Below, piece after piece: positions 1 to 64,000 of a DNA stretch of 64,000 nt. Made by a program: the position numbers and the translations under genes. Each line of letters opens with the position of its first letter. Position 1 is the first letter of the stretch. This DNA is from Eledone cirrhosa (taxonomy: Eukaryota): assembly GCA_964016885.1 (NCBI GenBank), contig OZ024741.1, positions 232,128,001 to 232,192,000 on the forward strand, in the 5' to 3' direction. The notes below the pieces were generated by a model. The model made no database searches and was not told the DNA's origin. It was given only the letters and a program-made list of their open reading frames with translations.

Positions 1-35
<35 letters not shown>
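1..35. repeat. (AAC)n microsatellite
   Basis: Direct reading. Confidence 0.95.
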
Positions 36-36
<1 letters not shown>

Positions 37-69
37 CTGCCTTTTATAGATAATGATATATATGCCTAA

Positions 70-340
70 AATCTGTCTCAAGCCAGGAGGGTCATCAGGC
101 CGGTGCTTATCCGGTTTTCATGACGGTGAGCGACTGTGAGTACAATATTACCCCTTGGACAGGACGCCAGACCATCGCGAGTTTAACTTCCAGCTATTGC
201 TGGTTCTCATTTTGAGTTGAGTATACTGGAGCAACATGAAAGGAAGTGTTTTGCTCAACTATACAACACACAACCCAGTCCAGGTATTGAATCTACAACT
301 TTATGGTCCAACACCCTTACCACTAGGCCACGTGCTTCCA
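70..340 (-). mobile_element. tRNA-derived SINE, family A
   Basis: tRNA-like head near 340 on -. Core ttgagcaaaacact...ttgctccagt..actca...aatgag is shared with 19999-20210. Confidence 0.65.
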
Positions 341-344
341 TGTA

Positions 345-1994
345 TCTATACTATAAAGCTGACGTGGTATGTAGGTAACAAACTTTCCGCCAAACGCCTG
401 AACCAAACAGCACCAAATTTCCACCATAGATGTAACTTTTTCCAAGTGAAAAAATGAGGTTATTTTCGTCTACTTAATTCTGTTAAAAGATTAAAGACAT
501 TATTTAAATATTCACTTCTTTAAATGTTTCAAGTGTCAACACATCCGGTTATACGACATTCCTAACATCTTTACGAACCAAAGTATCATCTTCCTGTTTT
601 CTTTCGGTTGCAACGTTTTTCGAAATATTTACTTCTGCGTTTACAGATTGATTTTTGTTAGTTTCAGAAGATCCTGTTAGGGGTGAAAGCAGCGATTCTT
701 TGCTTAAACTTTAATTTGTTATTTTAATATATATATATAATTGTATATTCGTGTATAGATAGTTTTGCATACACAAAAACAAAATGTAAACAAACGTATT
801 TATTTCACGAAAGCACAGACGGCTTATCGTCATTGTTACTGCCGATATGCCACCCAAACAGTCCTAGCCTGGCCGCAAGATGAGATTTTCCAGAAAATAA
901 AATGTTACTAGAGCAAGAGAGAGACTAAGCTTCGCGATTACCCTCAACAAATCTCAGGGTCAAACCTTAAAAGTGGCTGGCCTTCATCTGGGAAAACCAT
1001 GGTCAATTGTATGTAGGATGATCTAGGTTGAGCTCGCCAAACAATCTCTTCAACTTTGCTCCCGAGGGCCAAACAAAAAATATGATATACTCTGTAAATG
1101 TAATTTATGTATTTTCTGTTATTTGGAATTTCCAATATGGTAGTACAAAGTAACGTGAAGTTTGTTAAAAAGAAGGAAGAGGAGAGGAAGGAGAGAAGGA
1201 GGAAATAAACCTACAATGAAAGAACATCTTAAAGTTTACCCGAGCCAAATGTTGTATTTTTTAACATTTATATCTGCAAGTTCTTAGCAAGCTTACTGGC
1301 GCTTTAGTATTGTATTCATTTCTCATCTCGTTTTTTATTGATATGGTGCATATATCGCAGCTATTCATATGTTTTAAACATTAGATAACGATTGCTGATG
1401 TATATTGTACGACAGAATTAGCTGAAAAATATTTTGAATGAACAAATAAAAGAGATAGAGTAACTTCGCGAATCACACGAATAAAAACGAAAAATGACAA
1501 TCGGAAAGTATGTACAGGATTGGGATAAGAGTATATCCAGGAAAGTTTATTGATACTAATTTTATAACAGCAAAGAAGAAGAAAGACATACCACGTATGC
1601 TAACCAACCTGATTGCTATTTCTAGCAGGTTGGGAAACAACCATAAGGGATTCTCTCTGCGAATTCGTTGTCAGTGATTTCGCGGCCTAAGTCTCCGATT
1701 CCCACTGTGGATTACACACACACACACATACGCACACACACTCACACTCACACAGGCACACACACATATATATATATGTATACGAACACATACACACACA
1801 TATATATATACACACACACGAACACTCACCCTCACACACACATATATATATATGTAGACAAACATACACACACACACACACACACAATACACACACACTG
1901 TAAACAAGACAATGCATTCAATACAGACGTTTTCTCTTCTGCCGGTCTTCTCATATCGTTTGTTAACCTTGGCGAAGCTGAGTACGTCAGCTAG
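345..1994 (+). mobile_element. Non-autonomous Helitron retaining a PIF1 helicase C-terminal fragment
   Basis: A|TCTATACTATAAA 5' end and ...gtacgtcagCTAG|T 3' end (AT target, no TSD). 922-1090 translates RLSFAITLNKSQGQTLKVAGLHLGKP / HGQLYVG*SR...GQTKNMIY. 3' end resembles the terminus at 32146. Confidence 0.85.
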
Positions 1995-2144
1995 TATATA
2001 TATATGTATATATATACTTAGGGTAAACATTGATGCAATTCAATTCAAGCACATAGCGTACTTTTTCCACATAGGATTGACGGAGTAAATATCGAATAAG
2101 GAAAAGCGAAGTAGTTTCAGATGTTCAAGTCCTTTAATAATAAT

Positions 2145-2218
2145 GCTGTGATATATATTTCAATGACGACACTGGCCACACTGTTCTGTGTGCGAGTGTC
2201 GTGACATCATCAGACAGC
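2145..2218 (-). ncRNA. Type I hammerhead ribozyme motif (unit 1)
   Basis: gctgt-CTGATGA-..acgacact/agtgtcgt..-GAAA-tatata-TC-acagc. Confidence 0.75.
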
Positions 2219-3441
2219 TTGTTACATAATAAGGTTATGTTTCCGAGGCAATCCAAATTGAATCGACATGGGAACGGACGAAGTGTGTGCTTTTAGGTAC
2301 TTCATCCGTTCCCCTGTGAGTACCAATTCACCCCCACCGGTCTGCGCAGGCGCATGTCCGAAGGAAGTTGACCATTAGCTACCGCAGATTTCAACGAAAT
2401 TCGCTTAGTCAGTTCACCCTATCAGCCAAACAATGACCCACTTAGGATGGTACCATATTTTACTGCTACCCATCCCGACTGTGGCAGTCAGCTGAAAGCC
2501 AGGGGGATGGGAGAGTGTTAGTTTTTACAGGTCACAATACTACCTCTCACTAAGCGTGGACAGTACGACTGACCATCAACTCCTAAGAGAAAAAAAATGA
2601 ATTCTAGGTATCATGGTTTTACATTGGAAGTTATGAGTGAGGGTAGGAAATAAAAATTAAAATCCTAAATCAAATATCAGAAATTATAGATTAAACAATT
2701 ACAAAATTAACAATTAGAAATTAAAAAAATGTTCAAGTGAGAATCCGGATTGAGGTGAGTAAAAGAATATATACACTGAAGTGAGTAACTAATATGGAGA
2801 GAGATGTTTAAGTAAGAAGTTCTGAGAGGGGTTCTAATGTCACAGTTACACTATCCACATATTGAACGATAGTGCCGTACATTAGAACGGAGGGTAAACT
2901 ACAGTATTCGAGGCAGTAGTCAATCTGGTACACAGTCATAATTTCCATCACATGGAAGAAAACCAAAGAAAAACAGACATAAAGTACACAAAAGAAAAGA
3001 ACCAATAATGAATAAATGCAAAAACACAGAGTACATATATGCAAAATGATCCATATGATTGTCAATTTGTCAATGTATAGATTGAATTGAGGGAGCTTCT
3101 GTTCAAATGCGATTTGTTGCAGCAAAATAGGGGTTTATCTTAGTTTTTGTTTCCGCGTATTTATCCTGCCGAAAGTTGTTATTATGTCCGTCCAGTGTCA
3201 GGGGTTTCCATCCCCATGGTAGAGGGAATTTCCAGGGGTAGCTCATGGTTGGTTCCTCTCTTCTCCACCGTATGGGTTACATCATAGAGCGCTCAACTAA
3301 TTGGAGCTAAATTCTTAGGGTAAACATTGATGCAAATCAATTCAAGCACTCAACGTACTTTTTCCACATAGGAATGACGGAGTAAATATCGAATAAGGAA
3401 AAGCGAAGTAGTTTCAGATGTTCAAGTCCTTTAATAATAAT

Positions 3442-3515
3442 GCTGTGATATATATTTCAATGACGACACTGGCCACACTGTTCTGTGTGCGAGTGTCGTG
3501 ACATCATCAGACAGC
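3442..3515 (-). ncRNA. Type I hammerhead ribozyme motif (unit 2)
   Basis: Identical to the unit 1 motif. Confidence 0.75.
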
Positions 3516-4738
3516 TTGTTACATAATAAGGTTATGTTTCCGAGGCAATCCAAATTGAATCGACATGGGAACGGACGAAGTGTGTGCTTTTAGGTACTTC
3601 ATCCGTTCCCCTGTGAGTACCAATTCACCCCCACCGGTCTGCGCAGGCGCATGTCCGAAGGAAGTTGACCATTAGCTACCGCAGATTTCAACGAAATTCG
3701 CTTAGTCAGTTCACCCTATCAGCCAAACAATGACCCACTTAGGATGGTACCATATTTTACTGCTACCCATCCCGACTGTGGCAGTCATCTGAAAGCCAGG
3801 GGGATGGGAGAGTGTTAGTTTTTACAGGTCACAATACTACCTCTCACTAAGCGTGGACAGTACGACTGACCATCAACTCCTAAGAGAAAAAAAATGAATT
3901 CTAGGTATCATGGTTTTACATTGGAAGTTATGAGTGAGGGTAGGAAATAAAAATTAAAATCCTAAATCAAATATCAGAAATTATAGATTAAACAATTAAA
4001 AAATTAACAATTAGAAATTAAAAAAATGTTCAAGTGAGAATCCGGATTGAGGTGAGTAAAAGAATATATACACTGAAGTGAGTAACTAATATGGAGAGAG
4101 ATGTTTAAGTAAGAAGTTCTGAGAGGGGTTCTAATGTCACAGTTACACTATCCACATATTGAACGATAGTGCCGTACATTAGAACGGAGGGTAAACTACA
4201 GTATTCGAGGCAGTAGTCAATCTGGTACACAGTCATAATTTCCATCACATGGAAGAAAACCAAAGAAAAACAGACATAAAGTACACAAAAGAAAAGAACC
4301 AATAATGAATAAATGCAAAAACACAGAGTACATATATGCAAAATGATCCATATGATTGTCAATTTGTCAATGTATAGATTGAATTGAGGGAGCTTCTGTT
4401 CAAATGCGATTTGTTGCAGCAAAATAGGGGTTTATCTTAGTTTTTGTTTCCGCGTATTTATCCTGCCGAAAGTTGTTATTATGTCCGTCCAGTGTCAGGG
4501 GTTTCCATCCCCATGGTAGAGGGAATTTCCAGGGGTAGCTCATGGTTGGTTCCTCTCTTCTCCACCGTATGGGTTACATCATAGAGCGCTCAACTAATTG
4601 GAGCTAAATTCTTAGGGTAAACATTGATGCAAATCAATTCAAGCACTCAACGTACTTTTTCCACATAGGAATGACGGAGTAAATATCGAATAAGGAAAAG
4701 CGAAGTAGTTTCAGATGTTCAAGTCCTTTAATAATAAT

Positions 4739-4812
4739 GCTGTGATATATATTTCAATGACGACACTGGCCACACTGTTCTGTGTGCGAGTGTCGTGACA
4801 TCATCAGACAGC
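4739..4812 (-). ncRNA. Type I hammerhead ribozyme motif (unit 3)
   Basis: Identical to the unit 1 motif. Confidence 0.75.
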
Positions 4813-5300
4813 TTGTTACATAATAAGGTTATGTTTCCGAGGCAATCCAAATTGAATCGACATGGGAACGGACGAAGTGTGTGCTTTTGGGTTCTTCATC
4901 CGTCCCCTGTGAGTACCAATTCACCCCCCCCCGGTCTGCGCAGGCGCATGTCCGAAGGAAGTTGACCATTAGCTACCGCAGATTTCAACGAAATTCGCTT
5001 AGTCAGTCACCCTCTCAGCCAAACAATGACCCACTTAGGCCTGTACCATAGTTTACTGCTACCCATCCCGACTGTGACAGTCAGCCGAAAGCCAGAGGGG
5101 ATGGGAGAGTGTTAGTTTTTACAGGTCACAATACTACCTCTCACCAAGCGTGGATAGTACGACTGACCATCAACTCCTAAGAGAAAATAAACTTAATTCT
5201 AGGTATCATGGTTTTACATTGGAAGTTATGAGTGAGAGTTGGAAATAAAAATTAAAAATTAATTGGATTGCCTCGGAAACATAACCTTATTATGTAACAA

Positions 5301-5374
5301 GCTGTCTGACGATGTCACGACATTCGCACACAGAACAGTGTGGCCAGTGTCTTCATTGAAATATATATCACAGC
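5301..5374 (+). ncRNA. Type I hammerhead ribozyme motif (inverted cap)
   Basis: gctgt-CTGACGA-...-GAAA-tatata-TC-acagc. N7 differs (tolerated position); two changes in stem II. Confidence 0.7.
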
Positions 5375-5412
5375 ATTATTATTAAAGGACTTGAACATGT
5401 GAAACTACTTCG

Positions 5413-5413
<1 letters not shown>

Positions 5414-5486
<73 letters not shown>
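5414..5486. repeat. (TA)n microsatellite (others near 14437, 15017, 17514, 21690, 22133, 42401, 42808; (CA)/(TG)n near 23378, 42862; (ACAT)n near 25170)
   Basis: Direct reading. Confidence 0.95.
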
Positions 5487-5489
<3 letters not shown>

Positions 5490-5960
5490 TCTATGTATAG
5501 ATGTATGTGTATGAATCCTTTTTAAAGGTATATATTTATATTGAGATATCCTGCTGTATATTTATGTATGTGAGGGTATACATGTAAGAAATTTACGATA
5601 AATGATATCCAAATTACTATTATAATTATTTCTAATATTTTTGTATACTGTTCTAATTTTGTCTGGAGATACATTTATATAAATCTAACGAAACATGTAC
5701 TAAATCAAAATAAACAATAGACTTTTGTAAATATTGCTTAAAATAATAAGCAAGAAATATTATATGGATGTTTATAATTATATCGGGAACACTCTAAATT
5801 AAGATATTTAAGAAAGGAACTTTAAACAAACTGACACCGGTAAATAAAGTAAATAAATTATATTTGTACTGGAAATGGAATGGCCTATTTAAAATTTGTC
5901 AACCATATAAAATTATATTGTTCTTGATACTTGTCACATGATATTAATTTATTGTTATCT

Positions 5961-6149
5961 AACGGGCGGTGGATTGGCAGTATCGGTAGAGAGTCGGACG
6001 CCATGCTTTCCAGCATAGTTACGTCCCTTTACGATCTGAGTTCAAATCCCGCCGAGGTTGACTTTGCCTTTCATCCTTACGGGGTCGATAAAATAAAGTA
6101 CCAGTAATGCACTGGGTGATTGCTGGCCTTGTGCCTAAAGTAGAAACAA
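5961..6149 (+). mobile_element. tRNA-derived SINE, family B (octopus-type), with TSD
   Basis: gagttcaaatccc B-box, core gactttgcctttcatcc..ggggtcgataaaataaagtaccag, TSD ttaatttattgttatct on both sides. Confidence 0.9.
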
Positions 6150-7358
6150 TTAATTTATTGTTATCTTTTATATCCTGAAGAGATACGGATGTGACACAAT
6201 ATCTACAAAGAAGTCAGTTTTGCACTGGTAATATCCGGTTTTTCACCACAAATGAATGTGTTGAAACGTAATAATAATAGCCCCACCCCCAACCCGCGGC
6301 TTTCTTAAAATTTGAATTTTAGGTGCTCTGCAACCCGAACTTCCTTTTATTCATTTAGTTTCTTTTCACTCCTGGTGAACAGAGTGCGGTAAAGTGCATC
6401 GAATTTAGTATATCTATAAATGGAAATAGGGAAGTATTACACTTCAACCTAATATATTGTTATACACATATATATGTGTGTGTACGTATGTCTGTCTGTC
6501 TGTCTGTCTGTATGTATATATATATATATATATATATACATATATAAATGTGTGTGTGTGTGTGTCTGTTTTATACATATATATTATAAAGTGAAATGAC
6601 AGCAGGGTAAATATGTTCAATTTCCTTTAATTTTTTATTACTGTAAACACTATGCATTTTTCAGTGGTCAGATTGCATAATAATCTGGTGAGCACTTCAT
6701 GGTTAGATTCTCACGGATCAAAACCTAGTGTAGTGTTCAATTGATAGGATCGTGACCAGTCATAACTGTGGGAACTCCCTGTCTAAAGAAACCGGCTTGC
6801 TAATTGGACAATGTTACTTGCACACCATTGGTGAGCTTACACACATCCTCGGGGTTTTGTTATTATTTTTTTACTTCATTTTATTTTATTTCTGTGTCGG
6901 GTAACACACGTCCACCACTCAAACACCTATCTTGAAAGCTCAAGGGCCCATGTGGCTGGAAAACGCACATACTGGCACCTTATCTCAAATACCCAACCCT
7001 ACACAGAGCCCCTTGTTGGCCTACATGGCGGTTGCTTGCACGCACAGATTTGGGGACTCAGTTTCTCAATGGGACAACGGCACATACAGAGTTCGATATG
7101 AGCTGACTACTTGCTCTTCGCATGGATGTGTATATACCAAAACATACACTTTTTTAGACGATACGGATGTGTATATACCAAAACATACCCTATTTACAAT
7201 TCAATCGATACACGACTTGATAGTTTTATGGCCCTAGCTGAGGACGATAGAAGTCGGCGGGTTTTGGCTGCTTAATCTTCATATGGTGGACAGGATTTTA
7301 GTGGGTGATCATCTTTAAACTTTCTCGCTCATATCAAGGATTTGAAGACAATTCGTTT

Positions 7359-7432
7359 TCACCTGACGAGTTCAGTGATAATCGTTCATCGCCGCAATAT
7401 CGATCTATCTCTTATTGAAACAGGTGACGTGA
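7359..7432 (+). ncRNA. Hammerhead motif in 5' pLTR (cleavage triplet mutated to GAC)
   Basis: tcac-CTGACGA-g...t-GAAA-caggtg-AC-gtga. Confidence 0.55.
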
Positions 7433-7729
7433 TTAAAATGATTGGAAATTTATACCTTGCCTTCGGATCTTTATTTTGATACAAATACTCCGTTTTACAT
7501 CATCTAGCTGTTCCCATAAATAGAATTGGAGATATACAAAAGCGTGGAGAACTTAATATTGCTCACAAAAGGTTATTGGACCGTATGACACAACCAATAA
7601 TACACCTTTCTACAAAACAACTTAAAGCTCCTAATTCTGTTGAGCACTTAATGCTGTTAAGCAAGGAATATGATGGAGAAATTTTCGGTGAATTCTTCGC
7701 TTAAGGACATCCTATGACTAGCATAAAAT

Positions 7730-10410
7730 AATTCACAAGGTTGGCGATAGGTAAATCGGACTCCTTTGTCCGAAGAATGCGTTGGAAGGCCTTCCATTTC
7801 GATAGAAGAACACCAACAAACCACCCAGGGAGGGAACGCGCGGTATCGAGGGAAAATTCAAATCCAGAAGAAACCCGCCGCACAATAAGTACCTGGAGGA
7901 ATTCGGGAATGAAATGGCTAACAAAGTTTCCAAACTTAAGTTTAGGAAAAACCCACTCAGGAGAAAAAGCTACTTAAGACGACTGAACGATGATCTAGGA
8001 AAATTAAAGAACTCAATCGGCATTCTGGTGCACGCAGATAAAACTAACAACCTGTACGATATGGATAGAGTAACCTATGATGACTTGATAATCAGAGAAC
8101 TTAGAAAAAGTTATAGGAAAACTACACAGGCCAACCTGGATTTAATCAACACGGAGGCCAATAGCGTCATGACTAAATTGGGTATTGAAAATAAAACTGA
8201 GCCCTTCCATCCTAGAATTCCGAGGATGTTATAGAAAGGCCACAAATTAAACTTTGAATCATCAAGACCTGTCAGGCTGGTAGCCCCTTCGAAGTCGGAC
8301 ATAGGAATCGTGAGTAAAATCAACCTTGATAAAATAATCCCCACTCTAGTTAGGAGATCGAAGCTTAAATTATGGACAGGAACTAGGGAGGAAATTAACT
8401 GGTTTGAAAAATCGCAGAATAAGAATAGCACTAATTTCATACAGTTCGATATCTCTAACCATTACTCTTCGATCTCTTCAACTATTCTAGGTAAGGCCCT
8501 AAACTTTGATAGCTTACACACCGACCTTACATCTGAAGAAATTAACATTATTCTCCTAGCTAGGAAAACCTTAATTGAGTTCAACGGTGACTTGTGGACT
8601 AGGAAAGATTGGCCGGACAATTTCGACATCACCATGGGATCCACGGACTCGGACCAGATGACGGATCTGGTCAGCCTCTACTTCCTCTACTGTCTCGGAG
8701 TGGAAATGCCCCACGTGGGAGGTGGCGCTTACCGTGACGACGTTTTGTTTACTGTATCGTTCCATAATAATAATATGGTAGAGAGGGTGAGGAAAAAAAA
8801 AAGCAAATTCTTCAACAACATAGACTTAAGTATAGTGTTTGAAGAAAACCTGAAGATAGTTAATTTTCTAGATTTTACACTTAACCTCAATTCTGGACTC
8901 TTCCAACCCTACCACAAACCCAACGAGAATTTAAATCTTGTCAAGGCAAAATCGAACCACACTAGAATAGTCATAAACGGTATTAACAAAAGCGTCTCTA
9001 GTAGAATTTCAGAACTATTTTCCAATGAAGATACATTCGATAGGATCTCGAATTACTATATAAGCGCCCTGGAACGCGCGGGGCATACCGAGGGAATCTC
9101 ATTCAAACGTCAATTAAATAGTAGTAGCAACATTTCCTGCGATAGCTCAGGCCAAAATAGTGACACTTTTGTTAACAGCAGGCGAGAGGCGAGGGAGGAT
9201 CAATATACACTTCATGTTGTATTGCCTCCTAGTCCCAATGTCGATGGTACCAATGGAAACAATCACCCAGGTACAAACACGAGGTCCGAGCACCGTACTG
9301 CCAGCGGAAATTGTAACCTTAATTGTAGAACTGATAAAACAACTGTTGAACGTAAAATGGAACGGGAGTCGGGTAGAGGGAATAGGGATAAATGTAGGAG
9401 GCGCATAGTGGATATAACCCCGGCTATCGAGGGTAATCCCAATAACTGCATGGGGGGTACACCGCTCTGGAGACTTGGGACGATTCCGAACACCGTCTGG
9501 ACACCCCAGGACACCATCGACCCACAGGCAGTTATCAGTTCTAATAGTTCAGTAGCAACCAAGGAGACAGGTAACACTAGTATAGATATTAAGAACAAGA
9601 GGCATCGGACCAGAAAAATCCTATGGTACAGCCCCCCATACTCCACCGGCCTGACCACGAGTATAGCTAAGCTTTTCTTTGGGGCCTTAGAAAGATACTT
9701 CCCTAGATCACATAGATACTATAAAATATTCACTAGGAATACCATGAAGCTGTCCTACTCCACAACCAGTAACATAGCTCAGAATATAGCTAAGATTAAT
9801 TATAGTAGACTTAGGACAACCCAAGGCGGGATGAGACAATGCAGAACTAATGACAGCTCTATAGATGAACGGACTCATACGCGTGAAGCGAGTCGGGTCA
9901 CCCCAACCCCTGGGAAATTACCTATAGAGCAGACAAGAACTGAGACCCGACACCAGATGTACCATGGTTCCTCTGGAACTACCCAGGTCGATAACAGAAA
10001 ATGTAATTGCAGGCAAACCGCAACTTGCCCCATGGCTGGGAAATGCCTCACCAAAAACATAGTCTACGACTGTAAGGTCTCCACTTTAGATAGAACCTTC
10101 AGGTATGTTGGGGCAACTGCCACTGAATTTAAGGTAGATGGTATAATCACCGCCATACCGTTAATAGAATTGATAAAAAAAATAGCACGGCGTTTTCTGA
10201 ATTAGTCTGGAAGCTTAAACAACAGAATATAGAACAATCCTTATCTTGGTCCAGCCTTATAACGGCAGCACGGACGTCTGTAATTTATGTATAGCTGAAA
10301 CATTTAATATTATTAGAGGAGGCCCCCTATTAATCAATAGGAGAGCGGATGTTTTCAGCAACTGCCAACATAGAAGCTCGAAAACCCTCCGCGAGATTTT
10401 TGGAAAGTAA
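7730..10410 (+). pseudogene. PLE RT + GIY-YIG endonuclease ORF, frameshifted (resembles the Hydra clade)
   Basis: MRWKAFHF, HADKTNNLY, FIQFDISNHYSSI, FDITMGS, YRDD, NFLDFTLNL, ILWYSPPYS, CNCRQTATCPMAGKCLTKNIVY..RYVGATATEFK, spread over 3-4 frames. Confidence 0.9.
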
Positions 10411-11701
10411 CCTACCACTAACTCCTCCCTTTTTACCTTAGCCATAGAGTTCTCTCAATTAGCAAAAAACAGACAATCACACACTCAGGTAGTAGACAGC
10501 TAAGATCGTTTGCGCACTTACAAACGGTACTCGGTTTTTTGCACAGAGTTCTCACACCCGAGTGCATATTTACCACTACTTTAGAATACCTAGTTATTAA
10601 ATAGTGACAATGATTACACACTCATTTAAGACCGATTACGCTCATTCACCATTACTTTTGAATACCCTAACTATTGAGTTTTCTCGGTTAGTAAATTGTT
10701 AGACGTATTACACACTCAGTTAAGACCGATTACGCTCTTTATACATGACTCTACACACAGTACCCGGTTTCTTTAGACACGGAGTTCCCACAGTTATGAC
10801 TGATCACGATCCCATCAATTGAACACTACACTAGGTTTTGATCCATAATCATCTAACCATGGAGTGATCACGGTTGCTGATTGGACACCGTTACTTGCAC
10901 ACCATTGGTGGGCTTACACACATCCTCGGGGTTTTGCTATTCTTTTTTACTTCATTTTATTTTATTTCTGTGTTGGGTAAGACACCTCCACCACTCAAAC
11001 AACTATCTTGAAAGGCCAAGGGCCCATGTGGCGGGAAAACGCACATACTGGCACCTTAACTCATATACCCAACCCTACGCAGAGCCCCTTGTTGGCCTAC
11101 ATGGCGGTTGCTTGCACGCACAGATTTGGGGACTCAGATTCTCAATGGGACAACGGCACATACAGAGTTCAATATGAGCTGACTACTTGCTCTACGCATG
11201 GATGTGTATATACCAAATCATACACTCTTTTAGACGATACGTATGTGTATATACCAAAACATACACTATTTACAATTCAATCGATACACGTATAGGAGAA
11301 CATTGAACTGAATTTACTTGCGTTTGTATAGGGTTGCGGTTGACCCAATTTCTCCTTTCCATCGTCAAATTGAGATTTGACCAATATAACATTTGTTGTT
11401 TTGTAAACTAACTTTCGGTTAATACTATGTTGGTATATGTATTTTTTTTTTCTTCGACCTCACGTCGGTGTGAGTGTGTGTGTACCCACTGCAATTCTAA
11501 AGATTTGATGTTGAGATTAGACCCGTCCAGCGTCTTTTACTGCTATTGAGAGATATAGACTTGATAGTTTTATGGCTCTAGCTGAGGACGATAGCAGTCG
11601 GCGTGTTTTGGCTGCTTAATCTTCATATGGGTACAGGACTCTAGTTAGTGAACATCGTTAAATGTTATCCCTCATACCAAGGATTTGAAGACAATTCATT
11701 T

Positions 11702-11775
11702 TCATCTGACGAGATCAGTGATAATCGATCATGGCCGCACGGTCGATCTATCTCTTATTGAAATATGTGTCGTGA
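11702..11775 (+). ncRNA. Hammerhead motif in 3' pLTR (GUC site)
   Basis: tcat-CTGACGA-g..atcgatc/ggtcgat..t-GAAA-tatgtg-TC-gtga. Confidence 0.65.
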
Positions 11776-11906
11776 TTAAAATGATTGGAAATGTATACCT
11801 TGCCTTCGGATCTTTATTTTGATATATATATATATATAAGCATATATGATGATTTCTTTGTATGTATTTAATAGGTGTATTAAATATCTCTCTATTCAAT
11901 CTTTAG

Positions 11907-12053
11907 GATTATACCATCACTTTTTAGCAATAGAGGATCCAAAATCCCCGTTTAATACCGATTCACCAGAGAACTGTAAAAATTTACCATTTACACAGTC
12001 TTTTCAGTTTAATATACGAATACACACCATAAAAGGTTCTGGAAGCTTTTCTG
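11907..12053 (+). CDS. Host gene internal exon A (phase 1/1); N-half of a divergent extracellular beta-sandwich domain
   Basis: Acceptor ctctattcaatctttag|GA, donor TCTG|gtgagt. 147 bp, open (LYHHFLAIEDPKSPF...GSGSFS). Joins exon B in frame (G+AT=Asp). Confidence 0.75.
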
Positions 12054-13236
12054 GTGAGTAGAGACATCTTTTCTACAACGTGAAATTATACATTATTTTC
12101 GCAAGACTAATATTTAGATAAAACTCGTTATATATTTTTTATTCAATTGCTTAAGATAATACATGTTAACACGTAGATCATTTACACCTTCCAATCCTGT
12201 AGCCTCTTGTCCATGTATGTGAATGACATTCGCACGCTATCTTTGTCCCATTATAGGTTCAGCAAATAGACAAAATTTCTACAACATTGTCAGCCACATA
12301 ATATTTGTTGTAAAGTATCCTGTCAACACTAGATCCCTCTTCCTGCACAATGTCGTACAAACAATCATGGAGAAGTGATATATCTACACAAAATGTTAAA
12401 TCTTGACGCCAGGTAAATGCAAGAAAACTAGGCAAGTTGCTTAAGTTTTCCAACGGTTCCTGGCAGTAAACAGCTTCCCAATATGTCAATACATCAAATT
12501 TAATGGCATATACTAAATACAAAAACAAACGTCTCTGGGAGGTCTACCATGGCAATCTGTCAATTGAATGAAAGGGCGGAGGGGGGGGGGGACTGGAAAA
12601 AGATGTAGTACTCTCATAGCCGTCACTGAGAATATTCCTTGACATGCATTAAACACAACAGCATATGTACAGAAATTCACTATGTGGATATGTGTCAGAG
12701 TCCCTACCTACGTTGAGACAATTGTCCGCAAATTAAATAAACGGAATGAGGGATACATCTATACGAATGCTCCCACTATTAAAATCACCTACAGAAATGT
12801 CACACCTAATATGTCGATGTTAACAGCGAGACCACTGAGGAAAACATCAGACATTGCTTATCAAAGTGTCTATATTCTTCAATAGATTTTGATCTCTTAC
12901 TCACAGTAGACCTGAGTTTTATGAAGCCAGTTGTCACCACTCCTTGCAGCAAGCATCTAGAATATGGTGCTCCGCATATCGGAAGCACACGCCATTCCTG
13001 TCTTCGAAAATGGGATAACTCCAAATGAAGAAGGGAGGTAGCATAACATTTTTCCGTACATCATTGAAAAAGAGAGAGAAGGACCTATCCTTCAAACAGA
13101 GGTTTAGAACAGACCCAACAACGCTAGAAAATTTAGGGCTAGGTTGTGGAGTTAAACAGAGATGTGGTTTATATCTACTACCTAAATGGTGTTAAACTGT
13201 CGAGAAATATATTATTGAGTGCTATATAAATATAAT

Positions 13237-13421
13237 TGTTTCTACTTTAGGCACAAGGCCAGTAATTACCCAGTGCATTACTGGTACTTTATTTTATCGA
13301 CCCCGTAAGGATGAAAGGCAAAGTCAACCTCGGCGGGATTTGAACTCAGATCGTAAAGGGACGTAACTATGCTGGAAAGCATGGCGTCCGACCCTCCTCC
13401 GATACTGCCAATCCACCGCCC
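13237..13421 (-). mobile_element. SINE family B with 19-bp TSD
   Basis: Reverse complement of the 5961-6149 element. TSD agtgctatataaatataat. Confidence 0.9.
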
Positions 13422-14218
13422 AGTGCTATATAAATATAATGGAAGGTTGTGTGACATGGTTATTAGAGCTATGCAGATTGACGGAGTCAAAGATATATGT
13501 CATTTGCAGGCATTCATGTAAATCTCTAAAACGCCAAAGATATTTTCGATCTAGGAAGAAGCAGTGGAATCCTCCAGTTTTTTCTGTTTCATTCCCATTT
13601 CGTTTTCTTTTCATGCTTCAACATGCCTGATGGTCGGCAAATATGGAGTGAGCATTTATGGTGGATATGTGTGCATGCATTCGTGTATGTATATATGTAT
13701 GATGTATATATGTATGTATGTATCTATGTATCTATGTAAATCATTATCGTTCATTAAATTAACTTCTCATACACGGTACCTCGTTAGCAAATCATTTTAA
13801 TAATGCTTTCCTAGGAACGCATTGAGGTGGGGTTAGCTCAGCTCCACCTTTCATTTAATTGTTCGTTTGCTTAAATATGCATCGATCTCATTAACGACAC
13901 AACCATTCACACATACGCCCACATGCATACACATATATATTATACATTACTATATTGCCTTATATTTGTTTACTCTTTTACTGATTTCTGTCATTTGACT
14001 GCGACTATTTAGGAGTACCACCTTGATTTAGTTTAACCAGTACTATTTGTTGTAGATGAAACAAGATAGATCACTGATTTAGATAAATATTTCTTCATCA
14101 CTAATTATATGATTTTAATTAATTCAAATTTCATACCGGTAACACTTCAGTATGTATTTCACAGTTAAATTTCAGTTACATAATTATCACCCACAATCTT
14201 TCAATAACCCAATTACAG

Positions 14219-14368
14219 ATATAACGATTACTTCCAAAGAAAATAAAAATATGCAATGCATAGCCTCGCCGTGGAGTTTTGAATGCGATGGAAACCTTTA
14301 CACTAAGGAACTCACGTTCACCACAAGTCAAGAACATAGTGAGTGTGTCAAATTTCTTGAAATTCTCG
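14219..14368 (+). CDS. Host gene internal exon B (phase 1/1), ending ..ECVKFLEIL-G, resembling the CEVEI.G end of discoidin/F-lectin-like domains
   Basis: Acceptor aattacag|AT, donor CTCG|gtaagt. 150 bp, open. In frame with exon C (G+GT=Gly, then CSKMHYG). Confidence 0.8.
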
Positions 14369-14432
14369 GTAAGTTATGTTTCACCTTATCTCATTTTATA
14401 TATGATCAAACAATGAAAAATATTTTAAAAAC

Positions 14433-14473
<41 letters not shown>

Positions 14474-14539
14474 GAAGAGAGAAGAAACATTTAGATATAA
14501 TTAGTAATAAAATGTATAATACCTAAACTGCTCCTAGAT

Positions 14540-14629
14540 TCCTCGACTACGTAGTTTCGTGGCATAAACAAAAACAATACATCATAAAGATATAGAATGT
14601 TTGCGAGATCTGCCGACTTATCAAGAGGA
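14540..14629 (-). ncRNA. Type I hammerhead motif with U3-A8 core variant, in a probable PLE pLTR remnant (14475-15010)
   Basis: tcctc-TTGATAA-gtcggca...tgccac-GAAA-ctacgtag-TC-gagga. Confidence 0.7.
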
Positions 14630-15009
14630 TACCTCGTTTTACTAGCTTCAAGGACGCGTCTATATGATGTGAGAAAGCATCCCAAAAGGCGGACGGGGAG
14701 ATAGTCACCTGATACAACGGTCAAGAAACAGAGCTAAGCCTCTTATAACCCCGAAGAAAATACCACGGAGGCGGAGGGGGTATTTATATCGAAGCCGTAG
14801 AAGAGGTGGTGAAGGAGGCGAGAAGTATGAGTAATGGCAGCTTTCCAGCAGTCACCACACTTCAAAGATTACTCGACCAGAGGGAGTTATGAACAATATA
14901 TTTAAAAACACACAGATACATGCGGACACACACATATACATGAATGCATCCACATCCAACCGTGAGTTAATGGTGCCAACCTTACCGATATGTATCTGTG
15001 TGTTTCTAA

Positions 15010-19982
<4,973 letters not shown>

Positions 19983-19998
19983 TATATATATATATATA

Positions 19999-20210
19999 TC
20001 GAAAGGTTGTGAGTTCAACTCTCACAGGGTGATGTGTTGTTTCCTTGAGCAAAATACTTTACTTCACGTTGCTCCAGTTTACTCAGCTTTAGAAATGAGT
20101 ACCGGCGTACCCGCCCAGCCAGTGGGATGGCGTTTTCTTATGACTAAAACAGCACGACGTGCTGTCACCAGCGGCGCCGAATAGCGCCCGGAAGACTGGT
20201 CGCTCAAGGT
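19999..20210 (+). mobile_element. SINE family A-related fragment
   Basis: gagttcaact B-box-like motif and core shared with 70-340. Confidence 0.55.
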
Positions 20211-20449
20211 GATATATATATATATATATATATATACCAACACACACACGCACACACACACATATATATATATATACACACACAAATATCCACGGTTAGT
20301 TGTGGGGTCTAGTCTGCATGAAGAACTCAATGTAATCCATATGTTGAAAATGTAGGTTAAAATAAATCCCAGAAAACAATAAAACATCAAAACAGAGTCA
20401 TGACATAAGTTAAAACATGAAATAAAAATTCAAGTCATTAGAAATACAC

Positions 20450-20582
20450 TTCACTGCTTTACGATCGTTTCTATGTGGTAATAATATATCTTATACATAT
20501 TTCGTTATCGATCTATGTAGGGTTAGTTACAGAATATCAAATAAGGAATATATTTACCTACGTGTATATCATCAGCAATGAA
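20450..20582 (-). ncRNA. Hammerhead-like motif with long stem II
   Basis: ttcattg-CTGATGA-...-GAAA-cgatcg-TA-aag-cagtgaa. Stem I is offset by 3 nt. Confidence 0.45.
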
Positions 20583-21380
20583 AATTGTATTCAAAATCAA
20601 TAGTAAATTCAGTTCTATGACCTTATTTTGAGGTAACTGAAGAACAAACCAATCAAATGATTTTTTTGCCTTATGATGTTAAGATGAAATATAACTCACT
20701 TTGGTTGAGCTCATGATCTTTGAAAGGAATAGTTGAATGGTGTTAAAAATAGAATTACTATAAAGAACCTATGAAGAAAAGGGGATTGTTATATTGATAG
20801 TGGAATGTAGATGGTGGAATGAAGTTAAAAAGGAATGGAAAAATTAAATGTTGAGTTGTGTTGTATGGAATTTTTAGGTGAATATAAATAAGTAAACAAA
20901 ATATACTGAAATAACTATGATAAATAGAGATAGGTAAATTAATGGTCATAACTAGGAAGGTTAGTATTTTAAAAGATGAACATTATAATAAGATAATAAA
21001 ATATAATAATATAATAATATAATATAATTGTTTCTACTTTTTGGCACAAGGCCAGCAAAATTCACAGTACATTACTGGTACTTTATTTTTAGGAAATATC
21101 TATATGCGTGTGTAATTAATACATGCATACATTTATTGTTTCAAGACGCAGGATTGATAATGTTTTTGAAAATACTAATTAACCCACGTGTATATTATTT
21201 TACTTTCTTGTCACTCGTGATTGCCTCCCTTTTCCGCTTCGTGACGCTATGATATTCCTCAGTCTAAAGACTGCTGGAATTTCAAATTTGGCGGTCATTT
21301 GATGCGTGAAGGGACGACTTAGCGGACACGAAATATAACTGCGGTAAGAAATTTTTTCTTATATCAAAGATTAATGGGCA

Positions 21381-21503
21381 TCCACTGATGATTTATAAGT
21401 GTCTACCTGCATATGTTCTTACAGAAAAATATGTTAGGCTTCTACATAAACCGGAAATTTTCTCCCAACTTGTAGAAAACTTATAATGAAACAATTGTTT
21501 GGA
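21381..21503 (+). ncRNA. Type I hammerhead ribozyme motif
   Basis: tcca-CTGATGA-t-ttataag...cttataa-t-GAAA-caattg-TT-tgga. Confidence 0.8.
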
Positions 21504-21686
21504 AAGAGAGATATATTTTAATTTTAATTATATCTGATATAAAATAATACAACTGGCTTTCCACAAAATACATATAGTTAGCACCCCAAACACAAAATTG
21601 GGATTATACTAACGTATATCCTAATGTTTGTTGAGTGAGGTGGTTACCAGTCAGAGGTTAGCTTAAAGCTTTCTCTGTTATTGTAT

Positions 21687-21733
<47 letters not shown>

Positions 21734-21735
21734 AC

Positions 21736-21820
<85 letters not shown>

Positions 21821-21991
21821 CATAAACGGTGAAAGCCAATAGCGATACACCGACCAATTTCCAACTCACTCAACAAACATTAGGAAATACCGGAGTATAT
21901 TCACAAGTAAACGTTTGGAGTGCTAACTATATTGTATTGTGTAGATAAGTGGGTGTATTATTTTATATGAGATATATTAAAGATCTCATTT

Positions 21992-22114
21992 CCCAAACGA
22001 ATCGTTTCATTGTAAGATTTCTACATTGTAGGTGAAAATATACCAGGTTTTGTAGAAACCTGTGTAAGATCAACGGATTCTTATGCAAGCTGGCTCTTAC
22101 AAATCTTCAGTGGG
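21992..22114 (-). ncRNA. Type I hammerhead ribozyme motif, diverged homologue of 21381-21503
   Basis: ccca-CTGAAGA-t-ttgtaag...cttacaa-t-GAAA-cgattcg-TT-tggg. Confidence 0.8.
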
Positions 22115-22132
22115 TGCCCAATAATGTTAATA

Positions 22133-22207
<75 letters not shown>

Positions 22208-22242
22208 TTAAAAGAATAGAGGTGTAACGCACAAGTTATTAA

Positions 22243-22611
22243 ATATTGGTAAACGGAATAGAAAATGCTGACAAATTGTTCACAGTGAAAAATAGTTTAA
22301 TTAGGAATAAGTGAGAATTAGTAATTGTATTGGTTAGTATTCAGTTTTGGTTTTAAGGGTTGCGCATTTCTAATGCTTTTAAAAAACAATTTTGAGATAG
22401 AGCGTCCGTGATGTTTGCTCTGATCAGAGCAAACATCACGGACGCTCTATCTCAAAATTATTTTTTAAAAGCATTAGAAATGCGCAACCGGTAAAACTTA
22501 AAACCAAAACTGAATACTAACCAATACAATTACTAATTCTCACTTATTCCTAATTAAACTATTTTTCACTGTGAACAATTTGTCAGCATTTCCTATTCCG
22601 TTTACCAATAT
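22243..22611. repeat. Spacerless near-perfect palindrome, ~180-bp arms, centre 22423/22424
   Basis: ...gatgtttgctctga|tcagagcaaacatc...; one ~7-bp indel and about 2 mismatches. Confidence 0.95.
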
Positions 22612-22655
22612 ATATAGATATATATACATACATTCATACATACATACAAACACAT

Positions 22656-22715
<60 letters not shown>

Positions 22716-23011
22716 TAGAGTAAAACATGTCCAGAGAATCAATTGATAATATATATACATCATCTCTATTCCCAATCACCATAATTTTCCACACAAAAAA
22801 ATCAATTAGACCAGGGTATAAGAATAAAAGGCATCTATGAAGAAATAGTAAATAAATATACCACTGCGGCGTCTTCGCGCACCGCTATAGAATATTTACC
22901 CAACATTTCAACTGCAGGTGGAAATTAATTAAATATACGGTCAACCATACATAATTAGGTAAAAATTAATGTTAGAAATGCTCATATACATACCAGAATT
23001 AAATCACTAAA

Positions 23012-23058
23012 TCCCGACCCTCAGGTTTCGCTCACTTTTGAGATACCTTATCAAGGAA
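23012..23058 (-). ncRNA. Compact type I hammerhead motif with U3-A8 core variant
   Basis: ttcc-TTGATAA-g gtat ctca aaag tgag c-GAAA-cc tgag gg-TC-ggga. Confidence 0.65.
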
Positions 23059-23376
23059 ATACTTGAGTGTTAGAGCTCTTCACGGGACAAACTCGCTAGG
23101 ACATATTATTTTCAGAAGTGGCCCCCGCCAAACACGAATTCAAAATGGTTGATAAATGAAGTATAGCATTTTGTCCTACGCCCTAACGATAATGGCAACC
23201 CCAGGAGCAGAAGTCGTTAGGAATTGTGTCAGTTTTTGCCTTGTTTGTCCGAAACGGAATTATAACGAAATGGTGAAACGCAATACTTACATAAATTAAT
23301 TTTGGTGGCTACACATATGCACACATATAGAGACAGATAGATAGACAGTTGGACATAAAGACACCACACGCACGCC

Positions 23377-23462
<86 letters not shown>

Positions 23463-24580
23463 ATAAACACATCAAACAATTATAGGGGATAATTTGTAGA
23501 GAGTGTACGCACACATAGTTACGTTGGTAACACATTTAAATTTAACGAGAACTTCAAATATAGATAATTTACAATAATGATTAATCTCTTTTTTATATAT
23601 TTCATTAAATAAAGAAATATATTCCACTTCAGTTTAACGCCTTGCATCTTACACCTTATTCACATTTCAAACCCATTTAAGTTCCATTATGTAATAGTCA
23701 TGTATTGTGCTGTTGTGAGACTGGTGCTGGTAATAAAATCAATGGTTTGTTTATGGTTTGTGATATCTTTGCTGTAACCTGAACAATACGTCTTCAACTT
23801 ATTCTCGCATTATATAGTATTCCTCTTTATTTGAAGAATCTCTTATTTACAATGCATTGCGTTCTCCTTTCATTTGATGTTGGACTAGTTTTGAAACTAC
23901 TCTCGACATCTAATCACTTCATTGGTAATATTTCCTTTCTACCAGCAGAAGTGCTTTGTATGGATTGTTTTTAGAATTGTTAACCTCAATGTCCTCCCAT
24001 CGCTCAGATATTCATTGCTGTTCGCTTGGCTACTAACATTTTACCTTTAAAATCTCAATTGATTTAAAAAAAAAAAATAATCTGTCCTACATTATGTCGT
24101 TCCTCCTTTCTTTCTACATTTCGCTTCATCTGTTTATCATGTCCAGAATAACTTTTGTGACCTCTCATTTGGCTTTGCAGCAGATATATATCATTGTTGT
24201 GGCATTGTTAAATACTCATTTGACATCCACTATGTTACCTTTGAAATGTAGAAGTGAAAATGTTCCCTGAATCGTTAACAAAAGTTCTCCAGGGATAACA
24301 TGATTTAAGATTTTCAAGAGTGGATCTTAGAATACAGCTTTCTGCCTTGCAGATTCTCCACAGTGGCACTACCAAGTTCTTCAGGCGAAGTTTTCAGTTC
24401 TCGGCGGAGACCGATGCTATTTGTATCTCTCCATCAAATAGATTTCTTTTAACGAGGTGACTCAGCGTGGACTTGAATTTGAGATTGATTGCGTTTATCT
24501 CGGAACTTTTTCAATCATGGCCGGTTGTCACTAAGTGATTTGCCCAGTGATGCCGTGTATCTTATTTTATACATACATAC

Positions 24581-25170
24581 ATGGTGGCTGCCAACTCGTT
24601 TTCGAGTACGGCCACTACTTTATATCCACGTAGGAGAACCCTTACCGATACGCTGAACAAGTGTGACTTTTTAGTCCAGCCAGCGACTTGAAAACTCTGG
24701 TACAAACACTACACTTGTGACAATTATTGACACATAGTACTGGGCCATGGTACCATGTCACGACAAGTGCAGAGAAATCTCCAGATATAAAGCGATGCCT
24801 GTGCCGTGAAGCTTTTATAGTGAGTAAAGGCACTGCACAAAGCCAGTCCCACTCTCTTAACCAATATGATATTTACCAAAAAGAAGAACAAGTTAACATC
24901 ATTGGATATCAACAGGTTTACAGGTGTTATATCAGAGTTTTCCTTCTCCTAGAATTCTGCCTTGACAAAGGCAAAGGAGCTATCTCACCCGGTGATTTTG
25001 GATGGCCATTGATTCTTTAGAGCTCCTTTGCCCTTTGACATGTTTTGTTTTTAGTCCTGCAGGATGTCCAGTCACTCTCCTCACCAAGACACCTTGGTGG
25101 GGTTGCCAGTTTAGTCGCCAACGACCCGACCATGAGACAGGTTGTACTGGGATACATGTTACCAGTAGCA
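24581..25170 (-). mobile_element. Short RTE-derived non-autonomous retroelement with (ATGT)n tail
   Basis: RTE-type C-terminal C2H2 remnant HKCSVCTRVFKSLAGLKSH. Homologous to 25704-26469. Confidence 0.6.
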
Positions 25171-25246
25171 CATACATACATACATACATACATACATACA
25201 TACATACATACATACATACATACATACATACATACATACATACATA

Positions 25247-25688
25247 CAGACAGATACTACACCCAGTCTATACCTTCAGATTTATGCGTTTGATTATTGG
25301 GGCACTGGAGTATGTTAGTAACTGCCTCAATAAAAATCTTGAGAAGCTGGGCTTTATAGAAATAGAAAGAACACAACTAGTTAGGAAATTACAAGTACAA
25401 TCGTTTAAAGGAACAGTAAAATTATGTAAAACATTCCATAAATTCTCCATCTAATAACTGCATATACCCTTGTACAGATACAAAGCATATGCTCATGCAC
25501 ATATACAACTCAAAACATAGACATCCACACATACAATAACGTCAATACCTGCGCAAACATGCTTGCAGACATGCATAAATAACTACCTAATTGATGTTGT
25601 GTAAATTCCAATGAGAAAGTACTGTATCTATGTTAGAAACTGGCTCTCTCTCTAGGCCAAATTTTTTCATATTATAAAAGCAGAAGAA
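25247..25688 (+). mobile_element. 3' fragment of R4/Dong-type LINE in (ACAT)n
   Basis: Homologous to 41825-42247 (IIGALEYV...LQVQS.KGTVKLCKTF plus 3' UTR). Confidence 0.85.
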
Positions 25689-25703
25689 CATACTTACATT
25701 CGT

Positions 25704-26469
25704 GATGATGGCTTCCCCCTCGTTATCGAGTATGGTCATTTCACGATATACCATTATTAATAATTATTTATTAATTCTATCGTGCGGTGGATTGGCAGTA
25801 TCGGTAGAGGGTCGAACGCCATGCTTTCCAGCATAGTTACGTCCCTTTACGATCTGAGTTCAAATCTCGCCGAGGTTGACTTTGCCTTTCATCCTTACGA
25901 GGGCGATAAAGTAAAGTACCAGTAATGCACTGGGTAATTGCTGTCCTTGTGCCTAAAGTAGAAACAATTACTTAATTCTATCGTGCAATGCCTGTTAGTG
26001 AAGATATTTTTTTAAAGTGAGGAAAGACTGTGCACTGAGCCAATCCCACACTCTGAGCGACAGTAGCTTTAAACCGAAAAGAAGAAAAGATCAACATCAT
26101 CGGTAACTACTGAGCCGCAATTTCCTGTGTTGCCTTCTCCTAGAAGAATGCCCTGAAAAAGGCTAGGGGTCCTTCACTCCCAATGGTTTAACCGCTCGAT
26201 CGGGTGTCCAGCCCGACTATTTCTATGTCTCCGCAGATATACATACACACGCACACATATATGTACACATATACATATACATACATATATGCATGTGTAT
26301 ATACATATTTACACACTTTTGGATGGCCGTTGACTCTTATGAGTTCTTCCGCCCTTTGTCAGGTTTTGTTTTTTGTCCTGCAGGGTGTCCAAAATCACCC
26401 TCCTCACCAAGTAAACTTGGTGGGGTTGCTGGTTTAGTCGCCGACAACCCGACCATGCGACATATTACC
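25704..26469 (-). mobile_element. RTE-derived non-autonomous element, copy 2, interrupted by a SINE
   Basis: Shares 5' (cctgcagg.tgtcca, tttagtcgcc.ac.acccgaccat) and 3' (tggcttccccctcgttatcgagta) blocks with the other copies. Confidence 0.6.
25786..25971 (+). mobile_element. SINE family B with 15-bp TSD
   Basis: TSD ttaattctatcgtgc. Confidence 0.9.
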
Positions 26470-26512
26470 ATACATACATACATACATACATACATACATA
26501 CATACATACATA

Positions 26513-27137
26513 CCTCTATCGGACATCTATCGGACATCTACCGACCCCTACCAACAATTTCTTAAGGGAGATACAATTATACCAGAATGGTTGACATTAG
26601 CACAAACATTACTGGTTCCCAAGAACAAAGACACCCACTTCTGATGTATAAGATGTATACAGCCTACCTGACCCTATTCATTCAAGATCACTGTGAAAAT
26701 AATAACAGCATCACAGATGAACAAGCAGTTGGAAAGAAATGAACGCGTAACCAGGAAATACTACACCCGATTAAGAAAGATATGGTCATCGGAACTCTCT
26801 GCGCGACACAGAAGAGTGGCTCAAAAAAGAGACAGGGATGCAGGCAAAACACCTAGATGTGATAACAAGTGCAGACCCTACAGAATTAACATCGAGGATA
26901 TCACTCATGTCATCAGCAGCTGTCCAAAGATGCCATCGTGGTACTATCTACTTATGAGGCATGATATAGTGGCCAACACACTGTACGATGCAATCCGTAG
27001 AAAAGATAGCCTCGATAATAAACACAATAAAAGCTTCTGCATTGTGGAAGACATACATATATATAATATGAAAGAGTACTGATGGAATGTTCCAGTAAAA
27101 TCCCCAATAAAGTGCGGGCATAACAGACCAGATATAA
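26513..27137 (+). mobile_element. Internally deleted R4/Dong-type LINE fragment in (ACAT)n
   Basis: Patchwork of RT and CCHC-finger segments (CDNKCRPYRINIEDITHVISSC) homologous to 39840-41705. Confidence 0.8.
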
Positions 27138-28167
27138 TGCCAATATAATATCAGCAGATACCAATATAATATCAGCAGATGCCAATATAATATCATACGT
27201 ACATACATACACACATACATAACTACATACATACATAGTCTGTCAACGCGATCAGTCGCACATATCGGATACATACATAGTCAGTCAACGGTCTAAGCCA
27301 CACATTTTGGCGTGGGAGACTATTCATAAAATTTCAGATGAATACTATCTCAGACAAAAATGCCTCACATAGCGGTCACGTTGAATAACTGGTTATTCTT
27401 CTAACTATATCCACTGACGGCACCTTTTATTCGAATACGTAGAGATATCCGACGAAATACATAATTCATTTTACAAGGATGTGCTACAAACAGTCTGGCT
27501 GAACACAACATCAACAAAAGCAACATTAGTGGAATATCGAAGATGAACAACAACGAGAAAGGTAAACAAATGTATTCACTAGTAGCTACAGAAGAAACCG
27601 AAATTATAATGGAGTTGCGAACTTAATGATGATTTATTTAATTGTTATAAAATGGCAGAAGAATCTCTCCGTTGGCTATATGAACAGAATGAAGCTCCGC
27701 TGGGACGAAATACATCCAGAGCTAAATCATTTCACAGCGAAACAATTACGCCAACAAGCAACGTTTGTTGAACGTAAAAATAAGATAAATATTATTAATT
27801 CTAAGTCCCCCAGAACAAACATGGAATCAACAACATGCGGTACTGGTCGCCATGCTACTAGACTTCCTAGTGCCTTAAAACAACTATGCCTGTAAGAATA
27901 TTGCCACCACGTGTACCATCTGAGTCTATCTCGAATGCTGGGGAAAACACTATCGATAATAATAATAATCGAAGAAATAATAATAATAATCGAAAAAATT
28001 CGACACCACGTATAGCATCCGAGTTTACCTCGACTTTTGTGGGAAATACTATCGATAATAATACTGACAAATGTATAAACAATTGAAAATTTCCCGAAAC
28101 GAAATTTTCCAGAGAGAAATTAATTCATGTATAAACATTTCCTTTGCTGATCGTATTAAAACAACAA

Positions 28168-29128
28168 TTTATATATATAAAACTGTGGTTGTCTGTCTGT
28201 CTATCGATTTTTGGCACACATCTCCTCTTAGAATCTCTCACGGAATTGCACCGAAATTGCTATACTTGTACATTGAGCCCTAGCGAAGACATCGGAAAAA
28301 AAATATTTCAAATTGACCCGCCCTATCTGACGAAATCGAATATAATGTATCGATTTTTGAGCGTAAGTGATCAGTTATTTCCCTTTGTTCTGTTTACATT
28401 GAGCGTCTTACGTAAAAAATTACGCTGGCTTTCTCAGCGTTTAAAATGACATTAACACAATACACGTTCGAACACTAAGCTTCCGTTTTGCTTCATTTCC
28501 ATTTAAAAGCATTTTAAAACAATATTTTTACTTGAAAACAAGTCTATTTAAAGACTACGTAAAACAAGCAAATATTTCGTAAAAAAAAGCAAAAATTATA
28601 TAAGTTTATTTAAAATATATGTATCTGTAAATTTCGTTAGGCGTGCAGACAGACAGTCGTGCAGAGAGGTGATATAGGCGTGCAGACAGACAGTCGTGCA
28701 GAGAGGTGATATAGGCGTGCAGACAGACAGTCGTGCAGAGAGGTGATATAGGCGTGCAGACAGACATAACTGATAATTTGGTTACGCTAATGTTTTTCTC
28801 TGCGTTGCAGTGTTTACATTTTCGATCTTTGTTAATAAATAACCAGTGCAGTTTTTATCCCCAGCATCCTCTTTTGTTATAACATTCGAGTTGTAGTGCA
28901 CCTGAGCACTGTACACAATAATTTCATTATTATTATTATTATTCGGGTTATCGTTATGTTTTCTTAACTTCATAAGGCATATTGTTGGTTGAGGGAATAT
29001 TAATCAAAAACACCACATGCAAGTCTGCACAGTAGACACTACAGTTTTTAAGCCAAAAAAGAAACTTAACACTGTAACTTTAACACAGCTACTGAGCGAC
29101 CCCGAGCAACGCCGGGCTTTACTGCTAG
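28168..29128 (+). mobile_element. Non-autonomous Helitron with internal ~36-bp minisatellite (28638-28765) and a CR1 3' tail fragment (~28886-28943)
   Basis: Subterminal hairpin cccgagcaacgccggg then CTAG|T. Tail matches the reverse complement of 50270-50322. Confidence 0.8.
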
Positions 29129-29131
29129 TCA

Positions 29132-29932
29132 TCTATATATCTAAAACAGAGAATGTCTGTCTGCCTGTCTCTCTAAAACTCGAGAACCAATGTTTTTCAA
29201 ACTTTACACCTGTAATACTTATGGTGGTGTGAGTGTTTTGAGCAAAAAATATTTGAAATGTTCAATGCCCAAGGGTCCGCATTAGGCGAAACACCACATC
29301 TCTTAGGCTTTAAAGGCTTTTGTGAGGCATAACGGAACAATAATCCAGGCGATTTTTTCAAAGTTTGCATTACTTATGTCGTTTAAAGTATTTTGAACAA
29401 AAACGATTTTCTCTTTTTTTGCCCCAGAGACCGCACTATGCGAAAAACCAATAATTTGAAGCATTTTGGTTGGGTTAGGGCCTGGAACTAGAGAAGTACC
29501 TGACCAATTTTTTTGAAACTTTGCATATGCATTCCCTATGTCTCACAAATTCTCATTACTGAAACAGATTTCAAAATTTTGCCCGGGGACCATTTGTGTA
29601 GCATTTTGGTTGCGTTAGGGCCTGTAACCTTAACAGTATCCAACTAAATTCCTTTATGCTCTCCACCACTGCAGTCCCACATGTTCGGTTTGTCGAATGC
29701 CTTTTTACTTAACCATATCGTCTTGGATTTCGTGGGTTGAACATTTTAGTCTCACGCACCCAATTAAGTTAAAACCCTGGTAATCTACGACGATTTTTTT
29801 GTCATAAGTCCAAAGCGTAGACACCATCCGCAGGCCGAGGTATTCCGTACTTCTCCGTATTTTTTCAGAAAGGAGGGATAAACATGCCAATCTATATTTA
29901 GAGTCCCGAACAACCGCGGGCCATTCTGCTAG
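29132..29932 (+). mobile_element. Non-autonomous Helitron, head-to-tail with the previous one
   Basis: A|TCTATATAT 5' end; cccgaacaaccgcggg hairpin then CTAG|T. Confidence 0.85.
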
Positions 29933-32145
29933 TATATAACTAAAATAGAAAAAAAGATTGCCGACATACGAAAAACCATAAGATACGTAATAATGCTCCT
30001 TACATGCAAACAAAAACAAAAAACCTCACTCCTCACCAACAAAGAGTGAAAAATAAAATAGAAACAATGTTTGGTAACAGTAGAACCAGAACGCTTCAAT
30101 ATAAGCTGATCACGCTCAAACAAGAATTGTCAGCGAGAGATGCTGATACCTGAAGAATGTAGATGAAAGAAATGTGCTTAATAAAAGATTCAGTCAAAAC
30201 CAAACATCAGTCTGTAGAGATATGAAGAGCAACATAATAAGTGTCCCTGAGGTCACATCCCAGAACGACAGATTCGCTTTGGAGAAAAATATGGGGTGAA
30301 AAGAAGAAAACCCTTGAGACTGTGATAGGAAAACTCAAAGATGAGAAAACACCGGGAAGAGACATGATTGTCGGCTACTGATACAAAAAACTGATATTCT
30401 ATCGGAGGTATCTTATCGACCTCTACCAACTAGTTCTCAAGGGAGATACACTTATACCAGAATGGTTGACATTAACACAAACAATACTGGTCCCCAAGAA
30501 CAAGGACACCGACTTGGCAGAATCTACCGACCCATTGCATGCCAGAATCTGATGATATAAAATGTATGCAGCCTGCCTGAACCTGTTCCTCCAAGATCAA
30601 TGTGAAAATAATAACATCACAGATGATCAACCAGCTGGAAAGAAATGGATTTGGGTGTGTGCTGAACAATTCCTAATCAACAAATCTGCGATGTCGAAGG
30701 TGCGACAATGTAAGAGGAATATGGCTACAGTCTGGCTGGACTGGATGAAAGCTTTCGGTTATGTTCCCCTCTCTTGGATCCTAGATGCCCTCCGACTGGC
30801 TAAAGTCCCAGACATTATTATCAGAGCAATAGAGAAGCTGTCTTCTTCTTGGGCTACTATCTTAAAGTTAAAGATAGAGAAGGAGGACTCTATTTTCACT
30901 GATAAAATAAAATATCGCTGGGGTATATTTCAAGGAGACAGTCTCTCTATGATACTATTTATCCTCTCATTAAACACCCTTGTCCTTTCCGCTGAAGAAA
31001 TATAAAGGATACATCATTGGCTCACAGGAGTACAGAAATACGAACTTAACCCATACTTTGTTTGTGGATGATTTGAACTCTATGCCAATAACATAAATAG
31101 GATGAAGAAAAATCTGGACTCGGTTACAACATCTTCAAAGGATATAGGAATGGAGTTTGGCCAATATAAATGTTCATATATGATTGTAAAGCGGGGAAAA
31201 ACTACATCCCAATCTAGCTATATTGTCATCAATGGCCTAATTGTTTCGCCGTTATCTGATGAGGACTACTACAGATACCTGGGGATAGATGAGAATATAT
31301 CCTATAATGGTATCTGTAATAAGGAACGCGTAACCAGGGTATATTACACCCGATTAAGAAAAATGTGTTCATAGGAACTCTCTGTGCCCAATAACAGTGG
31401 CTCACAATGAGTTTGCTGTGCCTGTCCTAACACCAACGATTGGAATACTCGATTGGACGATAAACGAAATCCTAGCAATTGGTATTAGGACTCGAAAAAT
31501 ACTAAACAACAACGGACCCTTCCACATCAACACTGAGATAGACCGCCTCTACTTCAAATATATTCCCTGCGTGATAATCAAAAAATTACACCCAGGTATG
31601 TTGCTCAGCAGGACCTCAGTGAATCCATGGATGAAAAGCTACATGCTTAATCAGCAAAAAATCATTCATGGATATGTTGCCAGGAAGCTCCAGAGTGAGA
31701 GTAATATAAATAAACAAAGTAGATTATCTTGGACCAACAACCCCTATATTGGCTCCCACTTTGAAGGATATACATTTGCAATCCAAGAACAGGAAATCAA
31801 CACGTAATACCTGATTCACAAAATATATGGGGATGCAGGAAAAACACCTAGATGTGACAAGTGCAGACTCTGCAGAATTAACATCGAAGATTTCACCCAT
31901 GTCATAAGTAACTGTCCAAAGATTTCATCGCGGTACTATTTACCTATGAGGCATGATGTAGGGGCCAAAACACTGTACTAACATATCCCAGTGCCCGACT
32001 GTCTCTCTCTCTATTGGAAAAAAAATTGTGAAATTATAAAAGCAGACGAAAATACATACATACATACATACATAATACATACATACATGATGGCTTCCCC
32101 CTCGTTATCGAGTATGGTCATTGCACGATGTACCATTATTAATAA

Positions 32146-35100
32146 CTAGCTGACGTACCCACCTTCGCCCGGGTAAACAGATGATAAGAGAAGACAGGTA
32201 AAAGAGAAAATGACTGTAGTGGATGTTTGTCTGGTTACAGTGTGAGGCGAGTCCGTGGTGTTTGTGTGATACCAAAAACAGTAAACAAAATCTTCAAAAT
32301 ATACCAGATTCTTCGTTTTACCGTTTGTGCATGGTATATGAACAATTCTAGGTGCTCCCACCTAGAATAGTGACCTCTAGGATATGGTTCATCTTCTGCC
32401 TGACTGTAAAACGTATATCATTGCATAGACGTGGTTGTTCCACGTTTCTCAAAAGGATGATGGAAGTTCCAATCTTTTATATTATATGTAGATATAGATA
32501 TAGATAATTAATATAAAAGATGTCCGTCAATGTAAAAAAGGTCCCTATTTACTTCAAATGGTTTATACAAATGCCAAATTAATATGGATATGGATAACAT
32601 GCTTATCTATAAGTGGTCATCTATAATAATAAAACAAAAAAATATATGACACAAACATTTATTCAGTAATTTCCAGGTTCTTAGCCACTGAGTAATGGAC
32701 AGTCAATATTGCCCAGAGTTCAACTCGGGGAGGTGGCCTGGTTCGAACTCCAAATGGCGGATCCTTCTACTTCAAAAATAGAATCGTTTTTCAATATTAC
32801 TCTAGCCCTGGCCGGCCATAGGCACCAAACTTTTTGCCAGACTCAGCATAAGATGAGGTTTTATTACCACCGCTATCAGAACCGATAAATTTGAAGGCAA
32901 TTTCTACCAATACTTGTTAGTTTTTATTGCTCATTATCGACAATAAATGACATTGAACAGAAATGTTAACTCTGCCAAAGCTTACAATACTGATCAAAAG
33001 ACACCAATCATATACGTTGCTTATTTATAGGATTAAAGATATGCATACATCAGCTCAAAGCTTCATTATAGACAATATTCAGGGTTGTTCCTCTGTTAGT
33101 GGTATCAATTGCAAATGTTACACCATCAGGATCACACACTCGAGATGCAGCAACATACAGTTTCCCATGGCTGAATGCTAGATCATTCAAGTAGACACCG
33201 ACTCGCTTGAAAGTCTGTCCCTGTGCCTTGTTGACAGTCATGGAGAAGGCCAAACTGACGGGAAACTGTCTCCTTTGCCAAATAAATGGCAGCAGATCTT
33301 CACTATGATCTCAGCATGATCCTCGGAATGAGAACCGAGTCCTCTCTGCCTGGGAGTTTAGCTCTAAAACTCTTCCGTTAATCAATCGCTCAACAATCAA
33401 TCTGGTACCATTGCAAAGACACATTTTATGATTGATATTTCCAAGCAATATAATCGGCATACCCTTTTTCAACCTCAAAATATGTGAGGGAATCCAGGTA
33501 TTTGAAGTGAATTCAGATACATAGTCAGAACATCCATATTGTTCTGCTGATTAGGCTCCATTGCATCCACACTGACGGTCAACCATTCCTCTCCAGGAAA
33601 CATTCCGTCTACTTGTGAATTTATTTCATCGACCGTTGCATTCGTATGAGTTATAATAACGCGTTCCGATATCCAGGAGATATTCTGCCAAAAAGCATTC
33701 AAATTAGGGAACACCCAGTCAATCAATGTTTGGCGGTCCAGTGCCATGACCAAATGGTCTGGGATTCTTACAGTCTGATTATCACCAACGTGTGGCAATT
33801 CATCGTTTCCCAACTGCATCAGCCATCGGCTGTATCTCTCAGCCTCTTCGTTTTGCCCGAACATACGAAGTCGTATATTATCGTGTAATCTCAAAATCTG
33901 AAATGGCGTCACAACGGGGACTTTTCCAGACATGCATCGACAATTTGCGTTATTTGAGCATTCCTAACAATTGGTAGCACCTGTCTGAAATCGCCACCAA
34001 GAACGATAGTCTTACCACCGAATGGCAGGTCACTACTGCAGATATCTCTCAAAGTTCTGTCCAATGCCTCCAGCAAATATCTGTGTACCATTGGAGTCTC
34101 GTTTCAAATAATCAGAGACGTATTGCGTATAAGGCCCGCGAGTTTACTTTGTCCTGTAATGTTACAGACACTCACCTCATCCGGAGCCAATGGAGCCTTG
34201 AAGCATGAGTTGAAGGTCCTCCCACCACTCAGAAAAGTGGCAGCGATCTCACTGGTGGCCACAGGGAGAGCAATCATCCTCTGAGCTCTGACTGCCGATA
34301 ACACAGTGTTGAAACAGAATGTCTTTCCGGTGCCTCCTGGAGAATCTATGAAAGCACAAAGCTGCTCATTAGTGGAAATCGAGTGGAGAACGCCATCGAT
34401 CTATTCTCTCTGAGATTGGGTCAACATTGGCATACGTTCAGCCACAATACGTTGTTGTTCCAGTGGATCAAACTGAAATAGTTCCCTCCAATCGAGTGGA
34501 AACTGTCTAAGCTGCAATCTCATGTTCAATGCTAAGACACGTTGCCGCATTTCTTCATCAGGAATTGGCAAATTGAAACCTGTTAAACATTTGAAATGAA
34601 CTTCAAGTAGTTGTTCATGATCCACCTGAAGATGATGCCTAAAATCATCAGCCATAATTCCCCAATGGCGTTCAAATATCTCTCTTGGATCTGCAGGATT
34701 GCAGAATCCTAGAATCGTGACAAACAACTACCTTATTTGAGCTGGCATCTGTGTTGTTCCTGCAGCTTCCATGGCGTTATTCCATTCAGCGTCATCCTGA
34801 AGGAGTCCCAGATGCTGACACACAGCCTGGTATGTTTCATATTCCACGCCATTGATTGTTTTCAAATCAGCGAAGCTCTGTTTACCTCTCGAAAAATCAC
34901 TATGCAACAGAATTCCGAGATAAAACACACCAGCAGATGCTGGATGGATATTACAAACGCGTCCAATAATCATGAATCTCAACTTGTGTTTTCTATCATT
35001 CCATTTCTGTCCCTTCTTATCCCACGTATAATGCGAAGGAAAATCGCAGTAGAGCTGCCTTTGATCCGGGTTCAAATAATGTTCCCTATTATGCTTGAAC

Positions 35101-38093
35101 CACTCAGTCAATTCCGTCTTAGGAGAGATGGTGCGTTAGCAATTCTTTCGACACCTCTTCTACTGTCCTGAAAATAGAGGATTTGCTTATTCTCTAAGTG
35201 AACCGTCAGTTTCTGAACGCTGGGTTTTCGTTCATTGAGATGAAAATCGAACAATCTCCAGCAAGCTTCGCTATATCCAATCGAGCGAGCATCCTGGAAC
35301 CTGCCAACTTCATCTCCTTGGTTCGCTTCCTCATTCCTGACATTGATCATTGCCCGATCATGACCTTTGTAAACATATTTGAATAGATATTTGCAAGCTT
35401 TCACTGAGCTACAAATTTCCACATTAATATGACAACGATATTTCATAATCAAATATGGATTGAATGGCACAACCCATTGATTTGTAACCTGTCGACCGTT
35501 TACATTTTCGACCAAATTGCCATCAGCAGGCGACCGTCTTCTGTATGAGGGATGAGTATCCCCAGCGTTCCAGGAAGTGTTCGTGACAAAAGATTTCGGA
35601 AAGTACTTACTGCATTGGCCATTTTTCATGCAAGGCGCTTTCCGATTTGCCACTCCGCATTGGTTGTGCACCATTGACTTTGCCACCAAGTTGCGTAGTG
35701 CCTCATTCTCCGGCAGTTCAGCACACACAATGCTGTCGACATCCTCAGCACATCTCAATTTGCAATATCTATGTAAAATGATCAGCAAATGTGCATGTGG
35801 CAATCCTCTTTGTTGTAATTCAATTACGTATGTAAAAGCAACTATACCTCCAAAGATTGCCTCTTTTTCCACATCATCCATTATTATTTTCAGATATCCT
35901 TTGAATACTCTTGCCACAATATGAGGACGGTCCTTTGGCTGTTGTCCTGGCAAAAGTGCATCCTTAATATCAATCCATTCAGGATTGCATGTAACCGTTA
36001 TAAACAAATCTGGCTTTCCAAACTTTCTGACAATAGCCATTGCATCCTGATAGCAAAAGTTCATATATCTCGGGCCGCCGAGGAACGACGATGGCAAAAT
36101 GATGCGTCGACCAATTTGCTTGTAATTGGCATCATCGGCTGTTATCGCATCCTGTATATTATTATACAATTCAGCTCTGACATGTTGCTGATGTGTAGCT
36201 ATATAATTTAGGCTTTGATTTTCGATCTTTGCGAATGCCATACAACAGTATTCCTGGAACAATATGCTGGCTTGAAATAGCGCATTTCTCTGTTGATTCT
36301 TCTCGTTCAAATGGAAAGCGTAAAAGTCGCGAATCGAATTATTGTGTCTATTGCCACCTCCCTGTTGATGTTGATTCTCATGATCATCTAAATGAACAGA
36401 CATGTTCCATCCTTTTTCACCTTTTGGGAATAAAAGAACATAATGCAATGGATCGTATGCTCTATTTGACTCATTGATAGTCTTGAGACCAGCATCTCTG
36501 CGATTGAGGACGATATCGCTCGATCCAGGCTTATCGCCCATCAACACAGCAACTTCACGAAATCCTTCAGGGGCATTATATCGCCGTTCGTGTTGATTCC
36601 TTGGCACTGCGTCAACCTTAATCACCAATGTTTGCTGCTGAACATTTTGCAGTTCAGCCACCAACATGAAATCCATATCATAAGGATTACACTGTCTAAG
36701 CCATGATTGCAAATAACGGAACAAATCACTTAACCTTTGCCGTTCAAGTTCAGTTATAATTCCTGGCAACTTCATCCAACCGACCCTGATATCCTCCTCC
36801 GATTCACTATAATCTGGATCGTTAACGTAAATTTGAGCGAATCGAGGCCTCTCTCCTGGGGTAACTTCTAAATTACCGATACAATGATACAAACGGCCTT
36901 GAATGACTACATTCGGTTGCCATGCTCCACTCTCAAACATCTCACTAACTCTCTGCGATGCTAAAGCTAATGAATTGTTAATTTGCCGCGAATATTTGCG
37001 CACTAATCTACCTCCGTCTCCTTGATCACCCCACATACTTAGCATTTTAAACTCCTGTGACTCCTCATCATCCGGCATATTCGCAAGGGTTCTAGTTGAA
37101 CTGCTCCTTTATGACAGCACATTGTGGTCCACGTCTTTTCGTGCCTCCAAAGCAATGCTCCACAATGTAGACACTCTGCTCGTCCACCAATCTGAAAATG
37201 ACACGGTTGCCACGAACCATTTTTAATATCATCCGTTCGCCTTCTGGTCTCTTTACTGGAATGAGGAGCAGTTTGGTGACACATTCTCTGAACTTCTGTA
37301 TTGCGCTGGCGCTGTTCAGTCAGCTCCTCTTCATCCATCGCCGCACGCCGTTGCTGCTGAATTCCGGCCATCTGTTGATGATGCCAGCCAGTTCGTCTTC
37401 AACCATTGCAGCACGCCGTCGCTGCTTGGCTCCAGTGTTTCGTTGGCGTTGTTCAGCCAGCTCCTCTTCATTCATGGCGGCACGTCTTCGCCTCTGAAGT
37501 TCAGCGTTCCGATGGTGCTGTTCGGCCCGTTTTTCTTCATTGCTGGCTGCACGCCGTCGCCGCTGTAGTTCACTGTTTGATAAAGTCGAATTGCTTTTAT
37601 TATCAGTATTCATTTCGAGCAATGTCAAAATATGGCACAATAATAAATATAAAAGATGTCCGTCAATGTTAAGAAAGGTCCCTATTTACTCCCTTCACAA
37701 CTCTGTGTATGTTAGACTGACATACAGGCACACAGACAGATAAACTGCGTGGCGATTGTGGAACGCTACACACATACACGCATGGAAACGCGCACACGCA
37801 CGCAAACTTATACACGCGCACACTCACACATGTTGATAGTTTTTACTTTCTGTGGAATGCTGCACGCACGCACACACACATAAATATACGCGCACGTACA
37901 TACACACGTACACATGTTAATAGTTATTGAACACAGCGTTCACACTCTCCCCTCTCACTCCCTCATTCGCATTATGCATATTAATTTAAGTTTGGCGTGG
38001 TTGAGGTTACCGGTGTCGTTTGAAACCTATGAACCAATGATAATCGAGAATTATGACACACGGAATACTGACGTTCTTGAAATTAATAAATAT
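32146..38093 (-). mobile_element. Composite Helitron: autonomous-type RepHel region plus a short terminal unit (32146-~32491)
   Basis: 3' end acccgggcgaaggtgggtacgtcagCTAG|T. The host repeat is split at 32145 and resumes at ~38095. The 5' TC is not cleanly seen. Confidence 0.8.
33050..37640 (-). pseudogene. Helitron Rep (HUH-Y2) / PIF1 helicase ORF with several stops and frameshifts
   Basis: CLHCGALLW..CCHKG finger; PDLFITVTCNPEW; VIELQQRGLPHAHLL; KYLFKYVYKG; FIDSPGGTGKTF; GGDFRQVLP; LCNGTRL; AFSMTVNKAQGQT; FSHGKLYVAASRV. Confidence 0.97.
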
Positions 38094-38214
38094 ATTATTA
38101 ATTAATTCTATCGTGCAATGCCTGTGCGTGAAGATATTTTTTAAAATGAGGAAATACTGTGCACTGAGCCAATCCCATTCTCTGAGCGACATACATAAAT
38201 ACAAACATACATAC

Positions 38215-41200
38215 AGATCAGTCGCATATTTTGGCGTGGGAGACTATTTATTAAATTTAAGATGAATACTATCTCCGTCAGTAATGCCACAACTACAGTC
38301 AGGTTGAATAACTGGTTTTTCTTCTAACTATATCTTCTGAAGACACCTTTTATTCGAATTCGTAGAGATATCCGACTAAATACTTAATTCATTTTACAAG
38401 GATTTGCTACAAACAGCATGGCGGAAAACAACATCAACAACAAAATTTAGGAAGTATCGAAGACAAACAACAAGAAAGGTAAACAAACGTTATTCAGTTG
38501 TAGCTACAGAAGAAACCGAAATTATAAATCGCATTTCTCTTGGAGTTGAGAACTTAATAATGATTTATTTAATTGTTATAAAATGGCAAAAAACAATCCC
38601 TTCATTGGCTATATGAACAGAATGAAGCTACGCTGCGACGAAATGCACCCAGAGCTAAATTATTTCACAGCGAAACAATTACGCCAACAAGCGGCGTTTG
38701 CTGAACGTAAAAATAAGATAAATATTATTAATTGTAAGTCCCCCACAAAAAAACGTGGGATCAACAACACGTGCTACAGGTCGCCATGCTACTAGACTTC
38801 CTAGTAGCCAGGTCGAACCGCGCCTTGAAACAATTATGCCTGTAAGAAACTTGACACCACCTGTACCATCTAAGTCTACCTCGAATGCTGGGGAAAACAC
38901 TATCGATAATAATAATAGAAGAAATTTGACCCCACGTGTACCATTCGAGTCTACCTCGACTGTTGTGGAAAATACTATCGATAATTATGATAATCAAAAG
39001 TATAAACAATTGAAAATTTCCCTCAACGAAATCTTCCAGAGAGTAATTAATTCATGTATAAATATCTCTCTTGCTGAACCTATTAAAACGACAATGTTTA
39101 ATAAATAAAAAACCCAAATAATGAAATATTACGTGTTATTGACGAAATAGAGGATGAATATTTACGACGGATAAAACCCCAACATTTTGGCAAATCAACG
39201 CTTATTTATATGCCTTAGCAACGACAGTGAAGCATTATCTTGGTGATAGCAGAGATATTAACAAGAACAAAACACCACGAAAAATACCATCAAAGCAGAA
39301 AAAAAGATTGCTGACCTACGAAAAAACATAGATGTGACAATGCTCCTTACATGCAACAATAACAAAAAAACCTCACTCCTCACCAACAAAGAGTGAAAAA
39401 TAAAATAGAGACGATGTTTGGTAGCAGTAGAACCAGAAGGCTTCAATATAAGCTGATCACCCTCAAACAAGAATTGAGAACTGTTAGCGAAAAACACCGA
39501 TACCTGAAGAAGGTAGATGAGAGAAAAGTGCTTAATAAAAGATTCAGACGAAACTAAATATCAGTCTATAGAGTTATGAAGAACAAAATAATAAGTGTCA
39601 CTGAGACCCCATACCAGAGAAACATAGATTCCATTTGGAGCAAAATATGTGGTCAAAAGAAGAATTTCAACCAAGATGTAGTGTGGTTAAAAGAAATCCG
39701 AAAGAACTATTGCTCCTACACTACGACAAAAACATACGAAACAAGTGAGGGTACCCTTGAGACTGTGATAGGAAAACTACAAGATAAGAACACACCACAA
39801 AGAGACATGATTGTCGGCTACAGGTTAAAAAAGCTGATATTCTATCGGAGGTATCTTACTGACCTCTACCAACAAGTTATTAAGGGTGATATACTTATAC
39901 CGGAATGGTTGACATTAGTACAAACATTACTGGTTCCCAAGAACAAAGTCACCCACTTGGCAACATACTACCGACCCCTTACATGCCAGAACCTGATGTA
40001 TAAGATGTATACAGCCTGCCTGAACCTATTCCTCCAAAATCACTGTGAAAATAATAACATCATCACAGATGAACAAACAGCTGGAAAGAAAGGGGGTTTG
40101 GAGATGTGCTGAACAACTCCTGATCCATAAAACTGGGATATCGGAGGAGCGACAACTTAGGAGGAATATGGCTACAGTCTGGCTGGACTACAGGAAAGCT
40201 TTCGAATCTGTTCCCCACTCTTGGATGATAGAGGCCCTCCAACTTGCTAAAGTTCCAGACATTATTGTCAGAGCTATAGAGAGGCTGTCTTCTTCTTGGA
40301 CTACTATCCTAAGGGAGGACTCTATTTTCACTGATGAAATAAAATATCGCAGGTGTATATTTCAGGGAGACGGTCTCTCTGTGATATTATTCATCTTGTC
40401 ATTACACCCCTTGTTCTTTTGGCTCACAGGAGGACAGAAATACAAACCTAACCCATAATTTCTTTGTGGACGATCTGAAACTCTATGCCAGGGACATGGA
40501 TGGGATACAGAAAATTCTTGACCTGGTTACAACGTTCTCAAAGGATATAGGAATGGAGTTTGGCCAAGATAAATGCTCATACATGACTGTAAAGCGGGGA
40601 AAAACAACAACCCAATCTAGCAACATTGTCATCAATGGCCTAACTGTTTCACCGATATCTGATGAGGACTGCTACAGATACCTGGGCATAGATGAGAACA
40701 TATTATATAATGGTATCTGTAATAAGGAACGCGTAACCAGGGAATACTACACCCTATTAAGAAAGATTGGGTCATCGGAACTCTCTGCGCAAAACAAAAC
40801 AGTGCCTCACAATGTGTTTGCTGTGCCTGTCCTAACACCAACGTTTGGAATACTTAATTGTAAGATAGACGAAATCCGAGCGGTTGATGGTGGAACTCTA
40901 AAAATACTAAACAACACCCGAAACTTCCACATCAACAGTGACATAGACCGCCTTTACTTGAAACGTAAGCAGGGAGGCAGAGGCCCAACATCCGTCCAGA
41001 CAGCATTTGAATGTCGCATCATATCCCCCCGACAACATCTACGAACCTCGAAGAGTAGCAGCCCGTCTGTCGAGCAATTACATCTGCAAGAAACAGATAA
41101 GATCCTGAGAGTTGGGAAGGAACTCCTCGAGAGATATTCACTGTGTGATAATCAAAAACTCACACCCAGGGAAGTCGCTCAGCAGTATCGCAGTGAATAC

Positions 41201-42247
41201 ATGGATGAAAATCTGCATGTTTATCAGCCAAAAAATCATGAATGGATATGTTGCCAGGAAGCTCCAGAGTGAAGTAATGTAGATACGAAAAGTAGTCTAT
41301 CTTGGACCAGCAACCGCTATATTGGCTCCCACTTTGAAGGATACGCTTTTGCAATCGAAGAACAGCAGATTAACACGAAATGACTTATTGACAAAAGAGA
41401 TAGGGATGCAAGCAAAACACCTAGATGTGATAACAAGTGGAGACTCTGCAGAATTAACATCGAGGATATCACCCATGTCATCAGCAGCTGCCCGAAGATG
41501 TCATCGCGGTACTATCTACCTACGAGGCAGGATGCAGTGGCCAGAACACTGTACAATGCAGTCCGTAAAAAAGGTAGCACCGATAATAAACACATTAAAA
41601 GCTACAGCAATGTGGAAGACATCCACGTACATAATATGAAAGAGTACTGGTGGAATGTTCCAGTAAAAACCCCAATAAAATGCAGGCATAACTGACCAGA
41701 TATTATGATATGGGACAGGGAGAAGAAAGCATGCACATTAGTGGAAATTAGCTGCCCAGCAGATGCCAATGTATTATCAAAGATTAGCGAAAAGGAGAAT
41801 ATTTATGCAGAACTGATGAGACATCAGCAGATACTCCACCCTGATTACACCTTCAGATTATTGGGGCACTGGGGTATGTTAGTAACTGCCGCAATACAAA
41901 TCTTGAGAAGCTAGGCTACACAGGAACAGAAAGGACACAACTAGTTAGGAAATTACAAGTACAATCCATTAATGGAACAGTAAAAATATGTAAAACATTC
42001 CAAACATTTTGCATCTAATAACTGCATATACACATGTACTGATGCAAAGAATATACACTTGCACACATACAACTCAAAACATCCACATCCACACATACAA
42101 TAACATCCATATCTACACATGCAATCATGCATAAATAATCTACCTAGTTGATGTTGTTTAAATTCCAATGAGAAAGTATTGTGTCTATGTTAGAAACCGA
42201 CTCTCTCTCTATTGGAAAAAATATGTGAAATTATAAAACCAGAAGAA
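38215..42247 (+). mobile_element. R4/Dong-type (RLE clade) LINE, copy B; near full length, decayed
   Basis: YRPLTCQN, WLDYRKAFESVPHSW, IFQGDGLS, VDDLKLYA, RKQGGRG, CCHC finger, RHN*PDIMIWD..LVEISCP..K restriction-like endonuclease. (ACAT)n flanks. Confidence 0.93.
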
Positions 42248-42398
42248 CATACATACATTCGTACATGCTAGCATGCATGCATGACAATTAAGTTTGTTTT
42301 GAAACAGCTTTCGCTTTTTCTTTTACTAAAGAATTTTTTAGCCGGTTATAATTCTCCGGGCTTATAATTCTCTAAAAATGGAAAAGGATTAGTATTGA

Positions 42399-42461
<63 letters not shown>

Positions 42462-42805
42462 TAGATATAGATGTATTCATTCATATGTTGTAGCTCAACA
42501 AAGGATAGAATTGGTCATTCCAGTTAGTTAGGCAGGAAGTATTAATAGGAAAACCACTCTACGATATGAAATGCATCTATTGTCGATGTTGAATCCCCTA
42601 GCTGATGCAGAAATGGAGTTATATATTAATTTGATTAAAATAAAATGAGACAAGACTTGTGATATCTCTTTAAACGTTTATTGTTGCAAAATGCAATACG
42701 GGCTGGATATGTAAGACCCTGGCAACATCATAAAGTGGTATTTGCATAATTAGTTAATTAATAATAGGATTTATGGCAATCACAGTCTTTTAGCAACAAT
42801 AAAAC

Positions 42806-42937
<132 letters not shown>

Positions 42938-43005
42938 GTGTGTATGTGTGTGTGTGTACGTGTGTGTGTGTGTGTGTGTATATATACATACTTTATTATT
43001 GGCAG

Positions 43006-43149
43006 GTTGTTCTAAGATGCACTACGGAATGGAATGTACAGAGACATGTCATTGTGAACCTGAAGGCTTTTGTGACCTACAGACAGGTATTTGTCCAAAC
43101 AAGTGCGAACCAGGATATTTTGGTACAACTTGTCAATTGAGAACTTACA
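43006..43149 (+). CDS. Host gene exon C: EGF-like (MEGF/laminin-EGF type) repeat
   Basis: ggcag|GT...TACA|gtaagt. 144 bp. CSKMHYGMECTETCHCEPEGFCDLQTGICPNKCEPGYFGTTCQ has EGF cysteine spacing. Confidence 0.92.
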
Positions 43150-43439
43150 GTAAGTACATTCTAATCTGGCGGTTTTGCTCTCTGCACTTCAATATGTAGG
43201 TTCCTATACACGTATAGTGCATAAGGCATACTACAGGAACATTTACATAACGTTTTGGCTAAAATATGTCAACTTTTCGGTGAAGTCTACATATTTTTTT
43301 CTTTACGCTTAGATATGTTAAGTTTGTGCATGATTATGTTCCATTAAGTAATGTATCAGGTGTTGTTTGTTGCCGAATTAATCAATATTCGGATTCACCC
43401 CCCTACTTTATTGGACACATAACATTTTTAATCCATTTG

Positions 43440-46400
43440 ATTTAAACATATATTATTCGGTTTCTCAGCAGTGCAGAACTGCTAAACAACTGGTCGCAGG
43501 TGGCCGGTAGTGGATCAGCTACGAGATATAATGACTACTTGCGATATAAACGGACACCTGTTGGACGAATACGTAACATGGACCAACATCAGTAAGCTAC
43601 TGGGGGAGATTGTACAATGGGTCGTAACTTTAGCCCCCACGAAAATTCTCATAACACAAAGATGTAGTTACTATATGGCGAGTAATGTCCGGTTCGAATG
43701 AAAAGCCTAGTTTTGCGAGTCCGTGATAAGTAATAGATTGGTGACTGGCACATACAAGACTACCAAAACACTGCAATACGTCGAGACACAACAAATGCAT
43801 TCATAACAAGCGACATGTTCAGGCTTTATGGAGAGAAAAAAAAACTATTCGAAATGTACATTGCAGTCTCCATCTCAAGTTGTAAAAACTTGCGATGGGC
43901 CTGCAATCTGTTCTAAGAAGCGTCACATGGACGCACAATAATTGTGTATTCAATGACTACATATTCAGTTCGGAAGGGTTCAAGCTTTAATAATTCGATT
44001 CTAGAATATCACAATCCTTAGAAATAAGGAGAAGAAACTAGTGTAGGCAACTAAATGCTACCAGATAGATAAAGTCGGGGTTTTCTTAACAGGGTGCCTT
44101 GGCTCTGGTACTGAAGATTTGTCTGGATATCGGACAATCCAGTAGTCATCTGTGGTGCAGAAATGGACTGAATCTGCGGGGACAGGGATATTCACAATCC
44201 CCCGGCTGTCAAAATGTGTTATCGAATGTATATCATTAGGAGAGGTGATTTATATCTTGAAGACTAGGCTGAAAGAGAGGTATGTATGAGCAGTGCAAGT
44301 CTATGCACCAAACAAAGAGTGAATAGAGAACTTTCCATGAAGACGACACTGCTGCGTTTGTTTCAGATAAACCTGTATCACATGCCCTCGTGGGGGACTT
44401 CTTTGCCCGTGTATTTTGGGACTGACTACCTCGGAAAGGAATGATTGGCAGGAACGGTGATCCCGATCTAAATATGAATAGAGAGGCGGCATTAGATTTC
44501 TGATCTAGTGATGATCTCTTTTTTATGAACACTTTCTCTCATCACAAAGCCTTCAATGAATATACATGATATAAAAGGAATCAGAGGCCGAGATCAATAA
44601 TTTATATTATTATTATCTCTAAACTCTTCCATTTTTGCTGGATGTTCGATTTATGTCTGTGCTGACAAATGAGCGCCATATATTTCTCTGGAAATTGAGA
44701 CTACGTAAAAAATATTTTGTGAATAATTTTGCATCTAATATAAAATATGTCCCTGAACAAACTGAGGGCGTAAATTGTTGGAAAATATGAAGTTCCTTCT
44801 TCAGACGTTAGATGCTGCGGGAGAAGTTGGCTTGGTGTTTCTCCGACTGGCAGGCGGAACTATTGGTTCAATCAAGTGCTCGAATATGCATCCGAGAAAA
44901 GAAGACCTACAAAGCTCAATTTGAAAATAAGTCCACATTTTTTCACTTGCGTGAAAATTCGCATCAGATACAGTAAGTGAGTTAAAAATTAAGATAATGG
45001 ATGGCTTTGGGGTTAACATGGAATCCTACTTTATTTCAGTAAATAACGTGTTGTAAATTGATCTGGCACATCATCTGCCTATTCAGATAATATAAAATCA
45101 CCCTCCATACCTACAATCAGGAACGTGCCCGATGTCCTCCTATCTTCAGAGAGGTGCATCATCGTGAATTAGAGAGAATACCTTGCTGATCCCCTAGACT
45201 CTGTCAAAACAACATCTTCTGCTGTACACCTGATGCATCTGTATCGATGACTAATCTCTTGGAGGCTCATGTCACAAGAGAAACAAAGACTTCAAATGTG
45301 TCAAATTCGCTGGAAAGAGTGAAATTTACTTCGAGATGTTAAAAGGTATACGTTCTGATTCGTGTGGGCCGGGTCACCTGTACTTTTCGATAGGTACATA
45401 AGCAAGGGCAATTTTGAGTAATCTTTCCAGTTTTCAAAAGGATTGATTGTGACAATGAGAGGAGGCAGTCTCCTCGTTAAAACAACTGTAAAGTATATGC
45501 TAAGTTTCTGGTAAAGAGATGTAGGCAGACTGTCGAATCGAAGCTGGCTAGCTGAGAAACAGTTCGATTTTCACGCCTGGCGCAGCACGCCGACCTAATA
45601 TTTACATTGATGAAGGTTTTGAGAAATCGTTGGGTTTCACCCAAGATGTGTATGTTTACTTCGAATAGCTCGGAAAGATATATGACCGCATTCCATGGGA
45701 CCCGCTCTGGAAGGTTCTGCAGGAGAACGGGATCGAGGGACATATTCTTGTTGAACTGATGTCTCTATACGAATGGCTGAGTATTTATGTTCGGATAAAA
45801 GGTGCTAATCGAAACCTTTAATGTGTGAGTCAGACTCCGTCAACAGTACGCAATGTCACATCACCTGTTCATAATTTTAATGGGGTATATTGACATGCAC
45901 TGCCGAGTTCAAAGGGCTATCAAGGCTGGAAAATCTAGGATCAGTCTTCTGGAATTTGCAGACGTCATAGTGTTACTTAATTCCTCAAACTGAGACCCAC
46001 CACATACCCTTAATAGTACTGAACGACTACAATAAATATCAATGATTCGAAGACTGAAACATTCGCCCCCTGAAGGATTTCGCAGTGCATTCTGCATGAT
46101 AGTGGAGTTCCACTGAAGCAGCTGGAGCAGTTCAATCATCTCGAGGACATTTCCACGAGTTGCGGAAGGCAGGACGCTGAATTAAGTGCAACAATAGAAG
46201 GATTTGTTGCAGTAATGCACCAAAATTAGCATTAGGTAACCAGCATGTTTGAAGGTGTAAACTCCAAACTTGCTATCTTTAATTCGTTATTCGTAACACC
46301 CCTTAATTTTGATCATGAATCTTTGCTAATGCCTGAAAGAATGCGATCGCGAGTACAAGCGGCAGAAAAGGGGTTCTTCAATCGGTTCACGGATAACGTT

Positions 46401-46690
46401 ACTCGATAGAGTTGTTTGTTCGAGGATCAGAGAATCGTTCCAGCAGTGGCCGCTACTATCCCGAATTGAAACTTGATATCTCAGATATGGAATGAATCGA
46501 TGGACAGTGATTACGGGCAAAACCAACTGGCAGGAAAAGCCGGGGTATACCCAGAGCAAGATGGTTAGATCCTTGAAATCGATTGATCACGCGTGGGAGT
46601 CTAGCGGTATCGAATGGAGACTTTTGCATCTAACGGGACCCATGGGAAAGAGTTTATTTTTACACAACCCACACATCTCTCCTAGGAATA
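43440..46690 (+). mobile_element. Old, heavily decayed RTE-type LINE
   Basis: Remnant motifs EKQFDF..RST.DLIFTL (~45555), VRLRQ (~45830), LLEFADVIVLL (~45945). Ends in (ACT)n(AAT)n. Confidence 0.6.
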
Positions 46691-46746
46691 CTACCACTAC
46701 TACTACTACTACTACTACTAATAATAATAATAATAATAATAATAAT

Positions 46747-49370
46747 GGCGGTTTCGTTATTGGGCACAAGGGCTAACATCAAGAAAAACATTATAAGCGG
46801 CACAGAATGGTACAGGACGATACAAAGTGGGTTTTGGGCGTGTAAAAAGGTTATAACATACACCTATTTTGGTCAGGCAAAGACCATATTGTGGATCTGT
46901 TGCCAGGTTGCGCCACCAAAACACGAGCCCATTGACCGCTTTCGTCCCCTAGTGTCTCAGATCAGGTGCTCTAGCTCTGACATCGCAGCCTTCGTGCTTT
47001 GCATTGAAGAATCGGTCGAGTGCCAATCTCGCCGCAAGCACTTCGGTTGCGATGCCTGTCCTAAACGCCACTTCTAGCTTTCTATCTAGCTCTCCCTCTA
47101 CTCTATTTTCCTCTATCGCTACTCCTTTGCTAAACCTGATCGATTCGACTCTAATTGCCCTTTTCAGGGTGAACAACCACCTGTTGTTGACGATCGCACC
47201 CGTCAACGCACGCTTAAATAATTCGCTTACACGGTCTCTGTAAGCTTTGCGCGCCGAGAACGACGCTTTCAGCTTCTAGTAACCGGGTCCTTGCTTATGA
47301 AGTCTATCTAAGTCTACTTTACAGATCACAAATCTTTGGTCCGTGTAGTCAACTACTTTAAATTGTGGACAACCTACACTAGCCTTATCTATTTTCGCTA
47401 CATAATACCCTATCTAGATACGATATGAATGACCCTATGCGCTTTGCCTATGTCCACATGGGCACATTCGAATAATCCAGTCGATATCTGGCAGACCGTT
47501 CAAAACGTCTGAGAAGGTTGGTCTGGCTTTTGCACCCTCCTCTGCTATTAACTAGCCCTACATAATCCCAGCGTGCATCTAAGATAACGCTCCAGTCGCC
47601 CACTAACACTAACACTAAAGAGCGTCTGAAGAAATCTGTCATCCTGCCCCTGTTGGGGCGGAGAGAGCTACTAACCTGAAAACATTGCTTTCGTTGCCGG
47701 TCCCTTTCAGCACCAACGACTTACCTTCTGGGTCCAGGAAGATGGCCTGTATGGCGAGATCCAAGCTTCTCCAAAAAAACACAGCAATTCCGCCCCCCGC
47801 TTCCGCACGGCTGCGAGACGCATATACATCGTAGCCACCGAAGAATGCTTCGGAAATTCTGGTCTCACTGATGGCTACCTCATCTATGTTTATTGACCTG
47901 AGGTCGTTAATCAGGCGACCCTGCATCCAAGATGATCCCAGACCACGTACATTTACACTGCCTATTCTAAGTAAGGCCATGTTGGGTGAGGGACGGAGTA
48001 AGTAAGAAAGGATCACATATATGATCTTGTGCGAAAGGGACAGTTGAACCGTCCCTTTGGCTTGTCATGTGTGTTTCCAACATATTATCTGTGTATATTT
48101 CTTTGGTTAGCGACCCTCTGAATTTCCCCAACGCAGTTGAGGGATTCTTGTTTTAAATGTTTATATTGTTCCATTTTAATCTCGACAATGTTTATATTTT
48201 TTGTTAATATTCTTATTGTTGGAGGGATGTAGTAATTTGTATCTGTAATGTCTGTGTGCTGTTTTATATGTTCTAAGAGTTCTTTATTTGCTATGTTTAT
48301 GGCTGTGTACTCTTTGGGGGTTGGATTTGGTTTTGTTCCTGTTTTCATGTCGCTGCTGTTGGGTGTGTGTGCCTTGTTGTAATTGCGATGATGTTTGTGA
48401 TTAAGCTGGTGGTGGTGTGGTTGTTGTTGGCGCTACTGCTTCTGGTGGTGATGATGGCCGTGGTGTTTCTGTAAGTCGCTTTGCAGCTTTTACCCACTTT
48501 GTTTACCCTCTCTTTTGGTAGGCGAAGCTAAATCTTTTTTTCTTTTCTTTTTGTGGCAGAGCTTTTGCCATTCAACACCCACCTCACACTCCATGTCGGA
48601 TAATGTGATGTCTGGGAAGATTGTGAACTCCACTGCTGTTGGTGGTAGTCGTGCAGCCCGCTCCGGTGATATTGCTACTGCTATAGCTACTGCAACTGTT
48701 TGCTGTTACCATCGCTGTTATAGTTGTACATGATCTTTTTATAGGTGCCACGGAGGCTACTCTCCTGCTCTGACGTCTCTGCTGCCTGTCCTGCTTCTGG
48801 TAGCAGCGGACAAGGTGTCAGAAGGAGGGAGGCCGTCTCCTTTGCTGCCTTCTACTGGCAAAAGGCCCTAAAGTAACCCTTTGACCCAAAGACATAGAAA
48901 TTTGGGCGCCTTTCTTCCACGCTTAAGTTGAGTGAACCACCTTTGAGCTCTAATACATCCGGGATAGCCACCATGCAGTCCTGGTCAGTTTGGATTAACA
49001 TTTGCATTCCAATACCTGACCAGTACTCCCTCCATATCCTCTGCAGTTGCAGCGTGGTCGTCCTACACTCGAACCCGACAAGGACAGCCACTGGGTGATT
49101 ACGTGCTGGAAGGATTTGTCATCCTGCGCGCATGTCGGACAGGCACTGGCTCACGGCATTTCCATGTCTGTAGAGTTTATCTCGAACTGGCAAAGCTCCT
49201 CGGTAGCACTGCTATGCGAGGGATTTCTGGAAATTATCTATGGCCCTGGAATAGAAAGTCCCTCCTCAAGCGTGGCTAGTTGATTTTAGTCGATGTCTTG
49301 AATTTCCCTAAGAACGTTGTCAATTTTATCTGCCAATACCCCACTAGAGAATGGTATTTCTGCCGATCAT
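46747..49370 (-). mobile_element. Internally deleted Tx1/L1-clade LINE (ORF1 remnant, APE endonuclease, 3' UTR, (ATT)n tail)
   Basis: LRIGSVNVRGL, DEVAISETR, GGGIAVF, VLVGDWSVILD. Confidence 0.75.
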
Positions 49371-49374
49371 ATTG

Positions 49375-52300
49375 CCTGATTCATGAAGGGCTGTAAGCGC
49401 CTGGAGACATTCCAGTTTCCAAGCGCTACCCCTCTGTCTCCGCTTCTCCCAGGACTGTAGCTCCGTTAAGGATACGTGCTGGGGCAACATGCATCGTGTG
49501 AACGGTGACCACACCAGTTCACCGATTAGAAAGATATAAAGAGATGTAGATGTCGTAGCCTAAGCGCATGTCTTCGCATCATTAGCCACGGCATTCCCAG
49601 TCCTCCACGCAGTAGATGGGTCGCCTCACCATCGGAAGGCAACCATTCCACAATAATTTGAAGAGCAAACGCTCCAGTACATTCAGATCGGGTTTAGAAC
49701 AAGACACAACGGTGAAGCGGATTTAGATGGCGGACGCGATGAATGTGTTCGCCACCTCCGCCCTACTTTTAAAGGACAGATTTCCCTCGGCCTATTTTTG
49801 TGTGAGATTGGCCACTCTGTCAACTCATCCCGATTTCTGTCAATTTATAAATCAGAACCAAACCATACAGCAAGTAATTTAACGGGCCCGTCCTTCCAGC
49901 CCTTGACAACACTGTTAGATTGCATGGACTTGCCTCTCCGTGTTCATTGTTGTAGGCCCACGGAGTTTTCCTTGTTGATTTTCGCTCCTATCAGCGCTTC
50001 GTATATTTTCAGAGCAGTGCCGATCATCTTAATGTATTTGGTGTTCGACTCTACGACTGTGTCGTCGTCGGTATAATCTGACATAGATCTCCTATGTCCT
50101 AGTTCATGCAGGATGCCTCTCAATGTATCTAATGTTTGTAGAAGTGGCTTGAAAGTAAATACATATATCAAGGACAAAGAGGGGATAGCCCGTGTGGACC
50201 GAACGAATGATGTTGAACGGTTCCGAGAGGTAACCGTTCAATCTGACCACAAATCAGATGTCACTATGCATAATAATAATAATAATGAAATATTGTGTAC
50301 AGTACTCAGGTGCACTACAACTCATAAAAAATTGTATGTATAGTACATAGGGTAATGTACAAACATCAGGAAAATGAACAGTGCATGAGTCATGATACAC
50401 ACATATCTGCATGTGTATGGAAGGGGTACATCAGGTGTAGTTTTGGCGTATTTCGGGAAGCATGAGTGTCTTAAAGGATGCAGTGTCTCGGCAGCTAACA
50501 ACTGATGCAGGCAGTTTGTTCCATGCTTCAGCAACTCTGAGTGTGAAAGAATGTCTACGAAAGTCATGGGAGCTGTGCTGTTTTCTTATTTTGTAGGCAT
50601 GTCCACGTGTGTTAGACATATGGAGATCAAAAAGGTGCTCAGGGTTGCAATTGGCGAGATGGTTAATAACTTTGTGGGTATTTACCAAGTCCATTGCCAG
50701 GCGTCGGAGCTTCAATGAATCCATGCCCAGGGAAGCAAGGCGTTCAGAGTATGGTAGGTGTCTGATGGAGGGTATGCGCTTGGTTGCACGTCTCTGAACA
50801 GTTTCCAGGAGGTCAATGTTCTGAGACAGATAGGGGTTCCACACTGATGATGCGAATTCGAAGTGTGGTCGTACCATAGCTGTATACAGTTTTAAATAGA
50901 TGGCTGGAGAGCGGCTAACAAAGGTCTTGCTGAGTGATGCCAAGACACCCTCGGCCTTCTTGACAATCTTAGAGACATGCTTTGTCCAACGCAAATCGCT
51001 GCTGACAGTAATGCCCAGGTCACGTTCACAAGAGGACATCTTGATATCAGTGTTGTGGAAGGAGTATGTGGACGCTGGATTTTTCCTCCCAAAATGCATG
51101 GTGGTACACTTGTCCACAGCCAGCTTCAGTTGCCAGTCTGTGGTCCATTGCTGCATTGTGTCCAGGTCTGATTGTAGGAAAGAGTTGTAGATTTCAGGAT
51201 CAGTCCTTTTGATTTCAAGGTACAGCTTGATGTCATCTGCATATTTCAGTACCGTGGCATTCTGTAAGTTGGCATCTATGTCATTAATATATGCCACAAA
51301 CAAAAGGGGACCAAGAACAGATCCCTGTGGTACACCAGATGACATCTCATATGGTGAAGAATGCTGTCCTAGAACCGTGACTACCTCTTTTCGGCTGAGA
51401 ATGAAGGATTTCAACCAGTCGAAAAGATCATCCCTCACACCCATTGCAGAGAGTTTTGCCATAAATCTTTTGTGTGGAACAGAATTAAAAGCCTTAGCAA
51501 AGTCAGGGTAAACAACATCCACCCATGAGCCGCTATCAGTGATCCGGGTGATGTCTTCAAGGAACTCGATAAGCTGATCACAGCAGCTGGAGTTAGGGAT
51601 AAATCCAAACTGTGACGGCCGGATGAGGCTGTGAGAGCTCCAGAAGTTCCAAAGTGTTTCTCTGACACAGGATTCTATCAGTTTGGCCATACAGCTAGTA
51701 AGACTGACGGGATGATAGTTGACAGGTGACATGCGGTTGCCCTTTTTAAACAGGGGAATGACACTAGCAGTTTTCCCCTGCTCCGGAGTAGCACCATTGT
51801 TGAGACAGTATTGAAAGAAGAAAGAAAGCTGGTACAAAAGGAAATACCCGCCACGTTTGAGAAGCAGGTATGTAACAACATCAAGACCAGGGGAGGCATA
51901 GTTGCGCTTATTCTTAAGGTATCGTCGCAACATTTCAGGTGTAAATTCCATAGTTGTTATGGAATTTGATATTAGAGATGGTGGAGATGGTACATTCTGG
52001 TTTTCAACTGGAAAAATACTTGCATAGCACTTAGCAATGAGTTCTGCGCATTCTTTGGGACCGTCAGTGATCTGGCTTGTGTGGGGATTGCGAAGAGGAC
52101 CAACTGGAGAGTGAGCTCTCTGCTTTGAATGAACATATTTCCAGAACATCTTACTGTCAGGATTGGTTGGTATGCACTGTTCAAATTCAAGCACTGCCTT
52201 CTTTGTCACTTGCTTCAGATGGTTAGAAGATGTATTCCGCTTTTTTCTGTTGGCGTCTGATTTATGCAGTTTATATTCCTGTTCAGCATTCTGACGTTCT

Positions 52301-55300
52301 TTCCTGGCAAGTTGGACCGCTGAAATTTCCCAAATTGCACTTTTGGGGTGGGGTTTTTTCTGCTTACGTGGCACCGATGCTGCACACGCTATCCATATTG
52401 AGTCCAGGATGCTCTGGAGTATAGTGTTCACATCTCCAGAGTTATACATCTCATGCCAGTTTGGGCGCTGTAGCTCAGTGCAGTACAAGTTCCAATCTGC
52501 TTTCTTCCAATCAAAGCAAGCAGATTGGAGATGGTTCTGGTTTTTGTTGCTGCCCGCAAGAGCCAGATTGGCAATGATGATAGCATGATCAGAGTTGCCT
52601 AGAGGTTCCTCAGTAGTTCAACTGATAACCACTTCAGGAGTAGTGGTGAAGATCAGGTCCAAAGTGTTGTCACCTCTTGTTGGAGAGGTGACTACTTGTG
52701 ACCAGTTTGAGTCCAGCACTAGTTCAAGGAAATCGTTTGCACCTTGTGGCCAACGAAAGGTTTCCCAATCGATCTCAGGATGATTGAAGTCACCTGCAAT
52801 AAACACATAAGTGGCTGTTTTCTTGGCAGCAACTCTGAGGATATCGCAGAGCTGTGTGTCCTGATGGTAGTTTGGGGGGGGGGGGCGATAGACAACACCA
52901 AGCAGAAGTTTTGACATGGTCATACGTATATCACAGAAAAAAACTTCTACCTGTGATTCGTTCAAATCAACGCAAGGAATTACAGAAAAGTTTGAACGAA
53001 CGTAGACCATCACACCACCACCACGGCGATTAATGCGGTCCTTGCTGAAAAACCCATCACAGAGTAAGGAATGTGCCCATGTTTCCGTGACTGTCATGAA
53101 GTCAGGGTCGATGCTTCTGACGTAGGAGTCAAACAGATGTATCTTGTTGCATAAACTGCGAGCATTTAAGGACAACAATTTGTACCCTACTTGCAGTTTA
53201 TGATGGTGTGTAGAGGGTGGCAGGTTGTTCTGGTTTAGTTTCCCAGAGTTGTTGCAGTTTCTTCATTGCCAGTTATTGTGGGTAGAGCACACTCAGACCA
53301 GCTGGTATCTCTCTTCCACGTTTCACCAGTCTTAACAAACCTCCAGATCTGCCCATCAACACGCAGACTAAAACTTTCATGTTTTAACATCTATCCGTTC
53401 TCTACAAACCGGCTCGAAGCCTGCTGCTTTGAGGACTGCCGACAGGTACCGATGTTCTACGCTAGCAAATGCTTTAGATTGATCTAAATTGATCAGTGCT
53501 TTATCCGTGTCATGTTCTTTAGGGGCAACCTCTATGATGTATCGCATGATTTGGAGGTTGTCGTGGATGGATCTCTTGGGAATAGCACATTCCTGCGCCT
53601 CTCCCACCAGAACACCAACGATAAGCGCCAACCTCGTTGCCAACATCTTGGCCAAAATTGTTATCTTTGCATTTCACAGAGATATAGGCCTAAAATTATT
53701 TATATTGTCCCCCTTGTTCAGGTCTTTTCTTAGCAGTGCCACCACTCCACGCTTCATAGAACTGTGGATTCTTCCATTCTGCTGCCAGTTTCAATGGACG
53801 TCTGCCAAGAGGACACAAAACAAGTCTGGCATATAAATATAAAGCTCGTAGGGCAGACCATCTAATCCTCGTGCAGCCAGCTATTGCATCCTGTAACTGA
53901 ACGGCTGTTATTGGCTTTTCGAAACACTCCGCCTCTGTCACCGACAGCCGCGACAGGCCGTCGAGATAGGTAGTGAAGTCCATCTCACAATCCAGCTCAC
54001 CACCGCTCCCGAAAAGTCGGCCAAAGTGCTTCTGAAAAGTCGCCCACATCTGCTTGGGATCGAACATCATGCACCCGACATAGTGTTCCAGATATTTGTG
54101 TCTTTGTTGCCATGATGCCCCTCTGCCACACGGGCCCAACATGCTTAACATTGAAGAATTGGTCTAGGACCATTCTTGCTGTAAGAACGTCAGTTCAGAT
54201 GGCTTTGTTAATTGCCTCTTCTAGACTATCACTTGTTCCATCTCTACTCTAGTTTTCTCTATTGCTACAGCTTTGCTAAATCGTATTGATTCTACTTTAA
54301 TTGCACTTTTCAGGGCATACCATCGCTTGTTGTTGACGATTGCCTCTATTAACGTAACGCCCGCTTAACTAATTCACTAATACGGTCTCTGTAGGCTTTT
54401 CGCATTGGGGATGATGCGTTTAGTTTCCAGTAACCGGGCCCTTGCCTATGGAGCCGATCTATATCTACTACACCTGTCAGAAATGTGTGGTCTGTGTATT
54501 CAACTGTTTGAAATTATGGTCAACTTATCCTATCACTTTCTACTTCCCTACAGAATACCCTATATAGATAGGATCTGGATGACGCGATGCGGTTTATCCA
54601 TGTCCAATTTGGCACATTCGTAAAATCTAGTCGATATCTGTCAGAGAGTTGAAAGTGTTTGAGCAGATTTTTGAGGCTTCTACATGCTTCTGCTCAATCC
54701 GTTAGTCCCACACAATCTACGCGTGCATCTTAGATACCGTTCCAAGTGCACAGTAAGACTAATGAATGAGATGTTCCCAGAAAGGTTTCCAGAGGTCCGA
54801 AGAAAATATTTCCTCCTGCCCCTGTAAGAGCATAAAAAGCAATTAATCTGAATTCGTGCCCTCCTCCGCTGGTCATCTCAAGCACCACCAATTTACTCCC
54901 CCTCCCCCCGGGTCCAGGAATATGGTCCGTATTGCATGATCCATGCCCTTCCGGAACAACACGGCAACTCCACCTCCAGAACCTGGACGGCTTGGAGATG
55001 CGTACACCACGTAGCCACCGAAAATGGGTGCAAAGTTTCGTGCGTTGAAAACTCTTGTCTCGCTAATGGTCACCACATCTATATACATTGACCTTAGTTA
55101 ATTGAGCAGGAGCCTCTGTATCCAGAATGACCCCACGCCCCGTGTATTGACTCTACCTAATTTGAGTGAGGCCATGATTAATTTAGAGAAGATGAAAGTG
55201 GGAAAAGCCACTTATCTTAGATTTGGGGGAGGAAGGCCAGTAGTCGCATCCATCAGTGGTCTCTTGTGGGGCTCAAAAGCCGAAATATCTATATAGATTC

Positions 55301-55600
55301 ATTTGGAGATTGTTCCCTGAAGTCTCCAATCGAATGTGGGAATTTTGTTTTTAAATATATGTGTTTTCTATGTTATAATTAATATTTGTATGATTTTTGG
55401 TAATGCTATTTTTCCTGGTTTTATAAAATGTCACTGTTTGACGTACCGTATTTTGGATAGTTTCGCAAGGGTTCTTGAGACTAAAGATATGGTCATTGCT
55501 TTCAACAAGACTCGTTGCTTTTTCTATTTCATCCTCAGAAAAGTTTAGTTTTCTGAAGGATGAATTGATAGAACCGGCCAAAGAAACTTTCTAGGTGCTA
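49375..55600 (-). mobile_element. Tx1/L1-clade LINE, decayed, split by the CR1 insertion
   Basis: EN (GRVNTRG, DVVTISETR, GGGVAVLF) at 54870-55175. RT (ALINLDQSKAFASVEHRYL) at 53385-53900, resuming at 50268 (VRLNGYLSEPF, YTDDDTV). Confidence 0.8.
50270..53385 (-). mobile_element. CR1-clade LINE, 5'-truncated, with nearly intact ORF2
   Basis: APE domain (SLNARSLCNK, VTETW, GVVYRPP, AGDFNHPEIDW, TLDLIF, SDH) and a 685-aa RT ORF (VYPDFAKAFNSVPH, SGVPQGSVLGPLLF, KYADDIKLY). (ATT)n tail. Confidence 0.95.
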
Positions 55601-56599
55601 TTGTTCAGTATGGATAGTGTGTTGCTCTGGCTACCGCTGAGATCGCTGTTACTGTTATTGATGCGGTTGTTGTTATTGTTGTTGCTTTCATTGATACTTT
55701 TGCTTCTGTTATTGTTGCTGTGGCTGTTGTTGTTATTTGTTATTGTTATTGTCTTTCTCAACCTTATCGCTGTTATTTTCGTTGTTGTTATTGATGGTGT
55801 TGTTGTTGGTGTTATTGTTGGTGTTGTTTGTGTAAGAACCATTTGAATCCTTTTAGACTGAAACAGTATCATTAATAACGATAATATTTTTCTTTCTTCT
55901 TTTCGAAATATCTGTATTTTAATATCATTATGGAGGGTGACACCACGCTTCACCCTCCGTAATGATATTAATAATGATTTCTTTATTAACATCAAAGAGT
56001 TTACACCAAGAAAAACATTATGACAGTACAGGACGAAAACATAGAGTGTGTGTGTGCGTGTGTTGGTGTGTGGGTATCGCGTCTAAATAAATTTCAACAA
56101 TGTTAAAATAAAAAACAACAATGAAATTAAATCAAAGAACGTTCCTCAATATAGGAGGAGACGTTTGACGGACATTCGTGGACAAAACCATAAAGCCATG
56201 GATGCACTGATCTTTAGTGTAAGTGCCCTATCCCAGTTTTACTCCCCCAATCTACAGGCTCAAACTCAGAGAGGGCCCATTCACTCAGGTCATGGTCGCT
56301 TCTCCCACCCACTTTTCAACAAATTGCTACGGAGGCAGCACTGTTCTCTCTACCCTTATATTCCTCCTCAAGTGGAATATGGTTCTTTATTAACCACACA
56401 GGGATCACACTAAGGAACCATTAAAGACGATAAAGGACGACACAATGTGCATTTTTATTTGTGTAAAATAAACTGTTCCAAAGAGTCTAAGAAAATAAAC
56501 GTTTAAAACAAACATAACAAATCCCCATTGGTGAGGTGCCAAGGGTCGTTCTAGACGCTAACACCGCCAGTTATGCGATATTTTCTTTACAATATTCGA

Positions 56600-58060
56600 T
56601 CAGCAGAGTTTAATGAGCAAAGGTCAATCCAAACAATAACTTGACATTATCAAGCCATCATTTTGGGTATCGACCTCTGCTTCTCTTACCAGCCAACTTT
56701 CCTTCTAGGCATAACTTACACCAAGAGTTGATCTCTTGATATGACCATATAAGTTTAAGCACTCTTGACCTGACAACCGATGTGATTGGTCTACGCCTGG
56801 TGATGTTCAGCAGCCCACTGATTCAGATACGGTCGCAGAGCCGCTTGCCAGTCATAAATCTCATGATGGGATTCTGGAATGTAGAGAGCTTCTGAAGTGC
56901 TCTTGTCGTCCAATTAACAAAATCAAGACCATATAACAACACTCGTCAGATATAAGTATCGACGATATTAGCCTTCAAATGATAGGAGACTCGTTTTGAT
57001 GTTAGTACTTCCTTTTTTCCTGTCGAAAGTTGCTTAACCTAGAGCAATGCGATATTGGACAGCGACCATTACTTTGTTGCTTGATAATAGCTGTCACTGA
57101 AATATACAATTTCCAAAACTTGAGTAATTTGCTGGTTGTTGATTGTGAGTTGGAGATTGGCATTGTTTTTATTAGCTGTCATATATTTTGTTTTGGAGAT
57201 CTTGATGTGTAAGCCAGCCTCCAGTGAATGTTTGGCCAATACATTCAGATAGTTTTGCAGATCAGTTCTCGTGTAACTCACAATCGCCAGATCGTCTGCA
57301 TAGCTAAGATTTGATAAGATTTTACCTCCTATGTGATAGCCGGAGGAGCATTTTCTTTAGTTTGGTAGATAAGTGCAGCCATAACTATATAGAAAAGAAG
57401 TACTTATAGTACATCATCCTGTTTATTCCTTTAAGATGTCTATACATCGTGTCGTTCCCAAACCTGTTTTGAAATATGCTGTTGAGTTGGTTTAAGTCTC
57501 TTTCAGTTGGTTGATGTATTTTCTGTTAATTGAGGTTTGGTTTAAGAGTTGCCACAAGCTGGGTAGTTTCACATTAAAAATTTTTGTGAAGTCAAAGAAG
57601 GTGATGAGCACAGGGTTGTTGAATTCTATTGATTTTTCAATGATTTTTTTATATAGCTAGGGTCTGCTCAATGATGCCTCTTCCAGGTTGATAAGCAGCT
57701 TGTGTTTCAGGAAAGGAGGCGTTGAAGTCTGACTTCACTCGTACTGCAATGACACTCAAGAAATGCTTATAAACATGACTCAATCAAGTCTGCTACCTTT
57801 TTTGTAGACTACAACTATCAATGCTTTCTTGAACATGTCTGGACTTTTTTCGTGTAAATGTTGAAGTTCTTTGATAATTGGTTCACCTCCAGCTTCGATG
57901 AATTCTGAGTATATGTTGAACAATCGAGGGCTTTTTCCTCGCTTCACATTTTTGATGCCATGAGATAACTCGCTAGATAAGATAGAGGGGATGGCTTATG
58001 ATGTTGAATAATGAATGGTTGTTCGTTCTGAGTTGCTGAAGTAGTTCTTTATAGAATTTA
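56600..58060 (-). mobile_element. Decayed RTE-type LINE RT fragment
   Basis: GKILSNLSYADDLAIV, GLHIKISKTKYM, ITFFDFTK. Confidence 0.7.
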
Positions 58061-58069
58061 TCTCAGAGT

Positions 58070-58505
58070 TCAATGGACTTGACCGGAATGGCACATGTGT
58101 GTTCCTCCACTACCAGATTACCGACGACAAGCGGCACCTACGTTGCTGAAACTTTGGCCAACATTTTAAACTCTGCGTTTAGCAGAGTTATAAGCCTGAA
58201 ATTGTCTACATTTCACCCTTTGTACGGGTCCTCTAATAGCAGCACTAACACACCTCGACTTACTTTAGTAGGAATTCTCCTGTTTTGCTGCCTGTTAGCG
58301 TAAACATCCGCTAAGATGTCGCCGAACAAGTCTACCATGTTTCTATAAAGCTCGTAGTGCAGATAATCTAAGCCAAGCGATTTGCTCATCATGCAGCTTG
58401 CCATTGCGTCCCATATTTCTTCGGCTGTTATCGGTTGTTTGCAACACTAACCCTCCCTCGGCGATAGCGATGATAGGCAATCGAAGTAGGCCCTAAAATT
58501 CATTC
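58070..58505 (-). mobile_element. Tx1/L1-clade RT fragment
   Basis: KSLGLDYLHYELY, FRLITLLNAEFKMLAKV; homologous to 53600-53970. Confidence 0.7.
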
Positions 58506-58834
58506 CATCCGCAGCTGATTTCCACCTATAAATTACCCAGAGAATCACTTAACCAACACAATCAGCTGAGCCCACATAATCATCTAACAAAATACCTACT
58601 AAAACATCAATTTAAATATTCACTAAACTAACCGCATAACCTGTCACTAATACTGCCAGGCAACTATCCACCAAATCCCCCACCAAAGTAGCTATTAAAC
58701 TACCAACACATCACACAACTAACACCACATTTAACAATAAACCATTCCACCCACCAAACAACTAAAAAGAAACGGCACACCAAATCAACCACGAAAGTCC
58801 ACGATTTATACTTTTGTTTTCTTTTTTCTTTTAG

Positions 58835-59095
58835 TAAATATTGCCAAGGGTCGAGCTACGAATCAAACATCTACCTATCATAACGATACATTATACATGT
58901 ATACCTCTCAGGGTGACTGTAAGCAAATACTTACAGAACTGAAATCTGACCGTGCTGTAGATGGGAATGTGAATCCCGAAGCTAGACACGGGTCATGCAC
59001 GAAAACAAATAAAGGATATTCAAATTCCTGGGAAGTTAAACTTGACAAAAAACAGAACATATCTCAAGTAGTGATTTACAACAGAAACACAGAAA
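58835..59095 (+). CDS. Host gene exon D: N-half of an F-type lectin (fucolectin/F5-8 type C) domain
   Basis: Long polypyrimidine tract ending ttttag|TA, donor GAAA|gtaaga. 261 bp. INIAKGRATNQTST...RAVDGN...SCTKT...WEVKL...VVIYNR matches the F-lectin motif pattern. Confidence 0.92.
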
Positions 59096-59789
59096 GTAAG
59101 ATCTGATATAATTTCTACATTGTTGTTGTTGATGTTTTTTTTATTTATAATGAAAAACATTTAAGCCATGATCATCCAGCCTTTTTTTCAGAGGCATATA
59201 GATTATTCCTTTTAAGAAGCTATAATATGTCTCGTAGAATTACTGTTTCCTTTTTCCAGCAGGTGGTGGGATAATGTGGACGGTGCCACCTTAACTCACA
59301 ATAAAGAGTGTTAAAGTAATCGACATTTATATTTCTACAAAACATGCATCATTTCGATAATAGCTTAAACCATTATGCAGTATATATTCACAGTCAAACA
59401 CTCTCACACTCATACTCATAGAAATACACTCACATATACAAATATACTCACATGCATACGCATGTAGAGACGTACACATAGGAAACAACTCAGGTTTACT
59501 GATTATCTCCAATTATTCTATGTAAAAATAAAAGCTAATTCGTTTCTGCCAGAATCTCTATAACAACTTATAAAATACCCCGGGTATTCGATTACCGCAG
59601 GGGTCAAGTTTGTCATTCATCCTAATGAGGTTGTTAAAATAAGGCCGAGGCAAATACTGGTATCAAGGTAATAGACTTTGCCTTCTTCACAAACTGTTGG
59701 TCGTGTTCTTATCTCTGTATTGTTCCCAACGTCCCAGGTCCTATTCGCCAATAAAATACATTCATCATCATCATCATCATTATCATCAA

Positions 59790-61800
59790 CATCATCATTT
59801 TACATCCGCTTCTCCTTGCTTGCAAGTTTAATACGGGTCCGATTCTGCACAACATCTCTCTACTTGTCACGGTCCTTTGTCATCTCCTCCATGAAGCTCA
59901 GCGATCTGAGGTCTGCTCTCACCACATCTGCCCATGTTTTTCGTGGTCTTCCTCTACTGCGTCTTCCTTCTACTGGAATTTCTTGGCACTTCTTTACTCA
60001 GAGGTCATTCACTTGTTCTACTTATCACCACTTTAGTCTTAGCTCGGTACACTCTCAGTCCTCTTGATTCAAACTGCTGCTTCCATAACAAAAAATTATA
60101 ATCTAGCTCCTCTACTGTTTCTGCTATAAGTACCGGATCATCAGCATAGAGAAGTTCCCATGGGCAGCCCGTCTTAAACTCCTTTGTTATGGCTTGAAGG
60201 ACTATAATGAACAAGATCGGGCTGAGGACCCAACCGTGGTGTACTCCTACTTGTATCTGGAATTCCTCACGAAATTCCTTTCCTACTCTCACTTTTCTGA
60301 CAGCACAATTGTACATAACTTGCACTGTCCTCACAAGCTATTCATGTACACCTAGTTTCCTTAGGGATCACCAGATGATAGATCGGGTTACCGTATCAAA
60401 GTCCATCTCTAAGTCAACAAAATCTAAGTATGGTGGCTTATTCTTTTCTAAGAACCTCTCTTGTAGTTGTCTCACTAAAAAGAGGACATCTGTTGTACTT
60501 TTCCCAGGCACAAAACCAAACTGCATCACATCTAGTTTAACCCTTTCTCTAGTTAGTTGCGCTAGTATTCTTTCTGCCACTTTCATAACCTGATTGACCA
60601 GTTTTATAGCCCTATAATTACTCCTCTACAGAGCATCCCCTTTATATTTGTATCAATTTATAAGAATACTGCTGCACCAATCTTTGGGTATGACTCCGCC
60701 ATATATAGCTGGATTGACGATGCGTGCAACCAGTTTAGTTCCTACTTCTCCTGATGCATTCAGCATCTCAGCAACTATCCCCGATGGACACTATAGTTGG
60801 CAATCTCAATATCTGGTCCCTCTGTCGGGTCTACTGGGGGTAATTTCTCTCTCTCACGTTCGTTCTCCACATTCATCAGTCTCTCATAATGACAATTCTA
60901 TGCCTCCTTTTTCTGATCATTAGTGACACTATGTACACCAGCATCAATTCGGACACACCTACCACCAACAACATCCTGATTTACACTGACATGCTGCCCT
61001 GCAATGTGGAACACCGCACGTCTCTAATCTTCCCGTCGCAGAACATTGGTAAACCTCATACTCTCAGCCTCCCTGCGTTCTAAGTACACCTGACGTCTAG
61101 CTTCTATTTTAGCGGCAGTGTATCGGTCTCTACTCCCACCACTTTTCCAAGACTTCCATGCTAGTCTTTCGTCTTTAATGGTTCTGTCTACCGTGATGTT
61201 CCCCCACCAGGTCGCCCTCTGTCTAGTCGGAGCTCTGCTCCAGCCACAAGTTTCTTCAGTAGCCTGCAGTAAGTTGTCACGTACGAAATTCCATGTATCA
61301 TCTATGTCATAGGATTGTAACTCGTTTTCCTGTTCGTCATACACATCTTGAAGTGCTTTCCTAAAATTATAGTTTTAGATCTCCATCTAGATCTCCATTT
61401 AGATCCACTTCTAGATCTGCATCCTGGAGCTGTCCAACATGACCATTTAAGTCCCCTGCTAGTATAACTATGTCTCTGACCTCTGTCACTGTGTCTGTTT
61501 CTAAAAGTTGCTCGTAAAAGCAGTCTTTCTCTTCTTTACCTAGGCCCGTCTGGGGAGCATAAGTAGAGATGATTGTCAGCAGTCTTTTGTGTACAACTAA
61601 TCTAATCCTAATTATTGTATTACTGGCTCTAACTACCTCCCTCTATTTATCCACCTCTCAACCAGTAAAATGCCTACCCCGCCAACCCAGAAAAGCTTAT
61701 AACTAAGACGTTTGCCTGCGATTAGTCTTGCTAAGACACCTCTCCTCTTGCACGCAGCAGAAATCTACATGTCTTCTCTCTCGCATATCCACTATTAGAC
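59790..61800 (-). mobile_element. RTE (BovB-like) LINE, decayed and internally deleted, (TGA)n tail
   Basis: TIISTYAPQTG, MQFGFVPGKSTTD, VGVHHGWVLSPILFIIV, PWELLYADD. Confidence 0.85.
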
Positions 61801-63194
61801 CAGATCTACCTCTCATTACTATTATTATAATTTGTTTCCCAAGTAGACATTACACATGCTTTTGCTCCGACGTTTTTATCGATTTTCACTTGTTTACTCA
61901 ATGTTATTCGTTATTTTTTTGTTATAATCTGTATACATTGGTCACAGAAACGCGACCTCATAATAATTGGTCCTTGGACACAAATAAGGCAATTACATTT
62001 CTGAATTACGTTCCTAAAATTCAAACAACAAAACGTAAGCGACAACCTTTCGTCATTCGAAACAGAGTACAAAAATATTTCGCACATACAAAACATAATT
62101 CACGATTTCAGCAAATGTCGAAAGTACAACCACAACAACGTCACCGTCAACAAAAACGCTGTCATCTCCATCCCTATTGACACAACCAACGAGGCTGCCC
62201 CTGCTGACGAGGACAACAACAAATATAACAACAGCAACAATAATAGCCACAACAACCAAGACAAACAACTGCAACCACAAGAACTCCGCCAAAAACAACA
62301 ACAACAGAGACAAAAGCAACAGCAGCAACAACAACAAAAATAAAAACAACAACAAGCTTAATGGAAAAAATAATGACACCGAATTGACTCAGTCCAAGAT
62401 GATAATATAATCTGAAGGCGGAAAGACAGCTTTTTAAGTGCAGAAGGCGCAATAGACGTTATGTTCAACTAAGTGCATATTGGAGTGAGGAGTTCATCCT
62501 ATATCCGACCTGTCTTTCAAGAGAAATGACAGGCGGAGAAAAACGGGTATTCCGCCATAACAAAATCTCTGGGGTATCTTTTGACAAGCAGATGTTGGGG
62601 CCAGATGCACATTTCACAGAACCTCGAGATTATGCTGCAAGTAAAGCCAGATCAAACAGAAAAAAAGTTCTAACCTAATATAGATGCCAATCGAGTACGA
62701 CCCGAAGAAAATTATTGAAGGCAAAAGGTCAAAATACAATCAGTTTAAGGCTAGAAGTCATCTTAATATTTTCTGACCTCCAACAATATGACGCACGAAG
62801 CCAAACAAATTAACACGGCCTCAACAGGACTAACAGCTGCATATAAAAATCAAAAGTCACTTAGAGAAAAACAGCCCCAACATCAGTAGCAGAAGCACCA
62901 CCACCATCATGAACGTCCATGGAAGTCATGCCCTTCCCCAATATAACACATGAGGATATTGGTCGGGACAACGTAAGGGTGTGGCATTGCATCGGTCACT
63001 AGAACAAAAAGAAAAAAGAAAATGCGACATGTATTCGCCACATATAAAAGAGGCGAATATGAAGGCAAAAAAAAAAAAACAGCAGTGGAGAAACTAAGGC
63101 CAACATCCACACAGTCCTCCCAATCATCACCACCAGCTACGGGAAAAGTTCCATCCACGACCACTTCCACCTTAAGTGATATATAATATAGATA

Positions 63195-63298
63195 ATTGTT
63201 TATAATTTAGGCACAAGGGCAGCAATTACTCAGTGCATTACTGGTACTTTATTTTATCGACCCCGTGAGGATGAAAGGCAAAGTCAACCTCGGCGGGA
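63195..63298 (-). mobile_element. SINE family B, 5'-truncated
   Basis: Core ctggtactttattttatcgaccccg..ggatgaaaggcaaagtcaacctcggcgg. Probable TSD gatatataata.agataat. Confidence 0.85.
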
Positions 63299-63451
63299 TA
63301 TATAATAGAGATAATAACAGAGAAACCTGGCACGATCGTCGTTTGTTTGGCTTTGATTTTTGCTGATCATTGGTATATGACGTTAGTGACTACCTTCAAT
63401 TGGTAGCGAAAGGCCTTCAAAATGTTTCTAAAAACAACCTACACTATATAA

Positions 63452-64000
63452 CACTGGTCAACAAGTATTTTACATCAAGCATATGTCAGGGTGTACTTAG
63501 TGAAATTGTTAATGCTCATTTCAAATATACAATTAGTTTTACATCACGTACAGTTTTCAAGATGAGAAAGTATTTTGGTTTTAGCTCAAGCATTATATAG
63601 AAATTCAAATTAATGACGTATATCAATGTATATTATTTACATCATGGAAACATCTCTTTAAAATAAACTACATGATTCATTGCTGCATATTTCAGATGCA
63701 ATATTTCATCATCTTAAATTAACCAATTAAGTTTTGTCTGATGAAATAGATATTTCAACATCTCAAATTATCCAGTCATAATTGGTCTGATGAAATATTT
63801 CATCATCTCAAATTCAATATAAGTATAACCGTTTGTATCTATTTCCTTACTTCTTTTACAGTGCTAACAATGTCAAGACAGTGTAGAAATCGTCCTGATG
63901 TGCTCTGTTATGTCTGTGGACAATTTATTGCGAAAGCTCAAAAATGTACAATAACACCAGAGATCAAGAAGATTTATAAGCTATACGTTGACTGTCCTCT
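63452..64000 (+). mobile_element. 5' end of a Chapaev3-like (CMC) DNA transposon; transposase starts at 63870
   Basis: CACTGG terminus. MSRQCRNRPDVLCYVCGQFIAKAQKCTITPEIKKIYKLY matches the C.N.PD.FCY.CG N-terminus I recall for this family. Confidence 0.7.

Follow-up and report, generated by a model that had tools for sequence, protein, structure and literature searches.

Which kind of genetic element is the head-to-tail array found in this stretch of the Eledone cirrhosa genome, and which enzyme has spread it? The question reaches beyond the locus. How the proteins of Penelope-like elements (PLEs) select the RNA that they copy and the internal sites at which they start, and which enzyme mobilises animal retrozymes, are presented as open questions in the sources consulted (PMC8557442; PMC11167929; Li et al., 2026). 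The window, i.e., the whole 64,000 nucleotides analysed here, contains a tandem of 1297-nt units that an earlier note had read as a retrozyme-like array. The analysis below indicates that the 1.3-kb repeat is probably a protein-less, non-autonomous PLE, moved in trans by an RT/endonuclease of the Hydra clade.

The array consists of three direct copies, with a spacing of 1297/1297, followed by an inverted arm. Self-comparison and a scan for hammerhead cores and stems confirmed the 2.5 head-to-tail units of 1297 bp described in the earlier note, each with one type I hammerhead motif. Positions within the unit are given as q on the minus strand, which is the RNA sense (q1 = 3313, q1297 = 2017). 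Unit 1 (2017..3313, minus strand) is the 3′-terminal full unit, which ends at the second of two start sites and is joined to TA. Unit 2 (3314..4610, minus strand) is 99.5% identical to it, and unit 3 (4611..5257, minus strand) is 5′-truncated (q652-1297), lies ~3% from units 1-2 and would be the pseudo-LTR (pLTR) of the original partial tandem. The description of the units as near-identical therefore holds for units 1-2 (7 differences in 1297) and not for unit 3 (96% identical). The array is closed, as had been noticed, by an inverted ~150-bp copy of the hammerhead region: this arm has 152 nt, is 97% complementary and lies at 5263-5414 on the plus strand (q1058-1209), with its own hammerhead motif, without the tail, and joined to (TA)n. 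The TA flanks were likewise recovered, (TA)36.5 as the target microsatellite on the right (5414..5486) and a short imperfect TA run on the left (1995..2016).

In the whole window, both strands included, the scan for the core and stem I recovered exactly four hammerhead motifs: each of the three units contains one, and the arm contains the fourth. Those of units 1 to 3 lie on the minus strand at 2145..2218, 3442..3515 and 4739..4812, with the core CUGAUGA at 2213, 3510 and 4807, while that of the arm lies on the plus strand at 5301..5374, with a CUGACGA core at 5306. The other parts of the motif are a stem I GCUGU/ACAGC, GAAA and a stem III UAUAUA. The predicted cut of unit 1 falls between 2150 and 2149, and the sequence fits the site after C2150 (q1164) that had been proposed. 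No hammerhead match was obtained in Rfam, either at the gathering score or at E ≤ 5, and the motif is therefore identified from its core, its stems and covariation; core and stems are retained across subfamilies with compensatory changes. The motif is not a canonical hammerhead with normal helix sizes, given that stem III is the short palindromic UAUAUA of PLE type and the first pair of stem II is U.U, not G-C. Published PLE-type hammerheads are reported to cleave slowly and as dimers (PMC6765202). The hammerhead of the 1.3-kb family would probably cleave slowly, as a dimer or with the help of a protein.

The repeat is dispersed through the genome, a point that the earlier note had marked for checking: an exact pattern for the intact hammerhead matched 1,224 times genome-wide, and the reversed-pattern control gave 0 matches. 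Genome DNA searches with the hammerhead region, the junction and q54-354 yielded 1,697, 1,636 and 773 first-look candidates, respectively, which are not copy numbers and of which 40 were scored each. After removal of 16 duplicates or copies from the window itself, the 66 loci fetched first left 50 independent loci. The family had been supposed to be young, and this stands for its latest subfamily, in which the top-scoring copies lie at a median of 2.2% from the majority allele (84 segments). It does not extend to the older subfamilies, which are 71-91% identical, nor to an older sister family of ~1.7 kb, 72-80% identical over q966-1295, in which no long ORF was found.

The 50 loci have variable 5′ ends, partial tandems and inverted arms, and their 3′ ends form two clusters adjoining a microsatellite, at ~q1220 and at q1296-7. 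This microsatellite is (TA)n, sometimes (TC)n. The two 3′ ends, 77 nt apart, delimit the equivalent of the PLE ‘tail’ (q1221-1297), found in the window at 3314..3390 on the minus strand, with further copies at 2017-2093 and 4611-4687. In inverted insertions of which both arms are seen, the extra 77 nt are often present on one arm and absent from the other. For PLEs, 5′ truncation, partial tandems (pLTRs), inverted copies and a tail have been described (PMC8557442), the tail being the span between two RT start sites (PMC11167929). The insertion marks of the 1.3-kb family, namely 5′ truncation, pLTR partial tandems, inverted 5′ copies, a two-ended tail and a microsatellite target, are Penelope-like and those of a non-autonomous PLE.

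Coding capacity is lacking. The longest ORF inside the unit has 108 aa; neither this nor a 57-aa ORF matched Pfam, and tblastx of the unit with PLE ORFs gave no match. A Hydra N-terminal profile scored no ORF remnant on the unit, and the same profile did detect a neighbouring Hydra ORF. An apparent N-terminal remnant at q50-250 was discarded (best tblastn E = 0.9, no HMM score). The family has no single RT + GIY-YIG ORF with RWK, DKT and CxCx5C. An autonomous parent was sought through GIY-YIG loci (30 loci and 20 long-ORF regions) and through two Hydra EN queries (30 loci each), and in these sets only neighbouring insertions matched the unit. None of the fetched PLE loci carried the unit's body or its stem I, i.e., the exact parent was not found among them. 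One lead from public contigs turned out to be the older RT-less sister family, and a Hydra ORF directly after the sister tail at another locus (L179) is best read as a nested insertion.

The link with the Hydra clade is found at the 3′ end. At locus L184, a PLE ORF continues, with no TA break in between, into ~1,070 nt, a hammerhead whose stem III is again UAUAUA, and a tail that contains a motif in common with the unit. Of 30 loci in the L184 family, 17 have a hammerhead motif 1.0-1.4 kb after EN; L243, counted among these 17, represents a different family. The ORFs of these elements contain RWR/RWK, DKT, CxCx5C, CxxC and CxH, which are marks of the Hydra clade (Craig et al., 2021, PMC8557442). 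In four full-length elements (L247, L258, L260, and L263), a hammerhead, start 1, a hairpin, start 2, a second hairpin and the ATG follow one another, and the unit holds this same hammerhead-tail-leader module. Global alignment of the module against 1,000 shuffles gave z = 5.4 for L260, 4.1 for L263 and 4.2 for L247, values which include the effect that all aligned modules were chosen for their hammerhead core, a core that the shuffles do not keep. For L258, from a second Hydra family, the similarity was weak (z = 2.6; 8/1,000 shuffles). The similarity of the 3′ end to autonomous Hydra families is thus one of motifs and of a module with z = 4-5. The 1.3-kb family and the Hydra type also have in common the UAUAUA stem III and a C.C mismatch at position 4 of stem II. 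The mismatch was present in 60/60 and 10/10 motifs of the 1.3-kb family, 16/16 of the sister family, 3/5 of a third family and 39/40 of the Hydra type, with search patterns that fixed the 5′ C and not the 3′ C, and the base pairs around it differ between families. As regards the RT-encoding partner that the earlier note had proposed to look for, the Hydra PLEs resemble the unit in this module, and no high-identity parent was found in the loci searched.

A bulged hairpin motif, RCUC-C..G-UY-GAGY, follows 7-8 nt downstream of each 3′ end and is also found in two autonomous Hydra families. Hairpin motif 1 (ACUC-C..G-UU-GAGU) is located at 3345..3383 on the minus strand, and again at 4642-4680, its CUCC starting 8 nt after start site 1; the copy of unit 1 (2048-2086) is mutated. 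Hairpin motif 2 (GCUC-C..G-UU-GAGC) is located at 3288..3307 on the minus strand, and again at 4585-4604. Its CUCC starts 7-8 nt after start site 2, and its position is that of the leader before the ATG in autonomous Hydra PLEs. The pattern RCUC-C(N)G-UY-GAGY-RCU has 295 instances, mostly copies of the single 1.3-kb family, on both strands of 2.3 Mb of fetched sequence, versus 1-3 in shuffles. Their outer pair is A-U in 215 and G-C in 70 (285 together), G.U in 6 and A.A in 4. In Hydra family B, one hairpin has C(UUCG)G and in the other U-A replaces C-G. Counted back from CUCC, the last element-matching base in the 1.3-kb family lies at 8 nt in 41/51 junctions of hairpin 1 and at 7-8 nt in 19/21 of hairpin 2, and it lies at 8 nt in 10/11 junctions of hairpin 1 in Hydra A. 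At the other three hairpins, all from autonomous elements, TA microhomology blurs the junctions by several bases, leaving windows within ~3-11 nt (9-5 in 8/8; 7-3 in 23/37 and 11-8 in 13/37; 7-4 in 18/20). An offset of 7-8 nt is compatible with the microsatellite junctions at 6/6 hairpins of 3 families.

The motif was absent after Neptune and Poseidon-like hammerheads (up to 6 loci for each of four families), and a fifth family of the same comparison has a variant with a U-A inner pair, missed by the pattern, and an end 7 nt before it. A first metagenome scan gave no match. Four Hydra-like loci came from a further scan, with the hairpin motif in only one: a metagenome contig (L337; 39% identity, with CxCx5C, CxxC, and CxH) has a hammerhead-like motif and then the hairpin motif, a result equalled in 39/20,000 shuffles. 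Among the rest, L336 includes the sequence 3′ of the ORF and showed neither a hammerhead nor a hairpin motif there, the ORF of L338 lacks its 3′ end, and L339 matches weakly. The short hairpins are themselves weak (~-4 to -5 kcal/mol), and hairpin 1 of the 1.3-kb family has another minimum-energy fold in isolation. In telomerase RT, a structure in the RNA sets the template boundary, and the Hydra hairpin can be likened to it. We find it fairly probable that the hairpin positions the Hydra-clade RT. The RT may bind the motif, which would agree with the report that an anole PLE requires RNA 3′ of its start site (PMC11167929). We also lean, if slightly, towards a broader interpretation: Hydra RTs would recognise the bulged hairpin and start 7-8 nt upstream, the duplication of the hairpin would explain the tail, and kilobase hammerhead RNAs, possibly circular, would have captured the module and become long-lived parasites.

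Two other accounts of the family deserve attention. The unit might be only the pLTR or 3′ UTR of a normal autonomous PLE with coding copies that escaped detection, given that Hydra 3′ UTRs in this genome measure 1.0-1.4 kb, about the size of the unit, and that the matches examined were the top-scoring or first-listed ones. However, at the place where the ORF of an autonomous element begins, beyond start site 2 and hairpin 2, every family locus seen enters the next unit. All 30 junction loci (two of them the window's own) run on from q1297 into q1, a join also present in public short-read contigs, and the first 30 of 319 leader-motif matches comprise 26 loci of the 1.3-kb family and 4 autonomous Hydra PLEs of other sequence. 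Furthermore, 0 of 40 hammerhead loci, picked among the first 100 matches listed, all on contig C1 and weighted to older subfamilies, is contiguous with a same-strand PLE ORF. In 14 of these 40, a PLE protein match lies ≤4.5 kb upstream, in each case on the opposite strand or separated by a microsatellite or an inverted arm. That the unit would be merely a pLTR, which the earlier note had named as a risk to its own reading, is thus improbable. The mobiliser, on the other hand, could belong to the Neptune- or Poseidon-type PLEs instead of the Hydra clade: some Neptune families have long intact ORFs (938 and 1,020 aa) and likewise end in (TA)n, and two loci join a 5′-truncated unit head-to-head to non-Hydra PLEs. 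This is again unlikely, because the hammerhead-tail modules of these PLEs are devoid of the hairpin motif and unlike anything in the unit, and because the two head-to-head joins involve different families, a third such case being a later insertion into an arm. Mobilisation by a PLE RT in trans, as first suggested, fits a dispersed protein-less family with PLE insertion anatomy; the suggestion is refined in that the likely mobiliser is of the Hydra clade.

The history of the array and the nature of its template are separate matters. Units 1 and 2 are 0.5% apart, with 20 rare variants in common, versus 2.6-3.4% for unit 3 and the arm, and the 3′ end of unit 2 agrees with unit 3, as expected of a crossover product. 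The window array is therefore probably a 1.5-unit insertion in which a later duplication yielded 2.5 units, unit 2 being the probable post-insertion duplicate. The same pattern recurs at L292 (0.2% vs. 2.4-4.0%) and at C1:130.88 Mb, and a 9-unit locus mixes near-identical duplicates with full units mutually 5.5-8.6% divergent. As probable later duplicates, units 1-2 overstate by their near-identity the youth of the family and give no evidence for rolling-circle copying. Their 99.5% identity, at a locus known from the assembly alone, might otherwise betray an assembly artefact. This is very unlikely in view of the 7 sites that differ between them, the likeness of the 3′ end of unit 2 to unit 3, the recurrence at L292 and C1:130.88 Mb, and the presence of the head-to-tail join in independent reads (public short-read contigs); an artefact would in any case change only the local copy number. 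As for the template, a classical retrozyme cycle would have read-through RNA self-cleave into 1297-nt monomers that circularise and from which a PLE RT makes multimeric cDNA. Same-strand pairs within a locus mismatch at 16/167 subfamily-diagnostic sites, versus 13,323/29,365 between loci, and have 6.0 rare variants per kb in common versus 0.1, which indicates a single template sequence for all units of an insertion. Primary multimers of more than 1.5 units probably occur, as the divergent full units of the 9-unit locus indicate, and the conservation of core and stems with compensatory changes also speaks for such a cycle. Of the 1,103 copies with 30 nt after the cut, 1,040 (94%) also have the 6 nt preceding the cut, which would be possible with a ligated circle; cleaved linear RNA is therefore rarely the template. 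At locus level, 29/30 loci cross the cut site and the remaining one has a point change, with no pile-up of 5′ ends at this site among the copies examined. Nonetheless, these template-sharing and cut-crossing data fit uncleaved multimer RNA, template jumps or conversion equally well. Hammerhead mutants of an anole PLE are reported to leave in vitro insertion unaffected, with no RNA-seq reads ending at the cut (PMC11167929), and 8/9 Xenopus retrozyme dimers are reported without cleavage product (10.64898/2026.07.22.740005). In addition, stem III is minimal, stem II begins with U.U, and the near-identical units of the window, L292 and the 9-unit locus look like later duplicates. A circle as template is consequently a tentative proposal, and we hold it to be somewhat doubtful.

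For a protein-less PLE moved by the Hydra clade, the following course can be envisaged. Tandem units would be transcribed from a putative promoter in the upstream unit, and the Hydra protein would bind the bulged hairpin 3′ of the hammerhead, nick (TA)n and start cDNA 7-8 nt 5′ of the hairpin's CUCC, two hairpins giving two start sites and, with them, the 77-nt tail. Copying would pass at least one hammerhead on uncleaved or re-ligated RNA and stop at variable points; second-strand priming would then generate the inverted arm. Later, unequal exchange between direct repeats would have added unit 2 in the window array.

Several known systems resemble the family in part. Animal non-LTR retrozymes (Cervera and de la Pena, 2020, PMC7229834; Li, Clavereau and Pollet, 2026, 10.64898/2026.07.22.740005) are described as non-coding tandem units with one type I hammerhead each and a GC content <45% (39% in the unit), coexisting with PLEs. 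The 1.3-kb family likewise has a hammerhead in each of at least two consecutive tandem units and is without protein coding. In contrast, the sizes given are 170-400 nt and 51-972 bp (Li's search was limited to period 1000), below the 1297 nt of the unit, as the earlier note had pointed out, and the ~1.7 kb of the sister; their stem III is canonical and not of the minimal PLE type. The family, known here from sequence alone, also departs from them in its mostly 5′-truncated copies, inverted arms, tail and Hydra-clade link. Animal retrozymes have been proposed to be non-autonomous PLE derivatives (10.64898/2026.07.22.740005; PMC7229834); the 1.3-kb family, which appears to work like such a retrozyme, fits this proposal and is filed as a non-autonomous PLE. 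Hydra-clade EN+ PLEs (PMC8557442) are alike in the (TA)n target, hammerhead, partial tandems, inverted arms and tail, as well as in stem III, the C.C mismatch, the two hairpin motifs and the leader, whereas the unit is without an RT-EN ORF or detectable remnant and has a different stem I and body. PLE tails are described as 30-40 bp long (PMC8557442), compared with 77 nt here. Non-autonomous Chlamys PLEs, e.g., MRC1, are also protein-less, pLTR-forming and multicopy head-to-tail, with a 3′ end similar to autonomous families, but belong to another clade and kingdom, and most are described as having no canonical hammerhead (PMC8557442). In the Anolis Poseidon element PAc (Frangieh et al., 2024, PMC11167929), two internal RT starts 3′ of the hammerhead define the tail as well; both are placed in one AC-rich stem-loop inside the ORF, whereas in the 1.3-kb family each start has its own conserved bulged hairpin, before the ORF start position. 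The literature search found no description of the 1.3-kb family, of a Hydra-retrozyme link or of the hairpin motif; this search did not extend to Repbase/Dfam or to the supplements of Craig et al. and Li et al., where the family or the motif may already be present.

As a genomic parasite, the element is of an ordinary kind. What links a retrozyme-like family to one PLE clade here is a short and mutable RNA motif whose distance from the insertion ends is fixed, and this motif offers a sequence signature by which Hydra parasites could be recognised in other genomes. The locus further suggests that searches limited to 1-kb periods miss kilobase hammerhead parasites. Finally, a 10-mer near 3230 resembles the kappaB consensus.

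The array family, a dispersed protein-less 1297-bp repeat with a type I hammerhead motif, also forms an inverted array of about nine units on contig C1 of the same genome (G000:C1:130.88-130.89 Mb, loci L290/L291), in which old units are mixed with freshly duplicated ones. In this family, a SINE-like repeat of roughly 200 nt is found within (ATT)n just after the predicted cut site, at q1170-1185 in unit coordinates read on the minus strand. Of 192 distinct contexts, 28 contain it; its length varies widely among them, so these copies are probably independent insertions at a hotspot. A solo copy lies in the window at about 5970-6150.

Several other hammerhead families were seen besides the array family. 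The sister family, older and about 1.7 kb in size (L181:3584-5030 and L182:3630-5290), lacks a long ORF; the basal pair of its stem II is G-C, and it has conserved blocks near q76-270 and q966-1295. Another tandem family, with a period of 459 nt, comprises two units at L098:6510-7420, both within (TA)n, and has the same stem I sequence as the array family. Several further short hammerhead-tail families (L021, L023, L028, L129, L148, L159, L007, and L036) carry the same tail hairpin or a variant of it, and are often found as inverted pairs in (TA)n.

Long intact ORFs of Penelope-like elements (PLEs) were found among L097, L099, L257, and L258: 938 and 1,020 aa (Neptune-type) and 713 aa (Hydra-type). 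The hammerhead core of Hydra family B (L258 type) is the variant CAGAAGA; a 5′-truncated 3′ end of this family lies on the plus strand of the window at about 575-730, its terminus being the family's first start site, in TA. A degraded, full-length Hydra-clade PLE, arranged as a partial tandem with an inverted 5′ arm, occupies 6688-11830 (plus strand); it carries the marks RWK, DKT, and CxCx5C, and its ORF (about 7690-10410) is frameshifted. Apart from the hairpin motifs near 7478 and 7627, its sequence is unrelated to the 1297-bp unit. With non-Hydra PLE copies, 5′-truncated array-family units form head-to-head joins (L333:7600 and L334:8729), which represent either nested insertions or mixed-template events.

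What the first reader, a model, noticed from the sequence alone, without database searches (positions are those of the whole stretch)
21381..22114. Inverted pair of diverged hammerheads with compensatory changes and a U10.1-U11.1 junction
Seen: stem I tcca/tgga vs ccca/tggg; stem II ttataag/cttataa vs ttgtaag/cttacaa; stem III caattg vs cgattcg (still self-complementary); N7 U vs A. The ~80-nt stem II insert diverges freely. This is direct covariation evidence for selected RNA structure. Both place U-U at 10.1/11.1 (canonically G-C), as does the HHR of the 1297-bp array, and both cleave at GUU. Inference: a lineage-specific HHR variant with a large stem II domain.
Basis: partly seen in the sequence, partly recalled or inferred. 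Interest (0 to 1): 0.72.

Follow-up and report, generated by a model that had tools for sequence, protein, structure and literature searches.

The report
Large-stem hammerhead retrozymes in TA repeats
The two facing hammerhead motifs are partial copies of sister subfamilies of an abundant non-coding repeat, likely inserted separately into the same TA run, whose predicted self-cutting RNA carries an unusually large folded arm kept by paired mutations and is likely mobilised by Penelope-like retrotransposons.

Summary
Both type I hammerhead (HHR) motifs are real (21381-21503 +, 22114-21992 -). They are not a functional pair. Each is a 5'-truncated copy of a different subfamily (A 741 bp, B 698 bp) of a non-coding, partially tandem retroelement, lying tail to tail in one (TA)n run. 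The genome has 2478 exact pattern matches (control 0). 92 of 103 sampled insertions end at one fixed 3' site followed by TA; the A-B pair occurs in 1 of 100 loci. Covariation holds. The ~94-nt stem II arm does not diverge freely: it is a four-way junction with compensatory changes. U10.1-U11.1 is already published (axolotl retrozyme; Perreault 2011) and does not define the lineage: G-C sister subfamilies sit between A and B on the tree (AU p=0.003). Best reading: a non-LTR retrozyme, likely dimer-cleaving, likely mobilised by (TA)n-targeting Hydra-clade Penelope-like elements, some of which carry similar long-armed HHRs. A stem I-II pseudoknot is a candidate (strong in 18 families, not replicated in 27 hold-out copies). 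Cleavage, expression and the exact partner are untested.

The parts
21091..21692 (+). 5'-incomplete copy of retrozyme subfamily A (monomer positions 123-741 of 741), ending at the family's fixed 3' site
   Evidence: 92% to a natural monomer from L028; other copies are 95-97% identical over the HHR region
21381..21503 (+). Type I hammerhead A: stem I, CUGAUGA, U10.1.U11.1, 8-bp stem II opening into a four-way junction, palindromic CAAUUG stem III, GUU site after 21499
21393..21486 (+). Stem II domain (94 nt): basal helix plus hairpins P2a and P2b with compensatory changes between subfamilies
21375..21405 (+). Candidate stem I-stem II pseudoknot: UGGGC (21375-79) with the junction (21401-05; GCCCA in most copies, GUCUA here)
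   Evidence: no covariation within the family; hold-out test negative
21693..21813 (.). (TA)n run shared as target or tail by both insertions
   Evidence: (TRF 21690-21816)
21814..22138 (-). 5'-truncated copy of retrozyme subfamily B (positions 374-698 of 698), 3' end in the same TA run, 5' end at the TA run 22136-22206
21992..22114 (-). Type I hammerhead B: CUGAAGA, U10.1.U11.1, 93-nt stem II domain, CGAUUCG stem III, GUU site at 21996

Best explanation
The locus holds two 5'-incomplete copies of sister subfamilies of a non-coding, (TA)n-flanked tandem repeat, likely inserted separately into one TA run, and each carries a type I hammerhead with a covarying four-way-junction stem II that is predicted to self-cleave, making the family a likely non-LTR retrozyme moved by Hydra-clade Penelope-like elements. 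Shown: copy structure, fixed 3' end, TA flanks, partial tandems, covariation, G-C/U.U switching, and intact-ORF Hydra elements in the genome, some with similar long-armed HHRs. Inferred mechanism: tandem loci are transcribed; neighbouring HHRs pair through the palindromic stem III and cleave as dimers; unit-length RNA is probably ligated to a circle; Hydra GIY-YIG endonuclease nicks (TA)n and its RT starts at a fixed internal site 182-193 nt downstream of the cleavage site, then runs for variable lengths, sometimes past one unit. The window's two copies are under one unit long, so likely dead on arrival. A transcript through both is predicted to form a long hairpin that buries the ribozymes.
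For: Repeat families: 2393 and 1064 first-look candidates; 2478 exact pattern matches vs 0 control. 92 of 103 insertions in 100 loci end within 12 nt of the fixed 3' site followed by TA, 75 have TA directly upstream, 35 exceed one unit (9 overlapping loci and 1 without a hit left out of 110). No PLE ORF was seen joined to a copy in the part's output that was shown. RNAalifold on 42 of 118 copies recovers the HHR and both hairpins unaided; 11 of 33 pairs have double changes. Named structure: 95.8% of cells paired, covariation 0.205 vs shuffled 0.100 (0/500) and 0.03-0.06 when slid. Stem III stays (near-)palindromic: CAAUUG, CGAUCG, CGAUUCG, CGAGUCG, CGGCCG. Circular monomers fold below shuffles: -178.9 vs -137.9+/-6.3 and -161.8 vs -137.9+/-5.2 (25 shuffles each). 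An intact 808-aa ORF has RWK, DKT and CxCx5C, the Hydra diagnostics, and that clade inserts in (TA)n (PMC8557442 section 11). Its pLTR HHRs have a ~79-nt stem II with A.A (26 of 31) or U.U (5 of 31). A second family has U.U, CAAUUG and GUU downstream of Hydra EN remnants. Internal RT initiation is shown for a PLE in PMC11167929. A U.U axolotl retrozyme HHR cleaves weakly as monomer and much better as dimer (PMC7229834 section 15).
Against: No cleavage or expression data. No autonomous element sharing the A/B terminal sequence was found: the only match to Hydra pLTRs is one 16-nt stretch of HHR core. The HHR fold is 3-7.5 kcal/mol above the nested MFE for six single copies, and the window copies alone fold no better than shuffles (z -0.95, -1.25). 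Most double changes fall on the single branch path between A-type and B-type subfamilies (A vs D: 0; C vs E: 1), so independent events are few. In a recent preprint only 1 of 9 predicted Xenopus retrozyme dimers cleaved in vitro (10.64898/2026.07.22.740005). Most Hydra-family HHRs here carry a C at position 4 (CCGA), so the partner's own ribozyme may be impaired.
Confidence: 0.78

Rival explanations
1. The inverted pair is one functional unit (a single element with inverted HHR-bearing ends, or a selected sense/antisense ribozyme pair).
For: The arms face each other and are about 71% identical. PLEs often form inverted arrangements (PMC8557442).
Against: Each arm is 91-97% identical to dispersed copies of its own subfamily but about 71% to the other arm. 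A-B occurs in 1 of 100 loci. The usual PLE inversion is at the 5' end (as in L064), whereas this pair is tail to tail. The read-through fold buries both HHRs (198 of 300 pairs span >250 nt).
Confidence: 0.04
2. The elements are solo or tandem pLTR fragments of an autonomous PLE that I did not sample, not a self-standing retrozyme lineage.
For: Fixed 3' end, variable 5' truncation and TA flanks are PLE signatures. Sampling covered about 110 loci of thousands with 1.5-5 kb flanks.
Against: Full 700-1000-bp monomers repeat head to tail with no ORF between them, in A, B and C. The non-coding 5' 420 nt are homologous between A and B (69.5%).
Confidence: 0.12
3. The HHR is catalytically vestigial and the fold is kept as a protein-binding or packaging element for the PLE RT.
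For: Weak U.U junction and GUU triplet; A.C mismatch tolerated in 8 of 31 B copies; PLE HHRs cleave poorly in vitro (PMC4209133); Hydra-family HHRs here mostly carry U4C.
Against: 0 of 11 core columns differ between any subfamilies compared, against 21 of 52 unpaired columns for A vs B. Only N7 and the H of NUH vary, and H stays U, C or A. Position 10.1-11.1 moves only between G-C and U.U, the mismatch reported to support the most activity (PMC3088659).
Confidence: 0.1

Closest known systems
Non-LTR (animal) retrozymes, especially axolotl Rtz_353 / HHR_Amex2 (PMC7229834; read section 15 and passages)
   Same: Non-coding tandem units with one type I HHR each; short palindromic stem III; U.U at the base of helix II; low GC.
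   Different: Units of 700-1000 bp rather than about 330-390; 94-nt four-way-junction stem II rather than a short hairpin; mostly dispersed 5'-truncated copies with a fixed 3' end in (TA)n; circular RNA and cleavage not shown here.
PLE-derived retrozymes of vertebrates (bioRxiv 10.64898/2026.07.22.740005; read parts 1-3 of 5)
   Same: Non-autonomous, HHR-bearing, monomer/dimer/multimer copies; units within its 51-972 bp range except subfamily C (~990); proposed PLE mobilisation.
   Different: There the retrozymes match PLE pLTRs by sequence. Here the link rests on architecture and target site; only a 16-nt core match was found.
Hydra-clade Penelope-like elements (PMC8557442; read section 11, passages, supplement rows)
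   Same: (TA)n targeting, fixed 3' end, partial tandems, HHR near the 3' end. Intact members are in this genome and a broken one is in this window.
   Different: The finding has no ORF. The published Hydra-1_Obim HHR has a short stem II (8-nt loop), unlike the ~79-nt arms seen here.
Pseudoknotted and U10.1-U11.1 natural hammerheads (PMC3088659; read passages)
   Same: U10.1-U11.1 already reported; stem I-II pseudoknots reported for all three HHR types.
   Different: The passages I read do not describe a covarying four-way-junction stem II in a high-copy animal retroelement.

Membership tests
Type I hammerhead ribozyme | Core C3UGANGA9 / G12AAA / NUH with three helices, stem I open | tested here: met
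Type I hammerhead ribozyme | Canonical G10.1-C11.1 pair | tested here: not met
   U.U in A and B. This is a published tolerated variant, and G-C occurs in sister subfamilies, so it is not treated as excluding membership.
Type I hammerhead ribozyme | Helices supported by covariation | tested here: met
   R-scape itself not available
Type I hammerhead ribozyme | Stem I-stem II tertiary contact | tested here: inconclusive
   Candidate pseudoknot: 11 of 18 families >=5 bp vs 2.3 for swapped partners; 3 of 27 hold-out copies vs 3.0; no double change within the family
Type I hammerhead ribozyme | Self-cleavage | not testable with these tools
   needs an in vitro assay
Non-LTR retrozyme | Non-coding tandem units, each with a type I HHR | tested here: met
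   L003, L027/L028, L029, L067, L074, L093-L098; the window copies themselves are sub-unit fragments
Non-LTR retrozyme | Expressed as linear and circular monomer RNA | not testable with these tools
   no RNA data obtained; predicted circle stability only
Non-LTR retrozyme | Sequence relationship to a PLE pLTR | tested here: inconclusive
   only a 16-nt core match to Hydra-linked pLTRs in 7 loci compared
Hydra-clade PLE (autonomous) | ORF with RT, CxCx5C linker and GIY-YIG EN | tested here: not met
   no ORF in A or B monomers; met by the separate element L231
Hydra-clade PLE (autonomous) | (TA)n target and fixed 3' end with variable 5' truncation | tested here: met
   92 of 103 insertions

The most novel reading that the evidence does not exclude
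This genome holds a radiation of thousands of Hydra-PLE-driven retrozymes whose hammerheads carry large structured stem II domains locked to stem I by a Watson-Crick pseudoknot, toggle repeatedly between G-C and U.U at 10.1-11.1, and are missed by Rfam and short-spacer descriptors; the same blind spot would explain the 'half-core' hammerheads reported for cephalopod Naiads, so those elements may not lack ribozymes.
Probability: 0.3. Interest if true: 0.7.

Novelty: new variant of a known kind. Interest (0 to 1): 0.52.

Why it matters
The inverted pair is incidental and U.U is known. What is new is the family: a high-copy animal hammerhead with a covarying four-way-junction stem II, natural G-C and U.U sister versions, and PLE-type insertion signatures. 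It offers a ready-made natural test of whether U.U tunes cleavage. It links retrozymes to a specific (TA)n-targeting PLE clade with a fixed internal RT start. It also suggests that counts of animal HHRs made with short-stem-II descriptors are underestimates: 1153, 5475 and 934 further long-arm pattern matches against controls of 18, 153 and 241.

Tried and rejected
Rfam scan of the window: no HHR family hit, only hairpin and microsatellite-driven miRNA matches. Single-copy folding of the window HHRs: not significant. Search for an autonomous partner: widely spaced pairs (L091, L092) were local duplications, not pLTR-ORF-pLTR; A/B vs Hydra pLTRs gave one 16-nt match. Pseudoknot hold-out: the windows fixed were applied to 27 other single copies (many had failed the stem filters, some are autonomous-type or possible chance matches) and gave 3 of 27 >=5 bp, sum 89 vs 90.0 swapped, P=0.62; so the pseudoknot is not general, and the windows were chosen after seeing examples. 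5' ends show no pile-up at the cleavage site, but the sample was selected for HHR-containing copies and is not decisive. First tree needed 3 label changes because L033 (which carries an extra insertion in the tail) and L265 (probably likewise) grouped on a long branch; both rows were dropped. Sequencing runs: no RNA holder listed; two contig runs of unrecorded kind laid on the locus added nothing on expression. Earlier scan findings: none for this genome. Literature searches for a long or branched stem II, or cephalopod HHRs listed no paper describing this architecture; I saw most of those only as listings. Luense et al. 2017 (PMC5785218) is not held, and the supplementary figures of PMC4209133 and PMC7229834 and the preprint's supplements were not seen; they could contain similar motifs. 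The idea that A/B are Naiad termini was considered and not tested; Naiads are described as remnants in cephalopods.

Full report
Observation. Both motifs are present as described. HHR A (+) runs 21381-21503 and HHR B (-) 22114-21992. Each has an intact type I core, U at 10.1 and 11.1, a 93-94-nt stem II region, a short stem III and a GUU site. My strict scan of the window found only these two; Rfam reports no hammerhead in the window. The arms are about 71% identical over roughly 320 nt and meet at a (TA)n run. The HHR of the 1297-bp array also has U.U, but cleaves at AUC, has a shorter stem II and has no BLAST hit to A or B.

What the pair is. Each arm belongs to its own repeat subfamily. The best 40 matches to A are 95-100% identical (2393 candidates) and those to B 91-100% (1064 candidates). 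Natural tandem loci give monomers of 741 bp (A) and 698 bp (B), homologous along their length (74% of aligned positions; 83% over the HHR). A pattern search gave 2478 exact matches against 0 for the reversed control and showed further subfamilies C (~990 bp, with a duplicated first 254 nt), D, E and B'. In 100 non-overlapping loci (of 110 examined; 9 overlaps and 1 without a hit left out) there are 103 insertions: 92 end within 12 nt of one fixed 3' site followed by TA, 75 have TA directly upstream, 35 are longer than one unit, and 5' ends are scattered. Inverted arrangements occur in 3 of 100 loci: this A-B tail-to-tail pair, one B-B tail-to-tail pair (L046) and one head-to-head D-D pair (L064). 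The window pair is therefore best read as two separate insertions into one palindromic TA run (inference). Both copies are under one unit long, and a transcript across both is predicted to form a long hairpin that buries the ribozyme (198 of 300 pairs span more than 250 nt).

Structure. On 42 copies chosen by hand from 118 to cover the subfamilies, RNAalifold recovers the hammerhead unaided, with an 8-bp stem II opening into a four-way junction with two hairpins; 11 of 33 pairs show double changes. For the named structure, 95.8% of cells pair and the covariation score is 0.205 against 0.100 shuffled and 0.03-0.06 slid (these shuffles ignore relatedness). At subfamily level, A versus B differ at 10 of 34 pairs: 7 double changes that keep pairing, 1 single change that keeps it, 2 unpaired in one group; P=2e-5 for random placement; 0 of 11 core columns and 21 of 52 unpaired columns differ. 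Stem III stays palindromic or nearly so (CAAUUG, CGAUCG, CGAUUCG, CGAGUCG, CGGCCG), which fits dimer cleavage as described for animal type I HHRs (PMC4209133, parts 1-2 read). Limits: most events lie between A-type and B-type groups (A vs D 0, C vs E 1); the stem II G-C pair is not fixed in B (17 G-C, 8 A.C, 5 A-T of 31); the copies were selected for likeness or for an intact core; and the HHR fold is 3-7.5 kcal/mol above the nested MFE in six single copies.

The U.U junction. It is published: Perreault et al. report a natural U10.1-U11.1 and note it is the best-tolerated mismatch (PMC3088659, passages), and the axolotl retrozyme HHR_Amex2 has it, cleaving 22% as monomer and much better as dimer (PMC7229834, section 15). 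It also does not define this lineage. Sister subfamilies of the same element carry G10.1-C11.1 with the same arm and 3' end. On a 51-row tree (two long-branch rows dropped) the label needs 2 changes, and monophyly of the U.U copies is rejected (AU p=0.0027; the test was run after I had seen the first tree). So A and B got U.U independently, or one reversion occurred; the tree is unrooted. Other long-arm families in the genome show both states as well: 1153 U.U and 5475 G-C matches with 40-70-nt arms, against controls of 18 and 153 (the two patterns differ in stringency).

Candidate pseudoknot. UGGGC just 5' of stem I is complementary to GCCCA in the junction above stem II. It is conserved but shows no double change within the family, and both window copies are degraded there. 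Across 18 families, 11 have at least 5 Watson-Crick pairs between the same two windows with different sequences, against 2.3 for swapped partners (sum 89 vs 61.3+/-4.0, maximum 81 in 3000). The windows were chosen after seeing examples, and a hold-out of 27 other single copies showed no excess (3 of 27, P=0.62). Stem I-II pseudoknots are known in all HHR types. I rate this contact plausible for this family and unproven.

Mobiliser. The monomers have no ORF. The genome holds many Hydra-type endonuclease matches (59,269 first-look candidates, 150 scored) and intact 808-aa ORFs with RWK, DKT and CxCx5C, the diagnostics of the (TA)n-inserting Hydra clade (PMC8557442, section 11). A broken member lies in this window at about 6797-11830. 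The pLTR HHRs of the 808-aa family have a ~79-nt stem II with A.A (26 of 31) or U.U (5 of 31), mostly with C at position 4. Another family has U.U, CAAUUG and GUU downstream of Hydra EN remnants and often ends about 215 nt later in TA. A shares only a 16-nt core stretch with it, so the partner is inferred from target, architecture and ribozyme type, not from sequence. A fixed internal start of reverse transcription is shown for another PLE (PMC11167929, part 1 of 4 read). Because the fixed 3' end lies 193 (A) or 182 (B) nt past the cleavage site, every copy that includes the whole HHR needs a template continuous across that site: a ligated circle or an uncleaved precursor. Copies longer than one unit and stable predicted circles favour the circle (inference).

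Comparison and verdict. It works like, and by the testable criteria belongs with, non-LTR retrozymes (PMC7229834; preprint 10.64898/2026.07.22.740005, parts 1-3 of 5 read). Cleavage and circular RNA could not be tested, and that preprint found activity in only 1 of 9 predicted dimers. It is not an autonomous PLE. What I did not find in print (searches; one key paper not held; several supplements unseen) is the covarying four-way-junction stem II, the repeated G-C/U.U switching within one retrozyme family, or the Hydra-type insertion signature. The published octopus Hydra HHR has a short stem II, and two cephalopod Naiads are listed with 'half-core' HHRs, which might be long-arm motifs; I did not test that. 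Verdict: new variant of a known kind; interest 0.52.

Noticed in passing
window 6797-11830: Broken Hydra-clade PLE (ORF 8235-10205 with CxCx5C, frameshifted in the EN) with direct pLTRs, each holding a long-stem-II HHR (about 7360 and 11706); the 3' copy ends in (TA)n.
   Followed up: partly
window 2011-5414: 1297-bp tandem array (about 2.5 units, - strand) with a U.U / AUC hammerhead, ending in TA, plus an inverted partial copy at 5263-5414; no PLE protein match; probably another retrozyme family.
   Followed up: partly
window 22207-22615: TA-flanked foldback with a near-perfect 100-bp central hairpin (22374-22473); similar foldbacks in 8 other fetched loci; no HHR core found.
   Followed up: partly
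window 21001-21089; L024, L033, L036, L042, L056: A short common repeat (hits in 64 of 272 loci) abuts copy A here and interrupts retrozyme copies at one homologous site (B position 555 in four copies, A position 597 in one), suggesting a target preference.
   Followed up: no
L201-L238 (e.g. L231:2844-5267): Young Hydra PLE family with intact 808-aa ORFs whose pLTR HHR mostly reads CCGAnGA (U4C) with A.A or U.U at 10.1/11.1.
   Followed up: partly
G000:C1:156425779-156438442: Long 457-bp tandem array of another U.U long-arm HHR family, switching strand in the middle.
   Followed up: no
window 14999-17612: PLE fragment (RT end plus GIY-YIG-like ORF 15952-16827) between ~1-kb inverted repeats.
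   Followed up: no
window 35108-37108 and 50431-53262 (- strand): Helitron Rep ORF and a LINE with APE and RT domains.
   Followed up: no
L066-L068, L077, L090, L093-L097: Subfamily C monomer (~990 bp) carries an internal duplication of the first 254 nt.
   Followed up: no
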